This document shows, piece by piece, positions 1 through 64,000 of a stretch of 64,000 nucleotides of DNA (position 1 is its first letter; every line of letters begins with the position of its first letter). Below the pieces are notes generated by a model, which was not told the DNA's origin, ran no database searches, and was given only the letters and a program-made list of their open reading frames with translations. The DNA is from Nitrospirota bacterium (GTDB taxonomy: Bacteria; Nitrospirota; UBA9217). Where the stretch lies: assembly GCA_963663225.1 (NCBI GenBank), contig OY760142.1:2688001-2752000 (forward strand). The letters run 5' to 3'. Made by a program: the position numbers and the translations under genes.

Positions 1-844
1 CCAGCTGGCAAAAGATGTGGCGCAGGCAAAGAATGCGGAAGAACAGGCAAAACGGTACCAGATTCTTGTTCAGAAAGATTATGTTTCGCGGGATCAATAC
101 GATCAGTATCGTGCGAATGCCGACGCTTTGCTTGCCACCGTTGATGCGGACAGGGCAAATGTGGAGAACAGCCGACTCCAGCTTGCCTACTGCACCATTC
201 GCTCACCCATTGACGGCAAGGTCGGAAGCGTTCTCGTCAACCTGGGAAATATCGTTAAGGCAAATGATGTTACGATGCTTACCATCAACAAGATAATGCC
301 GATTTATGTCACTTTTTCGGTTCCGGAAAAGAATCTTGCCGACGTCAAAAAATACATGCTTGCAAAATCACTGAAGGTGGAAGCTTTGATTCTTGGAGAT
401 GAAAATCGTCCGGCCCAGGGCCGACTCACCTTTATTGACAATGCCGTGGATACCACAACCGGAACAATCAAATTAAAAGGAACTTTTGAAAACAGGGATA
501 GAAGACTCTGGCCGGGACAATTCGTGAATGTTGTGCTGACGCTGACGACCGAATCGAATGCCGTTGTGCTGCCGGCTGCGGCCCTCCAGTCAGGACAACA
601 AGGCCAATATGTTTTTGTCATGAAGTCCGATTCCACGGTGGAGTATCGACCGGTAACGGTCGCGCGTCTGCATGGAGAATTTGCGGTGATTGCCCAGGGA
701 GTCCAGCAGGGCGAAAAAGTAGTCACGGATGGGCAGTTTCAACTGACTGCCGGTACCCGCGTCGAAGTAAAGGGTGAACAGCCGGCTGCTCCTGTATCAC
801 AGCCCGTTGGGACTGCACAGTCAAAAAAGACTGCTCCCAAATAA
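1..844 (+). CDS. RND efflux periplasmic adaptor (MdtA-like), 5' end outside the window
   Basis: IRSPIDG, G-x-L-x-FIDN-x-VD-x2-TGTI and LWPGQFV motifs; directly upstream of an RND permease. Confidence 0.9.
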   Translation, partial: QLAKDVAQAKNAEEQAKRYQILVQKDYVSRDQYDQYRANADALLATVDADRANVENSRLQLAYCTIRSPIDGKVGSVLVNLGNIVKANDVTMLTINKIMPIYVTFSVPEKNLADVKKYMLAKSLKVEALILGDENRPAQGRLTFIDNAVDTTTGTIKLKGTFENRDRRLWPGQFVNVVLTLTTESNAVVLPAAALQSGQQGQYVFVMKSDSTVEYRPVTVARLHGEFAVIAQGVQQGEKVVTDGQFQLTAGTRVEVKGEQPAAPVSQPVGTAQSKKTAPK

Positions 845-893
845 ATGTACGGTCGCATGCGTCCATGCCCGGAGCAGAAAAGACAAAACTTCA

Positions 894-3800
894 ATGAATA
901 TTGCTGAACCTTTCATACGCAGACCAATCATGACGACCCTCGTCATGTCCGCAATTCTTCTGTTCGGCATAATGGCCTATCAACAGCTTCCCGTAAATGA
1001 TTTGCCGAATGTGGATTTCCCCACCATCGTGGTGACGGCGAATTTCCCCGGAGCAAGTCCGGATACCATGGCTTCAGCGGTTGCTACGCCGCTGGAAAAA
1101 CAGTTCTCAACGATCGCGGGCGTGGACAATATGACCTCCATAAGCGGCTTGGGGACCACGCGAATAACACTGCAGTTTAACTTGAGCAGAAATATTGATG
1201 CGGCCGGCCAGGACGTGCAGGCTATGATCACCCAGGCGGCTAAACTGCTTCCAGCAAACATGCCGACCCCTCCATCGTATCGAAAAGTGAACCCTGCAGA
1301 CCAGCCTGTTCTCTATGTTGCGCTCAGTTCTCCCACGCTGCCGTTGTATACGGTGGATGAATATGCACAAACCACGATCGCTCAGCGAATATCCATGATC
1401 AATGGTGTGGCGCAGGTTGTGGTATATGGCTCGCAGAAATATGCGGTTCGTGCGCAGCTTGATCCACGGGCACTTGTTTCACGCGGAATAGGAATTGATG
1501 AAGTTTCTAACTCCGTTGCCAGCGGGAACGTGACGCTGCCGACAGGTGTCCTTGAAGGAACTACCACGGCGGTCACCATTCAGGCCACCGGACAGCTCAC
1601 CCGCGCTGAGGCATATCGTCCACTTATCGTGACGTACCGTAACGGAAATCCGGTTCGGCTGCAGGAACTCGGAAGGGTCATAGACGGTGTGGAAAATGCC
1701 AAAGTCGCAAGCTGGTTTTTCAAGACCGCTACGAATACAAGTCCGAGAGCGATCATTTTGGCAATTCAACGACAGCCGGGAACAAATACGGTGGAAGTGG
1801 TGGATTCGATCAAAGAACTCTTGCCTAAGCTCCGGCAGGAGATGCCAGCATCGGTAAATCTGGACATCCACTATGACCGTTCCCTTTCAATACGCGAATC
1901 CGTCCGAGATGTTAAGTTTACCCTCGGGCTTGCCGTTGCTCTTGTCATCCTGGTTATCTTTCTTTTCCTGCGTAATGCGTCCGCCACGATCATACCGAGT
2001 CTCGCGCTTCCCATGTCCATTATCGGGACTTTTACGGTCATGTACTTGCTCGACTACACGATTGATAATTTTTCGCTTCTAGCAATGATCCTTGCCGTCG
2101 GGTTTGTAGTCGATGATGCCATAGTGATGCTTGAAAATATCGTTCGCCACATGGAACAGGGAGAACCTGTTCTCCAGGCAGCATTAACCGGATCAAAAGA
2201 AATCGGTTTTACCATTCTGTCCATGACCATGTCCCTTGTTGCGGTGTTCATCCCCGTGCTGTTCATGGGCGGCATCCTTGGACGGCTGCTCCATGAGTTT
2301 GCCGTGGTCATCAGTGCGGCCATTCTTGTTTCGGGTGTGGTTTCCCTTACGCTCACTCCCATGCTGTGCAGCCGTTTTCTTCGTCCACATGGTGCAGAAC
2401 GGCATGGTCGTTTATATATGACGTTGGAGCGTTTCTTTGATTCCATGCGTGATGCATATGACCGCAGCCTGCATTGGATCATAAATTATCGTCGGGCTGT
2501 CTTTGCTTTAACAGCTGCACTTTTTGGCACAACTGTTGTCTTGTTTATATTTATGCCGAAAGGCTTTCTACCAACAGAGGATAATGGCCAGATTTTTGCT
2601 TTTACCGAAGCGCAGCAGGGGATCTCATTCGAAGACATGGTAAAACATCAAAAAGAAATGGCAGATATTATTGCCCAGGATCCGAATGTAGAGACTTTTT
2701 TGTCTATAACAGGGGCGTCGGGATCCACTGTGGCAGGAAACACTGGTCGTATCATTATGCGCTTAAAACCCCGCTCTGAACGAAAACTGAGTGCGGACGA
2801 AATCATCCAGGTGCTGAAAAAAAAGACAGAACATGTTGTCGGTTTAAAAATCTTCATGCAAGTCCCTCCGGCAATTGCAATCGGCGGAATGCTTACCAAA
2901 AGCCAGTATCAGTATACGCTCCAAGGGCCTGATACCGACGAATTGTATAAGGCTGCTACTGCACTCGAAGAAAAACTGAAGGCGCTGCCCGATCTTCAGG
3001 ATGTGACCAGTGACCTGCAGATGAAAAACCCTCAATTAAATGTCGTGATAGACCGCGACCAGGCGTCTGCGCTGGGGGTAAGTGCGGAGCAAATCGAAAC
3101 AGCGCTCAGTCTGGCTTATAGTACTCTCCAGGTATCCACAATCCTGGCCCCAACCAATCAGTATCAAGTCATCATGGAGTTGCTGCCTGAGTATCAAAGA
3201 GATCCTTCGGTGCTTGCCATGCTGTATGTACGCTCCTCTTCCGGAAAACTCGTTCCGCTGAATGTCGTTGCAAAACCATCGGTGGGATCGGGTCCTCTTG
3301 TCGTGAACCATTTGGGGCAGCTTCCGGCAGTAACCCTTTCGTTTAATCTAAGACCCGGCATTTCACTCAGTCAGGCGGTTACCGCTGTTGAAAAAACCGC
3401 CAGAACAACGCTCCCCGGCACGATCTCTACCAGCTTTCAAGGATCAGCTCAGGCTTTTCAATCATCGACGCAGAACCTGTTTCTTCTCCTTGTTATGGCG
3501 GTAGTTATCATTTACATCGTGCTTGGGATCCTATACGAAAGTTTCATCCATCCCCTTACAATCCTTTCAGGCCTTCCTGCAGCCGGCGTCGGTGCATTAT
3601 TGACGCTGCTGATATTCGGCTGTGAATTAAACATTTATGGCTTTGTCGGTGTCATTATGTTGATCGGTATCGTCAAAAAAAATGCCATCATGATGATCGA
3701 TTTCGCGCTGGAAGCGGAACGAAAAGAAGGAAAACCCCCTCTGGAAGCAATATGCGAAGGGGCACTGATACGGTTTCGCCCGATTATGATGACCACTATG

Positions 3801-4001
3801 GCGGCATTGATGGGCACTCTGCCCATCGCGCTCGGTCTCGGGGCTGGTGCAGAATCACGCCGGCCTCTCGGTCTGGCAGTTGTTGGCGGCCTGATTTTCT
3901 CTCAATTACTGACGTTGTACATTACACCGGTTATTTATATTTATATGGACAAATTCCAGCGCCGTTTTGGTGACTTCGGCATCTTTCGTACCAGGGGATA
4001 A
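894..4001 (+). CDS. RND efflux permease (AcrB/MdtB-C family)
   Basis: N-terminus MNIAEPFIRRP; GFVVDDAIV-x2-ENI, GIVKKNAIM and RFRPIMMTT motifs; start placed at ATG 894. Confidence 0.95.
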   Translation: MNIAEPFIRRPIMTTLVMSAILLFGIMAYQQLPVNDLPNVDFPTIVVTANFPGASPDTMASAVATPLEKQFSTIAGVDNMTSISGLGTTRITLQFNLSRNIDAAGQDVQAMITQAAKLLPANMPTPPSYRKVNPADQPVLYVALSSPTLPLYTVDEYAQTTIAQRISMINGVAQVVVYGSQKYAVRAQLDPRALVSRGIGIDEVSNSVASGNVTLPTGVLEGTTTAVTIQATGQLTRAEAYRPLIVTYRNGNPVRLQELGRVIDGVENAKVASWFFKTATNTSPRAIILAIQRQPGTNTVEVVDSIKELLPKLRQEMPASVNLDIHYDRSLSIRESVRDVKFTLGLAVALVILVIFLFLRNASATIIPSLALPMSIIGTFTVMYLLDYTIDNFSLLAMILAVGFVVDDAIVMLENIVRHMEQGEPVLQAALTGSKEIGFTILSMTMSLVAVFIPVLFMGGILGRLLHEFAVVISAAILVSGVVSLTLTPMLCSRFLRPHGAERHGRLYMTLERFFDSMRDAYDRSLHWIINYRRAVFALTAALFGTTVVLFIFMPKGFLPTEDNGQIFAFTEAQQGISFEDMVKHQKEMADIIAQDPNVETFLSITGASGSTVAGNTGRIIMRLKPRSERKLSADEIIQVLKKKTEHVVGLKIFMQVPPAIAIGGMLTKSQYQYTLQGPDTDELYKAATALEEKLKALPDLQDVTSDLQMKNPQLNVVIDRDQASALGVSAEQIETALSLAYSTLQVSTILAPTNQYQVIMELLPEYQRDPSVLAMLYVRSSSGKLVPLNVVAKPSVGSGPLVVNHLGQLPAVTLSFNLRPGISLSQAVTAVEKTARTTLPGTISTSFQGSAQAFQSSTQNLFLLLVMAVVIIYIVLGILYESFIHPLTILSGLPAAGVGALLTLLIFGCELNIYGFVGVIMLIGIVKKNAIMMIDFALEAERKEGKPPLEAICEGALIRFRPIMMTTMAALMGTLPIALGLGAGAESRRPLGLAVVGGLIFSQLLTLYITPVIYIYMDKFQRRFGDFGIFRTRG

Positions 4002-4073
4002 GAAGCCGCGGATTCCACCGGTCTGCTTTTTTCATGAGTGCTTGAAACAGTATTCGACATTGACGAGGACATT

Positions 4074-5270
4074 ATGCTCAAAAAAAAGAAAATCATTATC
4101 ATCGCGCTGATTGTCATCGTTCTTGGTATAAGCTCGGCCATTTTTTTTTATAGCAGCCGCGGAAACGAACCTGAGTTCAGGACTGATCCGGTAACTAGGG
4201 GTGATATTCAGCAAACAGTAACTGCAACCGGAACGGTCAATGCAGTGACCACTGTTTTGGTCGGCACCCAGGTTTCAGGAACCATAAAAACCCTGTACGT
4301 CGACTACAACTCCCGCGTAAAGAAAGGACAGCTTATAGCCAGAATTGACCCGGCAACATTCGAATCACAGGTCCAGCAGGCGCAGGCAAACATGCTTGCC
4401 GCTGAGGCAAATGTGGTAAAAGCGGAAGCTTCTTTGGTTGATGCGAAAAGAACCTTTGACCGTAATAAAGAGCTTTTTTCAAAAAACCTCATCGCAAGAA
4501 GCGATTTGGACACGGCAGAGACAAACTATGACACCAATCGTGCTTTGCTGGCCGCTGCCAAAGCGCAGGTCAATCAAACAAAGGCGGCCCTTGACTATGC
4601 CAAACAAAATCTGGCGTACACGGGAATACTTTCCCCGGTCAACGGCGTGGTGATATCCCGCAACGTGGACGTTGGACAGACGGTCGCTGCAAGCTTTCAA
4701 ACGCCGACGCTGTTTACCATAGCGGAAGATTTGACGAAAATGCAGATCGATACAAACGTGGCGGAATCCGATATCGGCAGTGTGGCCGTCGGGCAAGACG
4801 TGGAGTTTACTGTCGACGCATATTCGGATACGACATTCAAGGGGAAGGTATGGCAAATCAGACAGGCGCCCATCACGGTTCAGAACGTGGTTACGTATGA
4901 TGTGGTGATACAGGTCAACAACAAAGACCTCAAACTCATGCCGGGCATGACCGCCAATGTTTCCATTATCATCAACACACGGCAGGGGGTGCTCAGGATC
5001 ACCAATGCATCATTGCGCTTCAAATTCACGGAAAAAACTACAGCCGTGGTTTCGCGTGCAACGGGCACTTCTGAAAAAAGAGGTCCGGCAGTGTGGGTCC
5101 TGGAAAATGCTAAACCAAAACGCGTTTCTGTGACACCAGGCATCAGTGATGGGAACTATACCGAAGTTGTTTCCGGAGAGTTGAAAGAAGGGCAGCAGAT
5201 AATCGTTGAATCGCTGCGAAAAGGCAAAAGTTCCTCCTCAACCACAACGGGCCCGCCAAGGATGTTCTGA
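4074..5270 (+). CDS. MacA-like efflux periplasmic adaptor
   Basis: N-terminal TM; VGTQVSG and GQTVAASFQTP motifs; GAGGA RBS before ATG 4074. Confidence 0.9.
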   Translation: MLKKKKIIIIALIVIVLGISSAIFFYSSRGNEPEFRTDPVTRGDIQQTVTATGTVNAVTTVLVGTQVSGTIKTLYVDYNSRVKKGQLIARIDPATFESQVQQAQANMLAAEANVVKAEASLVDAKRTFDRNKELFSKNLIARSDLDTAETNYDTNRALLAAAKAQVNQTKAALDYAKQNLAYTGILSPVNGVVISRNVDVGQTVAASFQTPTLFTIAEDLTKMQIDTNVAESDIGSVAVGQDVEFTVDAYSDTTFKGKVWQIRQAPITVQNVVTYDVVIQVNNKDLKLMPGMTANVSIIINTRQGVLRITNASLRFKFTEKTTAVVSRATGTSEKRGPAVWVLENAKPKRVSVTPGISDGNYTEVVSGELKEGQQIIVESLRKGKSSSSTTTGPPRMF

Positions 5271-5271
5271 T

Positions 5272-5961
5272 ATGTCACTTATCGAAGCGAAAGACATCGG
5301 AAAAATCTACCATCTTGGCGACATCGATCTGGAAGTGCTGAAGTCCGTATCAACGACCATCGATAGAGGAGAATTTGTCGCAATTATGGGGCCGTCCGGC
5401 TCAGGCAAATCAACGTTCATGAATATCCTGGGCTGCCTCGACCAGCCAACAGTCGGCAATTATATCTTGGAAGGAACCGATGTCGGCGGACTTTCCCGGG
5501 ACGAACTTGCCGAAATCCGAAACAAAAAAATCGGCTTTGTTTTTCAGGGGTTCAATCTGCTCTCGCGTACCTCGGCAATCGAGAATGTGGAGCTTCCCAT
5601 GCTCTACAACGGTCACGCGACGGCAGAACGCCACGATCGCGCACGTGCGGCCCTGAAAAGCGTCGGGCTCGAAGGCAGGGAGGATCATCATCCGAACCAG
5701 CTTTCCGGCGGCCAACAACAGCGGGTAGCCATCGCAAGGGCCCTGGTAAATGATGCTCCCATTATTTTGGCCGATGAGCCGACCGGAAATCTCGATACCA
5801 AGACGAGCATTGAGATCATGAACTTGTTCGTTAAATTAAACCGGGAGTCGCATATCACCGTCATTGTTGTAACGCACGAACCTGATATTGCCCTGTATAG
5901 TAAAAGGATAATCAAGTTTTTAGACGGTCATCTGGTGAGCGACGAACCGGTTGCGCGGTGA
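5272..5961 (+). CDS. ABC transporter ATP-binding protein (MacB/LolD-like)
   Basis: GPSGSGKS Walker A, LSGGQQQR signature, ILADEPTG Walker B. Confidence 0.95.
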   Translation: MSLIEAKDIGKIYHLGDIDLEVLKSVSTTIDRGEFVAIMGPSGSGKSTFMNILGCLDQPTVGNYILEGTDVGGLSRDELAEIRNKKIGFVFQGFNLLSRTSAIENVELPMLYNGHATAERHDRARAALKSVGLEGREDHHPNQLSGGQQQRVAIARALVNDAPIILADEPTGNLDTKTSIEIMNLFVKLNRESHITVIVVTHEPDIALYSKRIIKFLDGHLVSDEPVAR

Positions 5962-6056
5962 TATGGCAAGTACTGGTTGTGCAAAACGGGAATTGCGATT
6001 CCACAGACAAAAAACTGCACGCAGATAAAATTGTTCTTGAGAACGACTGAATTCTT

Positions 6057-7286
6057 ATGATTAATATTCCGTCTACCGTTAAAATATCTTTTCGCGCGTT
6101 ATGGGTGAACAAGATGCGCTCTGCCCTCACGATGCTCGGGATTATCATCGGCGTAGGAGCTGTTATCGCCATGGTCGCCATCGGCAGCGGCGCGAGCCAG
6201 AAAATTTCAGAGCAGATATCTACTATGGGGAGCAACCTGCTGATCATTCTTCCCGGTGCGACCACATCGGGTGGAGTCAGAATGGGGTCGGGGACCCAGC
6301 CGACGCTTTCACTGAGTGACGCGGAGGCTATTCAGAAGGAATGCCCGTCTGTTGAGGATGTGGGACCTGTTCTTGGCGGGGCCGCACAGGTCATCGTTGG
6401 GCATTTAAATTGGTCTACCGTTATTACAGGAACAACGCCCGGCATGCTGGTGGTGCGCGATTGGGACCTGGCTTCAGGCCGGCCGTTTACCGATCAGGAT
6501 GTAAAGAGCGCAACGAAAGTCGCCCTCCTCGGCCAGACGGTAGTAGATAATCTTTTCGGTGAGGAAAATCCAATCGGCAAGACGATCAGGATCAAAAATG
6601 TGCCATTTTCCGTGATCGGAGTACTGTCGGTGAAAGGCCAGTCGGCAATAGGCCAGGATCAGGACGATGTTATTTATATACCGGTGACCACATCACAAAA
6701 AAAACTATTCGGGTCGCAATTTCCCGGCATGGTCAGAATCATCATGGTCAAGGCAAAGAGCGCGGATGACTTGCCAGTGGCAGAAAAACAGATTAATGAA
6801 CTTCTTCGCCAGCGTCACCATATCGGCCAGAAACAGGACAATGACTTTACCGTGCGGAATCTTACGCAGGTCATGCAAGCGGCTGAGCAGTCTACTCGTG
6901 TTATGACCTTGCTGCTTGGCGCGATTGCCTCTGTTTCTCTTCTGGTAGGGGGAATAGGAATTATGAATATTATGCTCGTATCCGTCACCGAGCGAACCCG
7001 TGAAATCGGCATCCGTATGGCAATTGGTGCGAAAACCTGGGACATCCGGCTTCAATTTATTGTGGAAGCGCTGACCCTCTCCTTGATAGGCGGAGTTATC
7101 GGGATAATTCTTGGCATTTCGACATCATTGATTCTCTCATCCATTTCCGGCTGGCCGACTGTCGTATCCTTGCTTTCAATCTTATTGGCCTTCAGTTTTT
7201 CCGGACTCATCGGTATTTTCTTTGGTTTTTATCCCGCGTATAAAGCTTCTCTTCTCAACCCCATTGACGCACTGAGATATGAATGA
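6057..7286 (+). CDS. ABC transporter permease (MacB/FtsX family)
   Basis: LTMLGIIIGV and GGIGIMNIMLVSVTERTREIG motifs; C-terminal PIDALRYE. Confidence 0.95.
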   Translation: MINIPSTVKISFRALWVNKMRSALTMLGIIIGVGAVIAMVAIGSGASQKISEQISTMGSNLLIILPGATTSGGVRMGSGTQPTLSLSDAEAIQKECPSVEDVGPVLGGAAQVIVGHLNWSTVITGTTPGMLVVRDWDLASGRPFTDQDVKSATKVALLGQTVVDNLFGEENPIGKTIRIKNVPFSVIGVLSVKGQSAIGQDQDDVIYIPVTTSQKKLFGSQFPGMVRIIMVKAKSADDLPVAEKQINELLRQRHHIGQKQDNDFTVRNLTQVMQAAEQSTRVMTLLLGAIASVSLLVGGIGIMNIMLVSVTERTREIGIRMAIGAKTWDIRLQFIVEALTLSLIGGVIGIILGISTSLILSSISGWPTVVSLLSILLAFSFSGLIGIFFGFYPAYKASLLNPIDALRYE

Positions 7287-7444
7287 GCAGCGCAGCCTTT
7301 ATTCGTTAAACCGTTCATTATCTATGTGGTTTTTCCCGCTCCTAAAGAGGCTGTATCTGTCTCTATACCTTGACTTATGTCAGGAATAAGGCTATAAAAC
7401 GGTTGATCATTGTGTCGAAGTTCCCGAGGAGTGTGCATCCAGCC

Positions 7445-8692
7445 ATGTACGATCATATTGCCAAATATACTGAAAAACTTATCCGCGACAGAACGGCCGT
7501 CCCGGACAGTATTCATTTCTATGTGCTGGATGATAAAGTGGTGTCGAACCGGGATGATGACTGGTCAGCCGTTTTTACTGAAGTTTTGAATAAACTGAAC
7601 ATTACCGCGCTGCTTTTTGCAAAAACATCCCTGCCGTTTGCTGATCTGCTGGTAGAGCGCTCTGACGCCGCTGCTCAAAAACTCGTGCCAAAAGACAGTG
7701 AAACAAAAATATTTCTTCATGATATTCCTTTTATAAGAGAACATGAGTGGAAAGGGAAAGCTCTAACCGAATTCGCACCCATGATCATCCAGTGTCTGAA
7801 AGACCGTAAAGCCATGATTTTCCAAAACCTCGGCGTTGTTGCAACAGGCGGTGTGACGGTCGAACAGGCTTTTATCAGCTACTCCACGATATTTCATACT
7901 ACGTTTGTGAAATATTTACTTGACCTGCTGATAGATGGTTTCTTATTGCCGGATGAAAGCAGGGGATTCAATGAATTTCAGGCGTCCTGGCTCAAACTCC
8001 CGGATTTGAGCGACCTCAAGTTCGGCGTGGGGCCCTTTGGCGGCGAGACGAAATATTATGGCCTTTCCGGGAGTAATTTCACGCGGGACTTGAAGGAGGT
8101 TGTATTTGAGGAAATTTGCCGCGTGGGCAGATATACGGTCGAAAAAGGGTATGTGGATTCCTTTTTTGGAAACATCAGTTATTTTGACGGAAAGACTATT
8201 TATATAAGCCAAACTGCTTCTTCTCTCGACGAGCTTGAAGGCCATATAGACCCGGTTCCCCTCGATAATTCTTCGACCGCCGGTCTTTCCGCGTCATCGG
8301 AACTGCCGGCTCACAGGGGAATTTATCTCTCCACGAATTATCACACTGTACTGCACGGCCATCCGCGCTTCAGTGTGATTCTGTCGATGCTCTGTCGTGA
8401 AGAAGGCTGTACCATCGAGGACTGCAACCGTCTGTGCAATCGCAAACGATCAGTATGCGGCATTCCCATAGTTTCAGGAGAAACGGGCGCCGGGGGACTG
8501 GCAAAAACAGTTCCTCTTGCCATCAAAGATACAGGGGTCTGCATCGCCTACGGCCATGGAGTGTTTTCAGCAGGAGAAAGGGATTTTCGGGACGCCTTCA
8601 TGAAGATGGCAGAAGCTGAAGACAAATGCAGAGAGACATACTTTGAACTGGTGAAAGAGAAAATGACTTACCGCAGAGAGAACGGAGGCTGA
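7445..8692 (+). CDS. Class II aldolase/adducin-family protein with a degenerate N-terminal domain copy
   Basis: C-terminal half has GNIS, SSELPAH, VLHGHP and GHGVF; GAGGAG RBS; start could be GTG 7433. Confidence 0.75.
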   Translation: MYDHIAKYTEKLIRDRTAVPDSIHFYVLDDKVVSNRDDDWSAVFTEVLNKLNITALLFAKTSLPFADLLVERSDAAAQKLVPKDSETKIFLHDIPFIREHEWKGKALTEFAPMIIQCLKDRKAMIFQNLGVVATGGVTVEQAFISYSTIFHTTFVKYLLDLLIDGFLLPDESRGFNEFQASWLKLPDLSDLKFGVGPFGGETKYYGLSGSNFTRDLKEVVFEEICRVGRYTVEKGYVDSFFGNISYFDGKTIYISQTASSLDELEGHIDPVPLDNSSTAGLSASSELPAHRGIYLSTNYHTVLHGHPRFSVILSMLCREEGCTIEDCNRLCNRKRSVCGIPIVSGETGAGGLAKTVPLAIKDTGVCIAYGHGVFSAGERDFRDAFMKMAEAEDKCRETYFELVKEKMTYRRENGG

Positions 8693-8771
8693 GTTTCTGA
8701 TATCGCCGCCGTTTCTTCTGCGGTAAGAATCATGTATACACGGGCTTCTGCTCTGCGTGACCAGCAACGAA

Positions 8772-10232
8772 TTATGGCTTAATCGTAAAATACAGCGAAC
8801 CGCCTCCCCGGTAGACAAGCAGAAGTACAGAGTCTTTCTCGCCTATTTGGGAAACAACGTGGTCATAGTTCTGGACGTTCTGTATTTGCGTGCGGTTGAC
8901 TTCCTGAATTACATCGTTGATCTGCAGAAACTCCTGCGTGGGGCTGTCCTGACCGATGTTCGTGACGACAACTCCATTCAAGTCTTCGGGAAGCCTCAGC
9001 TTGTCGCGCAGGCTCGGCGTAAGTTCCTGTACGGTAATCCCTTTTAAAGCATTGTTGTATTCAGTTTTCTTGACAATTCTTTTTTCCTTGTATTCGCCGA
9101 GCATTACCGTTATCGACTGCTCTTTTCCATCTCGGATGATTTTAACCGCTGTTTTTGTCCCCGGCGCAATGGCTGAAACCATATTTCTGAGGCCTGTGGA
9201 ATTGGCGATTTTTTTGCCGTCCAGCTCTATGACGAGATCACCCCGCTTCAGGCCTGCTTTGGCAGCAGGGCTGTCTTTCTCGACGCCTGATATAAGCGCA
9301 CCTGCCGTCTCCGAGATGTTCAGCGATTTGGCAAGTTCCGGTGTAAGATCCTGGATGCTTACGCCAAGCCAGCCTCGAATCACTTTGCCGTGTTTGACGA
9401 TGCTGTTCATGACTGTTTTTGCCATATCAGCCGGAATGGCAAAACCAATTCCCATGTAGCCGCCGCTGGTCGAAAAAATTGCAGTATTGATGCCGACAAG
9501 TTCGCCGCGCGCGTTTACCATTGCGCCTCCTGAATTGCCGGGATTGATTGCCGCATCGGTCTGAATAAAGTCCTCAAGGTCGGCAATGCCGACATTCGAT
9601 CGCCCCACGGCGCTCACGATCCCCATGGTAATGGTCTGGTTCAGCCCGAAAGGATTGCCGATTGCCAGCACAACGTCACCGGTTTTCAGTTTGGAGGATT
9701 CTCCGAAATTAAGCGTAGGCAGGTTGGTGGCATTTATTTTGACGACGGCAAGGTCTGTTCTTGGATCGGAACCGATGACTTTTCCCGTGAATTCGCGCTT
9801 GTCGTACAGGATGACTTTTATTTCATCGGCATTCTTTATTACGTGGTTGTTCGTCAGAATATAGCCGTCCTCTGACACGATCACCCCTGATCCCAGTGCA
9901 GAGGATTTAAATTTTTTCTTTTGTTCCGGGTGGTTGAATTGATCGCCGAAAAAGCGTTTAAAAAACGGATCATTGAACATGTCGCCGAACGGATTGTCCT
10001 GCATGACAACGGTGGATGTCGTCGAAATATTCACCACTGCTGGGCGCGCTGCATCGGCAACTTCTGCAAGGGCGTCACTTAATTTGGTGAGCAGGCGCGT
10101 TGATTCCTGTGAAATGACTTTTTCTTTTGCAAAACCGGGGCTGTAAAAGACAGTGGACATGGCCAGCAGTAACGTTATGGCCAACAAAGACAATCCTGCG
10201 GCAGATACTACTTTTTCCTTCTGAAATTTCAT
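8772..10232 (-). CDS. HtrA/DegP-family serine protease with two PDZ domains
   Basis: TNNHV, DLAV and GNSGG catalytic triad motifs; signal peptide; two PDZ repeats. Confidence 0.95.
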   Translation of the reverse strand: MKFQKEKVVSAAGLSLLAITLLLAMSTVFYSPGFAKEKVISQESTRLLTKLSDALAEVADAARPAVVNISTTSTVVMQDNPFGDMFNDPFFKRFFGDQFNHPEQKKKFKSSALGSGVIVSEDGYILTNNHVIKNADEIKVILYDKREFTGKVIGSDPRTDLAVVKINATNLPTLNFGESSKLKTGDVVLAIGNPFGLNQTITMGIVSAVGRSNVGIADLEDFIQTDAAINPGNSGGAMVNARGELVGINTAIFSTSGGYMGIGFAIPADMAKTVMNSIVKHGKVIRGWLGVSIQDLTPELAKSLNISETAGALISGVEKDSPAAKAGLKRGDLVIELDGKKIANSTGLRNMVSAIAPGTKTAVKIIRDGKEQSITVMLGEYKEKRIVKKTEYNNALKGITVQELTPSLRDKLRLPEDLNGVVVTNIGQDSPTQEFLQINDVIQEVNRTQIQNVQNYDHVVSQIGEKDSVLLLVYRGGGSLYFTIKP

Positions 10233-10328
10233 CTCAAATTGCCTCCTTTTATATCATGTTCATACAGTTTCCATAAATCAGTGTAGCGAAAACGTCGCAA
10301 AAAAAGGGGATACGACTATTGTCTGTTG

Positions 10329-10356
10329 TTAGACACGGTATCTTGCGAATTGTTTA
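10329..10356 (-). promoter_or_regulatory. Putative ECF-sigma promoter for htrA
   Basis: Minus strand TAAAC-N17-GTCTAA upstream of htrA. Confidence 0.45.
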
Positions 10357-10388
10357 AGTATATCGTATTTTTTTACGGACATGATGGT

Positions 10389-13300
10389 TTAGAGTTTACT
10401 TATTAACTGCAGTCTGTGGCTGTCGAGAAAAAAAAGATAACCTTCCACAGTATCGAGCCGGAATATTTCTTTTGCAGCGGCGCAGTATATCTGCACCTGA
10501 GGTCGGTAATGGTCAATCCAGAGTGCAAGATCTTCTTCATCTTTGATCTGAATGGCTTTGTAGTCAATGATGAAGCCGGTTTTTTCCTGAATAATAATCC
10601 GGTCGATAACACCGCTAATGAGAGACAGGTCTTTTTTTAGAAGAAAAGGAAGCTCAGAATAGGAGGTGTCTTTTTTTGAGAAAATCCAAGAAAAATCTTC
10701 TTTCTGCAGGACTGATTCCAGGACCGATTGCACATCGGCAATAAAAATCCGTCCTTCCGTGCTATCTGAAGCAGGCAGATCGGAAAATTCGCTGATAATT
10801 TTGTCGAGGTCGTATGCTCCCTGTATCGTAAATTCTTGAAGGCAACGATGCATCACGCTGCCGCGTGTGAGTGCAGATACACCTGCCCCCGGATGGTGGC
10901 CAGGGTATATATCGAGGAGGCCTTCATCCTTTTGGACAAGAACGTCTGTGACTTTTTTCCATTCCGGTGTTTTTGTTGAGGGAAGAGGGGAGATGTTCTC
11001 GCCGACATTCTTTGTATCTGCGGAAATTATCCCGATTTGTTCAGTCAATGCGGGATGTTCCAAGGGCATATTAACGGTGAGGGCTTCTTGCTGCCAGCCG
11101 GGAAAGCTGTATGTAATGATTTCTGAAGAAGAAACCTCGTGGTTCTCAAGAGGCAATGTTTTATGGAGAAAATCGAGCCATGTATTCTTCCTGTATGCTG
11201 ATGTTTTTCCTGTTGAGAGGGTTCCTGACATGATCAGGTGATCACGGGCACGTGTCATGGCGACGTATAAAAGACGCTGATATTCGCGCATATACTCCTG
11301 TTGTTCCCCTGTCCATAATTCCTCATAGACCGGGTTGCAGGCACTCCTGACCGCCATACGCCGTCTGACCTCTTCGTTTTTTTGCATATCCTCAAGAACA
11401 AGGGCCTCAGGACCAATGGTGAGTGATTGCGAGGCCTGGTCTATTCCCGGCAGAAATACAATAGGATATTCCAGCCCCTTGGCCTTGTGTACGGTCAGAA
11501 TGCTCACGGAACCCTCGAAGCCCGGCAGATTCATGTCCGAGGTGGCTTCACGTTGTTCGGTGTCCCGGATGTTCCTGATCCATTCAACAAAGTCCTGAAG
11601 CGTGGTATATCCTCGCCGGTCGAATTCTCCCGCCGTGTCGAGCAGCTTGTCAATGTTGAAAATCGCCTGCTGATTGATCTTCCCAAATTTGACGTATGCG
11701 CAACTGTCATCAACAATTCTGTGTATCAGGCCCGCAAGAGGAACAAGTCTGGCGATCTCCGTCCAGCGGCTCAACATGCGCCATACTTCCGGATACTGCT
11801 GTTTGAGCGCATGAGGCACCTCATGATCCGCCAGAACCATGCGGGCAATGTCGCTCTCATGGAGACCGAAAAGGGGCGATTTGAGCGCTGAAAACAAAGA
11901 AAGAACGTCATCATGGTTCCAGAGGTAAAACAGGATATTGATGATTGCTTGTATTTCAATTTCTTCGTAGAAACCGATTCCTCCCACCACACGGTAAGGA
12001 ATGCCTTGTGACTGCAATGCCGCCTCATACTCCTTCAGCCTGGTTCTGGATTGGATAAGGATCGCGCAATCTCCATATCCAGCCGGTCGCAGGCGCCAGT
12101 CTTCATCTGAAGCAGGAAAGAGTTCCGTTTGGATCGGTTGTTTTAGTCTATTTTCCCGATGAGGCGGAGTAGCAAAATTGGCGACCTGTTCATAGACAGG
12201 CGTACCGGTTGCTATCATTTTTGATATTTCCAGCGCGATGATTTCTGGTTCGCCGTTGAACGAAACAGTCTGCGTCTTCCGTTTTTTTGGTATTTCAATA
12301 ATACGCACACTTCCCGCATGTGTTTTTCGAACCGCTTCGGCAGGGATATACAGATCATTCCAGAGTCCTGAAAAAACCTGGTTGACTGTTCCGATAATTT
12401 CGGGTGTTGAACGGTAATTTTTTTCAAGAGAGAGTACCTCTCGCGCCTCCCGTGGTATTCTCTCTTCCATGAGCGTGCGTACATCATGAATCAGGCGATA
12501 GTTTGCTTCCCGGAAGCGGTAAATGGATTGCTTTTCATCACCGACGATGAAAAGAGTGGGGGGCATGGGCTTGTCCGTTCCCATGCCTGCAAAAAGTTCT
12601 TCGGTCAATTTGTGTATAATGGCCCACTGGATATCGCTTGTATCCTGGAACTCGTCGACGAGAAAGTGGAGTATCTTCCGGTCGAGCCAGTAAAGAATAT
12701 CCGGAGATGCGGCTCCCTGAAGAAGCCGATACGCGGATATTTCAAGATCATCAAAGTCAAGAAGACCTTCCCTGAGCTTTGATTCCCGATATTTTTCTTC
12801 CGCAAGCAGATAGAGTTTGATGATGTCTTCTGATACATCGCTTGCATGGATGCGCAGATATGCTTTTTTAAAGTTTGCAAGAAAATCCTGTATCTGAAAG
12901 AACAAAGATTCATACTCCCGGTGTTTTTGCATACTGACAAATGCTTTTGCAGTGATCGGCGGTTTTTTCCGCGGTGAATCTTCCGCCGTGAAATAAATGG
13001 GAAAGACCGCACGTGCGATGTCGTAGGTCGTTTCTGGGGCCTGTACGGAGGCGAGTGCGGCGTGTTCAGCACCCCTGCAGGAAAAATAACCGTCGCCTGC
13101 CGATGCAAGCAGCTTTTCCATTGTCTGAAAGGCATTCCGCCAGGTGCTGCTTGAGACAAGCGCAAGGATCTCCTCGTAATCTGCATCTTTGCTCATTCCC
13201 TGCCGGAAGGTTTGGAGCAGGCCTTCAGGCCCTCCCGCATCAATCTCTATCCGTTTGAGCCTGCTCCTGATCGAGAGAAGATAAGTGATCTTTTCGACAA

Positions 13301-13772
13301 GCTCATCTATCGAAAAAGTGCTGAGGGGCGATGAGGGATCATTCGTATACGTTGAATCTTCCAGTGCGTCTTCAACAGCTTTTTTGATTTTATACGCCTG
13401 GTCTCTGCTGTCGAGTATGCCGAAGTCCGGCGGTAAGCCGGCTTCCAGAGGATATTGCTTCAAAAGATTCATGCAGAATGAGTGAATGGTCGAGATACGG
13501 AGGTCCTGTGTTCCGTGAATGATTTTTTTGAGCATTGTTTCGGGCAGATCATTCATGACCCGTTTTTTTATTTCAGCGGCGGCTTTATCCGTAAAGGTAA
13601 TGGCAACAGCCTGGTCGAAATGAAGGCCGTTTTTGTCGAGATTCGCAAGAAGCGCAAGATAGCGTTCTTTCAGAGCGCGGGTTTTGCCTGAGCCTGCTGA
13701 GGCTGACAAATGCACTGATTTTCTGGTATCAGCAGTTTCCGATATGTTTTTATTCTGGTGGCTAGCGGTCAT
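10389..13772 (-). CDS. addA: AddA-like UvrD helicase/PD-(D/E)xK nuclease
   Basis: SASAGSGKT, DEFQD, VGDEKQSIYRFR, TVHKAKGLE and YVAMTRA helicase motifs; C-terminal GVIDR-x-IIDYK nuclease motif. Confidence 0.88.
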   Translation of the reverse strand: MTASHQNKNISETADTRKSVHLSASAGSGKTRALKERYLALLANLDKNGLHFDQAVAITFTDKAAAEIKKRVMNDLPETMLKKIIHGTQDLRISTIHSFCMNLLKQYPLEAGLPPDFGILDSRDQAYKIKKAVEDALEDSTYTNDPSSPLSTFSIDELVEKITYLLSIRSRLKRIEIDAGGPEGLLQTFRQGMSKDADYEEILALVSSSTWRNAFQTMEKLLASAGDGYFSCRGAEHAALASVQAPETTYDIARAVFPIYFTAEDSPRKKPPITAKAFVSMQKHREYESLFFQIQDFLANFKKAYLRIHASDVSEDIIKLYLLAEEKYRESKLREGLLDFDDLEISAYRLLQGAASPDILYWLDRKILHFLVDEFQDTSDIQWAIIHKLTEELFAGMGTDKPMPPTLFIVGDEKQSIYRFREANYRLIHDVRTLMEERIPREAREVLSLEKNYRSTPEIIGTVNQVFSGLWNDLYIPAEAVRKTHAGSVRIIEIPKKRKTQTVSFNGEPEIIALEISKMIATGTPVYEQVANFATPPHRENRLKQPIQTELFPASDEDWRLRPAGYGDCAILIQSRTRLKEYEAALQSQGIPYRVVGGIGFYEEIEIQAIINILFYLWNHDDVLSLFSALKSPLFGLHESDIARMVLADHEVPHALKQQYPEVWRMLSRWTEIARLVPLAGLIHRIVDDSCAYVKFGKINQQAIFNIDKLLDTAGEFDRRGYTTLQDFVEWIRNIRDTEQREATSDMNLPGFEGSVSILTVHKAKGLEYPIVFLPGIDQASQSLTIGPEALVLEDMQKNEEVRRRMAVRSACNPVYEELWTGEQQEYMREYQRLLYVAMTRARDHLIMSGTLSTGKTSAYRKNTWLDFLHKTLPLENHEVSSSEIITYSFPGWQQEALTVNMPLEHPALTEQIGIISADTKNVGENISPLPSTKTPEWKKVTDVLVQKDEGLLDIYPGHHPGAGVSALTRGSVMHRCLQEFTIQGAYDLDKIISEFSDLPASDSTEGRIFIADVQSVLESVLQKEDFSWIFSKKDTSYSELPFLLKKDLSLISGVIDRIIIQEKTGFIIDYKAIQIKDEEDLALWIDHYRPQVQIYCAAAKEIFRLDTVEGYLFFLDSHRLQLISKL

Positions 13773-16700
13773 TTTCTTTTTTTTCGCACAGCATCTCGTT
13801 TCGGCAGTAACGGCACTTGCTTTCTTCTCTCGGCCGCGGCCTGAAATCGTTTTTAAGGATGCCCTCAACTGCTTGGGCAGCTTTCTCTATGCTTTTGTCC
13901 AGAATGGTTTTATATTCATCGGCGTGTTTCTTGGCGGCCCTGGGTTTGGATGACGGTTGTTCCGGCAGGATGTCTCCGTCATACAGAACGACATCACGTG
14001 CATCCGCGCTGTTTTTGCCGGCAAGGTCATAATAGGCAAGGCCGATGGATTTCTTGAGCCCGGGATTACCGTCTGACAGAGCCGATTGAGCCATGATTGA
14101 GTAGATAGGAAGCTGGAACAGGTCCTGCTCCAGGCCCATTTTCGGCAGCGGATATTTCCCGGTTTTATAATCAACGATAATGTAATTTCCCCTGTCGTCA
14201 ACATCGATGCGGTCGATTTTTCCGGAAAGCATGACGTTCTTGCCGTCCGCAAGAGTGAGCATGAACGCTTCAAGAGTCCGCTCCAGATATGCCGGACGCA
14301 TGCCGTGTGTCCAGAACTCTTCTTCGGCATCTAAAAAACGTTTCATGATACGGGTTTGAAATTCTATCTTTTCCCGGCGATTTCGCATTGAGTCTGCTTC
14401 TCTGGCAAAGGCAGACTCTGAAAGGTTTTTGAGAATGATTTCCGCTTCCGGCCGGTTTTTTTTCGTTATGGGAACGTTCCATGACAGATAGAACTTGTGC
14501 AAAAGAGCATGTATCTTACTGCCCTTGTCACGGGGAGAAATGTCTTCTGTCACCGCTTCCAAAGGTTCAATTCCAAGGATATGTTTGACATAATAGTCGT
14601 ACGGGCAGGCAAGGTAATCATCCAGTTCTGTTACCCGGAATTCCTGCCTGTGCTGAACAGGTACATCTTCAGCCGGCGACGAACGTTGGGAACAGAGCGC
14701 TGATGTAATGGCTGCCAGGGGAGAAGAAAACTCCGGTTTTTTCACGGATAAATCCGCAAGCCATTCAGCAAGACTGTTTGCATCATTGTTGAACTGGATG
14801 TTGCTTGCGATGCCGACGGCTTTGGCCAGTTCCTGAAAGCTTTCGCTTTTTTCCAGTGAGAGAGGAAACTGTATCCCTGCCGTTTTTTCGATGCCCCGGT
14901 TGAGAACGCCGGCTATTTTAAAGGGAGTCAGTTCTTCCAGAAATGGCGAAGGAATCACCGGTTTGTCGCCCTTATTCTCCGGCCAGGTGAGGGTAACGGT
15001 GTCCGCAGAAAGAAGAATCCTGTAGAAGTGGTATGCCGCCAGAAGGCGCTGACGCTCGATGGTATTTGCACCCAAAGCTTCAAGCGTTGATTCCGGCAGA
15101 AAAATATTCTGCGGCAAATGCTGCGGAAAGGCCGCATCCGTCAGGCCGCCAAAATATATTTCCGACCAGGGGAGAGCCGCGCTTTCCTGAAGACCCAGGA
15201 TTTGGACGCCGCTCTCGTCTTCCGGAGGGACCTGAAATCGTGTTTGCATGAATGTTTTTTTCAACAGAAAAAGCCATTCCTGAAACGTATAGTTGTATTC
15301 CGGAAAAAGTCTGGCTGCTCCCGCTAACGAGGCAATAGTTTCATTCAGCTTGCGAAATGCTTGAAGGTTGATGTTCAGAGGGCCATGCATATTTTCCACC
15401 CCTGCTCTGAGTCCCGACCATGCGAGCAGATCATTGAAACGATTCAACCAGGCAAGAAGAGGCGCGGATTCCGGGGTGTTGAAAGGGCCCAAAACAGCGA
15501 AAAGATCGTGCAATGATTCAGTCAGGATGTCAATACCGTTTCCATCAGTCGCATGGTACCGGAGTGCCGCCTGAAGTCTGTTTCTTCCTCCAAGTATGCG
15601 GTGGCGCCTCATAAACCGATCGAAAGCAGGCGCCAACTGTGGCTGGTCAGAGAATTTAAGAAAGGGTGAACTGAAGATTCTGAGCAGCGAAGCAGCGGAA
15701 AAATCCTCCTGGCAAGCGTTGAGAAGAGAAATTATCGAAGTGACGACCGGTGATGCGCTGAGCTGCCTGCCCAGCGCACGGTTGTACGGTATGCCGTAGT
15801 CCGAAAAAATTTCTTCGACCAGGGGGGCGTATTCATCGAGTGCAGGAAAGACGACGAGGAGTGAGTCGGCCGCAGCACCGCCCCGTATGGATTTTTTAAT
15901 CATGCCGGCAATCAACGATATCTCTTCGCGGGTATTCACCGCCGAAAGCAGGTTTATTTTTTTTGTAAAAGACGAAAGAGCAGAGAGTTTTTTGGTCACT
16001 TCTGAACAGAGCTTGTTTGAAAAAAGAACGGACGCTATTATATGATTATCAGGAGATGCCGTTGTTTCATCGCATGCCGAGAGACCGTTCGTAGCGGACA
16101 GGAAGTCTTTTATGATCCTGATCGGATGCGCATTGTCGGTGCTGTTTATAATTTCACGCGCAGGCGCTTCCACGAAGCAGGTGCACCGGTTCAGTGCCGC
16201 AATTTTCAAGAGTATATCATGCTCAGACTTTTGTGCATCGTAGAAACCGTCAATAATAATTTTTTGATAACCGGTGAACCACGACTGATCAAAAGCGGCA
16301 AGAAGGAACGCATGCATTCCTTCCGGGTCCGTACGATGCTTGTTTGACAATACGTCGCGATACTGAACGTAAACGTCCAGCAGCAGTTTGACTTGCGGTT
16401 TGTGGAAAAAATCCTCTTCTTTGATTTTTGCCAGGAGGTCTTCGGGCGCTATACCGGCGGCTGACAGCTGCGTGATCATTCCAGCAAGGGCGGACGAAAG
16501 AGACGGTGCCAGAAGCTTCGGGTCCTGTTGAAACAGATTGTTCCGAACGAGGTGTTTCTTAACAATGCCTTCAAGCAGAAGAAGTTTGCTGCTTTCGTTC
16601 ACGACTGAAGGAACAGAGCATTTTCTGCTCAATTTTTCCAAAAACTGATGGATTGTCAAGATATCCGGTTGCACGAGTGCGTTGGTATTGTGCAAACGAT

Positions 16701-16875
16701 GAAGAGCGTCCAGAAAGAGCCTGCCGTACATGCGCTTCATGCGCGTAGAGGCAACCAGAATGAGTATATCGTTGAACAGGTATGGAGCCTCCGGCCTGGA
16801 TGCAACGATTCTGTCTACAAACCGTATTCTTTCAGACCATCCTGCGGTGCCGTATGGAAGCAGCGTACAGTTCAT
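13762..16875 (-). CDS. addB: AddB-like PD-(D/E)xK nuclease with a four-Cys Fe-S staple
   Basis: LACPY...CRYC-x5-C; GKIDRID-x-IVDYKTG; overlaps the addA start. Confidence 0.85.
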   Translation of the reverse strand: MNCTLLPYGTAGWSERIRFVDRIVASRPEAPYLFNDILILVASTRMKRMYGRLFLDALHRLHNTNALVQPDILTIHQFLEKLSRKCSVPSVVNESSKLLLLEGIVKKHLVRNNLFQQDPKLLAPSLSSALAGMITQLSAAGIAPEDLLAKIKEEDFFHKPQVKLLLDVYVQYRDVLSNKHRTDPEGMHAFLLAAFDQSWFTGYQKIIIDGFYDAQKSEHDILLKIAALNRCTCFVEAPAREIINSTDNAHPIRIIKDFLSATNGLSACDETTASPDNHIIASVLFSNKLCSEVTKKLSALSSFTKKINLLSAVNTREEISLIAGMIKKSIRGGAAADSLLVVFPALDEYAPLVEEIFSDYGIPYNRALGRQLSASPVVTSIISLLNACQEDFSAASLLRIFSSPFLKFSDQPQLAPAFDRFMRRHRILGGRNRLQAALRYHATDGNGIDILTESLHDLFAVLGPFNTPESAPLLAWLNRFNDLLAWSGLRAGVENMHGPLNINLQAFRKLNETIASLAGAARLFPEYNYTFQEWLFLLKKTFMQTRFQVPPEDESGVQILGLQESAALPWSEIYFGGLTDAAFPQHLPQNIFLPESTLEALGANTIERQRLLAAYHFYRILLSADTVTLTWPENKGDKPVIPSPFLEELTPFKIAGVLNRGIEKTAGIQFPLSLEKSESFQELAKAVGIASNIQFNNDANSLAEWLADLSVKKPEFSSPLAAITSALCSQRSSPAEDVPVQHRQEFRVTELDDYLACPYDYYVKHILGIEPLEAVTEDISPRDKGSKIHALLHKFYLSWNVPITKKNRPEAEIILKNLSESAFAREADSMRNRREKIEFQTRIMKRFLDAEEEFWTHGMRPAYLERTLEAFMLTLADGKNVMLSGKIDRIDVDDRGNYIIVDYKTGKYPLPKMGLEQDLFQLPIYSIMAQSALSDGNPGLKKSIGLAYYDLAGKNSADARDVVLYDGDILPEQPSSKPRAAKKHADEYKTILDKSIEKAAQAVEGILKNDFRPRPREESKCRYCRNEMLCEKKENDR

Positions 16876-16905
16876 TAATCGCTATTATGCCATAATTGAA
16901 ATTTA

Positions 16906-16934
16906 TTGACAATGAGCGGTCTATCGACTATAAT
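16906..16934 (+). promoter_or_regulatory. Consensus sigma70 promoter of trxA
   Basis: TTGACA(16906)-17 nt-TATAAT(16929). Confidence 0.85.
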
Positions 16935-16984
16935 TTTTTTACCGTATCGTAACGCTGTATTGCAGCATTCTGAAGGAGGACAGC

Positions 16985-17308
16985 ATGGCTGAAGCGGTAA
17001 CAAGTGCAACCTGGGAGCAGGAAGTGCTGAAAGCGCAAGGACTGGTACTGGTTGATTTTTGGGCAGTCTGGTGCGGACCCTGCAGAATGGTTGCCCCTAT
17101 TGTTGATGAGATTTCCAAGGAATACGAAGGCAAACTAAAAGTATTGAAACTGAATACGGATGAAAATCCGGATGTTGCCGGGAAATACCGTATAATGGGC
17201 ATCCCGACATTGATGTTTTTCAAAAATGGCCAGACAGTCGATCAGGTGGTCGGCGCGGTCCCCAAAGCGCAGCTTAAAACGAAAATAGACGCACTTCTTG
17301 CAAAATAA
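16985..17308 (+). CDS. trxA: Thioredoxin
   Basis: WCGPC active site; GGAGGA RBS. Confidence 0.97.
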
Positions 17309-17415
17309 CAACATACACTGGTAGTAACGAAGTATTGTTCAATATAAATATGCCTGCTTCTGCAGGCTATTTTTTTATCCTAAGCGGAGGCACTCTCTTC
17401 TCCATATATTTTACA

Positions 17416-17907
17416 ATGGCCAAACTATTTTTCATTGCCGTTTTTACTGCAATAGCTTTGCTTTCGGCCTGTTCTGACATGCAAACACCGGCGGATTCAG
17501 CCACGTTCGCTGCGGAATTTTCGCTTCAAGATTTAAACGGCAACACAGTAAAACTGTCGGATTATCGGGGGAGGGTTGTCTTGCTCGAATTTTGGGCCAC
17601 TTGGTGTCCGCCGTGCAGAGCGGCAATACCCGACATCGAAAAGATTCATCAAAAATATAAAGACAAGGGACTGGTCGTTCTTGCCATATCACTGGACAAA
17701 GGAGACTGGAGCTTTGTAAAATCTTTTTTGGTGTCGTACGGTATTACATACGCCGTTCTTAAAGGTACAGATGACATTCCGGAACGATACAAAGTTCGCT
17801 CAATTCCTACGACAATGATCCTCGATAAAACCGGAAAAATCATCAAACGATATGTCGGATTCGGAACGGAAGAGAACTTTGAAAAAGACATCAAGGTTCT
17901 CTTATAA
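17416..17907 (+). CDS. TlpA/ResA-family thiol-disulfide oxidoreductase lipoprotein
   Basis: LSAC lipobox; FWATWCPPC motif. Confidence 0.9.
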   Translation: MAKLFFIAVFTAIALLSACSDMQTPADSATFAAEFSLQDLNGNTVKLSDYRGRVVLLEFWATWCPPCRAAIPDIEKIHQKYKDKGLVVLAISLDKGDWSFVKSFLVSYGITYAVLKGTDDIPERYKVRSIPTTMILDKTGKIIKRYVGFGTEENFEKDIKVLL

Positions 17908-17946
17908 CACAATTGCAGACAAGCAGTGCTGTTTCCGGTTTTTTGA

Positions 17947-17975
17947 TTGACAACATCAATGCCGGTGGCTATAAT
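17947..17975 (+). promoter_or_regulatory. Consensus sigma70 promoter of tRNA-Gly
   Basis: TTGACA(17947)-17 nt-TATAAT(17970). Confidence 0.85.
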
Positions 17976-17987
17976 ATTTCACGAAAA

Positions 17988-18063
17988 GCGGGCGTAGCTC
18001 AGTTGGTAGAGTACAAGCTTCCCAAGCTTGGGGTCGCGGGTTCGAGACCCGTCGCCCGCTCCA
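17988..18063 (+). tRNA. tRNA-Gly (CCC)
   Basis: 76 nt; GCGGGCG/CGCCCGC acceptor stem, D loop AGTTGGTA, anticodon arm CAAGC-TTCCCAA-GCTTG, GGTTCGA T loop, encoded CCA. Confidence 0.97.
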
Positions 18064-18360
18064 TTTTATTCCTTTTTTTTATAATGATCAGTATTTGTGA
18101 AGTGCCATTAATCCCCGCGCGAAAATTCCATCCCAAGGTTAATTTAGGCTGAAATTTTAAATATTTTAATTATTATTAATATGTCACTTCTTTCCAAAGA
18201 GGTGACTCTGGACATTAAGAGGTGTGCAGTTTGCAAAATAAATATGTGCTCGTAGACAATCCCAAGTTTATCGGTCTACTGTCGAGTGCCCGGCATGCTC
18301 ACTGCTGAACCGGTTGATACGCAAAAGTGAAATATCTGAAGAGAAACGCCAATAAATATA

Positions 18361-18389
18361 TTGACTTAGTTTTTGCAAATGGTTATAAA
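18361..18389 (+). promoter_or_regulatory. Putative sigma70 promoter
   Basis: TTGACT-17 nt-TATAAA upstream of the lipoprotein gene. Confidence 0.55.
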
Positions 18390-18425
18390 GAACAATACAT
18401 GTCTGTAAAGACTGGAGGGGTTGCC

Positions 18426-18854
18426 ATGAACGTGAAGATCAAAAAGAGTTTCATTATTGCGCTTGCTGCGCTTGCTGTGTTTGCAGTACTTGCGGGCTGT
18501 GCGCGTAACAAGTCCACGGAAGATACAACTACGCCCCAGAAACAGGAGAAAGCCGAAAAAGTCGACAAGAAAACCGACAAAAAAGATGAAAACAAAACCG
18601 GCATAATCGGCACTCCTGCGCGTGGCAGTAAATTTGCCAGGCTGAAACTCGGCATGACCATGAATGAAGTATTTGCCAAGATAGGTAGACCGAACGCCCA
18701 GTGGCATCGTCCTACAGGCAAATCGCACATCCCGTTTTATTTTGGTGATGACCGGTGGGTATTTGAATGCTCATACAAAAAAGAGGGCAGGTTGACCTTC
18801 AATTCCGGCGGGGATCAAATTCTAACCACTATCGAAGTCAATAAAAAAGAATAG
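18426..18854 (+). CDS. Hypothetical lipoprotein (possible SmpA/BamE-like fold)
   Basis: LAGC lipobox; LKLGMT-x2-EV-x3-IGRP motif; GGAGG RBS. Confidence 0.7.
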   Translation: MNVKIKKSFIIALAALAVFAVLAGCARNKSTEDTTTPQKQEKAEKVDKKTDKKDENKTGIIGTPARGSKFARLKLGMTMNEVFAKIGRPNAQWHRPTGKSHIPFYFGDDRWVFECSYKKEGRLTFNSGGDQILTTIEVNKKE

Positions 18855-19247
18855 ACGCTTTGATTTTGATAACAAGCCTTGGCGTATATCCCGCAGTAGG
18901 CATAACCCTTACCGGTTCTTGAATTCATTGAATACGGAACGTGAAATGCCTGCCCGGGGTCTTTGTTAGAAACCGCTCTGAAATATCCTGTATTTAAGGT
19001 TAAAGAAATTTCCCGGGAGTATTTATTTGAAAGGCCTGAGGATATTTAGCCTTCCCTTGCGCTGTTGACAAGATAGAGTGCGGCAAGTCACAGCACTTTT
19101 TTGCTGTCGTATCTTTTTTGCAACGGAAAGTAAAAAGTCGTGCTTGACAAAGGCCAACCTTTTGAATTACTATTCTTTTGTTTAGCTGTGTTGCCGGGTT
19201 CAGAACCCGCCGCCTGCGTCGTTAAATTTAATAGCAGACTGCTGATA

Positions 19248-19281
19248 CAAACCCCGCCTATTTGGATAGACGGGTTTTTTT
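19248..19281 (+). terminator. Rho-independent terminator of a short candidate transcript or leader
   Basis: AAACCCCGCCTAT-TTGG-ATAGACGGGTTTTTTT. Confidence 0.6.
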
Positions 19282-19495
19282 CTGCGCGGTCTTCGTGTCT
19301 AGCTAGGTTCAGGCGGATATCTCGACGGCAGTTGTATTTGTTACCATTCCGCGGCCCGGATTGAAAATCTTTCCATAATTGTTTTCGGATATCATTTTCC
19401 AATTTGTCCGTGGAGATCCCTCCGACAGGAGCCGGAGGATTCCTGAACAAGCACGACCTCAAGTTAAGCGCAACAAGGAACGGCGGGAGAGCGGC

Positions 19496-20266
19496 ATGAG
19501 GCATAATTTTTCCATCGCACTGCAATACCTTACAATATTCAGACTCAATAAAAAGCATAAAATTGAAGAAAATGATCTTGTAAAATCAATGATTTTCTTT
19601 CCTGTGGTCGGCTTTCTGATCGGACTTCTCCTGGTCAATTTCGACAAGTTTTTTACCCTCATCGCACTTCCTCATACGGTCTCCAATCTGCTTCTTGTAG
19701 CGCTTTCTGTTGTCATAACGAAGGCTCTAGATGTTAATGGCCTGGCAAATACACTGGATACCCTTACAGCAGGGGCTGGAAAACATTTGCGCCTTTCTGG
19801 CGCAAGAGACGGCAAAATCGGCACGGCGGGCATTATAGGTGTTTTCTTCATTCTCCTCATGAAATACCTTTGCTTAAACAGTTTGTTTAACAGTGAAAAA
19901 GTGGCGGCTTTATTGATTGCGCCGATGCTTTCCCGATGGTCTCAGACAATTATGGCATTTAAGTCGACCTTCAGGCAAGAGGCTGAAGCGAACAGAACTT
20001 TCGTCGGACACATCAGGACCGGCGAACTCATATATATATCGCTGATTGCGGTTGGTCTGGCGGGATTTGTCATCATTGAAGAGCAAATGAGAGCGGTATT
20101 TCTTATTTGCAGCCTGATCATCGGGGTCGTGCTGTTTACTATTCTGGGACGGAGGTATTTTCTTGCCCGTCCGGACGGAATCAGCAGTGATGCCGTCGGT
20201 GCGGTAAGTGAAATGAATGAAATTCTTGTGTTTCTGCTGTTCGTGATTTTTGCCGGTGTAAACTGA
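19496..20266 (+). CDS. cobS: CobS-family (adenosylcobinamide-GDP ribazoletransferase) membrane protein with degenerate motifs
   Basis: ALQYLT start, FFPVVG, D-x2-IG-x2-G, D-x2-GA-x2-E; multi-TM. Confidence 0.7.
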   Translation: MRHNFSIALQYLTIFRLNKKHKIEENDLVKSMIFFPVVGFLIGLLLVNFDKFFTLIALPHTVSNLLLVALSVVITKALDVNGLANTLDTLTAGAGKHLRLSGARDGKIGTAGIIGVFFILLMKYLCLNSLFNSEKVAALLIAPMLSRWSQTIMAFKSTFRQEAEANRTFVGHIRTGELIYISLIAVGLAGFVIIEEQMRAVFLICSLIIGVVLFTILGRRYFLARPDGISSDAVGAVSEMNEILVFLLFVIFAGVN

Positions 20267-20298
20267 TTGCTCGGGCTTCCGACACCAAGGACGAACGT

Positions 20299-20895
20299 AT
20301 GTCTTTGAGAATATATCTTATGCGCCACGGTGAAGTTTTGAACGGCGACAAAGAACATTATAACGGCCATATCGATATTGATATTACCTCGAACGGTCTT
20401 CAGCAAATGCACCGACTTGCCGATATTCTTGCCGAAAAAAACATTTCCATTGTCTATTCGAGCGATCTTCTCAGAACGGTCAAAGGGGCGAAAATTATTG
20501 CCGAACGAACCAACGCCCCTTTTGTCCCGCTAAGAGAATTGAGAGAACGAAGCGTAGGGAAGTGGGAAGGTTTTACGGTGGAGGAAATCAAGGATCGTTT
20601 TCCTGCCGAATATTCAGCCTGGCAGGCTGATCTATTGAACTATCGGCCTCAGGGTGGGGAGAACGTGATTGATGTGCAAAACAGGATACTTCCTGTATTT
20701 AAACGGCTGGTGGCTTCACATGCAAATCAGGAAATCGCGATGATGCTGCATGGAGGGATAAACAGGGTGATTCTTGCGGATATACTGGGTATACACCCGC
20801 TGAACTTATTCAGAATTGAGCAGTCTTTCGGCGCGCTTAATATCATCGATTATCGCGAGGACGGCGCCCCGGTGGTTACACTCCTGAATGGTTGA
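20299..20895 (+). CDS. Histidine phosphatase (CobC/alpha-ribazole phosphatase-like)
   Basis: RHGE and HGG motifs; follows cobS. Confidence 0.85.
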   Translation: MSLRIYLMRHGEVLNGDKEHYNGHIDIDITSNGLQQMHRLADILAEKNISIVYSSDLLRTVKGAKIIAERTNAPFVPLRELRERSVGKWEGFTVEEIKDRFPAEYSAWQADLLNYRPQGGENVIDVQNRILPVFKRLVASHANQEIAMMLHGGINRVILADILGIHPLNLFRIEQSFGALNIIDYREDGAPVVTLLNG

Positions 20896-20952
20896 TCAAA
20901 TCCGAAAACCACTTGACTTTTTAGTCTGTTTACGGTAATTTACAAGCAAATA

Positions 20953-21045
20953 AAGCTGGGGGAGCCGAGTTGGCTGAGAGTTCAGATTTTCTGGACGACC
21001 CTTAGAACCTGATCCGGGTAGTTCCGGCGTAGGGAAGGCAAGCTA
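20953..21045 (+). ncRNA. TPP riboswitch (THI element)
   Basis: GGGGAGC...GCTGAGA...GACCCTTAGAACCTGATCCGGGTA...CCGGCGTAGGGAAG upstream of thiS; TTGACT-17-TAATTT promoter at 20913. Confidence 0.95.
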
Positions 21046-21057
21046 ACAATAAGCTTT

Positions 21058-21088
21058 TAAGCCGTATCCTTCCGGATGCGGCTTTTTT
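21058..21088 (+). terminator. Riboswitch expression-platform terminator
   Basis: AAGCCGTATCC-TTCC-GGATGCGGCTTTTTT. Confidence 0.85.
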
Positions 21089-21109
21089 GTTGTCACGAGG
21101 ACAGTACCG

Positions 21110-21310
21110 ATGACAGTTACGATAAACGGTGAACAAAAAAAAATTCAGGATAATTTGACCATTACCGGATTGCTTGAACATCTGAGCATTCAACACCAGC
21201 GTGTGGCCGTCGAGTTAAACCTTGAAATTGTGAAAAAGAACAGCTATGGCTCGACTTTTGTGAATGAAGGTGACAGCCTGGAAATAGTCAGTTTCATGGC
21301 CGGCGGGTAG
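21110..21310 (+). CDS. thiS: Sulfur carrier protein ThiS
   Basis: 66 aa ending in GG; VAVELN; first gene after the TPP riboswitch. Confidence 0.95.
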
Positions 21311-21360
21311 CATTTTCTAAGAAACCATTACCGTTTTTACAGCGAAGGAGCATACTTCTC

Positions 21361-22137
21361 ATGAGTGATACATTAACGATAGCAGGAATTGAGTTTAACT
21401 CCCGCCTTTGGGTGGGGACTGGAAAATACAAGGATTTTGCTGAAACAAAACGGGCGATTGAGGCTTCGGGTACCGACGTCGTCACCGTGGCGGTACGGCG
21501 GGTAAATATTATCGACCGGAGCAAGGAAAACCTGCTGGATTATATCGATCCTAAAAAATACAAGATACTTCCCAACACTGCCGGCTGTTACACGGCCAAA
21601 GATGCAATCCGGACGGCGATGCTTGCAGCAGAAGCGGGAATATCCAAACTGGTGAAACTCGAAGTGATCGGAGACGAGAAAACTCTCTTTCCCGACAATG
21701 AGGCTTTGCTGGAAGCGGCCAAAGTCCTCGTAAAAGAAGGTTTGATCGTGCTGCCATACGTCATCGATGATCCGATCATGGCGAAGAAACTTATTGATAT
21801 CGGCTGCCCTGCCGTCATGCCGCTCGCCGCGCCTATCGGTTCAGGCCTCGGCATCCGCAACCCGTATAACATAAAAATCATTCTGGAAACAGTGAAAGTT
21901 CCCGTTGTTGTTGACGCCGGTGTCGGCACGGCCTCGGATGTGGCGCTTGCGATGGAGTTGGGCTGCGATGCGGTTTTGCTGAATACAGCCATTGCGGGTG
22001 CCAAAGACCCGATTGCAATGGCAGAAGCCATGAAATACGGCGTGCTTGCGGGGAGGCTTGCATATAAAGCGGGCAGGATACCCCGGAAGCTATATGCCAC
22101 TGCCAGCAGCCCGATGGAAGGTTTAATCGGGAGCTAA
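21361..22137 (+). CDS. thiG: Thiazole synthase
   Basis: GTGKY, LPNTAGC, KLEVIGD and VDAGVG motifs. Confidence 0.97.
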
Positions 22138-22186
22138 CAATATCCGGAAAACGGGCTTTGGGATATTTTTTTGCTCCGGGAGAAGT

Positions 22187-22816
22187 TTGTTGCCTGTTGA
22201 TTTCAAGCTCTACCTGATTACGGACCGGAAACAAACACGGGTCCCTCTTGCTGAAGCGGTTGGACGTGCCCTCCGCAGCGGAGTTCGGGCGGTTCAGTTA
22301 CGCGAAAAGGATTTGCCTCTTCGGGAGCTTTTGGCTCTCGGGCGAGATGTGCGCAGCATTACTGCCGAGTTCAATGCAAAATTGTTCGTGAACGATCGCG
22401 TGGATGCGGCTGTTTCCATCGGTGCTGATGGAGTTCATCTTGGACAGCAGAGCATGCCGGTTTCAGCAGTCCGCAGAATCGTGGGACAGGACATGATGAT
22501 AGGCGTGTCCACACATACGGTATATGAGGCAAGAGATGCGGAGGCGGGTGGCGCTGATTTTATAACATTCGGACCGGTTTTCTTTACACCATCTAAGGTT
22601 CAATACGGTGCACCCGTCGGATTGCAAACGCTTACGATGGTAAAACAACATGTGCATCTTCCTGTCTTCGGGCTTGGTGGCATAAAACCGGGCGATTTAC
22701 GAACAGTTTTAAGTGCCGGTGCAGACGGGGTGGCAGTGATTTCCGCGATTCTTGCTGCTGATGATATACAAATGGCATCACGGAATATTTTTGATGCGAT
22801 GCAGATATTACGGTAA
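22187..22816 (+). CDS. thiE: Thiamine-phosphate synthase
   Basis: VQLREK, NDRVD, GVHLGQ and GVSTH motifs. Confidence 0.93.
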   Translation: MLPVDFKLYLITDRKQTRVPLAEAVGRALRSGVRAVQLREKDLPLRELLALGRDVRSITAEFNAKLFVNDRVDAAVSIGADGVHLGQQSMPVSAVRRIVGQDMMIGVSTHTVYEARDAEAGGADFITFGPVFFTPSKVQYGAPVGLQTLTMVKQHVHLPVFGLGGIKPGDLRTVLSAGADGVAVISAILAADDIQMASRNIFDAMQILR

Positions 22817-22844
22817 TTTACTTTAATTTGCAAGGGAGTCTATC

Positions 22845-24146
22845 ATGACACAAATTCAGGAAGCTCGAAAAGGAAATACCACGCCGGAGATGGCTGCTGT
22901 TGCCCGTGCCGAGGGGCTCAGCGTTGAGCATATCATGCAGGGTGTGGCGAATGGAACCATCGTCATTTCAAAAAACAACAAGCACAATAAAATCGTGCCG
23001 TTGGGGATCGGAAAGGGACTGCGGACCAAAATCAACGCGAATATCGGCACGTCAAAAGATAGAATGTCTATCAAAGACGAGATTGAAAAGCTCAAAGTGG
23101 CCGTATCCGCAGGCGCTGATGCGGTCATGGATCTTTCAACCGGCGGCCCGATCATCGAAATCCGCAAGGAAATTCTGAATCATTCGACCGTTTCGATCGG
23201 CACGGTGCCGATTTACCAGGCCGCCGTTGAAACCATAGAACAGGGCCGTTCGATTGCCCAGATGGACCCTGAAACTCTTTTCAAAGTGATTGAACAACAG
23301 GCGGAAGAAGGCGTGGATTTTGTAACCGTGCACTGCGGAGTGACCATTGCAAGTGTGGAGAGGCTTAAGCGGCAGGGCAGAATCATGGATGTGGTAAGCC
23401 GGGGCGGAGCATTTCATCTTGAATGGATCATCTACAATGACAAGGAAAATCCATTATATACCCAGTATGACAGGCTGGTCGAGATCTGTAAAAAATACGA
23501 TATGACTTTGTCTCTCGGCGACGGCATGCGTCCGGGCTGTCTGGCGGACGCAACGGATCGTGCGCAGATCGAGGAGCTTATCACACTCGGCGAACTGCGT
23601 GACCGGGCCCATGAAGCCGGTGTACAGGTAATGATCGAAGGACCGGGTCATGTGCCGATCAACCAGGTGGAAACAAACATTAAGATACAGAAGGAGCTTT
23701 GCAAGGGCGCTCCATTCTATGTGCTCGGACCGCTCGTGACCGACGTGGCGCCGGGTTATGATCATATTACGTCAGCCATAGGGGGGGCAATAGCCGGTGC
23801 GGCAGGCGCGGATTTTCTGTGTTATGTTACCCCGTCAGAACACCTGAGGCTGCCGGATCTAGAAGACGTCCGGGAAGGCGTCATGGCTTCCCGCATAGCG
23901 GCGCACGCGGCAGATATCGCCAAGGGAGTGAAAGGCGCGATTGAATGGGACAAGGAAATGGCCAGACGGCGGAAAGCCCTTGACTGGAAGGGGCAAATTG
24001 AACTTTCGATCAATCCGGAACGCTCCCGAAAACTGCGTGAATCCAGCCTGCCCAAGGAATCTGATGTTTGCACCATGTGCGGCGAGTTTTGTTCCATGCG
24101 GGGTGTATCGCAATACTTGAAAAAAGAGGCGAAGAGCACGAAATAA
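22845..24146 (+). CDS. thiC: Phosphomethylpyrimidine synthase
   Basis: KINANIG, DLSTG and SRGG motifs; C-terminal CTMCGEFC. Confidence 0.97.
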   Translation: MTQIQEARKGNTTPEMAAVARAEGLSVEHIMQGVANGTIVISKNNKHNKIVPLGIGKGLRTKINANIGTSKDRMSIKDEIEKLKVAVSAGADAVMDLSTGGPIIEIRKEILNHSTVSIGTVPIYQAAVETIEQGRSIAQMDPETLFKVIEQQAEEGVDFVTVHCGVTIASVERLKRQGRIMDVVSRGGAFHLEWIIYNDKENPLYTQYDRLVEICKKYDMTLSLGDGMRPGCLADATDRAQIEELITLGELRDRAHEAGVQVMIEGPGHVPINQVETNIKIQKELCKGAPFYVLGPLVTDVAPGYDHITSAIGGAIAGAAGADFLCYVTPSEHLRLPDLEDVREGVMASRIAAHAADIAKGVKGAIEWDKEMARRRKALDWKGQIELSINPERSRKLRESSLPKESDVCTMCGEFCSMRGVSQYLKKEAKSTK

Positions 24147-24166
24147 CGATAAATCCTGTAATTGAC

Positions 24167-25072
24167 ATGATGCCAAAACAGCGGGAACGGTCTGAATATA
24201 GTTGTAAACGAGGAATACTCGACCAGGCGAAATGGGTATTTTTGCTTCTTCTTTTCTTAAGTGCTCATTTCCCTGCTCACGCGGCAATGAAGCCGCAGCC
24301 GGAAATCATTCTTGATCCTGCTGCACCGGGACCCGGTGACATCGTGGTGCTTACGCTCAAGAATGTACTTGTCCCCCCGGAAGGCACCTTTGACGGCAGA
24401 AAGCTTTATTGGTATCCTGCAAACGGAGCAACAACAGCCTTTAAAGCGATTCTGGGCATTGATCTTTATACAAAACCAGGCGGCTACAGCCTGGACATCA
24501 CTGCGGAGAACGCCGTGATTCACCGCACGGTTGTGATTTCAAAAAAGAAATATCCCGTGCAGCGTCTGAAGCTCCCGAAGGGGATGGTTGAGCTTTCTCC
24601 GGAAAATGAAGCACGCGTGGAGCGTGAACAGAAAAAAATGGCTGCAGTCTGGCCCAACGTATCGCCGCGCGGCTGGTCGGGAAATTTCATCAATCCCTGT
24701 GAAGGGGATATCGTTACGAAGTTCGGCGTTCAGAGAATCATCAATAAAATTCCGAAGAGTTCCCATACGGGCGTGGATGTGTCGGCCAAAGAAGGAGATG
24801 CCGTTCGGGCACCGAATAACGGCGTCGCTGTTTTAATTGACGATCAGTTTTTCTCCGGAAACAGCATCGTGCTTGATCATGGTCAGGGGATTTACACCAT
24901 GTTTTTTCATCTTTCCAGGATACTCATCCGCCCCGGCCAGACTGTAGCCAAAGGCGAGGTAATCGGCCTGGTCGGCTCTACCGGCCGCTCCACCGGCGCT
25001 CACCTGCATTGGGGTGTGCGCGTCCAGGGGGCGCGCGTAAACCCGATGGAATTAATTCAGCTAAAACTTTAA
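24167..25072 (+). CDS. M23-family metallopeptidase (start uncertain)
   Basis: HTGVD and STGAHLHW zinc motifs; signal-like hydrophobic segment. Confidence 0.88.
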   Translation: MMPKQRERSEYSCKRGILDQAKWVFLLLLFLSAHFPAHAAMKPQPEIILDPAAPGPGDIVVLTLKNVLVPPEGTFDGRKLYWYPANGATTAFKAILGIDLYTKPGGYSLDITAENAVIHRTVVISKKKYPVQRLKLPKGMVELSPENEARVEREQKKMAAVWPNVSPRGWSGNFINPCEGDIVTKFGVQRIINKIPKSSHTGVDVSAKEGDAVRAPNNGVAVLIDDQFFSGNSIVLDHGQGIYTMFFHLSRILIRPGQTVAKGEVIGLVGSTGRSTGAHLHWGVRVQGARVNPMELIQLKL

Positions 25073-25179
25073 TAGACGTCAGTATAGATACTCCAGAAAC
25101 CGCTGCGATAAGAAACAATCGATCGAATGATTCCGTGAAAACGGCATCTGTCTCTTTCCCAATTGCTGCATCTCTCTGC

Positions 25180-25953
25180 ATGATGATAAAAGTCCTTTCC
25201 ATAGCTGGTTCCGACCCCTCAGGCGGCGCAGGCATCCAGGCAGACCTTAAAACCTTCCAGGCATTGGGCGCATATGGAATGGCCATGCCTTCAGCCCTCA
25301 CCATCCAAAACAGCAAAGGAGTGAGCGGTGTTTTCACGATTCCCCGTCTCGTCATGCGTCAGCAGTTAATATCTCTCCTCTCTGATATAAAACCTGGTGC
25401 GGTCAAGACAGGCATGCTGCTTGAAGCCGGGACGGTACGTGCAGTGGCGGATATGGTTCAGCATTACAAAATTGAAAAACTTATCATTGATCCTGTCGTA
25501 CGATCCAGTTCAGGAAAAGTGCTTCTTGTTCCTGATGCCGTAAAAGCACTCAAAAGCCGTTTGTTTCCACTCGCGCTGATTATAACTCCCAATATTCCGG
25601 AAGCAGAAGTTCTGACCGGTATGAGAATTACGAGTGATCAGGAAATAGATTATGCCGCGGGTAAATTGCTCGATATGGGGCCGTCATATGTTCTTATCAA
25701 AGGCGGCCACCGATCCGGACCGGCTGTGGACACCTTGTACGGGGGAAAAACAGTGCTGAGTTTTTCCACAAACCGAAGAAAAGGTGAGTTTCATGGCACG
25801 GGATGCATGCTTTCTTCTGCGATAACAGTGTTTATTGCACAGGGATATCCTGTGGAAAAAGCTGTGGAAAAAGGGAAATTTTTTGTGGATATGATGTTGA
25901 AGTCTGCAACGGCAGTGGGAAAAAATAAAAAAACTCGATATTTCCAGTTTTAG
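25180..25953 (+). CDS. thiD: Hydroxymethylpyrimidine/phosphomethylpyrimidine kinase
   Basis: [18 protein letters not shown] and HGTGC motifs. Confidence 0.95.
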
Positions 25954-25994
25954 CACTCAATAGAAAAAACAGGCTGAAATCCTTGGAGGGCATC

Positions 25995-26702
25995 ATGCGT
26001 GTTGACGGCAGAGAAGCAGACGAACTTCGCAGAATACGAATTACGAGAAACTACATCAAATCTGCTGAAGGCTCTGTGCTGTTTGAAATGGGCGATACAA
26101 AAGTGATCTGTACGGCAACAGTGGAGAATTCCGTTCCTCCTTTTTTGCGGGGAAAAGGCACCGGATGGGTGACGGCGGAATATTCCATGCTTCCCCGTTC
26201 AACCCAGCAAAGGATAAATCGTGAACGGAGCAAAGTTGGCGGACGCACCCATGAAATCCAGCGTCTTATCGGCAGATCGCTCCGAGCGGTCACGGACATG
26301 AAGGAGCTTGGAGAGCGGACTATATTAATAGACTGTGACGTCATTCAGGCAGACGGCGGTACGCGCACGGCGTCCATAACCGGATCATACATTGCGCTTG
26401 TTGACGCTCTGCGACATATGAAAAAACAAAAGATGATCAGCGTGCTGCCGGTGAAAGACTTCCTTGCGGCGGTGAGTGTGGGAATTGTCTCGGAAAAACC
26501 GGTGCTTGATCTTTGTTATCATGAAGATTCCTCCGCAGAGACGGACATGAATATGGTGATGACCGGTTCTGGAGAAATTGTCGAAATACAAGGTACAGCG
26601 GAGGGCAAGCCATTCTCAAAAACCGAGCTCAACAAACTCCTTGCCCTGGGAGAAAAGGGCATAAAAATCCTGATTAAAAAGCAGAAAGCCGTTCTTGCAT
26701 GA
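25995..26702 (+). CDS. rph: Ribonuclease PH
   Basis: [26 protein letters not shown] and [13 protein letters not shown] motifs. Confidence 0.97.
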
Positions 26703-27271
26703 CGATTTTTTTGACATCGTTGAGCATCGTTTTTCTTGCTGAGATGGGCGATAAAACCCAGCTTCTGGCCATGGCTTTTGCCACCCGGTTTCGGTGGCAG
26801 ACGGTATTGTGGGGAGTTTTTGCTGCAACCGCGGTGAATCATCTTCTTGCATCCTATGTCGGCAGTACCATTACTGATTTTGTACCCATTGAGTATATAA
26901 AGATTGCAGCGGCCTTGTCGTTTATCTTTTTTGGTCTGTGGACCCTCCGCGGGGATACCCTGGAAGGAGAGGACAAGAAGTTCAATTTCAGCCCTTTCTG
27001 GACCGTGGCTGCTGCGTTTTTTCTTGCCGAGATGGGGGACAAAACCCAGCTTGCCTCAGTGGCCCTCGCGGCTGAGTTTCATTCCGTCATTCCTGTCTGG
27101 CTTGGGACCACGACGGCCATGGTGCTGGCTGATGCCGTCGGGATTATTGCCGGGATTGTCCTGCATAAAAAAATTCCGGAGAAGCTGATCAAGTGGTTTG
27201 CCGCGCTGGTCTTTATTGCGTTTGGCCTGTGGGGACTATATGACGTCATAATGAACGGTTTTCGTTCATAA
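26699..27271 (+). CDS. TMEM165/GDT1 (UPF0016) cation transporter
   Basis: Two EMGDKTQ motifs. Confidence 0.93.
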
Positions 27272-27351
27272 CGGCATCATTGGAAAACAGTTGGACGTGA
27301 ACATACACGGGTTATTGACACTCAAGTTCATGCTGTGTTATTATCAATCGA

Positions 27352-28173
27352 ATGATGATTGAACAGAAATGGAACCGTCTCAAAGAGTTGCTCAGAGAGA
27401 TGGAATCCGCGGTGCTTGCTTATTCCGGCGGTGTCGACAGCTCCCTGCTGCTCAAGGCAGCAGCAGAAGTTATTGGTGCCCGACTCGTAGTCGTCACAGC
27501 GTATTCTGAAACATATCCACAGTCGGAACTTGCCGCTGCAAAGGAGTTTGCGGAAACGCTGGGGGTTGCGATCCGGGTTTTGCACACTTCGGAGCTGGAA
27601 TCTGAAGAGTTTGTGCGCAACTCACCTGACCGCTGTTATCATTGCAAAAAAGAGCTCTTTGGAAAACTCAGACAGATTGCCGCGGACGAGGGGATTCCGT
27701 TTCTGCTTGATGGCTCGAACACCGACGATCTGAACGATTATCGGCCGGGATCCAGGGCTGCCGGAGAATTTTCCGTCAGGAGCCCCTTAAGAGAGGCGGG
27801 ATTTTCCAAGGCCGACGTCCGTGATTGTGCCCGCATGCTGGATCTGCCTGTCTGGAACAAGCCCGCCCTTGCCTGTCTGTCCTCACGCATTCCCTACGGT
27901 ACGCGAATCACTCCAACGATTCTTGAGAGAATACAATCTGCCGAGGAGTTCCTGCATGCGCATGGTTTCCGTCAGGTTCGTGTACGTCATCATGGAGATA
28001 CGGCGAGGATAGAACTGGAGCAGAACGATTTTGGCCGCGTGCTTTCCGGTGATATGGCAGGGAAAATTATCGCAGAGTTCAAACGGCTTGGTTACATCTA
28101 CGTCTGTCTTGATCTTGAAGGATATCGTACAGGCGCCATGAATGAAGCGCTCGGGAGTTTGCAGCGAACATAG
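27352..28173 (+). CDS. larE: LarE-family ATP-dependent sulfur transferase
   Basis: SGGVDS PP-loop, RCYHCK, CLSSRIPYG. Confidence 0.88.
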   Translation: MMIEQKWNRLKELLREMESAVLAYSGGVDSSLLLKAAAEVIGARLVVVTAYSETYPQSELAAAKEFAETLGVAIRVLHTSELESEEFVRNSPDRCYHCKKELFGKLRQIAADEGIPFLLDGSNTDDLNDYRPGSRAAGEFSVRSPLREAGFSKADVRDCARMLDLPVWNKPALACLSSRIPYGTRITPTILERIQSAEEFLHAHGFRQVRVRHHGDTARIELEQNDFGRVLSGDMAGKIIAEFKRLGYIYVCLDLEGYRTGAMNEALGSLQRT

Positions 28174-28233
28174 TTTTTTTCAATTCGGCTCTCCGCTCAT
28201 ACCACGGAGAGGCCAGCGTCAAGGAGCGTATAC

Positions 28234-29511
28234 GTGAAAGTACTTGTTATCGGCAGCGGCGGCAGAGAACACGCACTTGTCTGGAAAACGGCACAAAACC
28301 GAAACGTCAAAAAGATTTACGCCGCGCCCGGCAATGCGGGCATGGCACAACTCGCTGAGTGTTTGCCGATCAAGGCCGAGGATATTGATACACTGCTCTC
28401 CTTTGCCAAAGATAATGCAGTTGATCTCACCATTGTGGGGCCCGAAGGACCGCTGTCCATGGGCATCGTTGATGAGTTCACGAAGGCCGGTCTCCGGGCA
28501 TTCGGACCGAGCGGCAAAGCCGCGGAGATTGAGGCGAGTAAAACATTTTCAAAGAACCTGATGAAGAAATACTGCATACCGTCAGCTGATTACGGTGTCT
28601 TTACCGATCGTGCTGCAGCCGAGGCGTATGTGCGTGAAAAAGGCGCACCTATCGTTGTGAAAGCTGACGGCCTGGCCGCTGGCAAGGGAGTGATCGTCGC
28701 CGAAACCGTAGAAGAGGCGATCAAGGCTCTTGACCTGATCATGAATGATAAGGCGTTCGGAAAAGCGGGCGACCGAGTGGTAATCGAAGAATTTCTGAAA
28801 GGTGAAGAGGCATCTTTTATGGCCTTTACCGACGGGAAAACGGTCGTTCCTATGGCATCGTCACAGGACCATAAACGCGTTTTTGACGGGGACCGGGGAC
28901 CCAACACCGGGGGTATGGGCGCCTATTCTCCGGCACCGGTTGTGACAAAAGAACTGGAGCGCCGGGTCATGGAAACCATAATGGTTCCCACGGTGCGGGC
29001 CATGGAAAAAGAAGGTCGACTGTTCAAGGGAGTATTGTATGCCGGTCTCATGATTCATAACAACGAGGCAAAGGTGCTTGAGTTTAATGCTCGGTTCGGC
29101 GATCCGGAAACCCAGCCGATCATGATGCGGCTTGATTCAGACCTTATAGCGATCATACAGGCCATTATCGATGGAACGCTGGCAACCATAGACGTGAAAT
29201 GGAAGCCTGAATCGGCCGTATGTGTTGTCATGGCGTCAGGCGGGTATCCCGGTGAGTACGAAAAAGGTAAAGAGATCAAAGGGTTGGAAGAAGCGCTGGC
29301 GCATGACAACGTGATGGTGTTCCATGCCGGGACGGCATTGAAAAATGGAAGACCTGTAACAGATGGCGGCAGAGTGCTTGGCGTTACAGGATTAGGAATG
29401 GTTGTGGCCGGAGCCATTGATAATGCGTACGCCGCAGTGCGAGATATATCTTTCGATGGCGCACATTATCGCAGGGACATCGGGGCCCGGGCGCTTGAAA
29501 CAGGTAATTAG
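28234..29511 (+). CDS. purD: Phosphoribosylamine-glycine ligase
   Basis: GSGGREHA, KADGLAAGKGV, QDHKR and EFNARFGDPE motifs. Confidence 0.98.
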   Translation: MKVLVIGSGGREHALVWKTAQNRNVKKIYAAPGNAGMAQLAECLPIKAEDIDTLLSFAKDNAVDLTIVGPEGPLSMGIVDEFTKAGLRAFGPSGKAAEIEASKTFSKNLMKKYCIPSADYGVFTDRAAAEAYVREKGAPIVVKADGLAAGKGVIVAETVEEAIKALDLIMNDKAFGKAGDRVVIEEFLKGEEASFMAFTDGKTVVPMASSQDHKRVFDGDRGPNTGGMGAYSPAPVVTKELERRVMETIMVPTVRAMEKEGRLFKGVLYAGLMIHNNEAKVLEFNARFGDPETQPIMMRLDSDLIAIIQAIIDGTLATIDVKWKPESAVCVVMASGGYPGEYEKGKEIKGLEEALAHDNVMVFHAGTALKNGRPVTDGGRVLGVTGLGMVVAGAIDNAYAAVRDISFDGAHYRRDIGARALETGN

Positions 29512-29513
29512 CA

Positions 29514-30278
29514 TTGGAAAAAGGGACTGTAAAAAAAATCGCCTTCTTTTTAAACAAAACCCTTCAGGTCCGGAAGATACGAGATGCTTCCGTTAACGGG
29601 TTGCAGGTTCAATCCCGTAAAACGGGACCGATCACCACGGTCGGTTTTGCCGTTGACGCCTGCATCCAAACCTTCGAAAAAGCGAAAGAACGGAACGTGG
29701 ATCTTCTGGTCGTTCATCACGGCATTCTGTGGAAGCCCCGGAAGGACCGCGATCTGGAAAACAAAAGGATCGTCAGCCTGAAAAAAAGCAATATGGCATT
29801 ATATGCCGCGCATTTGCCCCTTGATCTTCATGAAGAATTCGGAAACAATGCACAGTTGGCCCGGTTGCTCGGCGTGCAGCAGCTTCGTAAGTTCGGCAGA
29901 TATCACGGCATCAAGATCGGATATGCAGGCGCATTCAGAGCGGCAACGAGCATGCGTTCAGTATCATCCCGGTTGTCCGATATTCTGAAAGCGGACTGCT
30001 GCCAATATCAGTTCGGCAAGAAACGTATCCGGTCCATAGGGATCGTCTCCGGCGGCGGAGGAAGCATGCTGGTGGATGCGGTTCAGGAAGGTCTTGACTG
30101 TTTTCTGGTAGGCGAGATCGATTTGGGTGTCTATAATGCAGCGAAAGAACACAGAATAAATTTGATTGTCGGAGGGCATTACGCGACGGAAACAGTCGGG
30201 GTGAAGTCCCTGATGCCGCTCCTTAAAAAAACATTTGACGTTTCAACCGTATTTATTTCTGATCCGAAAAAGTTATAA
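29514..30278 (+). CDS. Nif3-like dinuclear metal center protein
   Basis: NGLQV, HHG, HLPLD and GHYATE motifs. Confidence 0.9.
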   Translation: MEKGTVKKIAFFLNKTLQVRKIRDASVNGLQVQSRKTGPITTVGFAVDACIQTFEKAKERNVDLLVVHHGILWKPRKDRDLENKRIVSLKKSNMALYAAHLPLDLHEEFGNNAQLARLLGVQQLRKFGRYHGIKIGYAGAFRAATSMRSVSSRLSDILKADCCQYQFGKKRIRSIGIVSGGGGSMLVDAVQEGLDCFLVGEIDLGVYNAAKEHRINLIVGGHYATETVGVKSLMPLLKKTFDVSTVFISDPKKL

Positions 30279-30322
30279 GTAGCGAAATCAAACTACAAAC
30301 ACAAGATAAGAAGGGGGTTATT

Positions 30323-30946
30323 ATGGTTAAACCGCTTGTTGGGATATTGATGGGCAGCGACTCCGATTTGCCGGTGATGCAGGAAGCGGCCTCTATGCTG
30401 CAGGAGTTCGGCATAGAATATGAGATGTCAATTGCTTCAGCACACCGAACGCCCAAGAAGGTGCTTGAATACAGCCAGACTGCGGAAAAGCGCGGCATCA
30501 AGGTGATCATTGCGGGCGCAGGCTGGGCGGCTCATCTGGCAGGAGTGATCGCGTCCCAGACCACACTGCCGGTGATTGGCGTACCCATGGATTCATCACC
30601 CCTTAAGGGGATAGACGCCCTCCTTGCCACGGTGCAGATGCCTGGTGGAGTTCCGGTCGCCACTATGTCGCTCGGCAAGGGTGGTGCAAAAAATGCGGGA
30701 ATTTTTGCTGCGCAAATCATTGGCACCAGCGATGTAAAAGTCGCAAACCGACTGAAAGTTTTCAAAGTTGAAATGGAGCGCGAAGTGGAGGAAAAAGCAA
30801 AACGGCTTACGTCTCTTTCTGCCGTTATTGCGCACAAGGAGCCTGCAGCCTCCCCTGAGGAAAGTCCGGTCAAGAAAAAGGCCCGCCGAAGACGGAGAAA
30901 AAAGAAAGTTGCCGGCCCGTCTTTGTCGGAAGGACAGTCGTTTTGA
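30323..30946 (+). CDS. purE: N5-carboxyaminoimidazole ribonucleotide mutase with a basic C-terminal tail
   Basis: MGSDSD, SAHRTP, AAHLAG and [10 protein letters not shown] motifs. Confidence 0.95.
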
Positions 30947-31857
30947 AAACCAGACCCGAGTGCCTGTCATGCTTCTCCAGCCAGATAACCCGTACTCTGG
31001 CTTATGCGGATGTAAAAGACGACAGACGGCACGATATTCATCAAAAAGCGACCTCTCTCTTGGATGCTGCCGCATGCGATGAAATTCCCGCGCGTATTGC
31101 CACACGCGTGCACCGATTGCTGCGGAACGAAACCGGCGTTGATCCATACCGGCAGATCAAGGACACGTACAACCATATTGCATACAAACAACTTCCGGCC
31201 GTCCGGCATCTGGTCGATAGGGCGGCAGACCGTCTTGAGGCGGGTGTTCGGGTCGCGATTGCCGGAAATATAATTGACTTCGGCATTTTTGAAAGCGTTG
31301 ATCTGGACCGTTCGCTTGCAGACTCGTTCCAGCTCCCATTGTCGCAGGAGGAGTATCAAGAATTCTATCGGGCCGTTGACAAGGCGCAGCGTATTCTCTA
31401 TTTGTGCGACAATGCAGGCGAAATTGTATTTGACCGGGTGCTGCTGGAAGTCTTGCGCAATCGGGGGAAAAAAGTCACCGCGGTGGTCAAAGGGGCTCCC
31501 GTGATCAACGACGCAACGCTCGCTGACGCGGCCTTTGCCGGTCTTCAGGACTGTGCTGAAGTCATTGATAACGGCAGTGACGGCATCGGTACTCTGCTTG
31601 AGGAGTGTTCTCCGCGTTTTATCGATCGGTATCGTTCTGCCGACTTGATCATAAGCAAAGGGCAGGCGAATTTTGAAACGCTTGTGAATACCGGCGACAG
31701 CAGAATTTTCTTTCTGTTCAAAGTCAAGTGCCCGGTTGTAGCCGATGTGCTGAAGCGTGAACACGGCGATATCGTCTTGATGGGAGGGGAAGCCCTTTCC
31801 GAATTGCAGAACGGTACATGCGGGATCGGAATCGCACCTGAAAAAACTTTACGGTAG
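30943..31857 (+). CDS. DUF89/ARMT1-like damage-control phosphatase
   Basis: ECLSC, DPY, AGNIID, DNAGE and KGQANFE motifs. Confidence 0.88.
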
Positions 31858-31876
31858 CCTGCAATTCTTCACAGCT

Positions 31877-32494
31877 ATGGCCCAGATAATCAGAATCGAC
31901 ACCCGCCATCCGGAACAAGCATTTTTTCAATGTCGTTCGACGCTTAATTCCGGAGGCGTTGTCGCGTATCCGACCGACACCTTCTATGGGCTTGGTGCTG
32001 ATCCTCAGAATCCGCATGCCGTTCGAAAACTGTTTTCTATCAAAAACAGACCGGCCAACCAACCTATTCTTCTCCTGATCTCTGATCCGGCAGACGTTCA
32101 TAGATGGGCGGCTGAAATCACACCGGAGGCGGAACGCCTGATGCGACTCTTCTGGCCCGGTCCTCTTACGCTCATTTTTAATGCAAACGACAAGGTGCTG
32201 CCGGAATTGACTTCCGGGACCGGTACCATCGGTCTGAGAGTGCCCGGAAACACGCTTACAAGGCGGCTTCTTGCCTATCTCGGCACTGCCCTTACCGGTA
32301 CCAGTGCTAACATCTCAGGTGGGAAAAATCCTGATTCGGCAGCGGAAATTGTAAAAGACCTCGGCGAAAAGATTGACTTGATCCTCGATGCAGGAAAGAC
32401 GGCAGGAGGGAAACCTTCCACCCTTGTAGATGTGACGAGGGGGAAAATACATATTATTCGCGAAGGGGCGATTCCCTCCCGTGATTTGATCTGA
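31877..32494 (+). CDS. L-threonylcarbamoyladenylate synthase (TsaC/Sua5/YrdC)
   Basis: PTDTFYGL, K-x-RP, WPGPLT and TSANISG motifs. Confidence 0.92.
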   Translation: MAQIIRIDTRHPEQAFFQCRSTLNSGGVVAYPTDTFYGLGADPQNPHAVRKLFSIKNRPANQPILLLISDPADVHRWAAEITPEAERLMRLFWPGPLTLIFNANDKVLPELTSGTGTIGLRVPGNTLTRRLLAYLGTALTGTSANISGGKNPDSAAEIVKDLGEKIDLILDAGKTAGGKPSTLVDVTRGKIHIIREGAIPSRDLI

Positions 32495-32527
32495 CCAGCA
32501 ACAGGAATTTGTTGTAAGGGGGACGAC

Positions 32528-33844
32528 GTGAAAAAAATTTTTGTTCTCGACACGAATGTAGTGCTTCATGATCCGCAGGCAATTTTTGCTTTTCAGGACA
32601 ATGATGTAGTGATCCCTATTGTCGTCATTGAAGAGTTGGACAAATTTAAAAAAGGCATCGATGAAATCGGCAGAAACGCACGCATGGTTTCGAGGATTCT
32701 TGATGAACACCGTTTGAAAGGCAAACTTTCGCAGGGGGTTCAGTTAAAAGGAGGAGGATGCCTGCGTGTAGAACTGAACCACCAGTCGCCGGAACTTCTA
32801 CCGAATGAATTGAACGCGGCGAAAGCAGACAACCGGATACTGGCCACGGCGCTCAACCTGAAGCATGATAATCTCCCGGTTGTTCTCGTGACCAAAGACA
32901 CAAATCTTCGCATCAAGGCCGATGCGCTGGGACTTCGTGCGGAAGACTTCGAATCCGACACCGTGACGATCGAGGAGCTGTATTCCGGCCAGATGGAACT
33001 GTCCGTGACCCCGGATGCGATCAACGAGTTTTATGTAAAGGGGGAACTGCCGCCTGCGGAACCGAAGCCGTTTTCGAACCAGTATGTGCTCCTGAAGAAC
33101 AACGCCAACCCCTCGCAAACCGCCCTGGCAAGATTCAGCCAGCAGAAAAACGCATTGGTGCCGATTACCAGCACAAAACACGGCGTATGGGGCGTGACTG
33201 CCCGCAATAAAGAACAGCAGTTTGCTCTCGACCTGCTCCTGAATGACGATATCCGGCTGGTGACGCTGGTAGGCAAGGCAGGGACCGGCAAAACACTCCT
33301 CGCCCTTGCCGCGGGCCTTGAAAAAACCATCGAATCGAGGATGTTTCAGCGCCTTGTGGTTTCACGGCCCGTCTTTCCGCTCGGAAAGGATCTCGGATTT
33401 CTGCCCGGTGATATCGACGAAAAACTGAGACCCTGGATGCAGCCGATCCGGGATAATCTCGATTTTCTAATGGGTGCTTCGGCCTCGGCAGGGAGAATGA
33501 AAGGGAAAAAAGACCTCCAGGGGCTGTTTGATCTGGGGATGATTGAAGTTGAACCGCTTACCTATATCCGCGGTCGAAGCATGCCGAACCAGTATCTGAT
33601 TGTCGATGAAGCCCAGAACCTTACTCCTCACGAAATTAAAACAATCATCACGAGGGCGGGTGAGGGGACCAAAGTGGTGCTGACCGGGGATCCCTACCAG
33701 ATTGACAATCCCTATATTGACTCGTCAAGCAACGGTCTTACCTATGTTGTGGAACGGTTCAAGAATGAGCCCATTGCCGGCCATATTACCCTCGTAAAAG
33801 GCGAGCGGTCCGATCTTGCAGAACTTGCAGCCACACTGCTGTAA
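32528..33844 (+). CDS. PIN-PhoH (PhoH2) protein
   Basis: VLDTNV PIN domain; GKAGTGKT, RGRS, DEAQN and GDPYQID motifs. Confidence 0.93.
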   Translation: MKKIFVLDTNVVLHDPQAIFAFQDNDVVIPIVVIEELDKFKKGIDEIGRNARMVSRILDEHRLKGKLSQGVQLKGGGCLRVELNHQSPELLPNELNAAKADNRILATALNLKHDNLPVVLVTKDTNLRIKADALGLRAEDFESDTVTIEELYSGQMELSVTPDAINEFYVKGELPPAEPKPFSNQYVLLKNNANPSQTALARFSQQKNALVPITSTKHGVWGVTARNKEQQFALDLLLNDDIRLVTLVGKAGTGKTLLALAAGLEKTIESRMFQRLVVSRPVFPLGKDLGFLPGDIDEKLRPWMQPIRDNLDFLMGASASAGRMKGKKDLQGLFDLGMIEVEPLTYIRGRSMPNQYLIVDEAQNLTPHEIKTIITRAGEGTKVVLTGDPYQIDNPYIDSSSNGLTYVVERFKNEPIAGHITLVKGERSDLAELAATLL

Positions 33845-33935
33845 CAAGAACCATCTGCTATAATTATCCAGTCTGCATCACGCTATTTAAGAGGTACGGC
33901 GGATGCTTTTATGAAAGGATGAAGCACGGAAACGT

Positions 33936-34820
33936 ATGCAGGATATTACAACAAAAAGTAAAAGAACGTTCCTGGCAGTGAGTTTCATCGGCACAATCTT
34001 TGTTCTCGCAGAAATTATTATGCAGTTTCTCGGAAAAAGCCTCTGTTTTACCGAAGGCTGTAAAATTATTGCGAGACAGGCGCGATACGGGGACATTTCA
34101 ATTCTCCTGCTCGGTTTGGTGTTCTTCATAATCCTGACCGTGCTCTCTCTTGCTTGTTTGTACCGCGAGAGGACGGCACTGGAGCGTTCCATCAACATCC
34201 TGCTTATTGCTTCACTGGCTGTGGAAGGTTTTTTGACCGGATATCAGTTTTTCGCGATTCAAACAACCTGTCTGTTCTGTCTCATTGTTTTCAGCTTTAT
34301 AGTCGTCCTTGCAATAATCCGGCTTCTTTCCGGGGAAAAAAGAATACTTGCGGGCTTTGCCGCTCTGGCGGCAGTTTTCCTGCTGTTTTACCTGGTTCTG
34401 CCTGCAGGCGGCGCGCCGGAATCATTGGCGGAAAACGACCGGCTTGTCCTTTTTTTCAGCAAAGAGTGCAAATATTGTGCGGCTGTCAAGAATGAACTTC
34501 AGCAAACCGACCTTAAGGTCAAGTACGTCGACGTAAACGGTTATTACAACCTCCTGAAGAGAATAGGCATTGATTCCGTTCCCACCTTTGTTGTAAACGA
34601 CCCCAATCAAAAACTGTTCCTGGTCGGGGAATCCGCGATTAGGCAATATTTGAAAGATTGTACCGTAAAAAAGACTGCCGCGACCAAAACTTCCCGAAAG
34701 AATCAGACAGAAAAAAATTCAGGAGCCGCTCTTTCCGTTTTTACTCCACAAAACTTGTTTACCGGTCCGGCAGCCACACAGTCAGAAGGTATCTGCAGAG
34801 AGGAACAACCCTGCAAATGA
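33936..34820 (+). CDS. VKOR-like membrane domain fused to a thioredoxin/glutaredoxin-like domain
   Basis: Loop C-x4-C, TM CLFC, soluble CKYC and a cis-Pro-type VP motif. Confidence 0.7.
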   Translation: MQDITTKSKRTFLAVSFIGTIFVLAEIIMQFLGKSLCFTEGCKIIARQARYGDISILLLGLVFFIILTVLSLACLYRERTALERSINILLIASLAVEGFLTGYQFFAIQTTCLFCLIVFSFIVVLAIIRLLSGEKRILAGFAALAAVFLLFYLVLPAGGAPESLAENDRLVLFFSKECKYCAAVKNELQQTDLKVKYVDVNGYYNLLKRIGIDSVPTFVVNDPNQKLFLVGESAIRQYLKDCTVKKTAATKTSRKNQTEKNSGAALSVFTPQNLFTGPAATQSEGICREEQPCK

Positions 34821-34987
34821 GACGGGCATGTTACGCCTTTTCGTGATGCCAGACATTCCTCGTCTTTTTTCTAAACCCTGGCAGTCTCAATCCCTGCGAC
34901 ATGCAATCACCCGGTTTCAGCCGAGGGAGGATTGCAGCAAGTCGCGGGAGCCGGAGGGGCTCCACGACAGTATTACATGAGGAGGAT

Positions 34988-36493
34988 GTGTTGGAAAGAC
35001 AAAAGGGGACAATTGAAGGAATTGCGGACAAAGTCTGGAAGTTTTTCGCTTCCGTCAAACTTGCCGTTGTGCTGCTTATCATCCTGGCCCTTGTCTCGAT
35101 CATCGGCACAGTGATCCAGCAAAACGAACCGCCGGATCGTTATCTGCAGGAGTACAGTCTGTCCACGGTCCGGTTCTTTAATATGCTCGGTCTGTTCGAC
35201 ATGTATCATACCTGGTGGTTTGTTCTGCTCCTCGTTCTTCTTACTGCAAATCTTACGGTCTGTACACTCGAGCGATTGCCTCATACCTGGAACATTGTAA
35301 AGTCGCCCCTTCGGCCTCTCGATGGCGAGGCCGAAAAGGCGCTCCCTTACAGAACAGAATTGCATCTTCAGGAGGGACGGATACAAGCCAGTGAACGGGC
35401 TCTGCAGGCGCTTACTTCGCTCCGCTATCCCGTGACCGAGCTCCAGGATTCTGAATCGATACAGTTCCTGTCACAAAAAGGCGTCTACAGCAGAATGGGA
35501 GTGTATATTACCCATTTCAGCATTATCCTCATTTTTATCGGAGCATTGACCGGCGTTTTTTTCGGATTTAAGGCTTTTTTGAGCCTTCCGGAGGGTGCCG
35601 CACAGAAAGTTGTTTATCTTCGGAATGAGCCTTTATGGGACAGAATACTGTCGTCTTTCGGTATTGCAGAAAGCCGTGTCCAATGGGACCCGGAAGCGGA
35701 GCTGCCGACCATGCCGCTCGGCTTTTTTGTACAGTGCGATGAATTCGACGTTGATTATTATATCAATGCATCTGGAATCCCGACCGGCATGCCGTCAGAG
35801 TATCACAGCACGCTCAGTATTTTCGACCTCAGCGGGAAAATAGTTTTGAGCAAACGCATTACGGTAAATGACCCGCTTACTTACAACGGCGTTACATTTT
35901 ACCAGTCCTCCTACGGCACAATGCCGAACACGCCTGGCAAAATCGTTCTGAACATCCGTCAAAAAAACAGTACGACAGGCGAACAGGTCGTTGTTGATCT
36001 CGGCGGTTCCCAATACGTTTCCTCCATCGACAGAACGGTTACCGTCCTTGGGTTCGCTCCATTCGGAATTCGGGACTTCGCAACGGACCAGGTCATGCTT
36101 TTTCGCGCCGAACACGGTGAGTATATTAATCCTGCCGTTCAGCTGCAGGTTTCTAAAGGCAAAAAACCATTATATACAACCGAAATTCTAAAAACCGACC
36201 GGGGAATGCCTTATATGCCGGAAGACTATACGATCACCCTGGTGCGCTACGCAGGAACGAGATATACGGGATTGCAGGTCACCAAGGATCCCGGAGTATG
36301 GATTGTGTACACCGGCTTTGTCCTGCTTTGCATCGGCCCGCTCATAGCCTTTTTCGGATCGCATAGAAAACTCTGGATTACAATCCAGGAACGCAACGGA
36401 CAGGCAATCATAAGGATCTCGGGTACGGTAAATAAGAACCGTCCAGGGTTCGAACGTGAATTCAAAAAAATAGTTGATGTGATTTCGAAATAA
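34988..36493 (+). CDS. Cytochrome c biogenesis protein ResB/CcsB
   Basis: IGTVIQQ, CTLER, H-x-SII, VNDPL, YQSSY and TGLQVTKDPG motifs; GAGGAGG RBS. Confidence 0.9.
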   Translation: MLERQKGTIEGIADKVWKFFASVKLAVVLLIILALVSIIGTVIQQNEPPDRYLQEYSLSTVRFFNMLGLFDMYHTWWFVLLLVLLTANLTVCTLERLPHTWNIVKSPLRPLDGEAEKALPYRTELHLQEGRIQASERALQALTSLRYPVTELQDSESIQFLSQKGVYSRMGVYITHFSIILIFIGALTGVFFGFKAFLSLPEGAAQKVVYLRNEPLWDRILSSFGIAESRVQWDPEAELPTMPLGFFVQCDEFDVDYYINASGIPTGMPSEYHSTLSIFDLSGKIVLSKRITVNDPLTYNGVTFYQSSYGTMPNTPGKIVLNIRQKNSTTGEQVVVDLGGSQYVSSIDRTVTVLGFAPFGIRDFATDQVMLFRAEHGEYINPAVQLQVSKGKKPLYTTEILKTDRGMPYMPEDYTITLVRYAGTRYTGLQVTKDPGVWIVYTGFVLLCIGPLIAFFGSHRKLWITIQERNGQAIIRISGTVNKNRPGFEREFKKIVDVISK

Positions 36494-36504
36494 TCTGCAG
36501 GAGG

Positions 36505-37755
36505 ATGAGTGCTATGGAAAGCTCCTTGCTTTTTACCTTAGCCACACTGGCATATTTGACGGCCATGGTTCTTTATATTTGCTTCCTGGCGTTCCGCAAA
36601 GGAAACATAGGTTTGGCGGCCACCGTGGTTACTGCGTCCGGTTTTATCGTGCAGACCGCGGCCCTGCTGCTTCGCTGGTGGGAATCCTATCAAATGGAGA
36701 TCGGCAGGATCCCTTTGTCGAATCTGTATGAATCCCTGGTGTTCTTCACCTGGAGCACCGTGCTTATTTATCTGATTGTCGAGTTCAGATACAAGACAAG
36801 AGCGTTCGGCGCTTTCGTGATGCCGCTTGCCTTTCTCGCTCTGGCGTTTATCAATGTTGCCGGCGTCAATGCCGATATCACCCCCCTGGTTCCCGCACTC
36901 AAGAGCAACTGGCTGTTCTATCATGTATTGGTCTGCTTCCTCGGTTATGCTGCATTCGGCATAGCCTTTGCGGTCAGTCTCCTGTACCTTCTGCTGGATG
37001 TGAAGGAAAAAGGTCCTGTTCTTCCCATGGCGTGCAGCATGGGAGGGATTATCGTCATGGCCTCACTTGGATATTACCTGACGGGTCTGGGCGAGGGCAT
37101 GAAAAAAGTTTATTGGATGGGGCTTGGCATCATGGTGCTTGCCTGGTTCATTTATCTGGTCGTGGCGGGAGTTAAAAACAAATCTCAGTTATTCCTGTTC
37201 TGGTGTCTTTGCGTAACGCTGGCAGTCGGACTGCTGATTGCCATGGGGATTGACTTCATATCGTTCTCACTACAGCCTCTTGCCAAAGGAGAATCGCTTA
37301 AAAACCATCTTTTTGAAGCGACGTTTCTTCACGATTCCACCGGGGTTATACTGATCAGCTGGGCCGCCGTGCTTTTCCTGTTCTGGCTTGTCTGGTCACA
37401 GGGCTTGCGGCTCAGGAATCTGCTTGAACAGTACATACCGGCGCCGGATCAGCTGGACGATGTCACCTACCGTATGATTGCGATCGGATGGCCGCTCCTG
37501 ACCGCCGGCATTCTTACCGGAGCGGTATGGGCAAACAGCGCGTGGGGATCGTACTGGAGCTGGGACCCGAAGGAAACCTGGTCGCTGATCACGTGGTTCA
37601 TCTATGCGATCTATCTCCATTCGCGCTATGTGCGAGGCTGGAAGGGAACGCAGATGGCCGTTATTTCAGCGGTAGGTTTTTTGGCTGTTATTTTCACGTT
37701 TTTGGGGGTCAATCTGGTGCTCTCCGGCCTGCATTCGTACGGTGGAATGAATTAA
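36505..37755 (+). CDS. ccsA: Cytochrome c biogenesis protein CcsA/ResC with an extra-TM insert
   Basis: PLSNLYES, PALKSNWL-x2-H, WGSYWSWDPKETW and GLHSY motifs. Confidence 0.92.
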   Translation: MSAMESSLLFTLATLAYLTAMVLYICFLAFRKGNIGLAATVVTASGFIVQTAALLLRWWESYQMEIGRIPLSNLYESLVFFTWSTVLIYLIVEFRYKTRAFGAFVMPLAFLALAFINVAGVNADITPLVPALKSNWLFYHVLVCFLGYAAFGIAFAVSLLYLLLDVKEKGPVLPMACSMGGIIVMASLGYYLTGLGEGMKKVYWMGLGIMVLAWFIYLVVAGVKNKSQLFLFWCLCVTLAVGLLIAMGIDFISFSLQPLAKGESLKNHLFEATFLHDSTGVILISWAAVLFLFWLVWSQGLRLRNLLEQYIPAPDQLDDVTYRMIAIGWPLLTAGILTGAVWANSAWGSYWSWDPKETWSLITWFIYAIYLHSRYVRGWKGTQMAVISAVGFLAVIFTFLGVNLVLSGLHSYGGMN

Positions 37756-37831
37756 GCCCGCAACCGGAATCCAGACCGTCTGCTGAGGTTGCTTGCGGCG
37801 GCAGCTTTTCAGTCGTACCGTCAGAGTGATG

Positions 37832-38959
37832 TTATTTTTTCACGCTGAAACAAAAAACGGTTCCCTCTTTCTCCGAGGTGGTGAAATCCACCGCTCCTCC
37901 CAAAATATCCTCACCGAACAGTTTCATGGAAAATGTTCCAAGCCCTCTTCCGATTTTTGCCTTTGTGCTGAAATTTCGCTGAAATATTCTTCGTGCAACG
38001 TCAGGGGGAATCGACTTTCTGTTCCATACAAGGAAATTAATTTTATCCTCCGACGGTTCGCACCAAACTCTTACTTCATCTCCTTCCGGGGTCTCTTCAA
38101 AAGCATTTATAATCATATTGGTAAGTATTTTCAGCAGCAGGGACGGCTCCGTGTTGAGGGCAATATTTACATCGTCTTTCGGCAGCACGAGTGACTTGTT
38201 CTTTGAAGCAGCATGATTCCCGAACAATGCTTTGAGTTCTTGAAATATCTGCGTGACGGAGATTACCGTATAAATCGGCTGATAGGCTGTCGTGCCGGTA
38301 TTACTGAGGCACTGTTGGACCGATATTTCGCTCATCAGTCTTAATGAACAAGTTTGTATAGTGCGGGACAAATCGCGAATCTCGTCCGTATCCATGCTTT
38401 TGGAAAGGAGATGGCAGGCGCCATGAAGTCCGGTGATGATTCCGTTGATATCATGAAAAAACACCCGTTCCAGCGCGGTTAGTCTTTGCTGATAGGTAAT
38501 ATCCTGCAGGAACAGGAGCAGCAGGCGTTTTTGTTCATACTGTATCGGAACACATCGTACCCGAAAAAACAGATCGCGATTACTATTTTCTTTCGTAGTA
38601 ATGGCGCATTCCTTTTCAGCCGGTATGTCCGATGTCAGGCTCGTAACAATGGATATTGCTGCACCGCATGTCGAGCAGTATTTGCTTGTTCCGCACCCGG
38701 CCGGCATTTCATCGGCGTGCACGCACTTCAGCGCCTCTCCGGGGCGAAACCCCAATACGGCTTCGACATCGTCTATTTTCAGCATTTCGAGCAGCATGCT
38801 GTTCACAGCAAGGATCTGCCGTTGGCTGTTCAGTACCGCCAGAAGACCGCTGACGGAATGAAGCAAGCCGTCAATGACGGAATTGTTGCTGATAAACTCA
38901 ATCTCGTTCTTTAACTCGTCTTCAGATGACCGGTCAGGAGTCGCAAAATAGGTGTCCAT
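37832..38959 (-). CDS. Soluble sensor histidine kinase with a Cys-rich PAS-like domain
   Basis: FFHDI H-box, NM-x2-NA-x-E N-box, FSTK-x3-RGLG; N-terminal CVH-x6-GCG-x4-C-x2-C; no TM. Confidence 0.85.
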   Translation of the reverse strand: MDTYFATPDRSSEDELKNEIEFISNNSVIDGLLHSVSGLLAVLNSQRQILAVNSMLLEMLKIDDVEAVLGFRPGEALKCVHADEMPAGCGTSKYCSTCGAAISIVTSLTSDIPAEKECAITTKENSNRDLFFRVRCVPIQYEQKRLLLLFLQDITYQQRLTALERVFFHDINGIITGLHGACHLLSKSMDTDEIRDLSRTIQTCSLRLMSEISVQQCLSNTGTTAYQPIYTVISVTQIFQELKALFGNHAASKNKSLVLPKDDVNIALNTEPSLLLKILTNMIINAFEETPEGDEVRVWCEPSEDKINFLVWNRKSIPPDVARRIFQRNFSTKAKIGRGLGTFSMKLFGEDILGGAVDFTTSEKEGTVFCFSVKK

Positions 38960-39406
38960 GGCGGTTTCCTTTCAAGTCAGGCAACGGGATAGGAATGGTC
39001 TCTCAAGTATATCAGGAGCGTGACCGTGACGCGGCAAACAAAAACTTCTTGGGTATATTTACCAAAAAATTATTGTATTTTCAATAAAAAAATGCATCAT
39101 ATGCGAGACAAAAACAAATTGGCGATATGTTTGTCCTAGATGCGTACGCGGTTGTGAGGGTAGCTTACAGCTTTGGAGAAAGGGATTACGTTTTCCCGCG
39201 TTTCAAGCTCTACCTTCGAAGCTTCAGAGGATGAAATATTCCAATACTTTTGCCCGATGCCAGCTGTCTGCGCATGGTCGCAAAACGGTAACCTGCGATA
39301 AGTACCAGCAGGCAGACGACACCTAAAACAAGCATGGAGCCGATGAATTCATTTATTGTATCAATGGGTTAGTAATATCTTTGCTGTCGTGATGTTCACA
39401 TACTGG

Positions 39407-40741
39407 CTAGTCGTGTGCTGCGCCATTGTTCTGGACGGCGTGGTACAGCCGCTGAACAAGGGCCTGATTAAAGCCGTGTGAGGTCATGTTGGCGATGATG
39501 CGTCCTTTGATGGGGAGTCCGAGGAGATACAGGTCTCCAATCAGGTCCAATATCTTGTGCCGCACGAATTCGTCGGAATATCTGAGCTTTGTATTAATGA
39601 CCTTGCCGTCATACATGATGATGTGGGAGTTAAGGTATCCACCGCCGACTTTTCCGAGTTTTTGCGCCATTTCGATATTCTCAAAGGTATTGAATGACCG
39701 GGCTGGAGCAATCTCTTTTGTGAAGGAATTGTTTTGAGGATTGAACGTCAGAACCTGTTCTCCGATGGGCAGCGGGTAGTCAACCCGCATTGATATTTCG
39801 AATCCATCAAAGGGCTCTACATAAATATGCTTTTCGTGCTTCTGCTCATTGCCCACACCGATTTTTTTGAGGACGACGGCAAGCTTGGTTTGGGCGTTCT
39901 GCTCTTCTATTCCGGCTTCTTCTATCAATACGCAAAAATCTTTGGCGGAACCGTCAATATTCGGGATCTCTTCTTCGACCTTGATGAGTACGTTGGTTAT
40001 GCCGTACATCGAAAGCGCGGCCATCAGGTGCTCAACGGTGCGCACCCGCCTCCTCCCGTTGTCCAGAATGGTAGAATTTGCCGAGAAGGTTTTTAATGGC
40101 GCTGTTTTTGAGAAGTCATCGAGAGAGGTAATATGGCCGGGTATGGTTTGACCGTCAAGCGTTTGAAAGACGATGCCTTCATCGGTCCCGAGGGGACTGA
40201 GGATGATGCCTGTATTTTTGCCGCTCAGCAGGCCTATGCCGTTCAGAACCACATTTCCCTTAAGCGTGCGCTGGCGTACCGGTGAATCAACCACCTCTAC
40301 CATGCCGGGCGGAACAGAAAGATCGGTGCTGACAATCTCGAGCCTCGTATCCGACGGCAGGGCTGTGTCGTCTCCGGCAGGAGTGTGCTTCAGGGCCGAT
40401 TCAACCTTGTCGAGCAGCACTTCCAGATGCAGCGGTTTTTCGAGGAAATCATATGCGCCTGCTTTTATGGCGGCGACTGCGGCTTCGATGCCGGCATGTC
40501 CGCTCATCATGATGACGGGGAGGGCAGGAAAGCGGTCGTGCAGCCGTTTCAGGAGCTGCATGCCGTCAATGCCGGGAAGCCAGACATCCAGCAGAACGAG
40601 GGATGGCTCCATGGTATCAAGACTTTGCCAGAGACTTTCCGCGTCCGGAAAGATAAGGGTCTGGTATCCCTCATCCTTCAGGATGCCCGCTACGGTGGTA
40701 CAGATAGAAGACTCATCATCAACTATGCAGATAGGGTTCAT
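39407..40741 (-). CDS. lpxC: Response-regulator receiver domain fused to UDP-3-O-acyl-GlcNAc deacetylase (REC-LpxC)
   Basis: REC: IVDDE, LLDVWLPGIDG, MSGH, FLEKP. LpxC: QRTL, TVEHLMAAL, PNIDGSA, EIAPARSF, HKILDLIGDL, SH-x2-N. AGGA RBS before ATG 40741. Confidence 0.9.
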   Translation of the reverse strand: MNPICIVDDESSICTTVAGILKDEGYQTLIFPDAESLWQSLDTMEPSLVLLDVWLPGIDGMQLLKRLHDRFPALPVIMMSGHAGIEAAVAAIKAGAYDFLEKPLHLEVLLDKVESALKHTPAGDDTALPSDTRLEIVSTDLSVPPGMVEVVDSPVRQRTLKGNVVLNGIGLLSGKNTGIILSPLGTDEGIVFQTLDGQTIPGHITSLDDFSKTAPLKTFSANSTILDNGRRRVRTVEHLMAALSMYGITNVLIKVEEEIPNIDGSAKDFCVLIEEAGIEEQNAQTKLAVVLKKIGVGNEQKHEKHIYVEPFDGFEISMRVDYPLPIGEQVLTFNPQNNSFTKEIAPARSFNTFENIEMAQKLGKVGGGYLNSHIIMYDGKVINTKLRYSDEFVRHKILDLIGDLYLLGLPIKGRIIANMTSHGFNQALVQRLYHAVQNNGAAHD

Positions 40742-40788
40742 ATTTGGTTGTCCTATGGTCCCTTCCGGCCTGAGATTAAAGTGGTGAT

Positions 40789-40817
40789 AGTGTAAGATGT
40801 TGCCGGACATTTGTCAA
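40789..40817 (-). promoter_or_regulatory. Sigma70 promoter of REC-lpxC
   Basis: Minus strand TTGACA-17 nt-TACACT. Confidence 0.7.
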
Positions 40818-40868
40818 GGACATGCTGCTTATCAAGGTATTTGCTGAATTGCAGTGAGGAGGCGTCCT

Positions 40869-42197
40869 TTAGTCCATTGACGACAGCATTCGTCCAGACC
40901 ACCATATCCCGACGCACCCGGCCAAAATGTCAGTCGCGAACCTGCCCCAGAATATTCCGTTAAGTCCTAATAAGGCACTTCCTGCTATGGATAGAGGTAT
41001 TAGCAATACTGCCACCCGTATGATGTTGAGTGCGGACGCCTGCAAGGGCCTGTGTGTCCCTGTCAGTGAAAATCCTGCATAGCGGTGTATCTCAAGCATG
41101 CCGTATCCCATGCACGTAATGTAAATATAGGAACACAAGATATCAATAACGCTCTTCTCGGAAGAGAAAAATTCTGCCATGGATTCGGCAAAAATAAGGA
41201 ACAAACAACCGATAAAAATGCCGTACAGCAGGGCAAATGTCATGGTGCCTTTTCTCGCCAGCCTGATTCTGTCCATTCTTCCGGCGCCGTAGTTCTGGGC
41301 CACAAAAGGAATAAGCGACATGCCGACGGTCATGGGTATCATGAAGGCGAACATTTCTATTCTGCCTGCCACGCCCAGCGCGGCGACGGCCTCGTTGCCG
41401 AAACCTGCTGCGAGTCTGGTAATAACGGCGGACGACAGCGGAGTCAATATCATGCCGAGGGCTCCGGGTATACTGAATTTCAGGATGCTGTGCCATGATC
41501 GAAAAAGCAGGCCTGGTTTTATGGTGCTGATATCTATCAAGCTCATTTTTTTCGCCACAATGTAAAAAGCAGCCGCAAGGGTGACCGTTTGGGCGAGTAT
41601 CGTTGCGACAGCAGCGCCGGCGATATTCATTTTCGGCAAGCCGAATCTGCCGAAAATAAGCCCCATATCCAGAACGATATTTATTGCAGTACTGCCGACC
41701 ATGAGCATACTGACGGCCTTTGTATTCCCGGTGCTTATGATGATGTCGGAAACAACGATTTGAAGCACCATAATGAACGAGCCCCAGTACCAGATTTCCA
41801 TATACTGTGCAGTCATCTCGAGTACCGCGCCGGATGCACCCAGCCTGGAGAAAAGAGGCGTGATGGTGAGCAGCCCCAGAACAGATATGAGGGCGCCGAA
41901 AAGAACGGAAAGGATAATTGCGTGCGTTGTAACTGTTGCCGCTTTTTTGTGATCTTTCCCGCCTATGGCATGGGCGACGAGCGTCATTACTCCGCTTCCG
42001 AGCCCCCGGCTGAGCAGCATAAGCAGCATTACAACAGGGAACGTAAAAGAAATAGCCGCAAGCGCTTCGGTCCCGAGCTGGGACACGAACCAGGCGTTCG
42101 TGAGGTTATACATATTCATGGCAAAAGTGCCTGCGAGCATCGGCACGGCCATTTTGACAATTACGTTCAGTACATGTCCTTGTATAAGTTTTGACAT
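40869..42197 (-). CDS. MATE-family efflux transporter
   Basis: About 12 TM; ALAAISFTFP, GAAVAT and QNYGAG motifs. Confidence 0.92.
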   Translation of the reverse strand: MSKLIQGHVLNVIVKMAVPMLAGTFAMNMYNLTNAWFVSQLGTEALAAISFTFPVVMLLMLLSRGLGSGVMTLVAHAIGGKDHKKAATVTTHAIILSVLFGALISVLGLLTITPLFSRLGASGAVLEMTAQYMEIWYWGSFIMVLQIVVSDIIISTGNTKAVSMLMVGSTAINIVLDMGLIFGRFGLPKMNIAGAAVATILAQTVTLAAAFYIVAKKMSLIDISTIKPGLLFRSWHSILKFSIPGALGMILTPLSSAVITRLAAGFGNEAVAALGVAGRIEMFAFMIPMTVGMSLIPFVAQNYGAGRMDRIRLARKGTMTFALLYGIFIGCLFLIFAESMAEFFSSEKSVIDILCSYIYITCMGYGMLEIHRYAGFSLTGTHRPLQASALNIIRVAVLLIPLSIAGSALLGLNGIFWGRFATDILAGCVGIWWSGRMLSSMD

Positions 42198-42305
42198 TGT
42201 TGTTGGAGAGAGTTTTATGAAAAGCGGCCGTCAGACATGAAATTTCAGGTCAGTGAGGTGTCGGGTTTCACAATGTCCAGTCCGTTTTTTCACTACGTTG
42301 TTGGA

Positions 42306-43676
42306 TTATTTCTCTGACATCTGCTCCCTGTCAGCGGTTTCGAGCGACGCTAAAACAAGACTTTTTACCGTTTCGCCCTCCAGGCTGTTCTTGACGACTT
42401 CATCCAGTTTCAGGAGCAGTGCATTGACCGCCGGGCTTCCGCTGGCAAGACTGCTGAATGCGGCCGCTTCATGCAGGTTTTTTTCGACCGCGCTGAATAC
42501 TTCCGGTACCGTTATTCTTTCAATATCGCGCATGGGGATATAGGTCATGTCATCTTTTATGAGGAACACGATCTTACTGTCTTCCAGAGCTTCCAAGACC
42601 CTGAGAACAGGAAACACCGGCAACCCGAAATGCCGTACCAGGGAATTCAGCGTCCAGCGCTCCAGTCCCTTGTAATGATGAAGGCCGATACAGTACATGG
42701 CGGCAACGGCAAGCTTGTATTGAAACCGCTCGGTAAAAATTTCCGTATCATTTTTTACCCGCAGGGTCGCGGGGAACTGGTGATGATACGCGATTTTCAC
42801 CCCGATCAGCATTACGATCCAGTTGAAATACAGCCACAGCATGAAGATCAGCACCATCGCGAAACCTGAATAGATAGCGGAATAATGCGCGGTTGAAACC
42901 AGGAACTTCGCGAATGCCCAGCTGATCGTTTCCCAGAGTAGACCCGCAACAACGCCGCCCGTCAGCGCGGAGCGAATCGAGACTTTTGTGTTGGGCAGGA
43001 GATAGTAAATCATGGTAAACGTAATGATCATCAGCAGGTACGGCAGGAATTTACTGAGATACAGGATGATGGTGCCGAACGGTTCGATGTGATGAAGGGC
43101 CTGGACGACGGTGTTGCTCATGACAGAAGTTGTCAGGCCGATCGCTGCGACCATTAAAAGCGGAGCGACGAGAAGCACGCTCAAGTAGTCGCGAAACTTT
43201 TGGAGCAGCCCGCGCGGTTTGTGGATCTGCCACAAACGGTTGAATGCCTGCTCGATCTGCTGGATAGTGTTCACGACCGTATAAACAAGAACCACGAGAC
43301 CGACGGCTCCGAGTACGCTGACATTGATTTTGTCGACATAGCTGACGATGACTGTCGTAATTTCCCTGCTTTTAGGGCCAATGGGTGCAAGGAAATTTAG
43401 CAGCATCGGGGCCAGCATGTTATGCACTCCGAATGCCTTGGCCAAAGCGAACGAAAGGGCTATCAGCGGGACGAAGGACAAAAGAGTTATGTACGCGAGG
43501 CTCGAAGCGGGGAGGGTAAAAACGCCGGTCCGGAAATCATCTTGTATTTTGTAGGCAAAACGAAGGCAGGTTATGAGATATCCCTTCGGTTTACTCACAC
43601 CGGCAATATCGATCTGCCACAAGGTCTCACGAAAGAATGTCTGCACTGAGCTGAATAATTTTTTAATATTCATCAT
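42306..43676 (-). CDS. YihY/BrkB-family inner membrane protein with a C-terminal wHTH-like domain
   Basis: SSLAYITLLSFVP, IEQAFNRLW and YSAIYSGF motifs. Confidence 0.88.
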   Translation of the reverse strand: MMNIKKLFSSVQTFFRETLWQIDIAGVSKPKGYLITCLRFAYKIQDDFRTGVFTLPASSLAYITLLSFVPLIALSFALAKAFGVHNMLAPMLLNFLAPIGPKSREITTVIVSYVDKINVSVLGAVGLVVLVYTVVNTIQQIEQAFNRLWQIHKPRGLLQKFRDYLSVLLVAPLLMVAAIGLTTSVMSNTVVQALHHIEPFGTIILYLSKFLPYLLMIITFTMIYYLLPNTKVSIRSALTGGVVAGLLWETISWAFAKFLVSTAHYSAIYSGFAMVLIFMLWLYFNWIVMLIGVKIAYHHQFPATLRVKNDTEIFTERFQYKLAVAAMYCIGLHHYKGLERWTLNSLVRHFGLPVFPVLRVLEALEDSKIVFLIKDDMTYIPMRDIERITVPEVFSAVEKNLHEAAAFSSLASGSPAVNALLLKLDEVVKNSLEGETVKSLVLASLETADREQMSEK

Positions 43677-43749
43677 AACAATAGTCCTTTAGAGATGGTT
43701 CTTTTTTGGGAAGGTACGGCCCATTCAGACCATCCCTGTCCATTAAAAA

Positions 43750-43782
43750 GCAGGGACGCAATATTGTTTGTTGCGTCCCCGC
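43750..43782. repeat. REP-like palindrome, also a terminator for the minus-strand gene
   Basis: GCAGGGACGCAA-tattgtttg-TTGCGTCCCCGC; T-tract on the minus strand. Confidence 0.55.
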
Positions 43783-43810
43783 GTAGAATCCGGCTTTTGC
43801 GGTGTTTTTT

Positions 43811-44311
43811 TTATTTAGCACGTTCGAGCGTAACAATGCTTCGCTGCATTCCCTTGTCAGCCCAGTTGGGCATGACCCTCCAGGGGGTCAGAATTTGCAG
43901 GCGATTTCCGTTAATTTTAAAAAATCGTGACTGTTCGGTCCCGACCCAGGCGGGATTCCATGCAACTTCGACCTTCGTGATCCATTTGTCTCCTTCAATG
44001 CGGTATGTACCGGTGTATGCCACCATCGTGCTTAATAGTTCGGCACGCTCTTTATCAGTGTTAGCCGGTTTGCGTCCTTCTCCGGTAAACATGAAAAATA
44101 CGCGTCCCTCCGGTGTGAAAATAACATATCCGGTCGGGTTTTGACCCATAACCAGTTCCCGCTGGCCTGTTGCCTGGATCTCGACTTCGTAGGAAAGCAG
44201 TTTCCAGAGGCCCTGAACCTGTTTTGCACCGTCTTTTGCCTCATCAGCAAAAACAGATTGCACCGAAAACACAAGCAAAAACAGAACAACCAACCATGTG
44301 ACCTTACGCAT
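43811..44311 (-). CDS. Secreted lipocalin-like domain protein
   Basis: Signal peptide; GLWKLLS, GYVIFTPEGR and AYTGTY motifs. Confidence 0.75.
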   Translation of the reverse strand: MRKVTWLVVLFLLVFSVQSVFADEAKDGAKQVQGLWKLLSYEVEIQATGQRELVMGQNPTGYVIFTPEGRVFFMFTGEGRKPANTDKERAELLSTMVAYTGTYRIEGDKWITKVEVAWNPAWVGTEQSRFFKINGNRLQILTPWRVMPNWADKGMQRSIVTLERAK

Positions 44312-44444
44312 ACTGTTCTCCTTTCTTTCTAGCAGAGATTAATCCGGAAAATGCACGAACGTAGCACAACCTTGTAAACATATATGGCATGAAATGGTTC
44401 AACCGGTTCTGTTTAGGGTATTTACTCCGATCTGAAATGAGCCG

Positions 44445-45314
44445 TTAATTCCCCAATACTATCTTTTCTTCGCAATAGGGTGCTAATGGACGAATTTTAT
44501 CATAGTTTCTTTCAAAATATAATTGCGGATTCAACTGACGAAGAAGTTCCGTAGTCGCTTTTTCAGTAAGTAAACGGCAAACAAGCCGTGTATCCATACT
44601 CAATATCCGGCATGCTTCGAGAGTCGGACAAAAATTCTTCGATTGAATTATGATGTTATTTTTGTTTCTTTCAACAATCGGAGCATCTGCAGGGTCGATT
44701 TCGAGCTTGCTGATGAAAAGATTGTATGCTTCGTCGAGAATCGAAGAGGTTTTAGCGTTTTGTGGTTTATAGTTGTTTTTAAACCAATGCAGTCTGCTGA
44801 GACATTTTTCCTTGCCGAGTTTTTCAAGTGCTGCATCGTCTGCATTCCGCAGCATTTTAATTTCGTTTCTTACTGCCTGGTTGTAAAGTATTGAACATTC
44901 ATCATACAATATAGGTTCGGAGATATTGATTTTCTTTCTCCCGCGGTCAAAAATTTCTTTTATGGAAATATCAATACGGCTTCTGCCCTGCAGCAAAGCG
45001 TCTTTGATCGAAAAACCATATGCCACCACTTCAATTCCAGACCAGAACAGGGCCGTCGAGCACATTGGACAAGGCTCGTGGGTAGATATCAGTGTGCAAC
45101 CGGACAGATTTTTCCCCAGCAGGGATGCTGCGCGCCTGACGGCTTTCATTTCCGCGTGCGCGGTAGGATCTCCTTCGGTTGAGTCAGTATCGTGGGCCCG
45201 GGTTATAAGCGCGCCTTCTTTCATGATAACTGCTCCAAAACCGCTATTGCCTTCTCGCAATGAAAGCTTTGCCTCGTCAATTGCAATGCGCATAAACTTC
45301 TGGATATCATTCAT
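44445..45314 (-). CDS. Cytidine/guanine deaminase-fold protein with a Cys-containing C-terminal domain
   Basis: FGAVI, AHAEM and EPCPMC motifs; C-terminal FCPTLEAC...VC...YCEE. Confidence 0.85.
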   Translation of the reverse strand: MNDIQKFMRIAIDEAKLSLREGNSGFGAVIMKEGALITRAHDTDSTEGDPTAHAEMKAVRRAASLLGKNLSGCTLISTHEPCPMCSTALFWSGIEVVAYGFSIKDALLQGRSRIDISIKEIFDRGRKKINISEPILYDECSILYNQAVRNEIKMLRNADDAALEKLGKEKCLSRLHWFKNNYKPQNAKTSSILDEAYNLFISKLEIDPADAPIVERNKNNIIIQSKNFCPTLEACRILSMDTRLVCRLLTEKATTELLRQLNPQLYFERNYDKIRPLAPYCEEKIVLGN

Positions 45315-45351
45315 CTTGTTGTTATCGAATATCATATTTGTCCTTATAAAT

Positions 45352-47145
45352 CTAGAAGAGTACCGTATGCGCAGGTTCGAAGTTTTTTGCTGCATCATGC
45401 GCTTGTATCCGGACCTTATGCATTCCTCTGATCGAGTTCAAAAGATAGACCGTAGGGCTGTCGAGTGCTTCCTGAACGGTAATGATTCGTTCCTGCAGCT
45501 GGGCGTGATCAATCATCCAGGCGCGCTGCGTGCCGGGCAGGAGGCCGCAGGAAACGGGTGGTGTGTATAATACACCGTCAATTTCGACTGCAATATTTGC
45601 CACGGTAGACTCAGTGATCTGTCCAGCTTTATTGTACAATAAAACATCGTTGCTTCCAGGGCATATTCCAACAGCGTTTTCATACACGTGACGATGAGTC
45701 GTTTTATGGTACAGAAAAACGTTTTCCTTGTCGACCGGGTCCCTGGAGAGCATAATGTCATGAAAGCGCATAGTGGTTGACTCGATGGGAACGGCCTCGC
45801 AGCGGAAGGTCCCCAGGCGCGAGACAAGCAAACGGATACGATGCCTTTTTAAAGGCAGACCGGCCGGAATGCGCATAAGCTCATCTTGTATTTGGTGGAG
45901 ATCTAGAGGGAAACCGAAATAGTCCGCTGATCGGGCGAGACGCTCCATGTGGTACTCCAGAAGCCGGTATCCGCCCGAAGGAGACCACAGCATTGTTTCG
46001 AGAAGATCGAAATCTCGGGCTGTGGGACGCAGTACCTGCGTTTTTGTCAGGCATTCTGCGTATTCAGCAACGGGTTGGGAGTCCCATACAATACCGCTTC
46101 CGACGCCGTATTCCGCCTGACCGCTTGCTTTATGCAGCAAAATAGTTCGAATGGCGACATTGAACCGGGCGCGGCGTCCGGGAGCGACGAAGCCGATTGT
46201 ACCGGTATATATGCGCCTCGGTGAGGATTCCAGCTCCGCTATGATTTCCATCGTGCGGCGCTTCGGTGCACCGGTAATGGATGCGGGAGGAAATGTGGCT
46301 TGTAGTATACAGTTCAGAGATTCGTCGGTTCTTGCACGTACGGTAGATGTCATCTGCCACACGTTCGGATATTTTTCAAGCTCAAACAGCGAGGGGACAT
46401 GAACGCTGCCGCAACATGCTATGCGGCCGAGGTCATTGCGCACCATGTCCACGATCATCAGGTTCTCCGCCTGTTCCTTTTGGGAACTTCTGAGAGCGGT
46501 CCGTTTTGCCAGATCTTTCTCAAACCACAATCCTCTGGCAGCCGTACCTTTCATAGGTCGCGACTCGATCTGATCACCGTCGAGCCTCAGGAAAAGCTCG
46601 GGTGAGGCGCTGCAGACAGCCCAATCTCCCGTGTCCAGGAACGCGGCAAAAGGAGGTTCATCGCCGGTAATATGCAGGAATAGCTGCCAGGGGTCAATAT
46701 CCGTTCTTGCCTGAAGCCGGTACGTGAAGTTGACCTGATAGGTGTCACCCTCGCGGATAAATTGACGTATTTCCCCGAGTGAGTTGAGGTATTCTGCCCG
46801 TGTTATTGATGGATGCCACGGTATAAAGAAATCACGGTTCCCGCGAGTTGACGGCAGGGTAATTTCGCTGGCCTGTTCGAATAACCCGAACCAGAGCAGG
46901 GGAAACTCCTTGTCAATTTTGGCAGGCAGGGAAGGGTCAAAGGCTGGAGCGGCCTCGTAGGAAATAAAACCGGCGGCGTACAATTTATCTTGTTCGACCT
47001 TGTTTTCAATTGCGCGAAGAAAAGGCAGGACATCCTCTATGCGGTTTGTTGTAATGATCTCGCATGGTGATGTGAAGCTCAGCCATTTTTTTCCGGCTTC
47101 ATCACGCAAAACGATATGCGGTATCTGAAGGTCTATTTTTTTCAT
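45352..47145 (-). CDS. pabB: Aminodeoxychorismate synthase component I fused to an ADC lyase domain (PabB-PabC)
   Basis: YQVNFT, SPELF, RPMKGT, ENLMIVD-x2-RND and ITGAPK motifs; C-terminal HKTT and GLLPG. Confidence 0.9.
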   Translation of the reverse strand: MKKIDLQIPHIVLRDEAGKKWLSFTSPCEIITTNRIEDVLPFLRAIENKVEQDKLYAAGFISYEAAPAFDPSLPAKIDKEFPLLWFGLFEQASEITLPSTRGNRDFFIPWHPSITRAEYLNSLGEIRQFIREGDTYQVNFTYRLQARTDIDPWQLFLHITGDEPPFAAFLDTGDWAVCSASPELFLRLDGDQIESRPMKGTAARGLWFEKDLAKRTALRSSQKEQAENLMIVDMVRNDLGRIACCGSVHVPSLFELEKYPNVWQMTSTVRARTDESLNCILQATFPPASITGAPKRRTMEIIAELESSPRRIYTGTIGFVAPGRRARFNVAIRTILLHKASGQAEYGVGSGIVWDSQPVAEYAECLTKTQVLRPTARDFDLLETMLWSPSGGYRLLEYHMERLARSADYFGFPLDLHQIQDELMRIPAGLPLKRHRIRLLVSRLGTFRCEAVPIESTTMRFHDIMLSRDPVDKENVFLYHKTTHRHVYENAVGICPGSNDVLLYNKAGQITESTVANIAVEIDGVLYTPPVSCGLLPGTQRAWMIDHAQLQERIITVQEALDSPTVYLLNSIRGMHKVRIQAHDAAKNFEPAHTVLF

Positions 47146-47415
47146 CGTACTCCGCACACGAATGGTGAATTTTGGATCCCAATGTTCTTGCTGGTCTTGA
47201 GTTTTGCGAATTTATCAGGCGGACGGTAAATTATGCCGGAAAGGCCGTTTCAACTCCGGCATTGCTTCGATTTCAAAACAAGCATCACCTTATGACAAAA
47301 GACATTTGCTCATGAAAGAGAGAACATCGTGGTCAGACAATGGAATTCATGAACAGGCATCTTTGCGTTCATGACGTGCGCAATCGGCCTTTTGCGGCCT
47401 TGTTGTCTGTAATTG

Positions 47416-48054
47416 TCAGCGGCCTGCAGTCTGGGCGGAACTGGCGGAATTCAGATGTTCGATATTCGCGATATCGATCACCTCGGCCGAACCGTTTTCG
47501 ACACGGATGGTAGTCAGGCTGGCCGGAGGAACAGAATGCACAGACCAGACAGTGCTGACCGGCTGCTTCATGAGAGCGACAATACAGACGCGGGCGCAAA
47601 TGGCATGCGTGACGATCAGGACGCTTCCGGTGCGCAATCTCTGTATTTCCGAAAAGAAGTCGGAAATTCTTTGGTGCATCTCGGTAAAAGATTCGCCGTT
47701 CGGCGCCCGAAATAGCTCCGGGGTCTGTCTGTACGTGTTGTACTCCTGTGGATAGCCGTTCCGGATTTCGTCGATAGTCTTTCCTTCCCAGGCTCCAAAA
47801 TACATTTCGCGAAGGCGATCGTCCGGTATCGAGGAAAGGGGTGGATTGTGTTGTTCACCGATCAGCCCGGCAGTTCTTCTTGCACGGTTCAGCGAGCTTG
47901 AAAACGCTGCATCAATGCTGGTGGAAGCAAGACGGTTCCCGATCGATATGGCTTGTTCAACGCCGACCGGTGTAAGGGCGGAGTCGCAGTGGCCCTGGGT
48001 GCGATGTTGCAGGTTCCACTCGGTCTGTCCGTGTCTGACGATATAATAGTACAT
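47416..48054 (-). CDS. Histidine phosphatase family protein
   Basis: RHGQT-x-WN, LRE-x2-FG-x-WEG and VTHA motifs. Confidence 0.9.
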   Translation of the reverse strand: MYYYIVRHGQTEWNLQHRTQGHCDSALTPVGVEQAISIGNRLASTSIDAAFSSSLNRARRTAGLIGEQHNPPLSSIPDDRLREMYFGAWEGKTIDEIRNGYPQEYNTYRQTPELFRAPNGESFTEMHQRISDFFSEIQRLRTGSVLIVTHAICARVCIVALMKQPVSTVWSVHSVPPASLTTIRVENGSAEVIDIANIEHLNSASSAQTAGR

Positions 48055-48172
48055 CTGAACTCCTTGATCACTGCAGTGATTCTCGCGATGCAGAACGATT
48101 GCGATGTGTGGAAGTATATATATTCATTTCAATCTTGTCAATTTTTTGCATGCAGACGGAGGCAGTCGACTG

Positions 48173-49366
48173 TCAGGAAACGACCCTTGCGATGAGTTTT
48201 CCGAGTTCAAATCCTTTTTGTATAACGTCGGCATCCGGATATCCGGCAAACTCGAGTTTTTCGATATACTGCCATCTGGACGGTTCGGTGAGTTCCAGCG
48301 TCTTCTTTAAAGCGCCTTTGCTCCACCCATAGCTTCCGAAATAAACTGCTTTTTTATTCTGGATGTTTTTCAGGGCGGCTTTTTCGAGCGCAGTCTGCAT
48401 GTACGGAAAGAGGGTGGCCTCATACGTCGGCGCACCCACGACAACGCCCTTGTTCACAAGCAGCGCGGGAAGCATATATGAAGGGTGTACGCGGGCTACG
48501 TCGAATGTTTCCGGAATGATTCCGGCTGAGGTTATGCCTTCAGCGACCGCGTTCATCATGAGTTCCGTGTTCCCGTACATTGATCCGTACAGAAGAGTTA
48601 CCCCTCTGCCGCCTCCTGATTTTCCGTATTCCGCCCATCTGCTGTACAGTTCGATTATTCTTCCGGGCGCTTTTCTCCAGACGAGGCCATGAGAAGGTGC
48701 GATGCACGCTATCTTGAGTGCGGAAATCTTTTTTATGGCGTTTAAAACCGGCACCGCGAACTTTGCCACAATATTGGCATAATAGCGCAGGGCCTCTTTT
48801 TCATAGTAAACGATGTCGGGATATTCATCGTCGAACAATGCCCCTTGCAAAGCCCCATATCCGCCGAACGCATCGCAGGAGAACAGCACGTTTGACTTCG
48901 GGTCGTAAGTTGCCATTGTTTCCGGCCAGTGCACAAAAGGAATATGGTGAAATGAAATCGCTCTGCTGCCGATGTCAAGCGTGTCGCTGTCGTTGACGGC
49001 TTTGATTCGTTCGGTAATACCGTAGTAGTCACGCAGCATCTGAACGGCTTTCGGGCTGCAGACGATTTCAGCCTTGGGCGAAAGCATTCTGAGCGTCTTT
49101 ATGACTCCGGTATGGTCAGGTTCCATGTGATTTATGACAACGTAGTCAATGTCGGAAAGAGGGAAAATTCTGGAAATTTGACCAAGGAAGTCGTCTGTTT
49201 TGAAAGATTTTGCCAGATCGATCAATACGTTTTTTTTGTCTTTTATCGCGTATGAGTTGTATGATATGCCTGTTTTATCGATCGGCCATAATCCTTCAAA
49301 GAGGTCAGTCGTCCTGTCATTTACGCCGACCCAGAAGATGTCATCAGTAAGTTTTATTTCCAGCAT
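48173..49366 (-). CDS. Flavodiiron protein (FprA/A-type flavoprotein)
   Basis: HMEPDH, HWPE, SCDAFG and PSHG diiron ligands; YGSMYGNT flavodoxin motif. Confidence 0.93.
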   Translation of the reverse strand: MLEIKLTDDIFWVGVNDRTTDLFEGLWPIDKTGISYNSYAIKDKKNVLIDLAKSFKTDDFLGQISRIFPLSDIDYVVINHMEPDHTGVIKTLRMLSPKAEIVCSPKAVQMLRDYYGITERIKAVNDSDTLDIGSRAISFHHIPFVHWPETMATYDPKSNVLFSCDAFGGYGALQGALFDDEYPDIVYYEKEALRYYANIVAKFAVPVLNAIKKISALKIACIAPSHGLVWRKAPGRIIELYSRWAEYGKSGGGRGVTLLYGSMYGNTELMMNAVAEGITSAGIIPETFDVARVHPSYMLPALLVNKGVVVGAPTYEATLFPYMQTALEKAALKNIQNKKAVYFGSYGWSKGALKKTLELTEPSRWQYIEKLEFAGYPDADVIQKGFELGKLIARVVS

Positions 49367-49456
49367 GAAGACCTCCCGGATTCATGTACTGTTTGTTTAT
49401 CAGAACATTTTCTCAATTCTAACACAGAATGAATCTGATTTTGGGCGGGCTCGGCA

Positions 49457-49957
49457 CTAGCTTTTTGCTGAAAAACTGATGTGAAAAGTGACGGTACTTT
49501 GAGGAATTGTTTTACAAAACGGCAAAGCGAGAAAAAACTCCTGCGGAATGCCTTCATGAATCAAGCCGGGAATATTTTTGAAGCCGAACCGTTGATAGTA
49601 GCTGGGATCTCCCACGAGAACGCAGCCGTTGCCGCCCAAAGCTTTCAGCCGGGACAATCCTTCATGCATAAGTGCCTTTCCGATTCCCTGTTTTTGATAT
49701 CCCGGCAGCACGGAGATCGGGCCGAGCCCGTACCAGTTCAGACTCCCGTCGGACATGGTCACCGGCGAGAAGGCAATATGGCCGAGTATTTTCCCTTCAA
49801 CCTCCGCGACCAGCGAAAGGGTCAGGGCATCGGCACGGCGTAATGCGGTTATGATGAATTGTTCCGTATGACAGCTGATGGGAAGGGTCTTGAAGGCCGC
49901 TATGGTGATTTCCGTTATTGCATCGATATCAGTGCTTTTTTCTTCTCGTATGATCAT
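49457..49957 (-). CDS. GNAT N-acetyltransferase (YhbS-like)
   Basis: LGPISV-x-P-x2-Q-x2-GIG and VLVGDPSYYQRFGF motifs. Confidence 0.92.
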   Translation of the reverse strand: MIIREEKSTDIDAITEITIAAFKTLPISCHTEQFIITALRRADALTLSLVAEVEGKILGHIAFSPVTMSDGSLNWYGLGPISVLPGYQKQGIGKALMHEGLSRLKALGGNGCVLVGDPSYYQRFGFKNIPGLIHEGIPQEFFLALPFCKTIPQSTVTFHISFSAKS

Positions 49958-49990
49958 TGTTGGTCCAGAATTATAATTTCTGTTGCTGTT

Positions 49991-51247
49991 TTATCTGCTG
50001 GATTCTCGTTGCTTCAGCTGCAGGGTATCCTGTTCCTGCAGAGCATTGTAAATTGCTTTCTTTATCTCATTGGGAAAACTGCCCGACATTCCTTCAAGAG
50101 CGGTATTGGTGAGGATTACCACTGTTAGCCCTGCGGTCCGGTCGACCCACCACGCATGACCGTAGGCGCCGCCCCACGCGATGGTGTTTTTATTCTGGGG
50201 GCTTTTGGCTGTCGACGGATCAAGCAGGATCGCGGACATGAGCGTCCACCCCCATCCCGGTTCTCCCACCGGAATATACGCCGCGCCCGTACTGTTTTCG
50301 AACAGTGCCTTGTGCGACGCAGGCTTCAATAATGAAGCATTTCCCGTTCTGACAGCCTCAAGAAAAAGAAGATAATCACCAGCGGTTCCTACCATTCCCG
50401 CGCCTCCGGATGGATAGGCTTTTTTGTCGAGAGCGCGTGCCGGCGAAAAGTTTATCGTGCCGGGTCCGGAAGGAAGCTGATAAAACGAAGGCATTCTGAG
50501 CGGGGCCGGTTTTGCGTCCGCGTACGGGGTCGCCAGGCGTTCGGGATGCGATGCCGTAAATTCCGTATCGTTCATCGCAAGTGGCTTGGTTATCAGTTCT
50601 TTTACTGCCGAGTCGAGGTCCTGTTTTGCCGCTTTTTCAATGACCCTGCCGAGTACATCTGTCGCGAGCGAGTATCGCCATGCCGTTCCGGGAGCAAAGA
50701 GCAGGGGAGCGTTTGCAATGCGGTTCAGGTTTTCATCCAGTGAAATGCCGGTATCGTCAAGGCCGTCGGACACTTTTAATCTGTGGTAAGGCCCTTCCTT
50801 GTTTTCAAAAAAAGAGTAGTTCAATCCCGCGGTATGGGTCAGCAGGTGCCGTATGGTTATGATTGGAATTTTACCATCGGCTGTCCTCGGTCTGAAATCA
50901 GGAAGCCATTTTGTTACCGGATCGTCGAGCCTGAGGATATTTTGATCAATAAGACGGAGAACGGCCACCGAGACTAGCGGTTTCGTCATCGAAGCGAGGC
51001 GGAATATTGTATCCTTTTGCATCAGCAGGTTGTTTTCACGATCGGCAAGTCCGGATGCCTTGTTGTAAAGAACCTTTCCACCCTGTGCCACGATCACGAC
51101 ACAGCCGACGATTCGATTTTCCGCAAGCGCCCTGGCAACGACCCGATCAACCTGTTTGCCGACAGCATTATTATCAGATAAAGAAGCTGCCGACGAAGTC
51201 TGGCAGATGAACAGTATGAGCAACAGTAACGAGAACTTTTTGAACAT
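49991..51247 (-). CDS. Secreted serine hydrolase (beta-lactamase/EstB-like family)
   Basis: FRLASMTK (SxxK), LLTHTAG, WRYS and WGG motifs; signal peptide. Confidence 0.9.
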   Translation of the reverse strand: MFKKFSLLLLILFICQTSSAASLSDNNAVGKQVDRVVARALAENRIVGCVVIVAQGGKVLYNKASGLADRENNLLMQKDTIFRLASMTKPLVSVAVLRLIDQNILRLDDPVTKWLPDFRPRTADGKIPIITIRHLLTHTAGLNYSFFENKEGPYHRLKVSDGLDDTGISLDENLNRIANAPLLFAPGTAWRYSLATDVLGRVIEKAAKQDLDSAVKELITKPLAMNDTEFTASHPERLATPYADAKPAPLRMPSFYQLPSGPGTINFSPARALDKKAYPSGGAGMVGTAGDYLLFLEAVRTGNASLLKPASHKALFENSTGAAYIPVGEPGWGWTLMSAILLDPSTAKSPQNKNTIAWGGAYGHAWWVDRTAGLTVVILTNTALEGMSGSFPNEIKKAIYNALQEQDTLQLKQRESSR

Positions 51248-51307
51248 AGGTACCCGTTCGAATTTTATTTCAACACAGCTCAAATGTGAGCATCAGCAAA
51301 CAGCGCA

Positions 51308-51763
51308 TTATCGGGATTCAAGAGCGCGCCGCATTGCCGGATCATCCGAAATATAAAAAACCGGTTCCATCTTTTTATGTTCCACAAGTTCCTGCTTGCC
51401 GTCGACATTTATGATATGGAAACTCGGGTGAAGCTGTTTGGTGCTCATGGATGGATGCCAGCGCACGGTGCCGATTTTTATGGCCAATACCGTATTTGCA
51501 GGAGGCGGTCCGATCAAGTAAGTCTTGAAATTATATTTAAACAGGGGTGGAGGGCTGTAATAAAATATTTTTACCGTCACATCTTTGCGCGTGTAGCCCT
51601 CAGGAATGGAAAACCAGTTCGGGAAACTTGAATCAGGCGATAATTCAAAACTGGACTCTTCGTCCATGGGCAGTAAATGGGGTGAACTGTTAAACCAAAC
51701 GATAAATGCAGCCATGGCTGCGACCAGTATTGCAATACTTATTAGTCTTCTTTTAAGGTCCAT
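51308..51763 (-). CDS. Hypothetical protein with an N-terminal membrane anchor
   Basis: Clean ORF with AAGGA RBS; single TM. Confidence 0.7.
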   Translation of the reverse strand: MDLKRRLISIAILVAAMAAFIVWFNSSPHLLPMDEESSFELSPDSSFPNWFSIPEGYTRKDVTVKIFYYSPPPLFKYNFKTYLIGPPPANTVLAIKIGTVRWHPSMSTKQLHPSFHIINVDGKQELVEHKKMEPVFYISDDPAMRRALESR

Positions 51764-51890
51764 GTTTTGTCCTTTACTGGATTATAAAATCCGACAAACT
51801 TTTTTGTCATCTGCATGCAGGCCATGCCCGCGGTGTTTTCGAATCATGGGCTTCCGCTCAATTGTTTCATGGAGTCGGTTGCGCGTTTCA

Positions 51891-52586
51891 TCAGTTGGTG
51901 TTTTTGTTTACGGGCCTGGTCCACTGTGGAAGGATATTCTTATCAACCAGTGCATTTCGCAACGCGGGATATTCCGAAATAAACAATTTCATATCATCAG
52001 TAAACTTGTCCTCGACCAGGATATCAATTGTGCCGGCGGAAAAACCGACTATGCTTTTTTCTTTCAATTCTACGCTCATAACAGCCATATTGATCACTTC
52101 CCGGCCCGCTGTTGCCTCATTCTTTTCCTTCTTTTTTCGCAGAGTAATATCAATATGGCCCAAATAGCTTATTGCGCCGGGCCTGATCTGCATTTTTAAA
52201 TTTAAAGGAGTATACCCGCCGGCTTCCGTGGCGATTTTTACATACACAAGAGCAGCTGAATGGAGATAATATTCACCGGGCTCCAGTTCCAGGCTGAGCA
52301 AATATTCATTGTGATGATTTTCCTGGTATCTGTATGCGCTGTTTGCCTTATGAAAATACGGCCTTACATTGGAACAGGTCTCCGATTGGGGGCATACAAC
52401 AACACCCGCGAGGTCAAATTGACGGTCCGGTGAATATTCATTTGCTGTCTTAATGGTAAGCAGGGCTATAGATTTCTTTTTGACATCGATTTCCGTTTGG
52501 CCTTGTTTGAGAGCCATCGTGTGAGCTGCGCAGCCGGCAAGTATCAACGGTAAAAAAACAGCGAGCAAAGATCTGAGCACGTTCAT
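51891..52586 (-). CDS. Hypothetical lipoprotein
   Basis: LAGC lipobox; GGAGG RBS. Confidence 0.75.
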   Translation of the reverse strand: MNVLRSLLAVFLPLILAGCAAHTMALKQGQTEIDVKKKSIALLTIKTANEYSPDRQFDLAGVVVCPQSETCSNVRPYFHKANSAYRYQENHHNEYLLSLELEPGEYYLHSAALVYVKIATEAGGYTPLNLKMQIRPGAISYLGHIDITLRKKKEKNEATAGREVINMAVMSVELKEKSIVGFSAGTIDILVEDKFTDDMKLFISEYPALRNALVDKNILPQWTRPVNKNTN

Positions 52587-52698
52587 GGAACCCTCCGCTT
52601 TATAAGACGTTGCTGTTTCTTATGATTTACTTTTATCAATAATAAGGCATCAGCGGCGCGGTTTTATGACTCTCCCGTGTCGAATGGTGAAAATTATC

Positions 52699-52728
52699 GT
52701 CGGGTTGCACTACGATTTGCCCGGCTAC
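52699..52728 (-). repeat. GTAG-type REP-like palindrome
   Basis: Minus strand GTAGCCGGG-caaatcgtagtgcaa-CCCGAC. Confidence 0.45.
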
Positions 52729-53134
52729 CAGAGCTGTTAAAGTTATAAAAAAACCTTCACAGAGCGAAGGTATCATGAACGCTGATAAATGTAAATACCA
52801 AAGCCATCGTTTATACTTACTGCTGATAATTTCAATAAGATAAGTTGGTGCTGGATTCTATCCGAACTGCTGGTTCATGTGCAATATTGGAATGATTTTG
52901 CGAGGTGAGAATGGGATGCAGCACGTTTCTAAATGTAATTGTTACGGAAGGTATTTACGTTCCTGCGCCGCTATCACCTCATATCAGTATCGACACCTAT
53001 TTTTCATCCGGGTATTTCTCGATTAATACAACTTTTTTAGATTTCACAGCATCACTACCTTCATCAGGTTGTCCGAAGTATGCCGGAAAGGTTGTCGTGA
53101 CATTTGGTTTGAGGTGAGCGGCGAGGTTCGCAAA

Positions 53135-54004
53135 TTAAAAACTGCGGATGGCCCGAACGTATATTCCAACGCCGTATAACGACTTCACCCAGCTGCCACT
53201 GAAACCTTCCCCCAAATTTTTTACATAGGCGGTGGTGGCAGAGGTTTCAGTCGAAGACCAGGATGGACTATCCGAAAGTAAATATGATCCTATATGGGTA
53301 TACATGAGTTTTGCTTCATCCTGAGAAGGAAGATACCAGTCATCGTACGTGCCATCGCTGTAGTCAAGGCAATGCTGTGCCGCGCTGCTCGTGTGTCCGC
53401 TTTGCGCCACGATGGCGTTCGTGTTCGCAAGACCGGTCCCGATCGCGGAGCCTGTTGTTCCGACTGCCGTGCCGGTTACATTGCTCCATTTGACATTCGC
53501 CGCTTGATTCACTTTCGACGATACGAGTCCGCCGCCATTACCGTTGTTGTAGAAGACGTACCCACCGGCATAGTCGGTCCCGAAGGTTTTCCCGGAATTG
53601 AAGGTTATTTCATTGCTGTACGCCGTACCATTGTAGTTGACGGCATAGGCCCGCACATGATACGTGGTGTCCGTGGTAAGTCCGGTCAATGAAACCGTAA
53701 ATGTTCCTGTTCCCGAACCGCCTGTCACATACGAGTCGGTTAACACCGTGGGGCTGCCGCTGGTATTCCAGCAAAGACCGCGTTCGATAACTGGCGATCC
53801 CCCCTGGTCCGTTATTGCTCCCGCGATTGTTGCGGATGTTCCTGCTATATCAACCGTGTATGTAAGATTTCCGGTAACAGGAGAGGTTGTTATAGTAGCA
53901 AGCCCGACAACAGAAGTGGAAGTGGTACTTCCGCTGTTTTGCCCGCAGCTGAAAAAGACCGTTATGCAGATAAGTGCCGTTAAACAAAATAATGATTTTT
54001 TCAC
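53135..54004 (-). CDS. Lipoprotein with FnIII-like and DUF1566/CLec-like domains
   Basis: FFSC lipobox; YHVRAYAVN-x2-GTAYS, YDDWYLPS, WSSTE and terminal VRAIRSF. Confidence 0.75.
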   Translation of the reverse strand: MKKSLFCLTALICITVFFSCGQNSGSTTSTSVVGLATITTSPVTGNLTYTVDIAGTSATIAGAITDQGGSPVIERGLCWNTSGSPTVLTDSYVTGGSGTGTFTVSLTGLTTDTTYHVRAYAVNYNGTAYSNEITFNSGKTFGTDYAGGYVFYNNGNGGGLVSSKVNQAANVKWSNVTGTAVGTTGSAIGTGLANTNAIVAQSGHTSSAAQHCLDYSDGTYDDWYLPSQDEAKLMYTHIGSYLLSDSPSWSSTETSATTAYVKNLGEGFSGSWVKSLYGVGIYVRAIRSF

Positions 54005-54159
54005 TAAAATTACTCCATTCTTGTTATGGTGTAATTATATTTCTTTATTTCCGCAAAAGACCGGCGCTGTTGATGGATGTTTTCAGTCGTAATAATATAC
54101 GAAAAAACATAAGATAAGTCAATAGTATTATATGGTATTTATTTGATTTTACAACGTAA

Positions 54160-54221
54160 ATTTAACAAAACCGCGCTGACGCACAGGCTTAGGCGCGTCG
54201 CTGTGAATCGGCATGCTGATT
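54160..54221 (-). repeat. Degenerate attC site
   Basis: Shares the ACAGCGACGCGCC core with the intact attCs; R' GTTAAAT; R'' decayed to AATCAGC. Confidence 0.65.
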
Positions 54222-54405
54222 AATTTTATTGTTTGATAAAGCTTGGATGGATTGCGAACTGCGGCTTCGACCTGTCAGGGTAAGTTTCGTTACACTTTTA
54301 TTAAGTTCATTTGTCACACCGAGCTCTAGAATTTCCTTTGCCGTGTGCTGAATGAAAATGATATATTTTTTCGTTTATGACTTCAGAGCGAGCAGCGCTA
54401 TAAGG

Positions 54406-54445
54406 GTAGGCAGGCCGGGTAGTGCGCAACGAAACCCAGCCTGCC
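54406..54445 (+). repeat. GTAG-type REP-like palindrome
   Basis: GTA-GGCAGGCCGGGT-agtgcgcaacgaa-ACCCAGCCTGCC. Confidence 0.55.
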
Positions 54446-54466
54446 GTCACTCATGTGTATTAACGG

Positions 54467-55771
54467 CTATTTATCATGACGGTACACCACGCCGCTCTTC
54501 ATGACGAAATTCACTTTCTCTGTTATGGAAATATCTGTAAAAGGATTTCCGGGCATTGCCACCAAATCGGCAGTCTTCCCGACGCTGATGCTGCCGGTAT
54601 TCAGCTTCAGCATCTCCGCGGCTGTCGACGTTCCTGCTTTCAGCGCGCGCAACGGTGTGATACCGTTGCGGACCATTTCGGAAAATTCTGTCGCGCCGTT
54701 CACGGAAAAATCAAAAGTACCCAGATCAGTGCCTAAAACCAGTTTGACGTCGCTTCTGGCGATATTCCCCGCGTTTTCGAGCAGTCTGGCCGCATATTTG
54801 ACGTCCTTTTCACGGGCCCATTCCGGCATGTTCATGTTGAGATTGCCCCTGGCCGTTTCCCGGGCATTGGCAACTATCGAGATCTGGGTCGGCACCAGAT
54901 AGATGCCTTTCTTCGCCAGCATTTTCAGCGTCGCTACCGACATCAGGCTGCCGTGTTCGACTGACTGCACACCGGCGACCGCCGCACGCCGAACAGCTTC
55001 ATCTCCATACGCATGCACAAACACGGGCTTGCCCAGGTCTTTTGCCGCGGCCACAATAGCATTCATTTCCTCCTGCGAATACGACAAATCCTCAGGTCCG
55101 TCGCTTGGGGACATAAAACCGCCGCTGCCGGCAAATTTGATCCAGTCAGCCCCGTGGCGCACTTCATTATGCACAGCGGTTTTTACCCCGGTTACACCCT
55201 CAACCACTGATACCTGGTCTATGGTGATGCCGTTGCGGAGAAGCCCGCCGAAGTCAAAGTGACCGCCCACCGCGGAAAGCATGTGGCCGCCGTTGATAAT
55301 GCGCGGCCCTTTGATGTCGCCGGCATCAACCGACTTTTTCAGCTCAGTCACTACCCAGGCGTTAATGCTGAAATCGCCCGCGTCGCGCACTGTTGTAAAA
55401 CCGTTCTGCAGAATTTTTTCGCATGCCGTTACGCCGACGAGGGCCAGTGCGGCATCGTTCAGGGACGCCAGATTCGCAATGACCTTGGAACCACCGGTTA
55501 AATGAACATGGCTGTCAATAAATCCCGGCATTACAAAGCGAGTGGACAGATCAATTATTGTTGCGCCTTCCGGCTTGGCGATGTTTTTTCCTATTTCAGT
55601 TATTTTGCCGTTAACAACGGCGACTTCAGCGTACCCCAACGGTTCATTCGTTATACCATCCCAATAATTTCCCATTTTGATAATAGTGGTCTGATTCGGC
55701 GCCGCTGCCGCGAAGCAGGTGACGGATGCCATAAGGAACATCACAAACATTCCAGCAAAAATTCGTTTCAT
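54467..55771 (-). CDS. Secreted metal-dependent amidohydrolase (Xaa-Pro dipeptidase-like)
   Basis: PGFIDSHVH, GFTTVRD, HAYG, EHG and GTD motifs; signal peptide. Confidence 0.9.
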   Translation of the reverse strand: MKRIFAGMFVMFLMASVTCFAAAAPNQTTIIKMGNYWDGITNEPLGYAEVAVVNGKITEIGKNIAKPEGATIIDLSTRFVMPGFIDSHVHLTGGSKVIANLASLNDAALALVGVTACEKILQNGFTTVRDAGDFSINAWVVTELKKSVDAGDIKGPRIINGGHMLSAVGGHFDFGGLLRNGITIDQVSVVEGVTGVKTAVHNEVRHGADWIKFAGSGGFMSPSDGPEDLSYSQEEMNAIVAAAKDLGKPVFVHAYGDEAVRRAAVAGVQSVEHGSLMSVATLKMLAKKGIYLVPTQISIVANARETARGNLNMNMPEWAREKDVKYAARLLENAGNIARSDVKLVLGTDLGTFDFSVNGATEFSEMVRNGITPLRALKAGTSTAAEMLKLNTGSISVGKTADLVAMPGNPFTDISITEKVNFVMKSGVVYRHDK

Positions 55772-55940
55772 TTTCGTCCTTTCTGAACGTTAAATTTTCA
55801 TTCAACCATTTGGGAGAAAACTGTTTAGGAAGTTATGAATATCTCGGATGTATTTTATCATTTAATTGATACATTTCATGATATATTTCACGAGGGTATT
55901 AGTATTATGGAGTATCAGAACAAATTTGTATGAAACGATG

Positions 55941-55999
55941 AGGGAACGCGCGCCTGACGCGCCGCCTTTGGCGCGTCGCTGTCGAGGCGCAGGTTATTT
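55941..55999 (-). repeat. attC site (59 bp) with a non-canonical R'
   Basis: AAATAAC-ctgcg-CCTCGAC...CGTCAGG-cgcgc-GTTCCCT. Confidence 0.85.
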
Positions 56000-56004
56000 G
56001 TTAC

Positions 56005-56565
56005 TTAATCGGATGCCCAGACATAAAGCCACTGACCTTTTTCATAAACATACACGACACCCGTAGATTCGACAAGGCCAGCGACAATGCTCGTATTTAT
56101 TGCCGTCAATCTTTCTCTTTGATTGGCATGTAATTGCTTGTAGTCGTAAGACATTGTGTGCTCGTATGTGCCTGGCTTTGCAGTCTCAACATAACAACCT
56201 TGTATATGTTCATTCCAGATTGGCAGCTCTGCGAGCGACCATTGTTTTTCTCGTGAAAGAGCCGCGATTAGTTTCGGAGTCTTCGTATTCTTGTGCACAA
56301 GAAAGAGCGCAAAATCCTTTTTATTATCCCCGTCAAAGTCCGCGCTCGCGACTGTTAAGCATTGACCTTCCTTGTAATCTGTATTCCATTTAGGATCGTC
56401 GTATAGTTGATCAGTTGCTTTCGCTATGCGGTAGTCGGGGAACTTCTTTCGCAATGCTTCACGAAGGGAGGTGGGGATAAGCTTTTCGCAGGCATCATCA
56501 GCATATACAAAACTGTTGATGCCGACCAATAAGAGGATTGGAATGAGGAATTTAATTGTTCGCAT
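56005..56565 (-). CDS. Integron cassette: secreted hypothetical protein (FG-GAP-like DFDGD motif)
   Basis: Signal peptide; ADFDGDNKKD; flanked by attC sites. Confidence 0.8.
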   Translation of the reverse strand: MRTIKFLIPILLLVGINSFVYADDACEKLIPTSLREALRKKFPDYRIAKATDQLYDDPKWNTDYKEGQCLTVASADFDGDNKKDFALFLVHKNTKTPKLIAALSREKQWSLAELPIWNEHIQGCYVETAKPGTYEHTMSYDYKQLHANQRERLTAINTSIVAGLVESTGVVYVYEKGQWLYVWASD

Positions 56566-56578
56566 ATCGCCTTTTCAG

Positions 56579-56638
56579 AAATAACGCGACGCTGAGGGGC
56601 TCGTTTTTTAGCGACCCTCTCGAGCGTTCTTGTTAGGC
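56579..56638 (-). repeat. attC site (60 bp)
   Basis: GCCTAAC...GCTCGAGAGGG...CCCCTCAGC-gtcgc-GTTATTT. Confidence 0.9.
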
Positions 56639-56642
56639 TGTT

Positions 56643-57029
56643 TTATTTGATTGAACTCAACTTGCGTTTTCGCGACACAATAAGCCAAATGCAAACCATA
56701 ACTACAATAAGATATGGTACGACAATTATATAATGATTCGGCAATGCCCATCCTAGACCGTTCAGACCTGCAAAGGCTCCGCCAATAAAAAGCAATACTA
56801 TCTGAATCCAGATAAGAAGTTTACGAGTTTGAGGAACGATAACAGTTGGGAGCATTAAGATTAAGAGAAAGCCTGAAGATATAAGACCGGAGAAGATGGG
56901 TATTCCTAGCGAATCTGCATCTGGCAAATAAACACCTTTGCTTAAATTGTTTTCAAGTACCAGCGTCATGATTACATTAGTCATTATGATGCTTATGAGG
57001 ATTGCTAGACTTTCTTTAAGTCTGATCAT
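56643..57029 (-). CDS. Integron cassette: 4-TM hypothetical protein
   Basis: GAGG RBS just after the core GTTAGTC; hydrophobic helices. Confidence 0.75.
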   Translation of the reverse strand: MIRLKESLAILISIIMTNVIMTLVLENNLSKGVYLPDADSLGIPIFSGLISSGFLLILMLPTVIVPQTRKLLIWIQIVLLFIGGAFAGLNGLGWALPNHYIIVVPYLIVVMVCIWLIVSRKRKLSSIK

Positions 57030-57042
57030 CTTTACCTCTGAT

Positions 57043-57123
57043 GACTAACGAGGACGATAAGCGGCCCCGCTGCTACTTGAAGGGCTGGAATGCCATCTGG
57101 CTCCGTTTATTGTCTAGTTAGGC
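57043..57123 (-). repeat. attC site (81 bp)
   Basis: GCCTAAC (contains the stop codon)...ATAAACGG...CCGCTTAT...GTTAGTC. Confidence 0.85.
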
Positions 57124-57447
57124 CCCATGTCGCTCATAGATAAGCCTCGAAGACTTCTTAAGCCCCGCCTCAACTGTTGGCGTTTTGCCTGGAATATACG
57201 ACTGGAGGTCGATTGTAAGGCTTATATGTGCTTGTAGTTGAGCACGCCAGTTCTCCATTTCGCAAATTGCCGTTGTGAAGGGGTCTGAATCAGTGGCCTG
57301 CGCATCGTGTTCAACTGCAATGTCCAGGTCACTATCTGGCCTTTCTCTGCCGCTAACGCGACTTCCAAGGAGCCACACGCGCGTGATTATGGGCTGTGAT
57401 TCTGCCCAGCTCTTGATTGTATCGATATCGGAGTCTGGCACGGTCAT
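57118..57447 (-). CDS. Integron cassette: minimal nucleotidyltransferase (MNT/Pol-beta) domain protein
   Basis: LLGSR-x-SG-x4-DSDLDIAV motif. Confidence 0.85.
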   Translation of the reverse strand: MTVPDSDIDTIKSWAESQPIITRVWLLGSRVSGRERPDSDLDIAVEHDAQATDSDPFTTAICEMENWRAQLQAHISLTIDLQSYIPGKTPTVEAGLKKSSRLIYERHGA

Positions 57448-57459
57448 CGTTTATTTACG

Positions 57460-57519
57460 GACTAACACGCCGGTCACGCGCCGCCACCTGGCGCGTCGCT
57501 GTGGACCGGCAGGTTGGTC
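57460..57519 (-). repeat. attC site (60 bp)
   Basis: GACCAAC-ctgcc-GGTCCAC...CGTGACC-ggcgt-GTTAGTC. Confidence 0.92.
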
Positions 57520-57544
57520 CTAGTCTTTGCTTTGGATGTTGAGC

Positions 57545-57925
57545 CTAAGAACCGTTATGTCCTGTCCGCTCAAAAGCTATCATTCTAAAACCACCATAAA
57601 TGAAATATAAGCCTATTAGAGTCATGAATGATTTAACGACAAATTGATCAAGAGGAACAAGAGCTATTCCTATGAACGCGGAACCGACGCCTGACACTAA
57701 AATCAATACGATCATTATCCAATTGGCAATTTTGTTGCCTTTATAAATTAAAGCGACCAGGATACCGTACATAATTAGCACAGACAAGTAGCCAATGATT
57801 ACTTCATCGTATTTTGAAGTGAGAATAGCGTGCACAGTCTTAATACAGACCAGCAATAAGTATGCGACTATTATGACTGTTCTCTTCGCAAGGATAAAAT
57901 CATGCTTTTTGACTTCACTCATCAT
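57545..57925 (-). CDS. Integron cassette: 4-TM hypothetical protein
   Basis: GAGGT RBS after the core site; hydrophobic helices. Confidence 0.75.
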   Translation of the reverse strand: MMSEVKKHDFILAKRTVIIVAYLLLVCIKTVHAILTSKYDEVIIGYLSVLIMYGILVALIYKGNKIANWIMIVLILVSGVGSAFIGIALVPLDQFVVKSFMTLIGLYFIYGGFRMIAFERTGHNGS

Positions 57926-57942
57926 TACCTCGTAAGTTTACG

Positions 57943-58002
57943 GACTAACACGCGGGTGAGACGCGCGTCTTTTTCGCGTCGGTCTCGACCCGCAAGTTAT
58001 TG
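57943..58002 (-). repeat. attC site (60 bp)
   Basis: CAATAAC-ttgcg-GGTCGAGAC...GTCTCACC-cgcgt-GTTAGTC. Confidence 0.92.
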
Positions 58003-58268
58003 ATCATTGTTCTTTGCTTTGTGATTTCTTCTTTTGAATTTATAGACGATCCAATGAATTTATAGACGATCCAACCAGATAAGATGAATGAAACCGCTGA
58101 TAACGCAACGAAGACATAAAACCAAAGCGCGTGAATCTCGATTCGGATTTTATCGGTGTAATATGCAGTCATCCATGCACTATAGGTAGCTGCATATAGA
58201 CAATAAAGGGCGAAGAGAAGGCCCAATACAGCCAGCCAAAGATACCGTTTTCTTTTAGACTCGCGCAT
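57945..58268 (-). CDS. Integron cassette: 2-TM hypothetical protein, C-terminus frameshifted by a 20-bp duplication
   Basis: Two TM helices; ORF reads through the attC; tandem duplication at 58035-58074. Confidence 0.7.
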   Translation of the reverse strand: MRESKRKRYLWLAVLGLLFALYCLYAATYSAWMTAYYTDKIRIEIHALWFYVFVALSAVSFILSGWIVYKFIGSSINSKEEITKQRTMINNLRVETDAKKTRVSPAC

Positions 58269-58281
58269 AGATTAGGTCTAT

Positions 58282-58566
58282 TTACTCTCCGATAAATTCG
58301 TTGTTCTGACTTTTTATGAAATCACTGCTCAGTGGGAAATAAGATCTCCATCCGCCATCGTCGATTGTGCATTTGATTCGAATATTACCGTTCGCCTTGT
58401 CATCCCAAAATGCTTCAATCTCAAGATTGTATAAAACGCCAGACGCTCCTCTCACTTGTAGGATTATCGGCTTTGCCTCAATCATTCTCGTCAACTCGGC
58501 GTATGGCCGGTTTCGATAGGCTTCAAGGTTTTTTGAAGCTATTTCTTTTGCTTCTTGTTTATTCAT
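58282..58566 (-). CDS. Integron cassette (first position): small hypothetical protein
   Basis: ATG 6 nt after the attI core; 94 aa. Confidence 0.75.
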   Translation of the reverse strand: MNKQEAKEIASKNLEAYRNRPYAELTRMIEAKPIILQVRGASGVLYNLEIEAFWDDKANGNIRIKCTIDDGGWRSYFPLSSDFIKSQNNEFIGE

Positions 58567-58572
58567 CTTCGG

Positions 58573-58591
58573 ATATAACCAGATATTAGTT
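58573..58591 (-). mobile_element. attI recombination site
   Basis: AACTAAT-atctg-GTTATAT: L box, 5-bp spacer and core, between the intI remnant and the first cassette. Confidence 0.7.
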
Positions 58592-58600
58592 CTTCGGGAA

Positions 58601-58630
58601 AATATAGCATAGAACTGGAACGGTGGTCAA
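58601..58630 (-). promoter_or_regulatory. Pc-like cassette promoter
   Basis: TTGACC-18 nt-(TGc)TATATT pointing into attI. Confidence 0.6.
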
Positions 58631-58647
58631 TGAATTTAAGAAAGAAC

Positions 58648-58676
58648 TTGACGTAACTGCCGAAAATCATTAAGAT
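58648..58676 (+). promoter_or_regulatory. Putative intI promoter
   Basis: TTGACG-17 nt-TAAGAT. Confidence 0.5.
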
Positions 58677-58768
58677 CATTCAAAAAGACTAATATTCAAA
58701 ATGTCGTCAAGTTATAATAGCACGACTAATATGCAAAAAATGGAATAGTCAATTTGAAGGAGGTTTTG

Positions 58769-59033
58769 ATGCAGCCGATTCCGGATGACATCCTGAGCCG
58801 ATTTAATGCACTCATGGATCAGAAGTCCGTTCCTGTTGGGTTGCGCGATGAATATCGAAAATGGCTCAAGTATTATCTGGATTTTCGGGTTAAGTATCCT
58901 CCGCCAGACAAGAAATCCGAGCAGGTTCGCCTTTTTATTGATAAGATGCGGTCAAGATGTAAGGATGATGATCTACACGCACTGCGTGCCGAGCAAGACG
59001 ATCAAAGAATTAAAAAGCCCGCTTGATTTCTGA
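58769..59033 (+). pseudogene. intI: Integron integrase with a large internal deletion
   Basis: AGGAGG RBS; N-terminal ~62 aa (YRKWLKYYLDF) joined out of frame to DVRMMIYTHCVPSKTIKELKSPLDF*, the IntI C-terminal signature; divergent from the attC array. Confidence 0.85.
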
Positions 59034-59048
59034 ACACGGCAGTTGACA

Positions 59049-59891
59049 TCATTTTTTCACAACCAGTGACATCCATTTCCCATCCGGATATTTTTCCAGA
59101 ATCCTGAATCCAGCTTTTTTCATTGCTTCTATCACTTCATCATTTTGTTCCGCGAGTATTCCGGAGAGGAACGCTATTCCATTTTTCTTTACATGGTCGT
59201 AGAGGGCAGGGGCGAGTTCGATAAGAAGTCCTGAGATGAGGTTTGCTGTTATGACATCGTATTCATTGTGCGTGTCCGCAAGGGTGCCGCACATGATCTC
59301 AATACCGGTTGTACCATTGATCTTGCAGTTTTCCCGTGTTGCATCAACAGCCAGAGGATCATTGTCAATCGCGAGGATGTTTTGATATCCAAGTTTTGAA
59401 GCGGCGATGGCAAGAAGCCCTGTTCCGGTGCCGAGATCGAGAAACGAGTCCTTGCCGGTTTCTTCAGCGTACTTTTCCATGAGCACAAGGCAGGACCGTG
59501 TTGTTTCGTGATGGCCGGTTCCGAAAGCCATTCCCGGATCGATTATCAGATTGATGCGATTGTCCTTCTTTTTTTCCCATGGCGGCAGTATGGCGAAGTG
59601 TTTTCCTACATCAAGAGGCTGGAAACTTTTTTTCCACGATTCATTCCAGTCCTGGTCTTTAATTTCCTTATGCTCAAAGCTCAAGTTCGGCGCATATCCC
59701 GCTTTTTCGAGCAGTTCCTGAAAGAGCGCAAGCCGGCTTTTTATTGTTTTAATATCAATGGTTTCAGGAAAGTACGCAGTGATGCTGCCACTGTTTTCGA
59801 TTACTCCAAGGCAGCCCGCTTCGGTCAGAGATGTGATAAGGTGTTCCTGAAATGGTGCTGCTATACTGATTACAAGCTCATGATATGTCAT
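59049..59891 (-). CDS. prmA: Ribosomal protein L11 methyltransferase
   Basis: DPGMAFGTGHHETT and LDLGTGTGLLAI motifs; TTGACA-18-TACAAT upstream. Confidence 0.95.
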   Translation of the reverse strand: MTYHELVISIAAPFQEHLITSLTEAGCLGVIENSGSITAYFPETIDIKTIKSRLALFQELLEKAGYAPNLSFEHKEIKDQDWNESWKKSFQPLDVGKHFAILPPWEKKKDNRINLIIDPGMAFGTGHHETTRSCLVLMEKYAEETGKDSFLDLGTGTGLLAIAASKLGYQNILAIDNDPLAVDATRENCKINGTTGIEIMCGTLADTHNEYDVITANLISGLLIELAPALYDHVKKNGIAFLSGILAEQNDEVIEAMKKAGFRILEKYPDGKWMSLVVKK

Positions 59892-60082
59892 GCTGAAGAA
59901 ATCCTTTCGTTTATCGTCAGGAAGCATTGTAACCGCGCAGGTGAAAGGGTGTCAACCAGGATTGTGCATATCTGGAATTTTTTTCGGAAAATTTGTTTTT
60001 TACCTTGACAAGTCCACATGTTACGTGTTATTTTATGCGCTCTAAATAACTGGGTCCGTTGATTCATGAAGGAGGTTTCAGC

Positions 60083-60394
60083 ATGTACGCAGTAATTACT
60101 ACCGGTGGAAAACAGTACAAGGTTTCACCCGGTGATGTGGTCAGGGTGGAGAGCCTTGAGGCAAAAAAGGGTGACACGATCGAGATCAAAGACGTTTACA
60201 TGATCGCAGACGGCGACAAGGTGTCTGTCGGCAAGCCCACGCTCAAGACCGCAAAGGTCACGGCAGAGGTCGTGGAAGAAGGCAGAGGCGAAAAGCTGCT
60301 CATCTTCAAGCACCGCCGCCGCAAAGGTTTTCGCAGAACAAACGGCCATCGTCAGAACTATACGGCGATCAAGGTGAAGGAAATAACCGCGTAA
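60083..60394 (+). CDS. rplU: 50S ribosomal protein L21
   Basis: MYAVI-x-TGGKQYKV and GHRQ-x-YT motifs. Confidence 0.98.
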   Translation: MYAVITTGGKQYKVSPGDVVRVESLEAKKGDTIEIKDVYMIADGDKVSVGKPTLKTAKVTAEVVEEGRGEKLLIFKHRRRKGFRRTNGHRQNYTAIKVKEITA

Positions 60395-60480
60395 GTAAAA
60401 CAATGCTGCTGAAAGGCATGGATCAAATTTTCATCGGATCGGGCGCGGCAGCATGTGATTAAGTTTTTGGAGGAATTACC

Positions 60481-60738
60481 ATGGCACATAAAAAAGGCGT
60501 CGGCAGTTCGAGAAACGGAAGAGACAGCAATCCGCAGTTTCTGGGCGTAAAACGGTTTGATGGCGAGCAGGTGCATGCCGGGACCATCATTGTCCGTCAG
60601 CGCGGGACCAGGTTCCACCCGGGAACGAACGTGGGCAAGGGGTGCGATGATACGCTCTTTGCGAAGATCAACGGAGTGGTAAAGTTTGAGCGCTATGACA
60701 AGAAGCGCAAGCAGGTGAGCGTGTACGCAGTGGCGTAA
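60481..60738 (+). CDS. rpmA: 50S ribosomal protein L27
   Basis: MAHKKG[10 protein letters not shown] and RQRGT motifs. Confidence 0.98.
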
Positions 60739-60762
60739 ACGGTTCAAACAGGATCGATCACG

Positions 60763-60794
60763 AAGGCGGCATGATTCTCCATGCCGCCTTTTTT
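60763..60794 (+). terminator. Rho-independent terminator
   Basis: AAGGCGGCATG-attctc-CATGCCGCCTTTTTT. Confidence 0.9.
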
Positions 60795-60914
60795 GTTTTC
60801 TGTCATTCAAACTTGCATTTTTACCGGTATGACTGTATAGTTTATTGAAAATATTATCTAAAATATCTTTAGTGGCAATTCAGGCGCGTTGCTGGAAATG
60901 GAACAGAGTGCTTC

Positions 60915-61967
60915 ATGTCAAATTTTATTGATCGGGTCAAAATTTTAGTAAAAGCGGGGCACGGCGGCAGGGGTTGCGTCAGTTTTCGCCGGGAGGCGTA
61001 CGTGCCGCGCGGCGGCCCGAACGGCGGCGACGGCGGCAAGGGCGGCGATGTGATCATCAGGGCTGATAAACAGCTCGGCACCCTGATTGATCTCAAATAC
61101 CAGCAGCAGTACCGCGCCCATGACGGGGAGCACGGCCGCGGCAAGGAGCAGTTCGGCGCGGACGCGGATGACGTTATTGTTCGCGTTCCTGTTGGCACGA
61201 TCGTGACCGACGCGGAAACCCGGACGCTGATTGTCGACCTCGACACTGACGGAATGGAGTACACGGCAGCGAAAGGCGGCAGGGGCGGAAAAGGGAACGC
61301 TTTTTTCAAGACTGCCACGCACCAGGCGCCCCGATTCGCGCAACCCGGTGAGCCGGGAGAAGAACAGTGGCTGTATCTCGAACTGAAGCTTCTCGCGGAT
61401 GTGGGGCTGGTGGGATTTCCGAACGCCGGCAAATCAACGCTGATATCGCGCATATCCGCGGCAAAGCCGAAGATTGCCGATTACCCCTTCACCACGCTGT
61501 CGCCGGTGCTGGGCGTGGTCAAGCCGGAAGGCAGGCACAGCTTTGTGGTAGCCGACATTCCCGGTCTGATCGAGAACGCGCATAAAGGGGCCGGCCTCGG
61601 CTTTGAGTTTCTGCGGCATGTGGAGCGGACGTCGATCCTTCTGCATATGGTTGACGTGTCCGGCATGGTGCCGGGCGATCCGGTCGATAATTTCAACAAG
61701 ATCAATGCAGAGCTTGAACTCTACAGCAGCGAGTTAAAGAAAAAATACATGGCTGTAGCCGCGACAAAAATTGATGCGGCTGACCAGGAAAGCCTTCAAA
61801 AGCTTCAGGCATATTGTTTTGAAAAGGGGCACGCGTTTTTCCCCATTTCCTCGGTAACAGGACAGGGGATAGAAGCGCTGGCCCATTTCCTTGCTGATCA
61901 GGTTGAAGAAGAAAGGAAAAGCAGAAATCTTCTGCTGGAAGCCCAAAAGAACAAGGCTGCAACCTGA
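60915..61967 (+). CDS. obgE: GTPase ObgE/CgtA
   Basis: Gly-rich Obg domain; GFPNAGKS, YPFTT, DIPG and TKID motifs. Confidence 0.97.
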   Translation: MSNFIDRVKILVKAGHGGRGCVSFRREAYVPRGGPNGGDGGKGGDVIIRADKQLGTLIDLKYQQQYRAHDGEHGRGKEQFGADADDVIVRVPVGTIVTDAETRTLIVDLDTDGMEYTAAKGGRGGKGNAFFKTATHQAPRFAQPGEPGEEQWLYLELKLLADVGLVGFPNAGKSTLISRISAAKPKIADYPFTTLSPVLGVVKPEGRHSFVVADIPGLIENAHKGAGLGFEFLRHVERTSILLHMVDVSGMVPGDPVDNFNKINAELELYSSELKKKYMAVAATKIDAADQESLQKLQAYCFEKGHAFFPISSVTGQGIEALAHFLADQVEEERKSRNLLLEAQKNKAAT

Positions 61968-61996
61968 CAAACAGTTGTGCACGGGTGAAACCATCG

Positions 61997-63139
61997 ATGA
62001 AGAATATTTCGATAAACAGAAAAAGCATATTTTCCAAATCCCGCAGAGTTGTCGTAAAAGTCGGGAGCGCGGTGCTTACTTCGTCCGGACAGGGGCTTGA
62101 CCAGAACCGTATCGATGACCTCGCAGCTGATATTTCGGCATTGATGAACAAGGGACACGAAGTGATTCTCGTTTCTTCCGGCGCCATTGCGGCAGGGCTC
62201 GCGAAACTCGGACTAAAAAAAACCAAAGGCATGGCCCTTTCGCTCAAGCAGGCCGCGGCGGCAATCGGCCAGTCCGGCCTCATGTGGATCTATGAAAAAA
62301 CCTTTGCCGTGCACGGCCGGAAGGTGGCCCAGGTTCTGCTTACCCGGGATGATCTTTCGAACCGCACGCGCTTTTTGAACGCCCGCAACACGCTCCAAAC
62401 CCTGCTCAGCTACGGTGTGGTGCCGATCATCAATGAAAACGACACGGTTTCCGTCGATGAAATAAAGTTCGGCGACAACGACAACCTCTCCGGAATGGTT
62501 GCCCATCTGGCCGATGCAGACATGCTCGTGATCGTTTCGGATGTCGAGGGGCTGTATACCGGCGATCCCCGGCTGGACCCTTCGGCAAAGCTGATTCCCC
62601 TGGTCGAAAAAATAACGCCGGACATGGAGCGTGCGGCCGGAGACGCGCAGACTGCCGTGGGGCTGGGAGGCATGCGCTCGAAAATTACGACCGCCAAGAA
62701 AGTGTCCGCCTACGGCGCGTACATGGCTATCGTAAACGGCAGAAAACGCAATGTGCTGCAGGCGTTGTTCGACGGCGGCGATTTGGGTACATTGTTTCTT
62801 CCCAAGGCGAAAAAACAGGACAGTCGCAAACACTGGATTGCATATACCGTAAAGTGCAGCGGACGGCTCATCGTGGATGACGGCTGCCGAGATGCGCTCA
62901 TGAACAAGGGCAAGAGCCTTCTGCCGGGTGGCATCGTGAAGGTGGAGGGTGTTTTTAAAGTCGGCGACTGTGTCAATTGCACGGACCGGGGCGGCCGCAC
63001 CTTTGCGCGCGGACTGGTTAAATATACTGCAAGCGAGCTTGACCTGATTAAAGGGTTGAAAACGTCCCAGATTGAATCGGTTCTCGGTCACAAGGATTAT
63101 GATGAAGTCATTCATCGGGACGATATGGTGATATTGTAG
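61997..63139 (+). CDS. proB: Glutamate 5-kinase
   Basis: VVKVGS, SSGAI, NENDTV and GDNDNL motifs; PUA domain. Confidence 0.96.
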   Translation: MKNISINRKSIFSKSRRVVVKVGSAVLTSSGQGLDQNRIDDLAADISALMNKGHEVILVSSGAIAAGLAKLGLKKTKGMALSLKQAAAAIGQSGLMWIYEKTFAVHGRKVAQVLLTRDDLSNRTRFLNARNTLQTLLSYGVVPIINENDTVSVDEIKFGDNDNLSGMVAHLADADMLVIVSDVEGLYTGDPRLDPSAKLIPLVEKITPDMERAAGDAQTAVGLGGMRSKITTAKKVSAYGAYMAIVNGRKRNVLQALFDGGDLGTLFLPKAKKQDSRKHWIAYTVKCSGRLIVDDGCRDALMNKGKSLLPGGIVKVEGVFKVGDCVNCTDRGGRTFARGLVKYTASELDLIKGLKTSQIESVLGHKDYDEVIHRDDMVIL

Positions 63140-63173
63140 CCTCAGTATTTTCTTTGGTTGCTACGGAGGTCTC

Positions 63174-64000
63174 ATGGATATAATGCACTCTGTCGCGGAA
63201 AAGGTGAAAAAAGCCAAAGCCGCTGCACGGGCACTGGCAAACGTGTCGACAGCAGTCAAGAACGATGCTCTGCTCGGGATGGCGGGAGAACTTGAAAAAG
63301 AATCGTCGAATCTGATCGCAGAAAACAAAAAAGACCTTGCAGCCGCGGAGCAGAAGGGGCTGTCAAAAGCCATGATCGACCGCCTGACCCTGAACCGTGA
63401 CCGCATAGCGGCCATGGCAGTGGGTCTGCGTGAGGTGGCAGCGCTGCCTGATCCTGTCGGCGAAGTGCTCAAGATGTGGCGCAGGCCGAACGGCATCCAG
63501 ATCGGTCGGATGCGCGTTCCCATAGGCCTCATCGGTATCATCTATGAATCGCGCCCCAATGTGACCGCTGATTCCGCGGCTCTCTGCCTTAAATCGGGCA
63601 ACGCGGTCATTTTGCGCGGAGGATCGGAGGCAATCTGCTCCAATACTGCCATAGCCGCTGTTCTGTCAAAAGCCGCGTCACAAGCTGCCCTGCCTGACGG
63701 GGCCATATCCTTTATCGAGAATCCGGACCGGGCATGCGTGATGGAAATGCTGAAGCTCAATCAGTATATCGATCTGATCATTCCGCGCGGCGGAGAGGAA
63801 TTGATCCGTATGGTGTCGGAAAACTCCACAATTCCCGTGATCAAGCATGACAAGGGAATTTGCCATGTGTATGTTGACGCCAAAGCCGACCTTGCCATGG
63901 CGGAAGAGATTTGTTTCAATGCCAAGGTGCAGCGGCCGGGGACCTGCAACGCCATGGAGACCATGCTCGTGCATCAGGATGTCGCTGCTGCCTTTTTGCC
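63174..64000 (+). CDS. proA: Gamma-glutamyl phosphate reductase, 3' end outside the window (absent from the ORF track)
   Basis: GGAGG RBS; IIYESRPNVT, LKSGNAVILRGG, IPRGG and CNAMETMLVH motifs; frame open to the window end. Confidence 0.95.
   Translation, partial: MDIMHSVAEKVKKAKAAARALANVSTAVKNDALLGMAGELEKESSNLIAENKKDLAAAEQKGLSKAMIDRLTLNRDRIAAMAVGLREVAALPDPVGEVLKMWRRPNGIQIGRMRVPIGLIGIIYESRPNVTADSAALCLKSGNAVILRGGSEAICSNTAIAAVLSKAASQAALPDGAISFIENPDRACVMEMLKLNQYIDLIIPRGGEELIRMVSENSTIPVIKHDKGICHVYVDAKADLAMAEEICFNAKVQRPGTCNAMETMLVHQDVAAAFL

Follow-up and report, generated by a model that had tools for sequence, protein, structure and literature searches.

The question raised by this locus is why a two-component receiver (REC) domain should be joined to LpxC, the enzyme of the committed step of LPS synthesis, which is also the step under the tightest control. 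Control of LpxC is known mainly from a few Proteobacteria and proceeds there by proteolysis, partner binding and transcription, the enterobacterial enzyme being controlled via its C-terminal tail (FtsH/LapB). A receiver fused to LpxC, if it is a true switch, would represent a new post-translational control of the committed step and a direct handle on the balance of outer-membrane synthesis in non-proteobacterial diderms. We analyzed the gene in the window, which is the whole 64,000-nucleotide stretch of a Nitrospirota genome. The explanation that best accounts for the data as a whole, to which we give a probability of about 60%, is a working LpxC that carries a genuine receiver on a flexible tether, is of NtrX-type ancestry and is presumably under phospho-control. 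The features concerned are:

39407..40741, minus strand: REC-LpxC gene, 444 aa plus stop codon (ORF, Pfam and NCBIfam)
40388..40741, minus strand: receiver (REC) domain, residues 1-118 (PF00072), with the acidic pair D8/D9, phospho-acceptor D52, S80 and K102
40274..40387, minus strand: linker, residues 119-156, 38 aa, rich in Pro, Ser, Thr and Asp and unconserved
39434..40273, minus strand: LpxC domain, residues 157-436 (PF03331), with E237-H238, S349-F350, H395-K396-x-x-D399, D403 and H422
40789..40817, minus strand: sigma-70-like promoter match TTGACA-17-TACACT (consensus match only, 10/12)

The longest ORF is 39407..40810 on the minus strand (467 aa), whereas translation from 40741 yields a protein of 444 aa; the N-termini of homologues in the alignment, MNPICIVDD or MKPICIVDD, favour the start at 40741. 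The original prediction had given the gene a sigma70 promoter of its own. A 10/12 consensus match does exist, approximately 48 bp ahead of the start codon at 40741 and overlapping the alternative ATG at 40810, but the number of sites of that quality in the region is not above that in shuffled sequences (4 versus 2.5 +/- 1.7). An Rfam scan around the gene gave nothing meaningful. The genes on either side encode a MatE transporter and a histidine kinase, and REC-LpxC itself lies distant from other lpx genes, in accordance with its predicted position outside any dcw or lpx operon. No conserved neighbor genes of the fusion were found among 14 loci, the 10 flanking genes from those loci that were examined with Pfam belonging to unrelated families, with an AsmA neighbor at one locus only. 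That an assembly chimera joined a regulator gene to lpxC, the risk named with the original prediction, is refuted by independent contigs and has practically no chance of being correct. Single contigs cross the REC/LpxC junction without indels in three runs from three studies, of which one run is probably the source and the other two, from other studies, carry 55 and 48 base differences. Both Pfam domains are moreover present in 120 of the 120 best database matches listed, and the fusion is whole in 37 of the 64 genomes surveyed from the host's family.

The N-terminal part is a complete receiver of the NtrC/NtrX-like type, as had been read from the ORF. Response_reg (PF00072) matches the 444-aa protein with 3.6e-28 and 98.4 bits against a cut-off of 30.2, the best NCBIfam match of the receiver is the NtrX model, and its PDB matches are the NtrX receiver 5m7n and 4d6x. 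When 29 diverse REC-LpxC proteins are aligned, D8, D9 and D52 are kept in at least 90% of rows and S80 and K102 are invariant, so that both the profile score and the acidic pair, phospho-Asp, Ser/Thr and Lys place it in the receiver class. The NtrX model itself covers only residues 26-141 and reaches 114 bits where its cut-off requires 600, and Pfam finds neither the AAA+ sigma-54 interaction domain nor the C-terminal Fis-type helix-turn-helix (HTH_8) in the 444-aa protein. REC-LpxC descends from NtrX/NtrC-type sigma-54 activators (see below) but, judged by these profiles, falls outside that family. The linker, predicted at about 35 aa, measures 38 aa, which is also the median among the 29 homologues (24-67 aa).

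The enzyme domain is equally intact. PF03331 is matched with 9.3e-75 and 252 bits over positions 1-267 of the 268 in the profile, that is over its full length, and TIGR00325 (lpxC, NCBIfam) gives 217.3 bits, above the equivalog cut-off of 187.25. The zinc ligands His-His-Asp, the catalytic Glu, the general-acid His with its Asp partner and the Thr/Ser-Phe pair are all present and align to the chains of P. aeruginosa LpxC. The EH and HKxxD motifs and the catalytic His noticed at the outset proved to be invariant, E237-H238, R348, F350, H395-K396, D399, D403 and H422 being the same in 29 of 29 rows and S349 standing at the Thr/Ser position. Two features are peculiar to the window's subclade: Leu172, clade-specific, stands where P. 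aeruginosa LpxC has the active-site His19, and a 10-residue insertion precedes the EH motif. The tail beyond the LpxC domain has a median of 3 aa in fused forms (n=43) versus 27 aa in canonical ones (n=29). LapB was also sought by PF18073; this profile proved unspecific, as it also matches 11 of the 14 control genomes, the match in G000 is an N-terminal zinc ribbon that is not LapB-like, and the search was abandoned.

The receiver could be a relic, i.e. a leftover non-regulatory domain on a constitutive LpxC. The decay of the ancestral AAA and HTH modules (see below), the missing linkage of a dedicated kinase gene and reading frames that may be naturally interrupted between the two domains would fit such a relic; in two genomes with only the fused form, G043 and G044, the two parts lie in different frames, which, if real, means that the enzyme functions without a covalently attached receiver. 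Against this stands the retention of the phosphorylation site residues in divergent members given above, together with the retention of the fused domain across at least five named lineages. Receiver identity to the window protein follows that of the enzyme, with receiver/enzyme values of, for example, 87/81, 76/80 and 64/70%, so the two domains are conserved to the same degree, while linker identity drops to 0-13% outside close relatives. By this comparison the constraint on the receiver evidently equals that on the enzyme domain, and we consider a relic unlikely.

The host genome also encodes a canonical LpxC of 305 aa, which the original prediction had asked about without having seen it, and the fused and canonical enzymes are 37% identical. 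The suggested search for the REC+LpxC architecture showed that the fusion recurs across the family and in other phyla. The PF03331 profile was used to survey 64 genomes of the host's family. The fusion was found in 42 of them and was whole in 37: 19 genomes have a canonical and a fused LpxC, 18 only the fused form and 18 only the canonical one. The rest comprise three genomes with a canonical gene and a partial or broken fusion (in G021 the canonical gene is kept and the fusion is broken), two with a partial fusion only, three with none and one with an unclassifiable fragment. Eight of the fused-only genomes are at least 95% complete (G020, G022, G047, G048, G068, G069, G072 and G074). Carriers beyond the family are scattered genomes labelled as Desulfobacterota, Oligoflexales, Leptospirales and Myxococcota; among them is a cultured one, Desulfopila sp. 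IMCC35006 (locus L007), with both LpxC forms. The window's REC-LpxC clade has moved between phyla.

This distribution bears on whether the LpxC-like domain may have left the lipid A pathway for another substrate, or have become a ligand sensor, with the canonical LpxC doing the real work. The coexistence of a canonical copy in the host genome, the low identity to that copy, and the replacement of His19 by Leu together with the insertion near the active site speak for such a change, while the invariant zinc and catalytic residues and the TIGR00325 score above the equivalog cut-off speak against it. The very subclade with Leu172 also provides the sole LpxC in 18 family genomes and, outside the phylum, in G003, which is a complete chromosome, and in the MAGs G004 and G005, these last three having LpxB and LpxK as well. 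LpxB is kept in all five fused-only family genomes tested, which brings the fused-only genomes tested inside and outside the family to 8/8 for LpxB and 3/3 for LpxK. Since many genomes have no LpxC other than the fused one, the fused enzyme can in all probability support lipid A synthesis alone, and REC-LpxC can act in the lipid A pathway where LpxB and LpxK persist. We regard another substrate or a sensor role as very improbable, close to refuted. The fused-only genomes point to a direct, so far unstudied signalling switch on outer-membrane synthesis.

The origin of the fusion had escaped the original prediction and is revealed by longer relatives and by trees. The closest LpxC domains belong to REC-AAA-lid-HTH_8-LpxC and REC-HTH_8-LpxC proteins (such as P0125 and P0128; uncharacterized), which share LpxC clade and receiver type with the window protein, are 480-736 aa long and linked to ntrY; in the window protein the reduction is complete. 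Canonical and fused LpxC are split with SH-aLRT support of 91 (92 rows) and 99.4 (55 rows). Long and short fused forms are intermixed in the tree, and a single short-form clade is rejected by the AU test (p 0.00036). GAFTGA or the Walker B Glu is kept in none of 15 long forms, the Walker A motif being kept, and at four of four metagenome loci an NtrY-type gene ends approximately 115 bp upstream of the long form. The receiver-domain tree, built on a short alignment with some fragment rows, is poorly resolved and leaves the fused receiver unplaced relative to NtrX receivers. Taken together, sequence comparison places the origin of REC-LpxC in NtrX-type REC-AAA-HTH-LpxC proteins behind NtrY kinases, from which it arose by repeated loss of the decayed ATPase.

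Which kinase would phosphorylate the receiver is suggested by two genes of the host genome, one of which lies in the window:

37832..38959, minus strand: neighboring soluble histidine kinase, 375 aa, with a PAS-like N-terminus containing a Cys cluster and HATPase_c (Pfam)

The PAS assignment of its N-terminus is an ESM Atlas lead (0.95). This kinase could be the cognate one here, in which case the switch would read a cytoplasmic (redox or metal?) signal and not an NtrY-type one. A gap of 447 bp separates it from REC-LpxC, which lies upstream on the same strand, and the adjacency is preserved in G009 (fusion 99% identical) and G007 (88%). This gap is nevertheless wide and differs between genomes, being about 855-895 bp in G009 and G007, and synteny is missing in G006 of the same genus, in six other genera and at 14 loci of other lineages. 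Of the 64 family genomes only 5 contain an ortholog of the sensor part (at least 54% identity), most fusion carriers are without one, and G011 has the ortholog yet no fusion. The neighboring kinase is probably not the dedicated partner, and its role as cognate kinase is doubtful. No conserved linked kinase was found for the fusion at the 14 loci of other lineages or in family genomes.

A better candidate, suggested by ancestry only, is an unlinked NtrY-type membrane kinase of the host genome (G000:C1:1440598-1442796). The fusion of the window's subclade is never next to ntrY across 14 loci and 12 family genomes. NtrY is present in 29 of 31 relatives with or without the fusion, so that co-occurrence is uninformative, and an NtrY candidate, in no case linked to the fusion, was found in four of five carriers from other phyla (outside Alphaproteobacteria the NtrY_N Pfam profile gives weak scores of 17-30 bits). 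A scenario in which REC-LpxC took the place of an ntrX lost from the family was considered and dropped, as an unlinked NtrX-like sigma-54 regulator with GAFTGA is kept in the host genome (G000:C1:696174-697556). Because NtrY still has an NtrX-like partner, its link to REC-LpxC comes from ancestry.

We propose that the protein is a UDP-3-O-acyl-GlcNAc deacetylase (LpxC) with an N-terminal two-component receiver on a flexible tether. Its ancestor would have been an NtrX-type regulator (REC, sigma-54 AAA+, HTH) fused to LpxC directly behind an NtrY-type sensor kinase; the ATPase module probably decayed and was deleted several times to give REC-LpxC, after which the window's subclade would have departed from the ntrY operon and spread between phyla, to become a second LpxC beside the canonical one in the host and the sole LpxC in many relatives. 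A histidine kinase, most likely the unlinked NtrY-type one, would phosphorylate D52, and the altered receiver surface or dimer state would change LpxC output, either because the receiver docks on the catalytic domain or is released from it, as in CheB, or through dimerization. Receiver control may have replaced control via the C-terminal tail, which the fused forms are without. Everything that in silico tests can address agrees with, and supports, a receiver-controlled LpxC, the effect and direction of phosphorylation and the kinase being inferred. A wider proposal, which we hold only tentatively and at somewhat less than even odds, is that in the whole Nitrospirota-like family and in scattered other phyla an NtrY-type envelope or redox sensor sets lipid A flux by phosphotransfer onto LpxC, the transcriptional link from NtrYX to lpxC being short-circuited into one polypeptide that replaces C-terminal-tail control and is mobile between phyla.

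The literature search found no published description of a REC-LpxC fusion, in agreement with the first impression that this mode is not known as characterized; two recent LpxC reviews omit it, and a bare listing in response-regulator censuses is possible. The controls that reviews do describe are proteolysis by FtsH/LapB/YejM and binding of MurA in Pseudomonas. New here are the coexistence with a canonical LpxC, the fused-only relatives, the NtrX-type descent, the movement between phyla and the finding that the PAS kinase is not a conserved partner.

Compared with stand-alone LpxC of E. coli, P. aeruginosa and A. aeolicus, the window protein shares the full-length domain, the zinc ligands and the Glu, His, Asp and Thr/Ser-Phe residues; it differs by the added receiver and linker, the missing C-terminal tail and its separate clade, and its subclade also by Leu in place of His19 and by the insertion ahead of EH. 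In CheB and other enzyme-output response regulators a receiver is flexibly linked to a hydrolase, and CheB could by analogy be a plausible model for a receiver that gates the active site of REC-LpxC, although catalytic fold and pathway are unrelated. The fusion also backs, in Rosetta-stone style, the connection between NtrYX and LpxC known genetically from Alphaproteobacteria. According to the accessible parts of two reports, NtrY/NtrX keeps lpxC expression down in both Rhodobacter sphaeroides and Caulobacter crescentus, and loss of NtrYX in R. sphaeroides raises lpxC mRNA 8.8-fold and increases LPS (PMC7240162, PMC12444477); the control is described in those parts of the first as transcriptional and indirect, with no NtrX site found upstream of lpxC (PMC7240162). 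Because of this direction we lean, by analogy, towards phosphorylation lowering the activity of REC-LpxC. Like that system, the window protein has a receiver that is most NtrX-like (PDB 5m7n) and long relatives directly behind NtrY-type kinases; unlike it, receiver and enzyme form one covalent unit, neither a DNA-binding nor an ATPase part is left and the gene is unlinked to ntrY. In Desulfovibrio vulgaris the regulator of the DVU2931/DVU2934 pair binds, as far as the accessible part of the report goes, only the lpxC promoter (PMC3333781). That pair resembles REC-LpxC in being a two-component system dedicated to LpxC, and differs from it in exerting transcriptional control through separate proteins.

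The gene for the receiver-LpxC fusion (REC-LpxC) lies within a slightly longer open frame:

39407..40810, minus strand: open frame, 467 aa
39407..40741, minus strand: REC-LpxC gene read from the ATG at 40741, 444 aa (protein P0001)
39434..40273, minus strand: LpxC domain of the fusion

The coordinates 39407-40741 of the original prediction are correct, because the N-termini of homologues in other genomes (MNPICIVDD or MKPICIVDD) coincide exactly with the ATG at 40741. An assembly chimera is contradicted by contigs from three runs, which cover the whole gene with zero insertions or deletions, and by the recurrence of the architecture. The contig of the first run shows 0 differences and probably represents the source; the second (39,979 bases, from another study) has 55 differences and the third, from a third study, has 48. 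Both Pfam domains were present in all 120 of the best database matches listed (identity 81-99%), among which public records label the REC-LpxC proteins simply LpxC. A full-length fusion was encoded in 14 of the 80 genome loci compared, under the labels Nitrospirota (four), Desulfopila (a cultured isolate), Desulfofustis, Myxococcota, Oligoflexales, Leptospirales, 'delta proteobacterium' or 'Deltaproteobacteria' (three) and bacteria without lineage label (two). A search of 301 sampled genomes from the phylum, at an E-value limit of 1e-60, gave the fusion in 42, every one of them in the window's family, and in 0 of 237 genomes from 33 other families. The receiver-carrying LpxC is a real, conserved variant.

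The predicted complete receiver and intact LpxC catalytic motifs were borne out by Pfam, NCBIfam and an alignment of 29 divergent REC-LpxC proteins (identity down to 25-30%). In P0001 Pfam recognizes a receiver, at 3.6e-28, and a complete LpxC domain, spanning positions 1-267 of the 268-position profile, at 9.3e-75. The score of the protein under the lpxC equivalog model of NCBIfam, 217.3 bits, exceeds the cut-off of 187.25, and the top receiver match is the NtrX model, whose coverage is confined to the receiver. Relatives of known structure are Brucella NtrX (5m7n) and 4d6x for the receiver, and chains from P. aeruginosa, E. coli and A. aeolicus for the LpxC part. S80, K102, E237-H238, R348, F350, H395-K396, D399, D403 and H422 are invariant in the alignment and D8, D9 and D52 occur in at least 90% of rows; by alignment to the P. 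aeruginosa chains, the conserved residues of the LpxC part are the LpxC zinc ligands and catalytic residues. The linker measures 38 aa in the window protein and 24-67 aa (median 38) across the 29 proteins, among which no conserved linker sequence was found. Identities to the window protein were 87/81, 76/80, 64/70 and 47/39% for receiver and LpxC, with that of the linker falling from 74 to 0%. Judged by conservation, the receiver is intact and constrained to the same degree as the enzyme domain, and the linker evidently acts as a flexible tether.

Beyond the LpxC domain a median of 3 aa remains in 43 fused proteins versus 27 aa in 29 canonical, receiver-free ones (6 and 27 past the aligned domain in the window's own genome), so that fused forms evidently have no C-terminal tail. 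Fuhrer et al. 2006 are said to have found the C-terminal end of E. coli LpxC to be needed for degradation by FtsH. At nine positions (177, 178, 180, 184, 246, 254, 270, 309 and 420) fused forms show at least 80% conservation of residues that canonical forms rarely carry. In the branch of fused LpxC which holds the window's protein, alignments place Leu172 at the position of P. aeruginosa LpxC His19, described in an excerpt of PMC11877204 as hydrogen-bonded to many inhibitors, and a 10-residue insertion (around residues 213-222) precedes the EH motif. Both features are compatible with function, since they are present where the fused form is the sole LpxC.

The window's genome, a single 3.26-Mb contig, holds two LpxC genes, since a check for a second, canonical lpxC found one of 305 aa at ~961 kb (355.7 bits; the fusion scores 253.8), 37% identical to the fusion. 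A PF03331 search in 64 genomes of the family gave two clean classes of scores, canonical at 341-365 bits and fused at 237-257 bits.

LpxC content of the 64 family genomes
Both forms: 19
Fused type only: 18 (two, G060 and G070, hold extra unclassifiable LpxC fragments)
Canonical only: 18
Canonical with partial or broken fusion: 3 (G010, G021, G023)
Partial fusion only: 2 (G018, G067)
No match: 3 (G013, G041, G042)
Unclassifiable fragment only: 1 (G078)

Of the fused-only genomes, eight reach 95% completeness or more (G020, G022, G047, G048, G068, G069, G072, G074), and LpxB was present in all five fused-only family genomes examined. In other phyla, the fused form accompanies LpxB and LpxK as the sole LpxC in one complete chromosome (G003) and two MAGs (G004, G005), and two genomes (G001, G002) have both forms. 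A patchwork of either or both forms within a genus is the pattern that two interchangeable isoenzymes would give, and we regard it as strong, if indirect, evidence for lipid A synthesis by the fused enzyme. We consider the fused LpxC, as far as sequences can tell, intact and pathway-competent, and the window adds a family-level demonstration that it can serve as the only LpxC. The reading frame is broken in three genomes. G043 and G044, with fused-type LpxC only, have a frame change within the linker, near residues 122-129 (L128, L129), which separates the receiver from the LpxC part, and in G021 the fusion is frameshifted near residue 277-280 beside an intact canonical lpxC (L130). These breaks may be real splits, pseudogenes or indel errors of few-contig assemblies.

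In a search of 50%-identity representatives, with matches classed by domain, the nearest LpxC domains belonged to proteins of three kinds: REC-sigma54 AAA-lid-HTH_8-LpxC (about 650-736 aa), REC-HTH_8-LpxC (about 490-505 aa) and short REC-LpxC, the last in large number. A 92-domain LpxC tree has one branch (SH-aLRT 91) that parts 30 canonical rows from all fused rows; in a 55-row subset this split has support of 99.4 and the window's subclade 99.7. Long forms, with domains between receiver and LpxC, interleave with short ones in the 92-row tree (P0128 with P0131; P0137 with P0125 and P0155). A single clade of short forms was rejected by the AU test (p 0.00036) on 55 of the 92 rows, a set that omits the A, H and fragment classes, 16 more of the canonical rows, three rows on long branches and eight near-duplicates from the window clade; the short-form group was defined by architecture, yet after the first tree had been seen. 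Walker A survives in most of 15 AAA modules from long forms; GAFTGA and the Walker B Glu are each absent from all 15 and both present in the NtrX-like regulator of the window's genome and in a relative's NtrX. Each of the four metagenome loci that encode a complete long form also has a same-strand gene for an NtrY-type kinase, whose end lies about 115 bp upstream of the long-form gene. From the tree, the decayed AAA modules and this linkage we infer that the fused family began as an ntrY-ntrX operon whose NtrX became fused to LpxC, and that its activator machinery decayed and was then deleted more than once. The window thus adds evidence of repeated domain loss.

The fusions of the window's organism and of Desulfopila sp. 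IMCC35006 (L007) are 77% identical, versus 42% for their canonical LpxCs (L001 and L212), an indication that the fused gene was transferred horizontally. In the 92-row tree, the rows from Desulfobacterota and Myxococcota fall within those labelled Nitrospirota. By these comparisons the window's subclade has evidently moved between phyla, and the window adds evidence of such transfer.

By Pfam, two same-strand genes upstream of the fusion encode a BrkB-family protein and a MatE transporter; downstream are:

39210..39335, minus strand: 41-aa ORF with hydrophobic N-terminal stretch and basic tail, which could be a small membrane protein or chance
37832..38959, minus strand: soluble histidine kinase, 375 aa, 447 bp from the fusion, Pfam HATPase_c only

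The fusion was predicted to have its own sigma70 promoter. A consensus match (TTGACA-17-TACACT) does lie 48 bp before the ATG, but such matches in the region are no more numerous than in shuffles, so that the promoter is plausible at most. None of 13 window neighbours stood beside the fusion in 14 other loci, no neighbour family was common to more than four of 15 fusion loci, and ten flanking genes belong to unrelated Pfam families. A gene of the AsmA/YhdP family, which acts in outer-membrane lipid transport (L008:8203-10296, minus strand), lies two genes from the fusion at a single locus, that of one delta-proteobacterial MAG.

The N-terminal part of the neighbouring kinase is PAS-like, with ESM Atlas features suggestive of PAS clusters (0.95), and its translation has a four-Cys cluster, C-x9-C-x6-C-x2-C, possibly a redox or metal sensor. 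Its synteny together with MatE is kept only in two close relatives, G009 (fusion 99% identical) and G007 (88%), and is absent in a third genome of the genus and in six other genera. Orthologues of its sensor part occur in five of 64 family genomes, one of them without the fusion. We therefore consider this kinase unlikely to be the dedicated partner, and the window adds its exclusion as a conserved one. The gap between fusion and kinase is 447 bp in the window and about 855-895 bp in G009 and G007.

The other candidate, NtrY, is encoded once in the window's genome, 1.29 Mb from the fusion:

G000:C1:1440598-1442796 (locus L094:4599-6797): NtrY-type kinase, 732 aa, with NtrY_N, HAMP, PAS, HisKA and HATPase_c
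G000:C1:696174-697556 (locus L127:675-2057): unlinked NtrX-like regulator with GAFTGA, 460 aa

Elsewhere in the phylum, all nine genomes compared, from nine other families, have an NtrX-type regulator gene directly after ntrY, and its receiver shares 41-52% identity with that of the fusion. In all 12 genomes compared from the window's family, ntrY is unlinked to the ntrX-like gene (loci L107-L126 for both sets), no receiver or AAA gene follows ntrY within 1.1-3 kb downstream in any of the 12, and in the window's genome no regulator gene stands beside it. Loss of ntrX there is ruled out by the 460-aa regulator, and NtrY may serve two receivers or only the NtrX-like one. Its co-occurrence with the fusion does not discriminate, because 29 of 31 relatives have NtrY, with or without the fusion; linkage to NtrY holds for the long forms and not for the window's subclade. 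A link between an NtrY-type kinase and fused LpxC is tentative, at slightly less than even odds.

Phosphorylation of D52 would change the receiver surface or its dimer state and so alter LpxC output, through dimerisation or through docking and release as in CheB, a plausible model for control of an enzyme by its receiver. We lean slightly towards phosphorylation lowering LpxC activity, because in R. sphaeroides without NtrYX lpxC mRNA rises 8.8-fold and LPS increases, according to excerpts of PMC7240162 and PMC12444477, and because the split in G043 and G044, if real, would mean an enzyme active without attached receiver.

The receiver-carrying LpxC is apparently unstudied so far: a full-text literature search, with subscription papers and supplements outside its scope, found no paper on such a fusion. 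The words 'response regulator', 'receiver', 'fusion' and 'two-component' do not occur in a 2026 JBC review on the control of LpxC, nor do 'fused', 'fusion', 'receiver' and 'response regulator' in the accessible part of a 2025 JBC review. In that part of the 2025 review the control of lpxC by NtrYX and ChvGI is transcriptional, and for the D. vulgaris regulator DVU2934 an excerpt of PMC3333781 gives the lpxC promoter as sole target.
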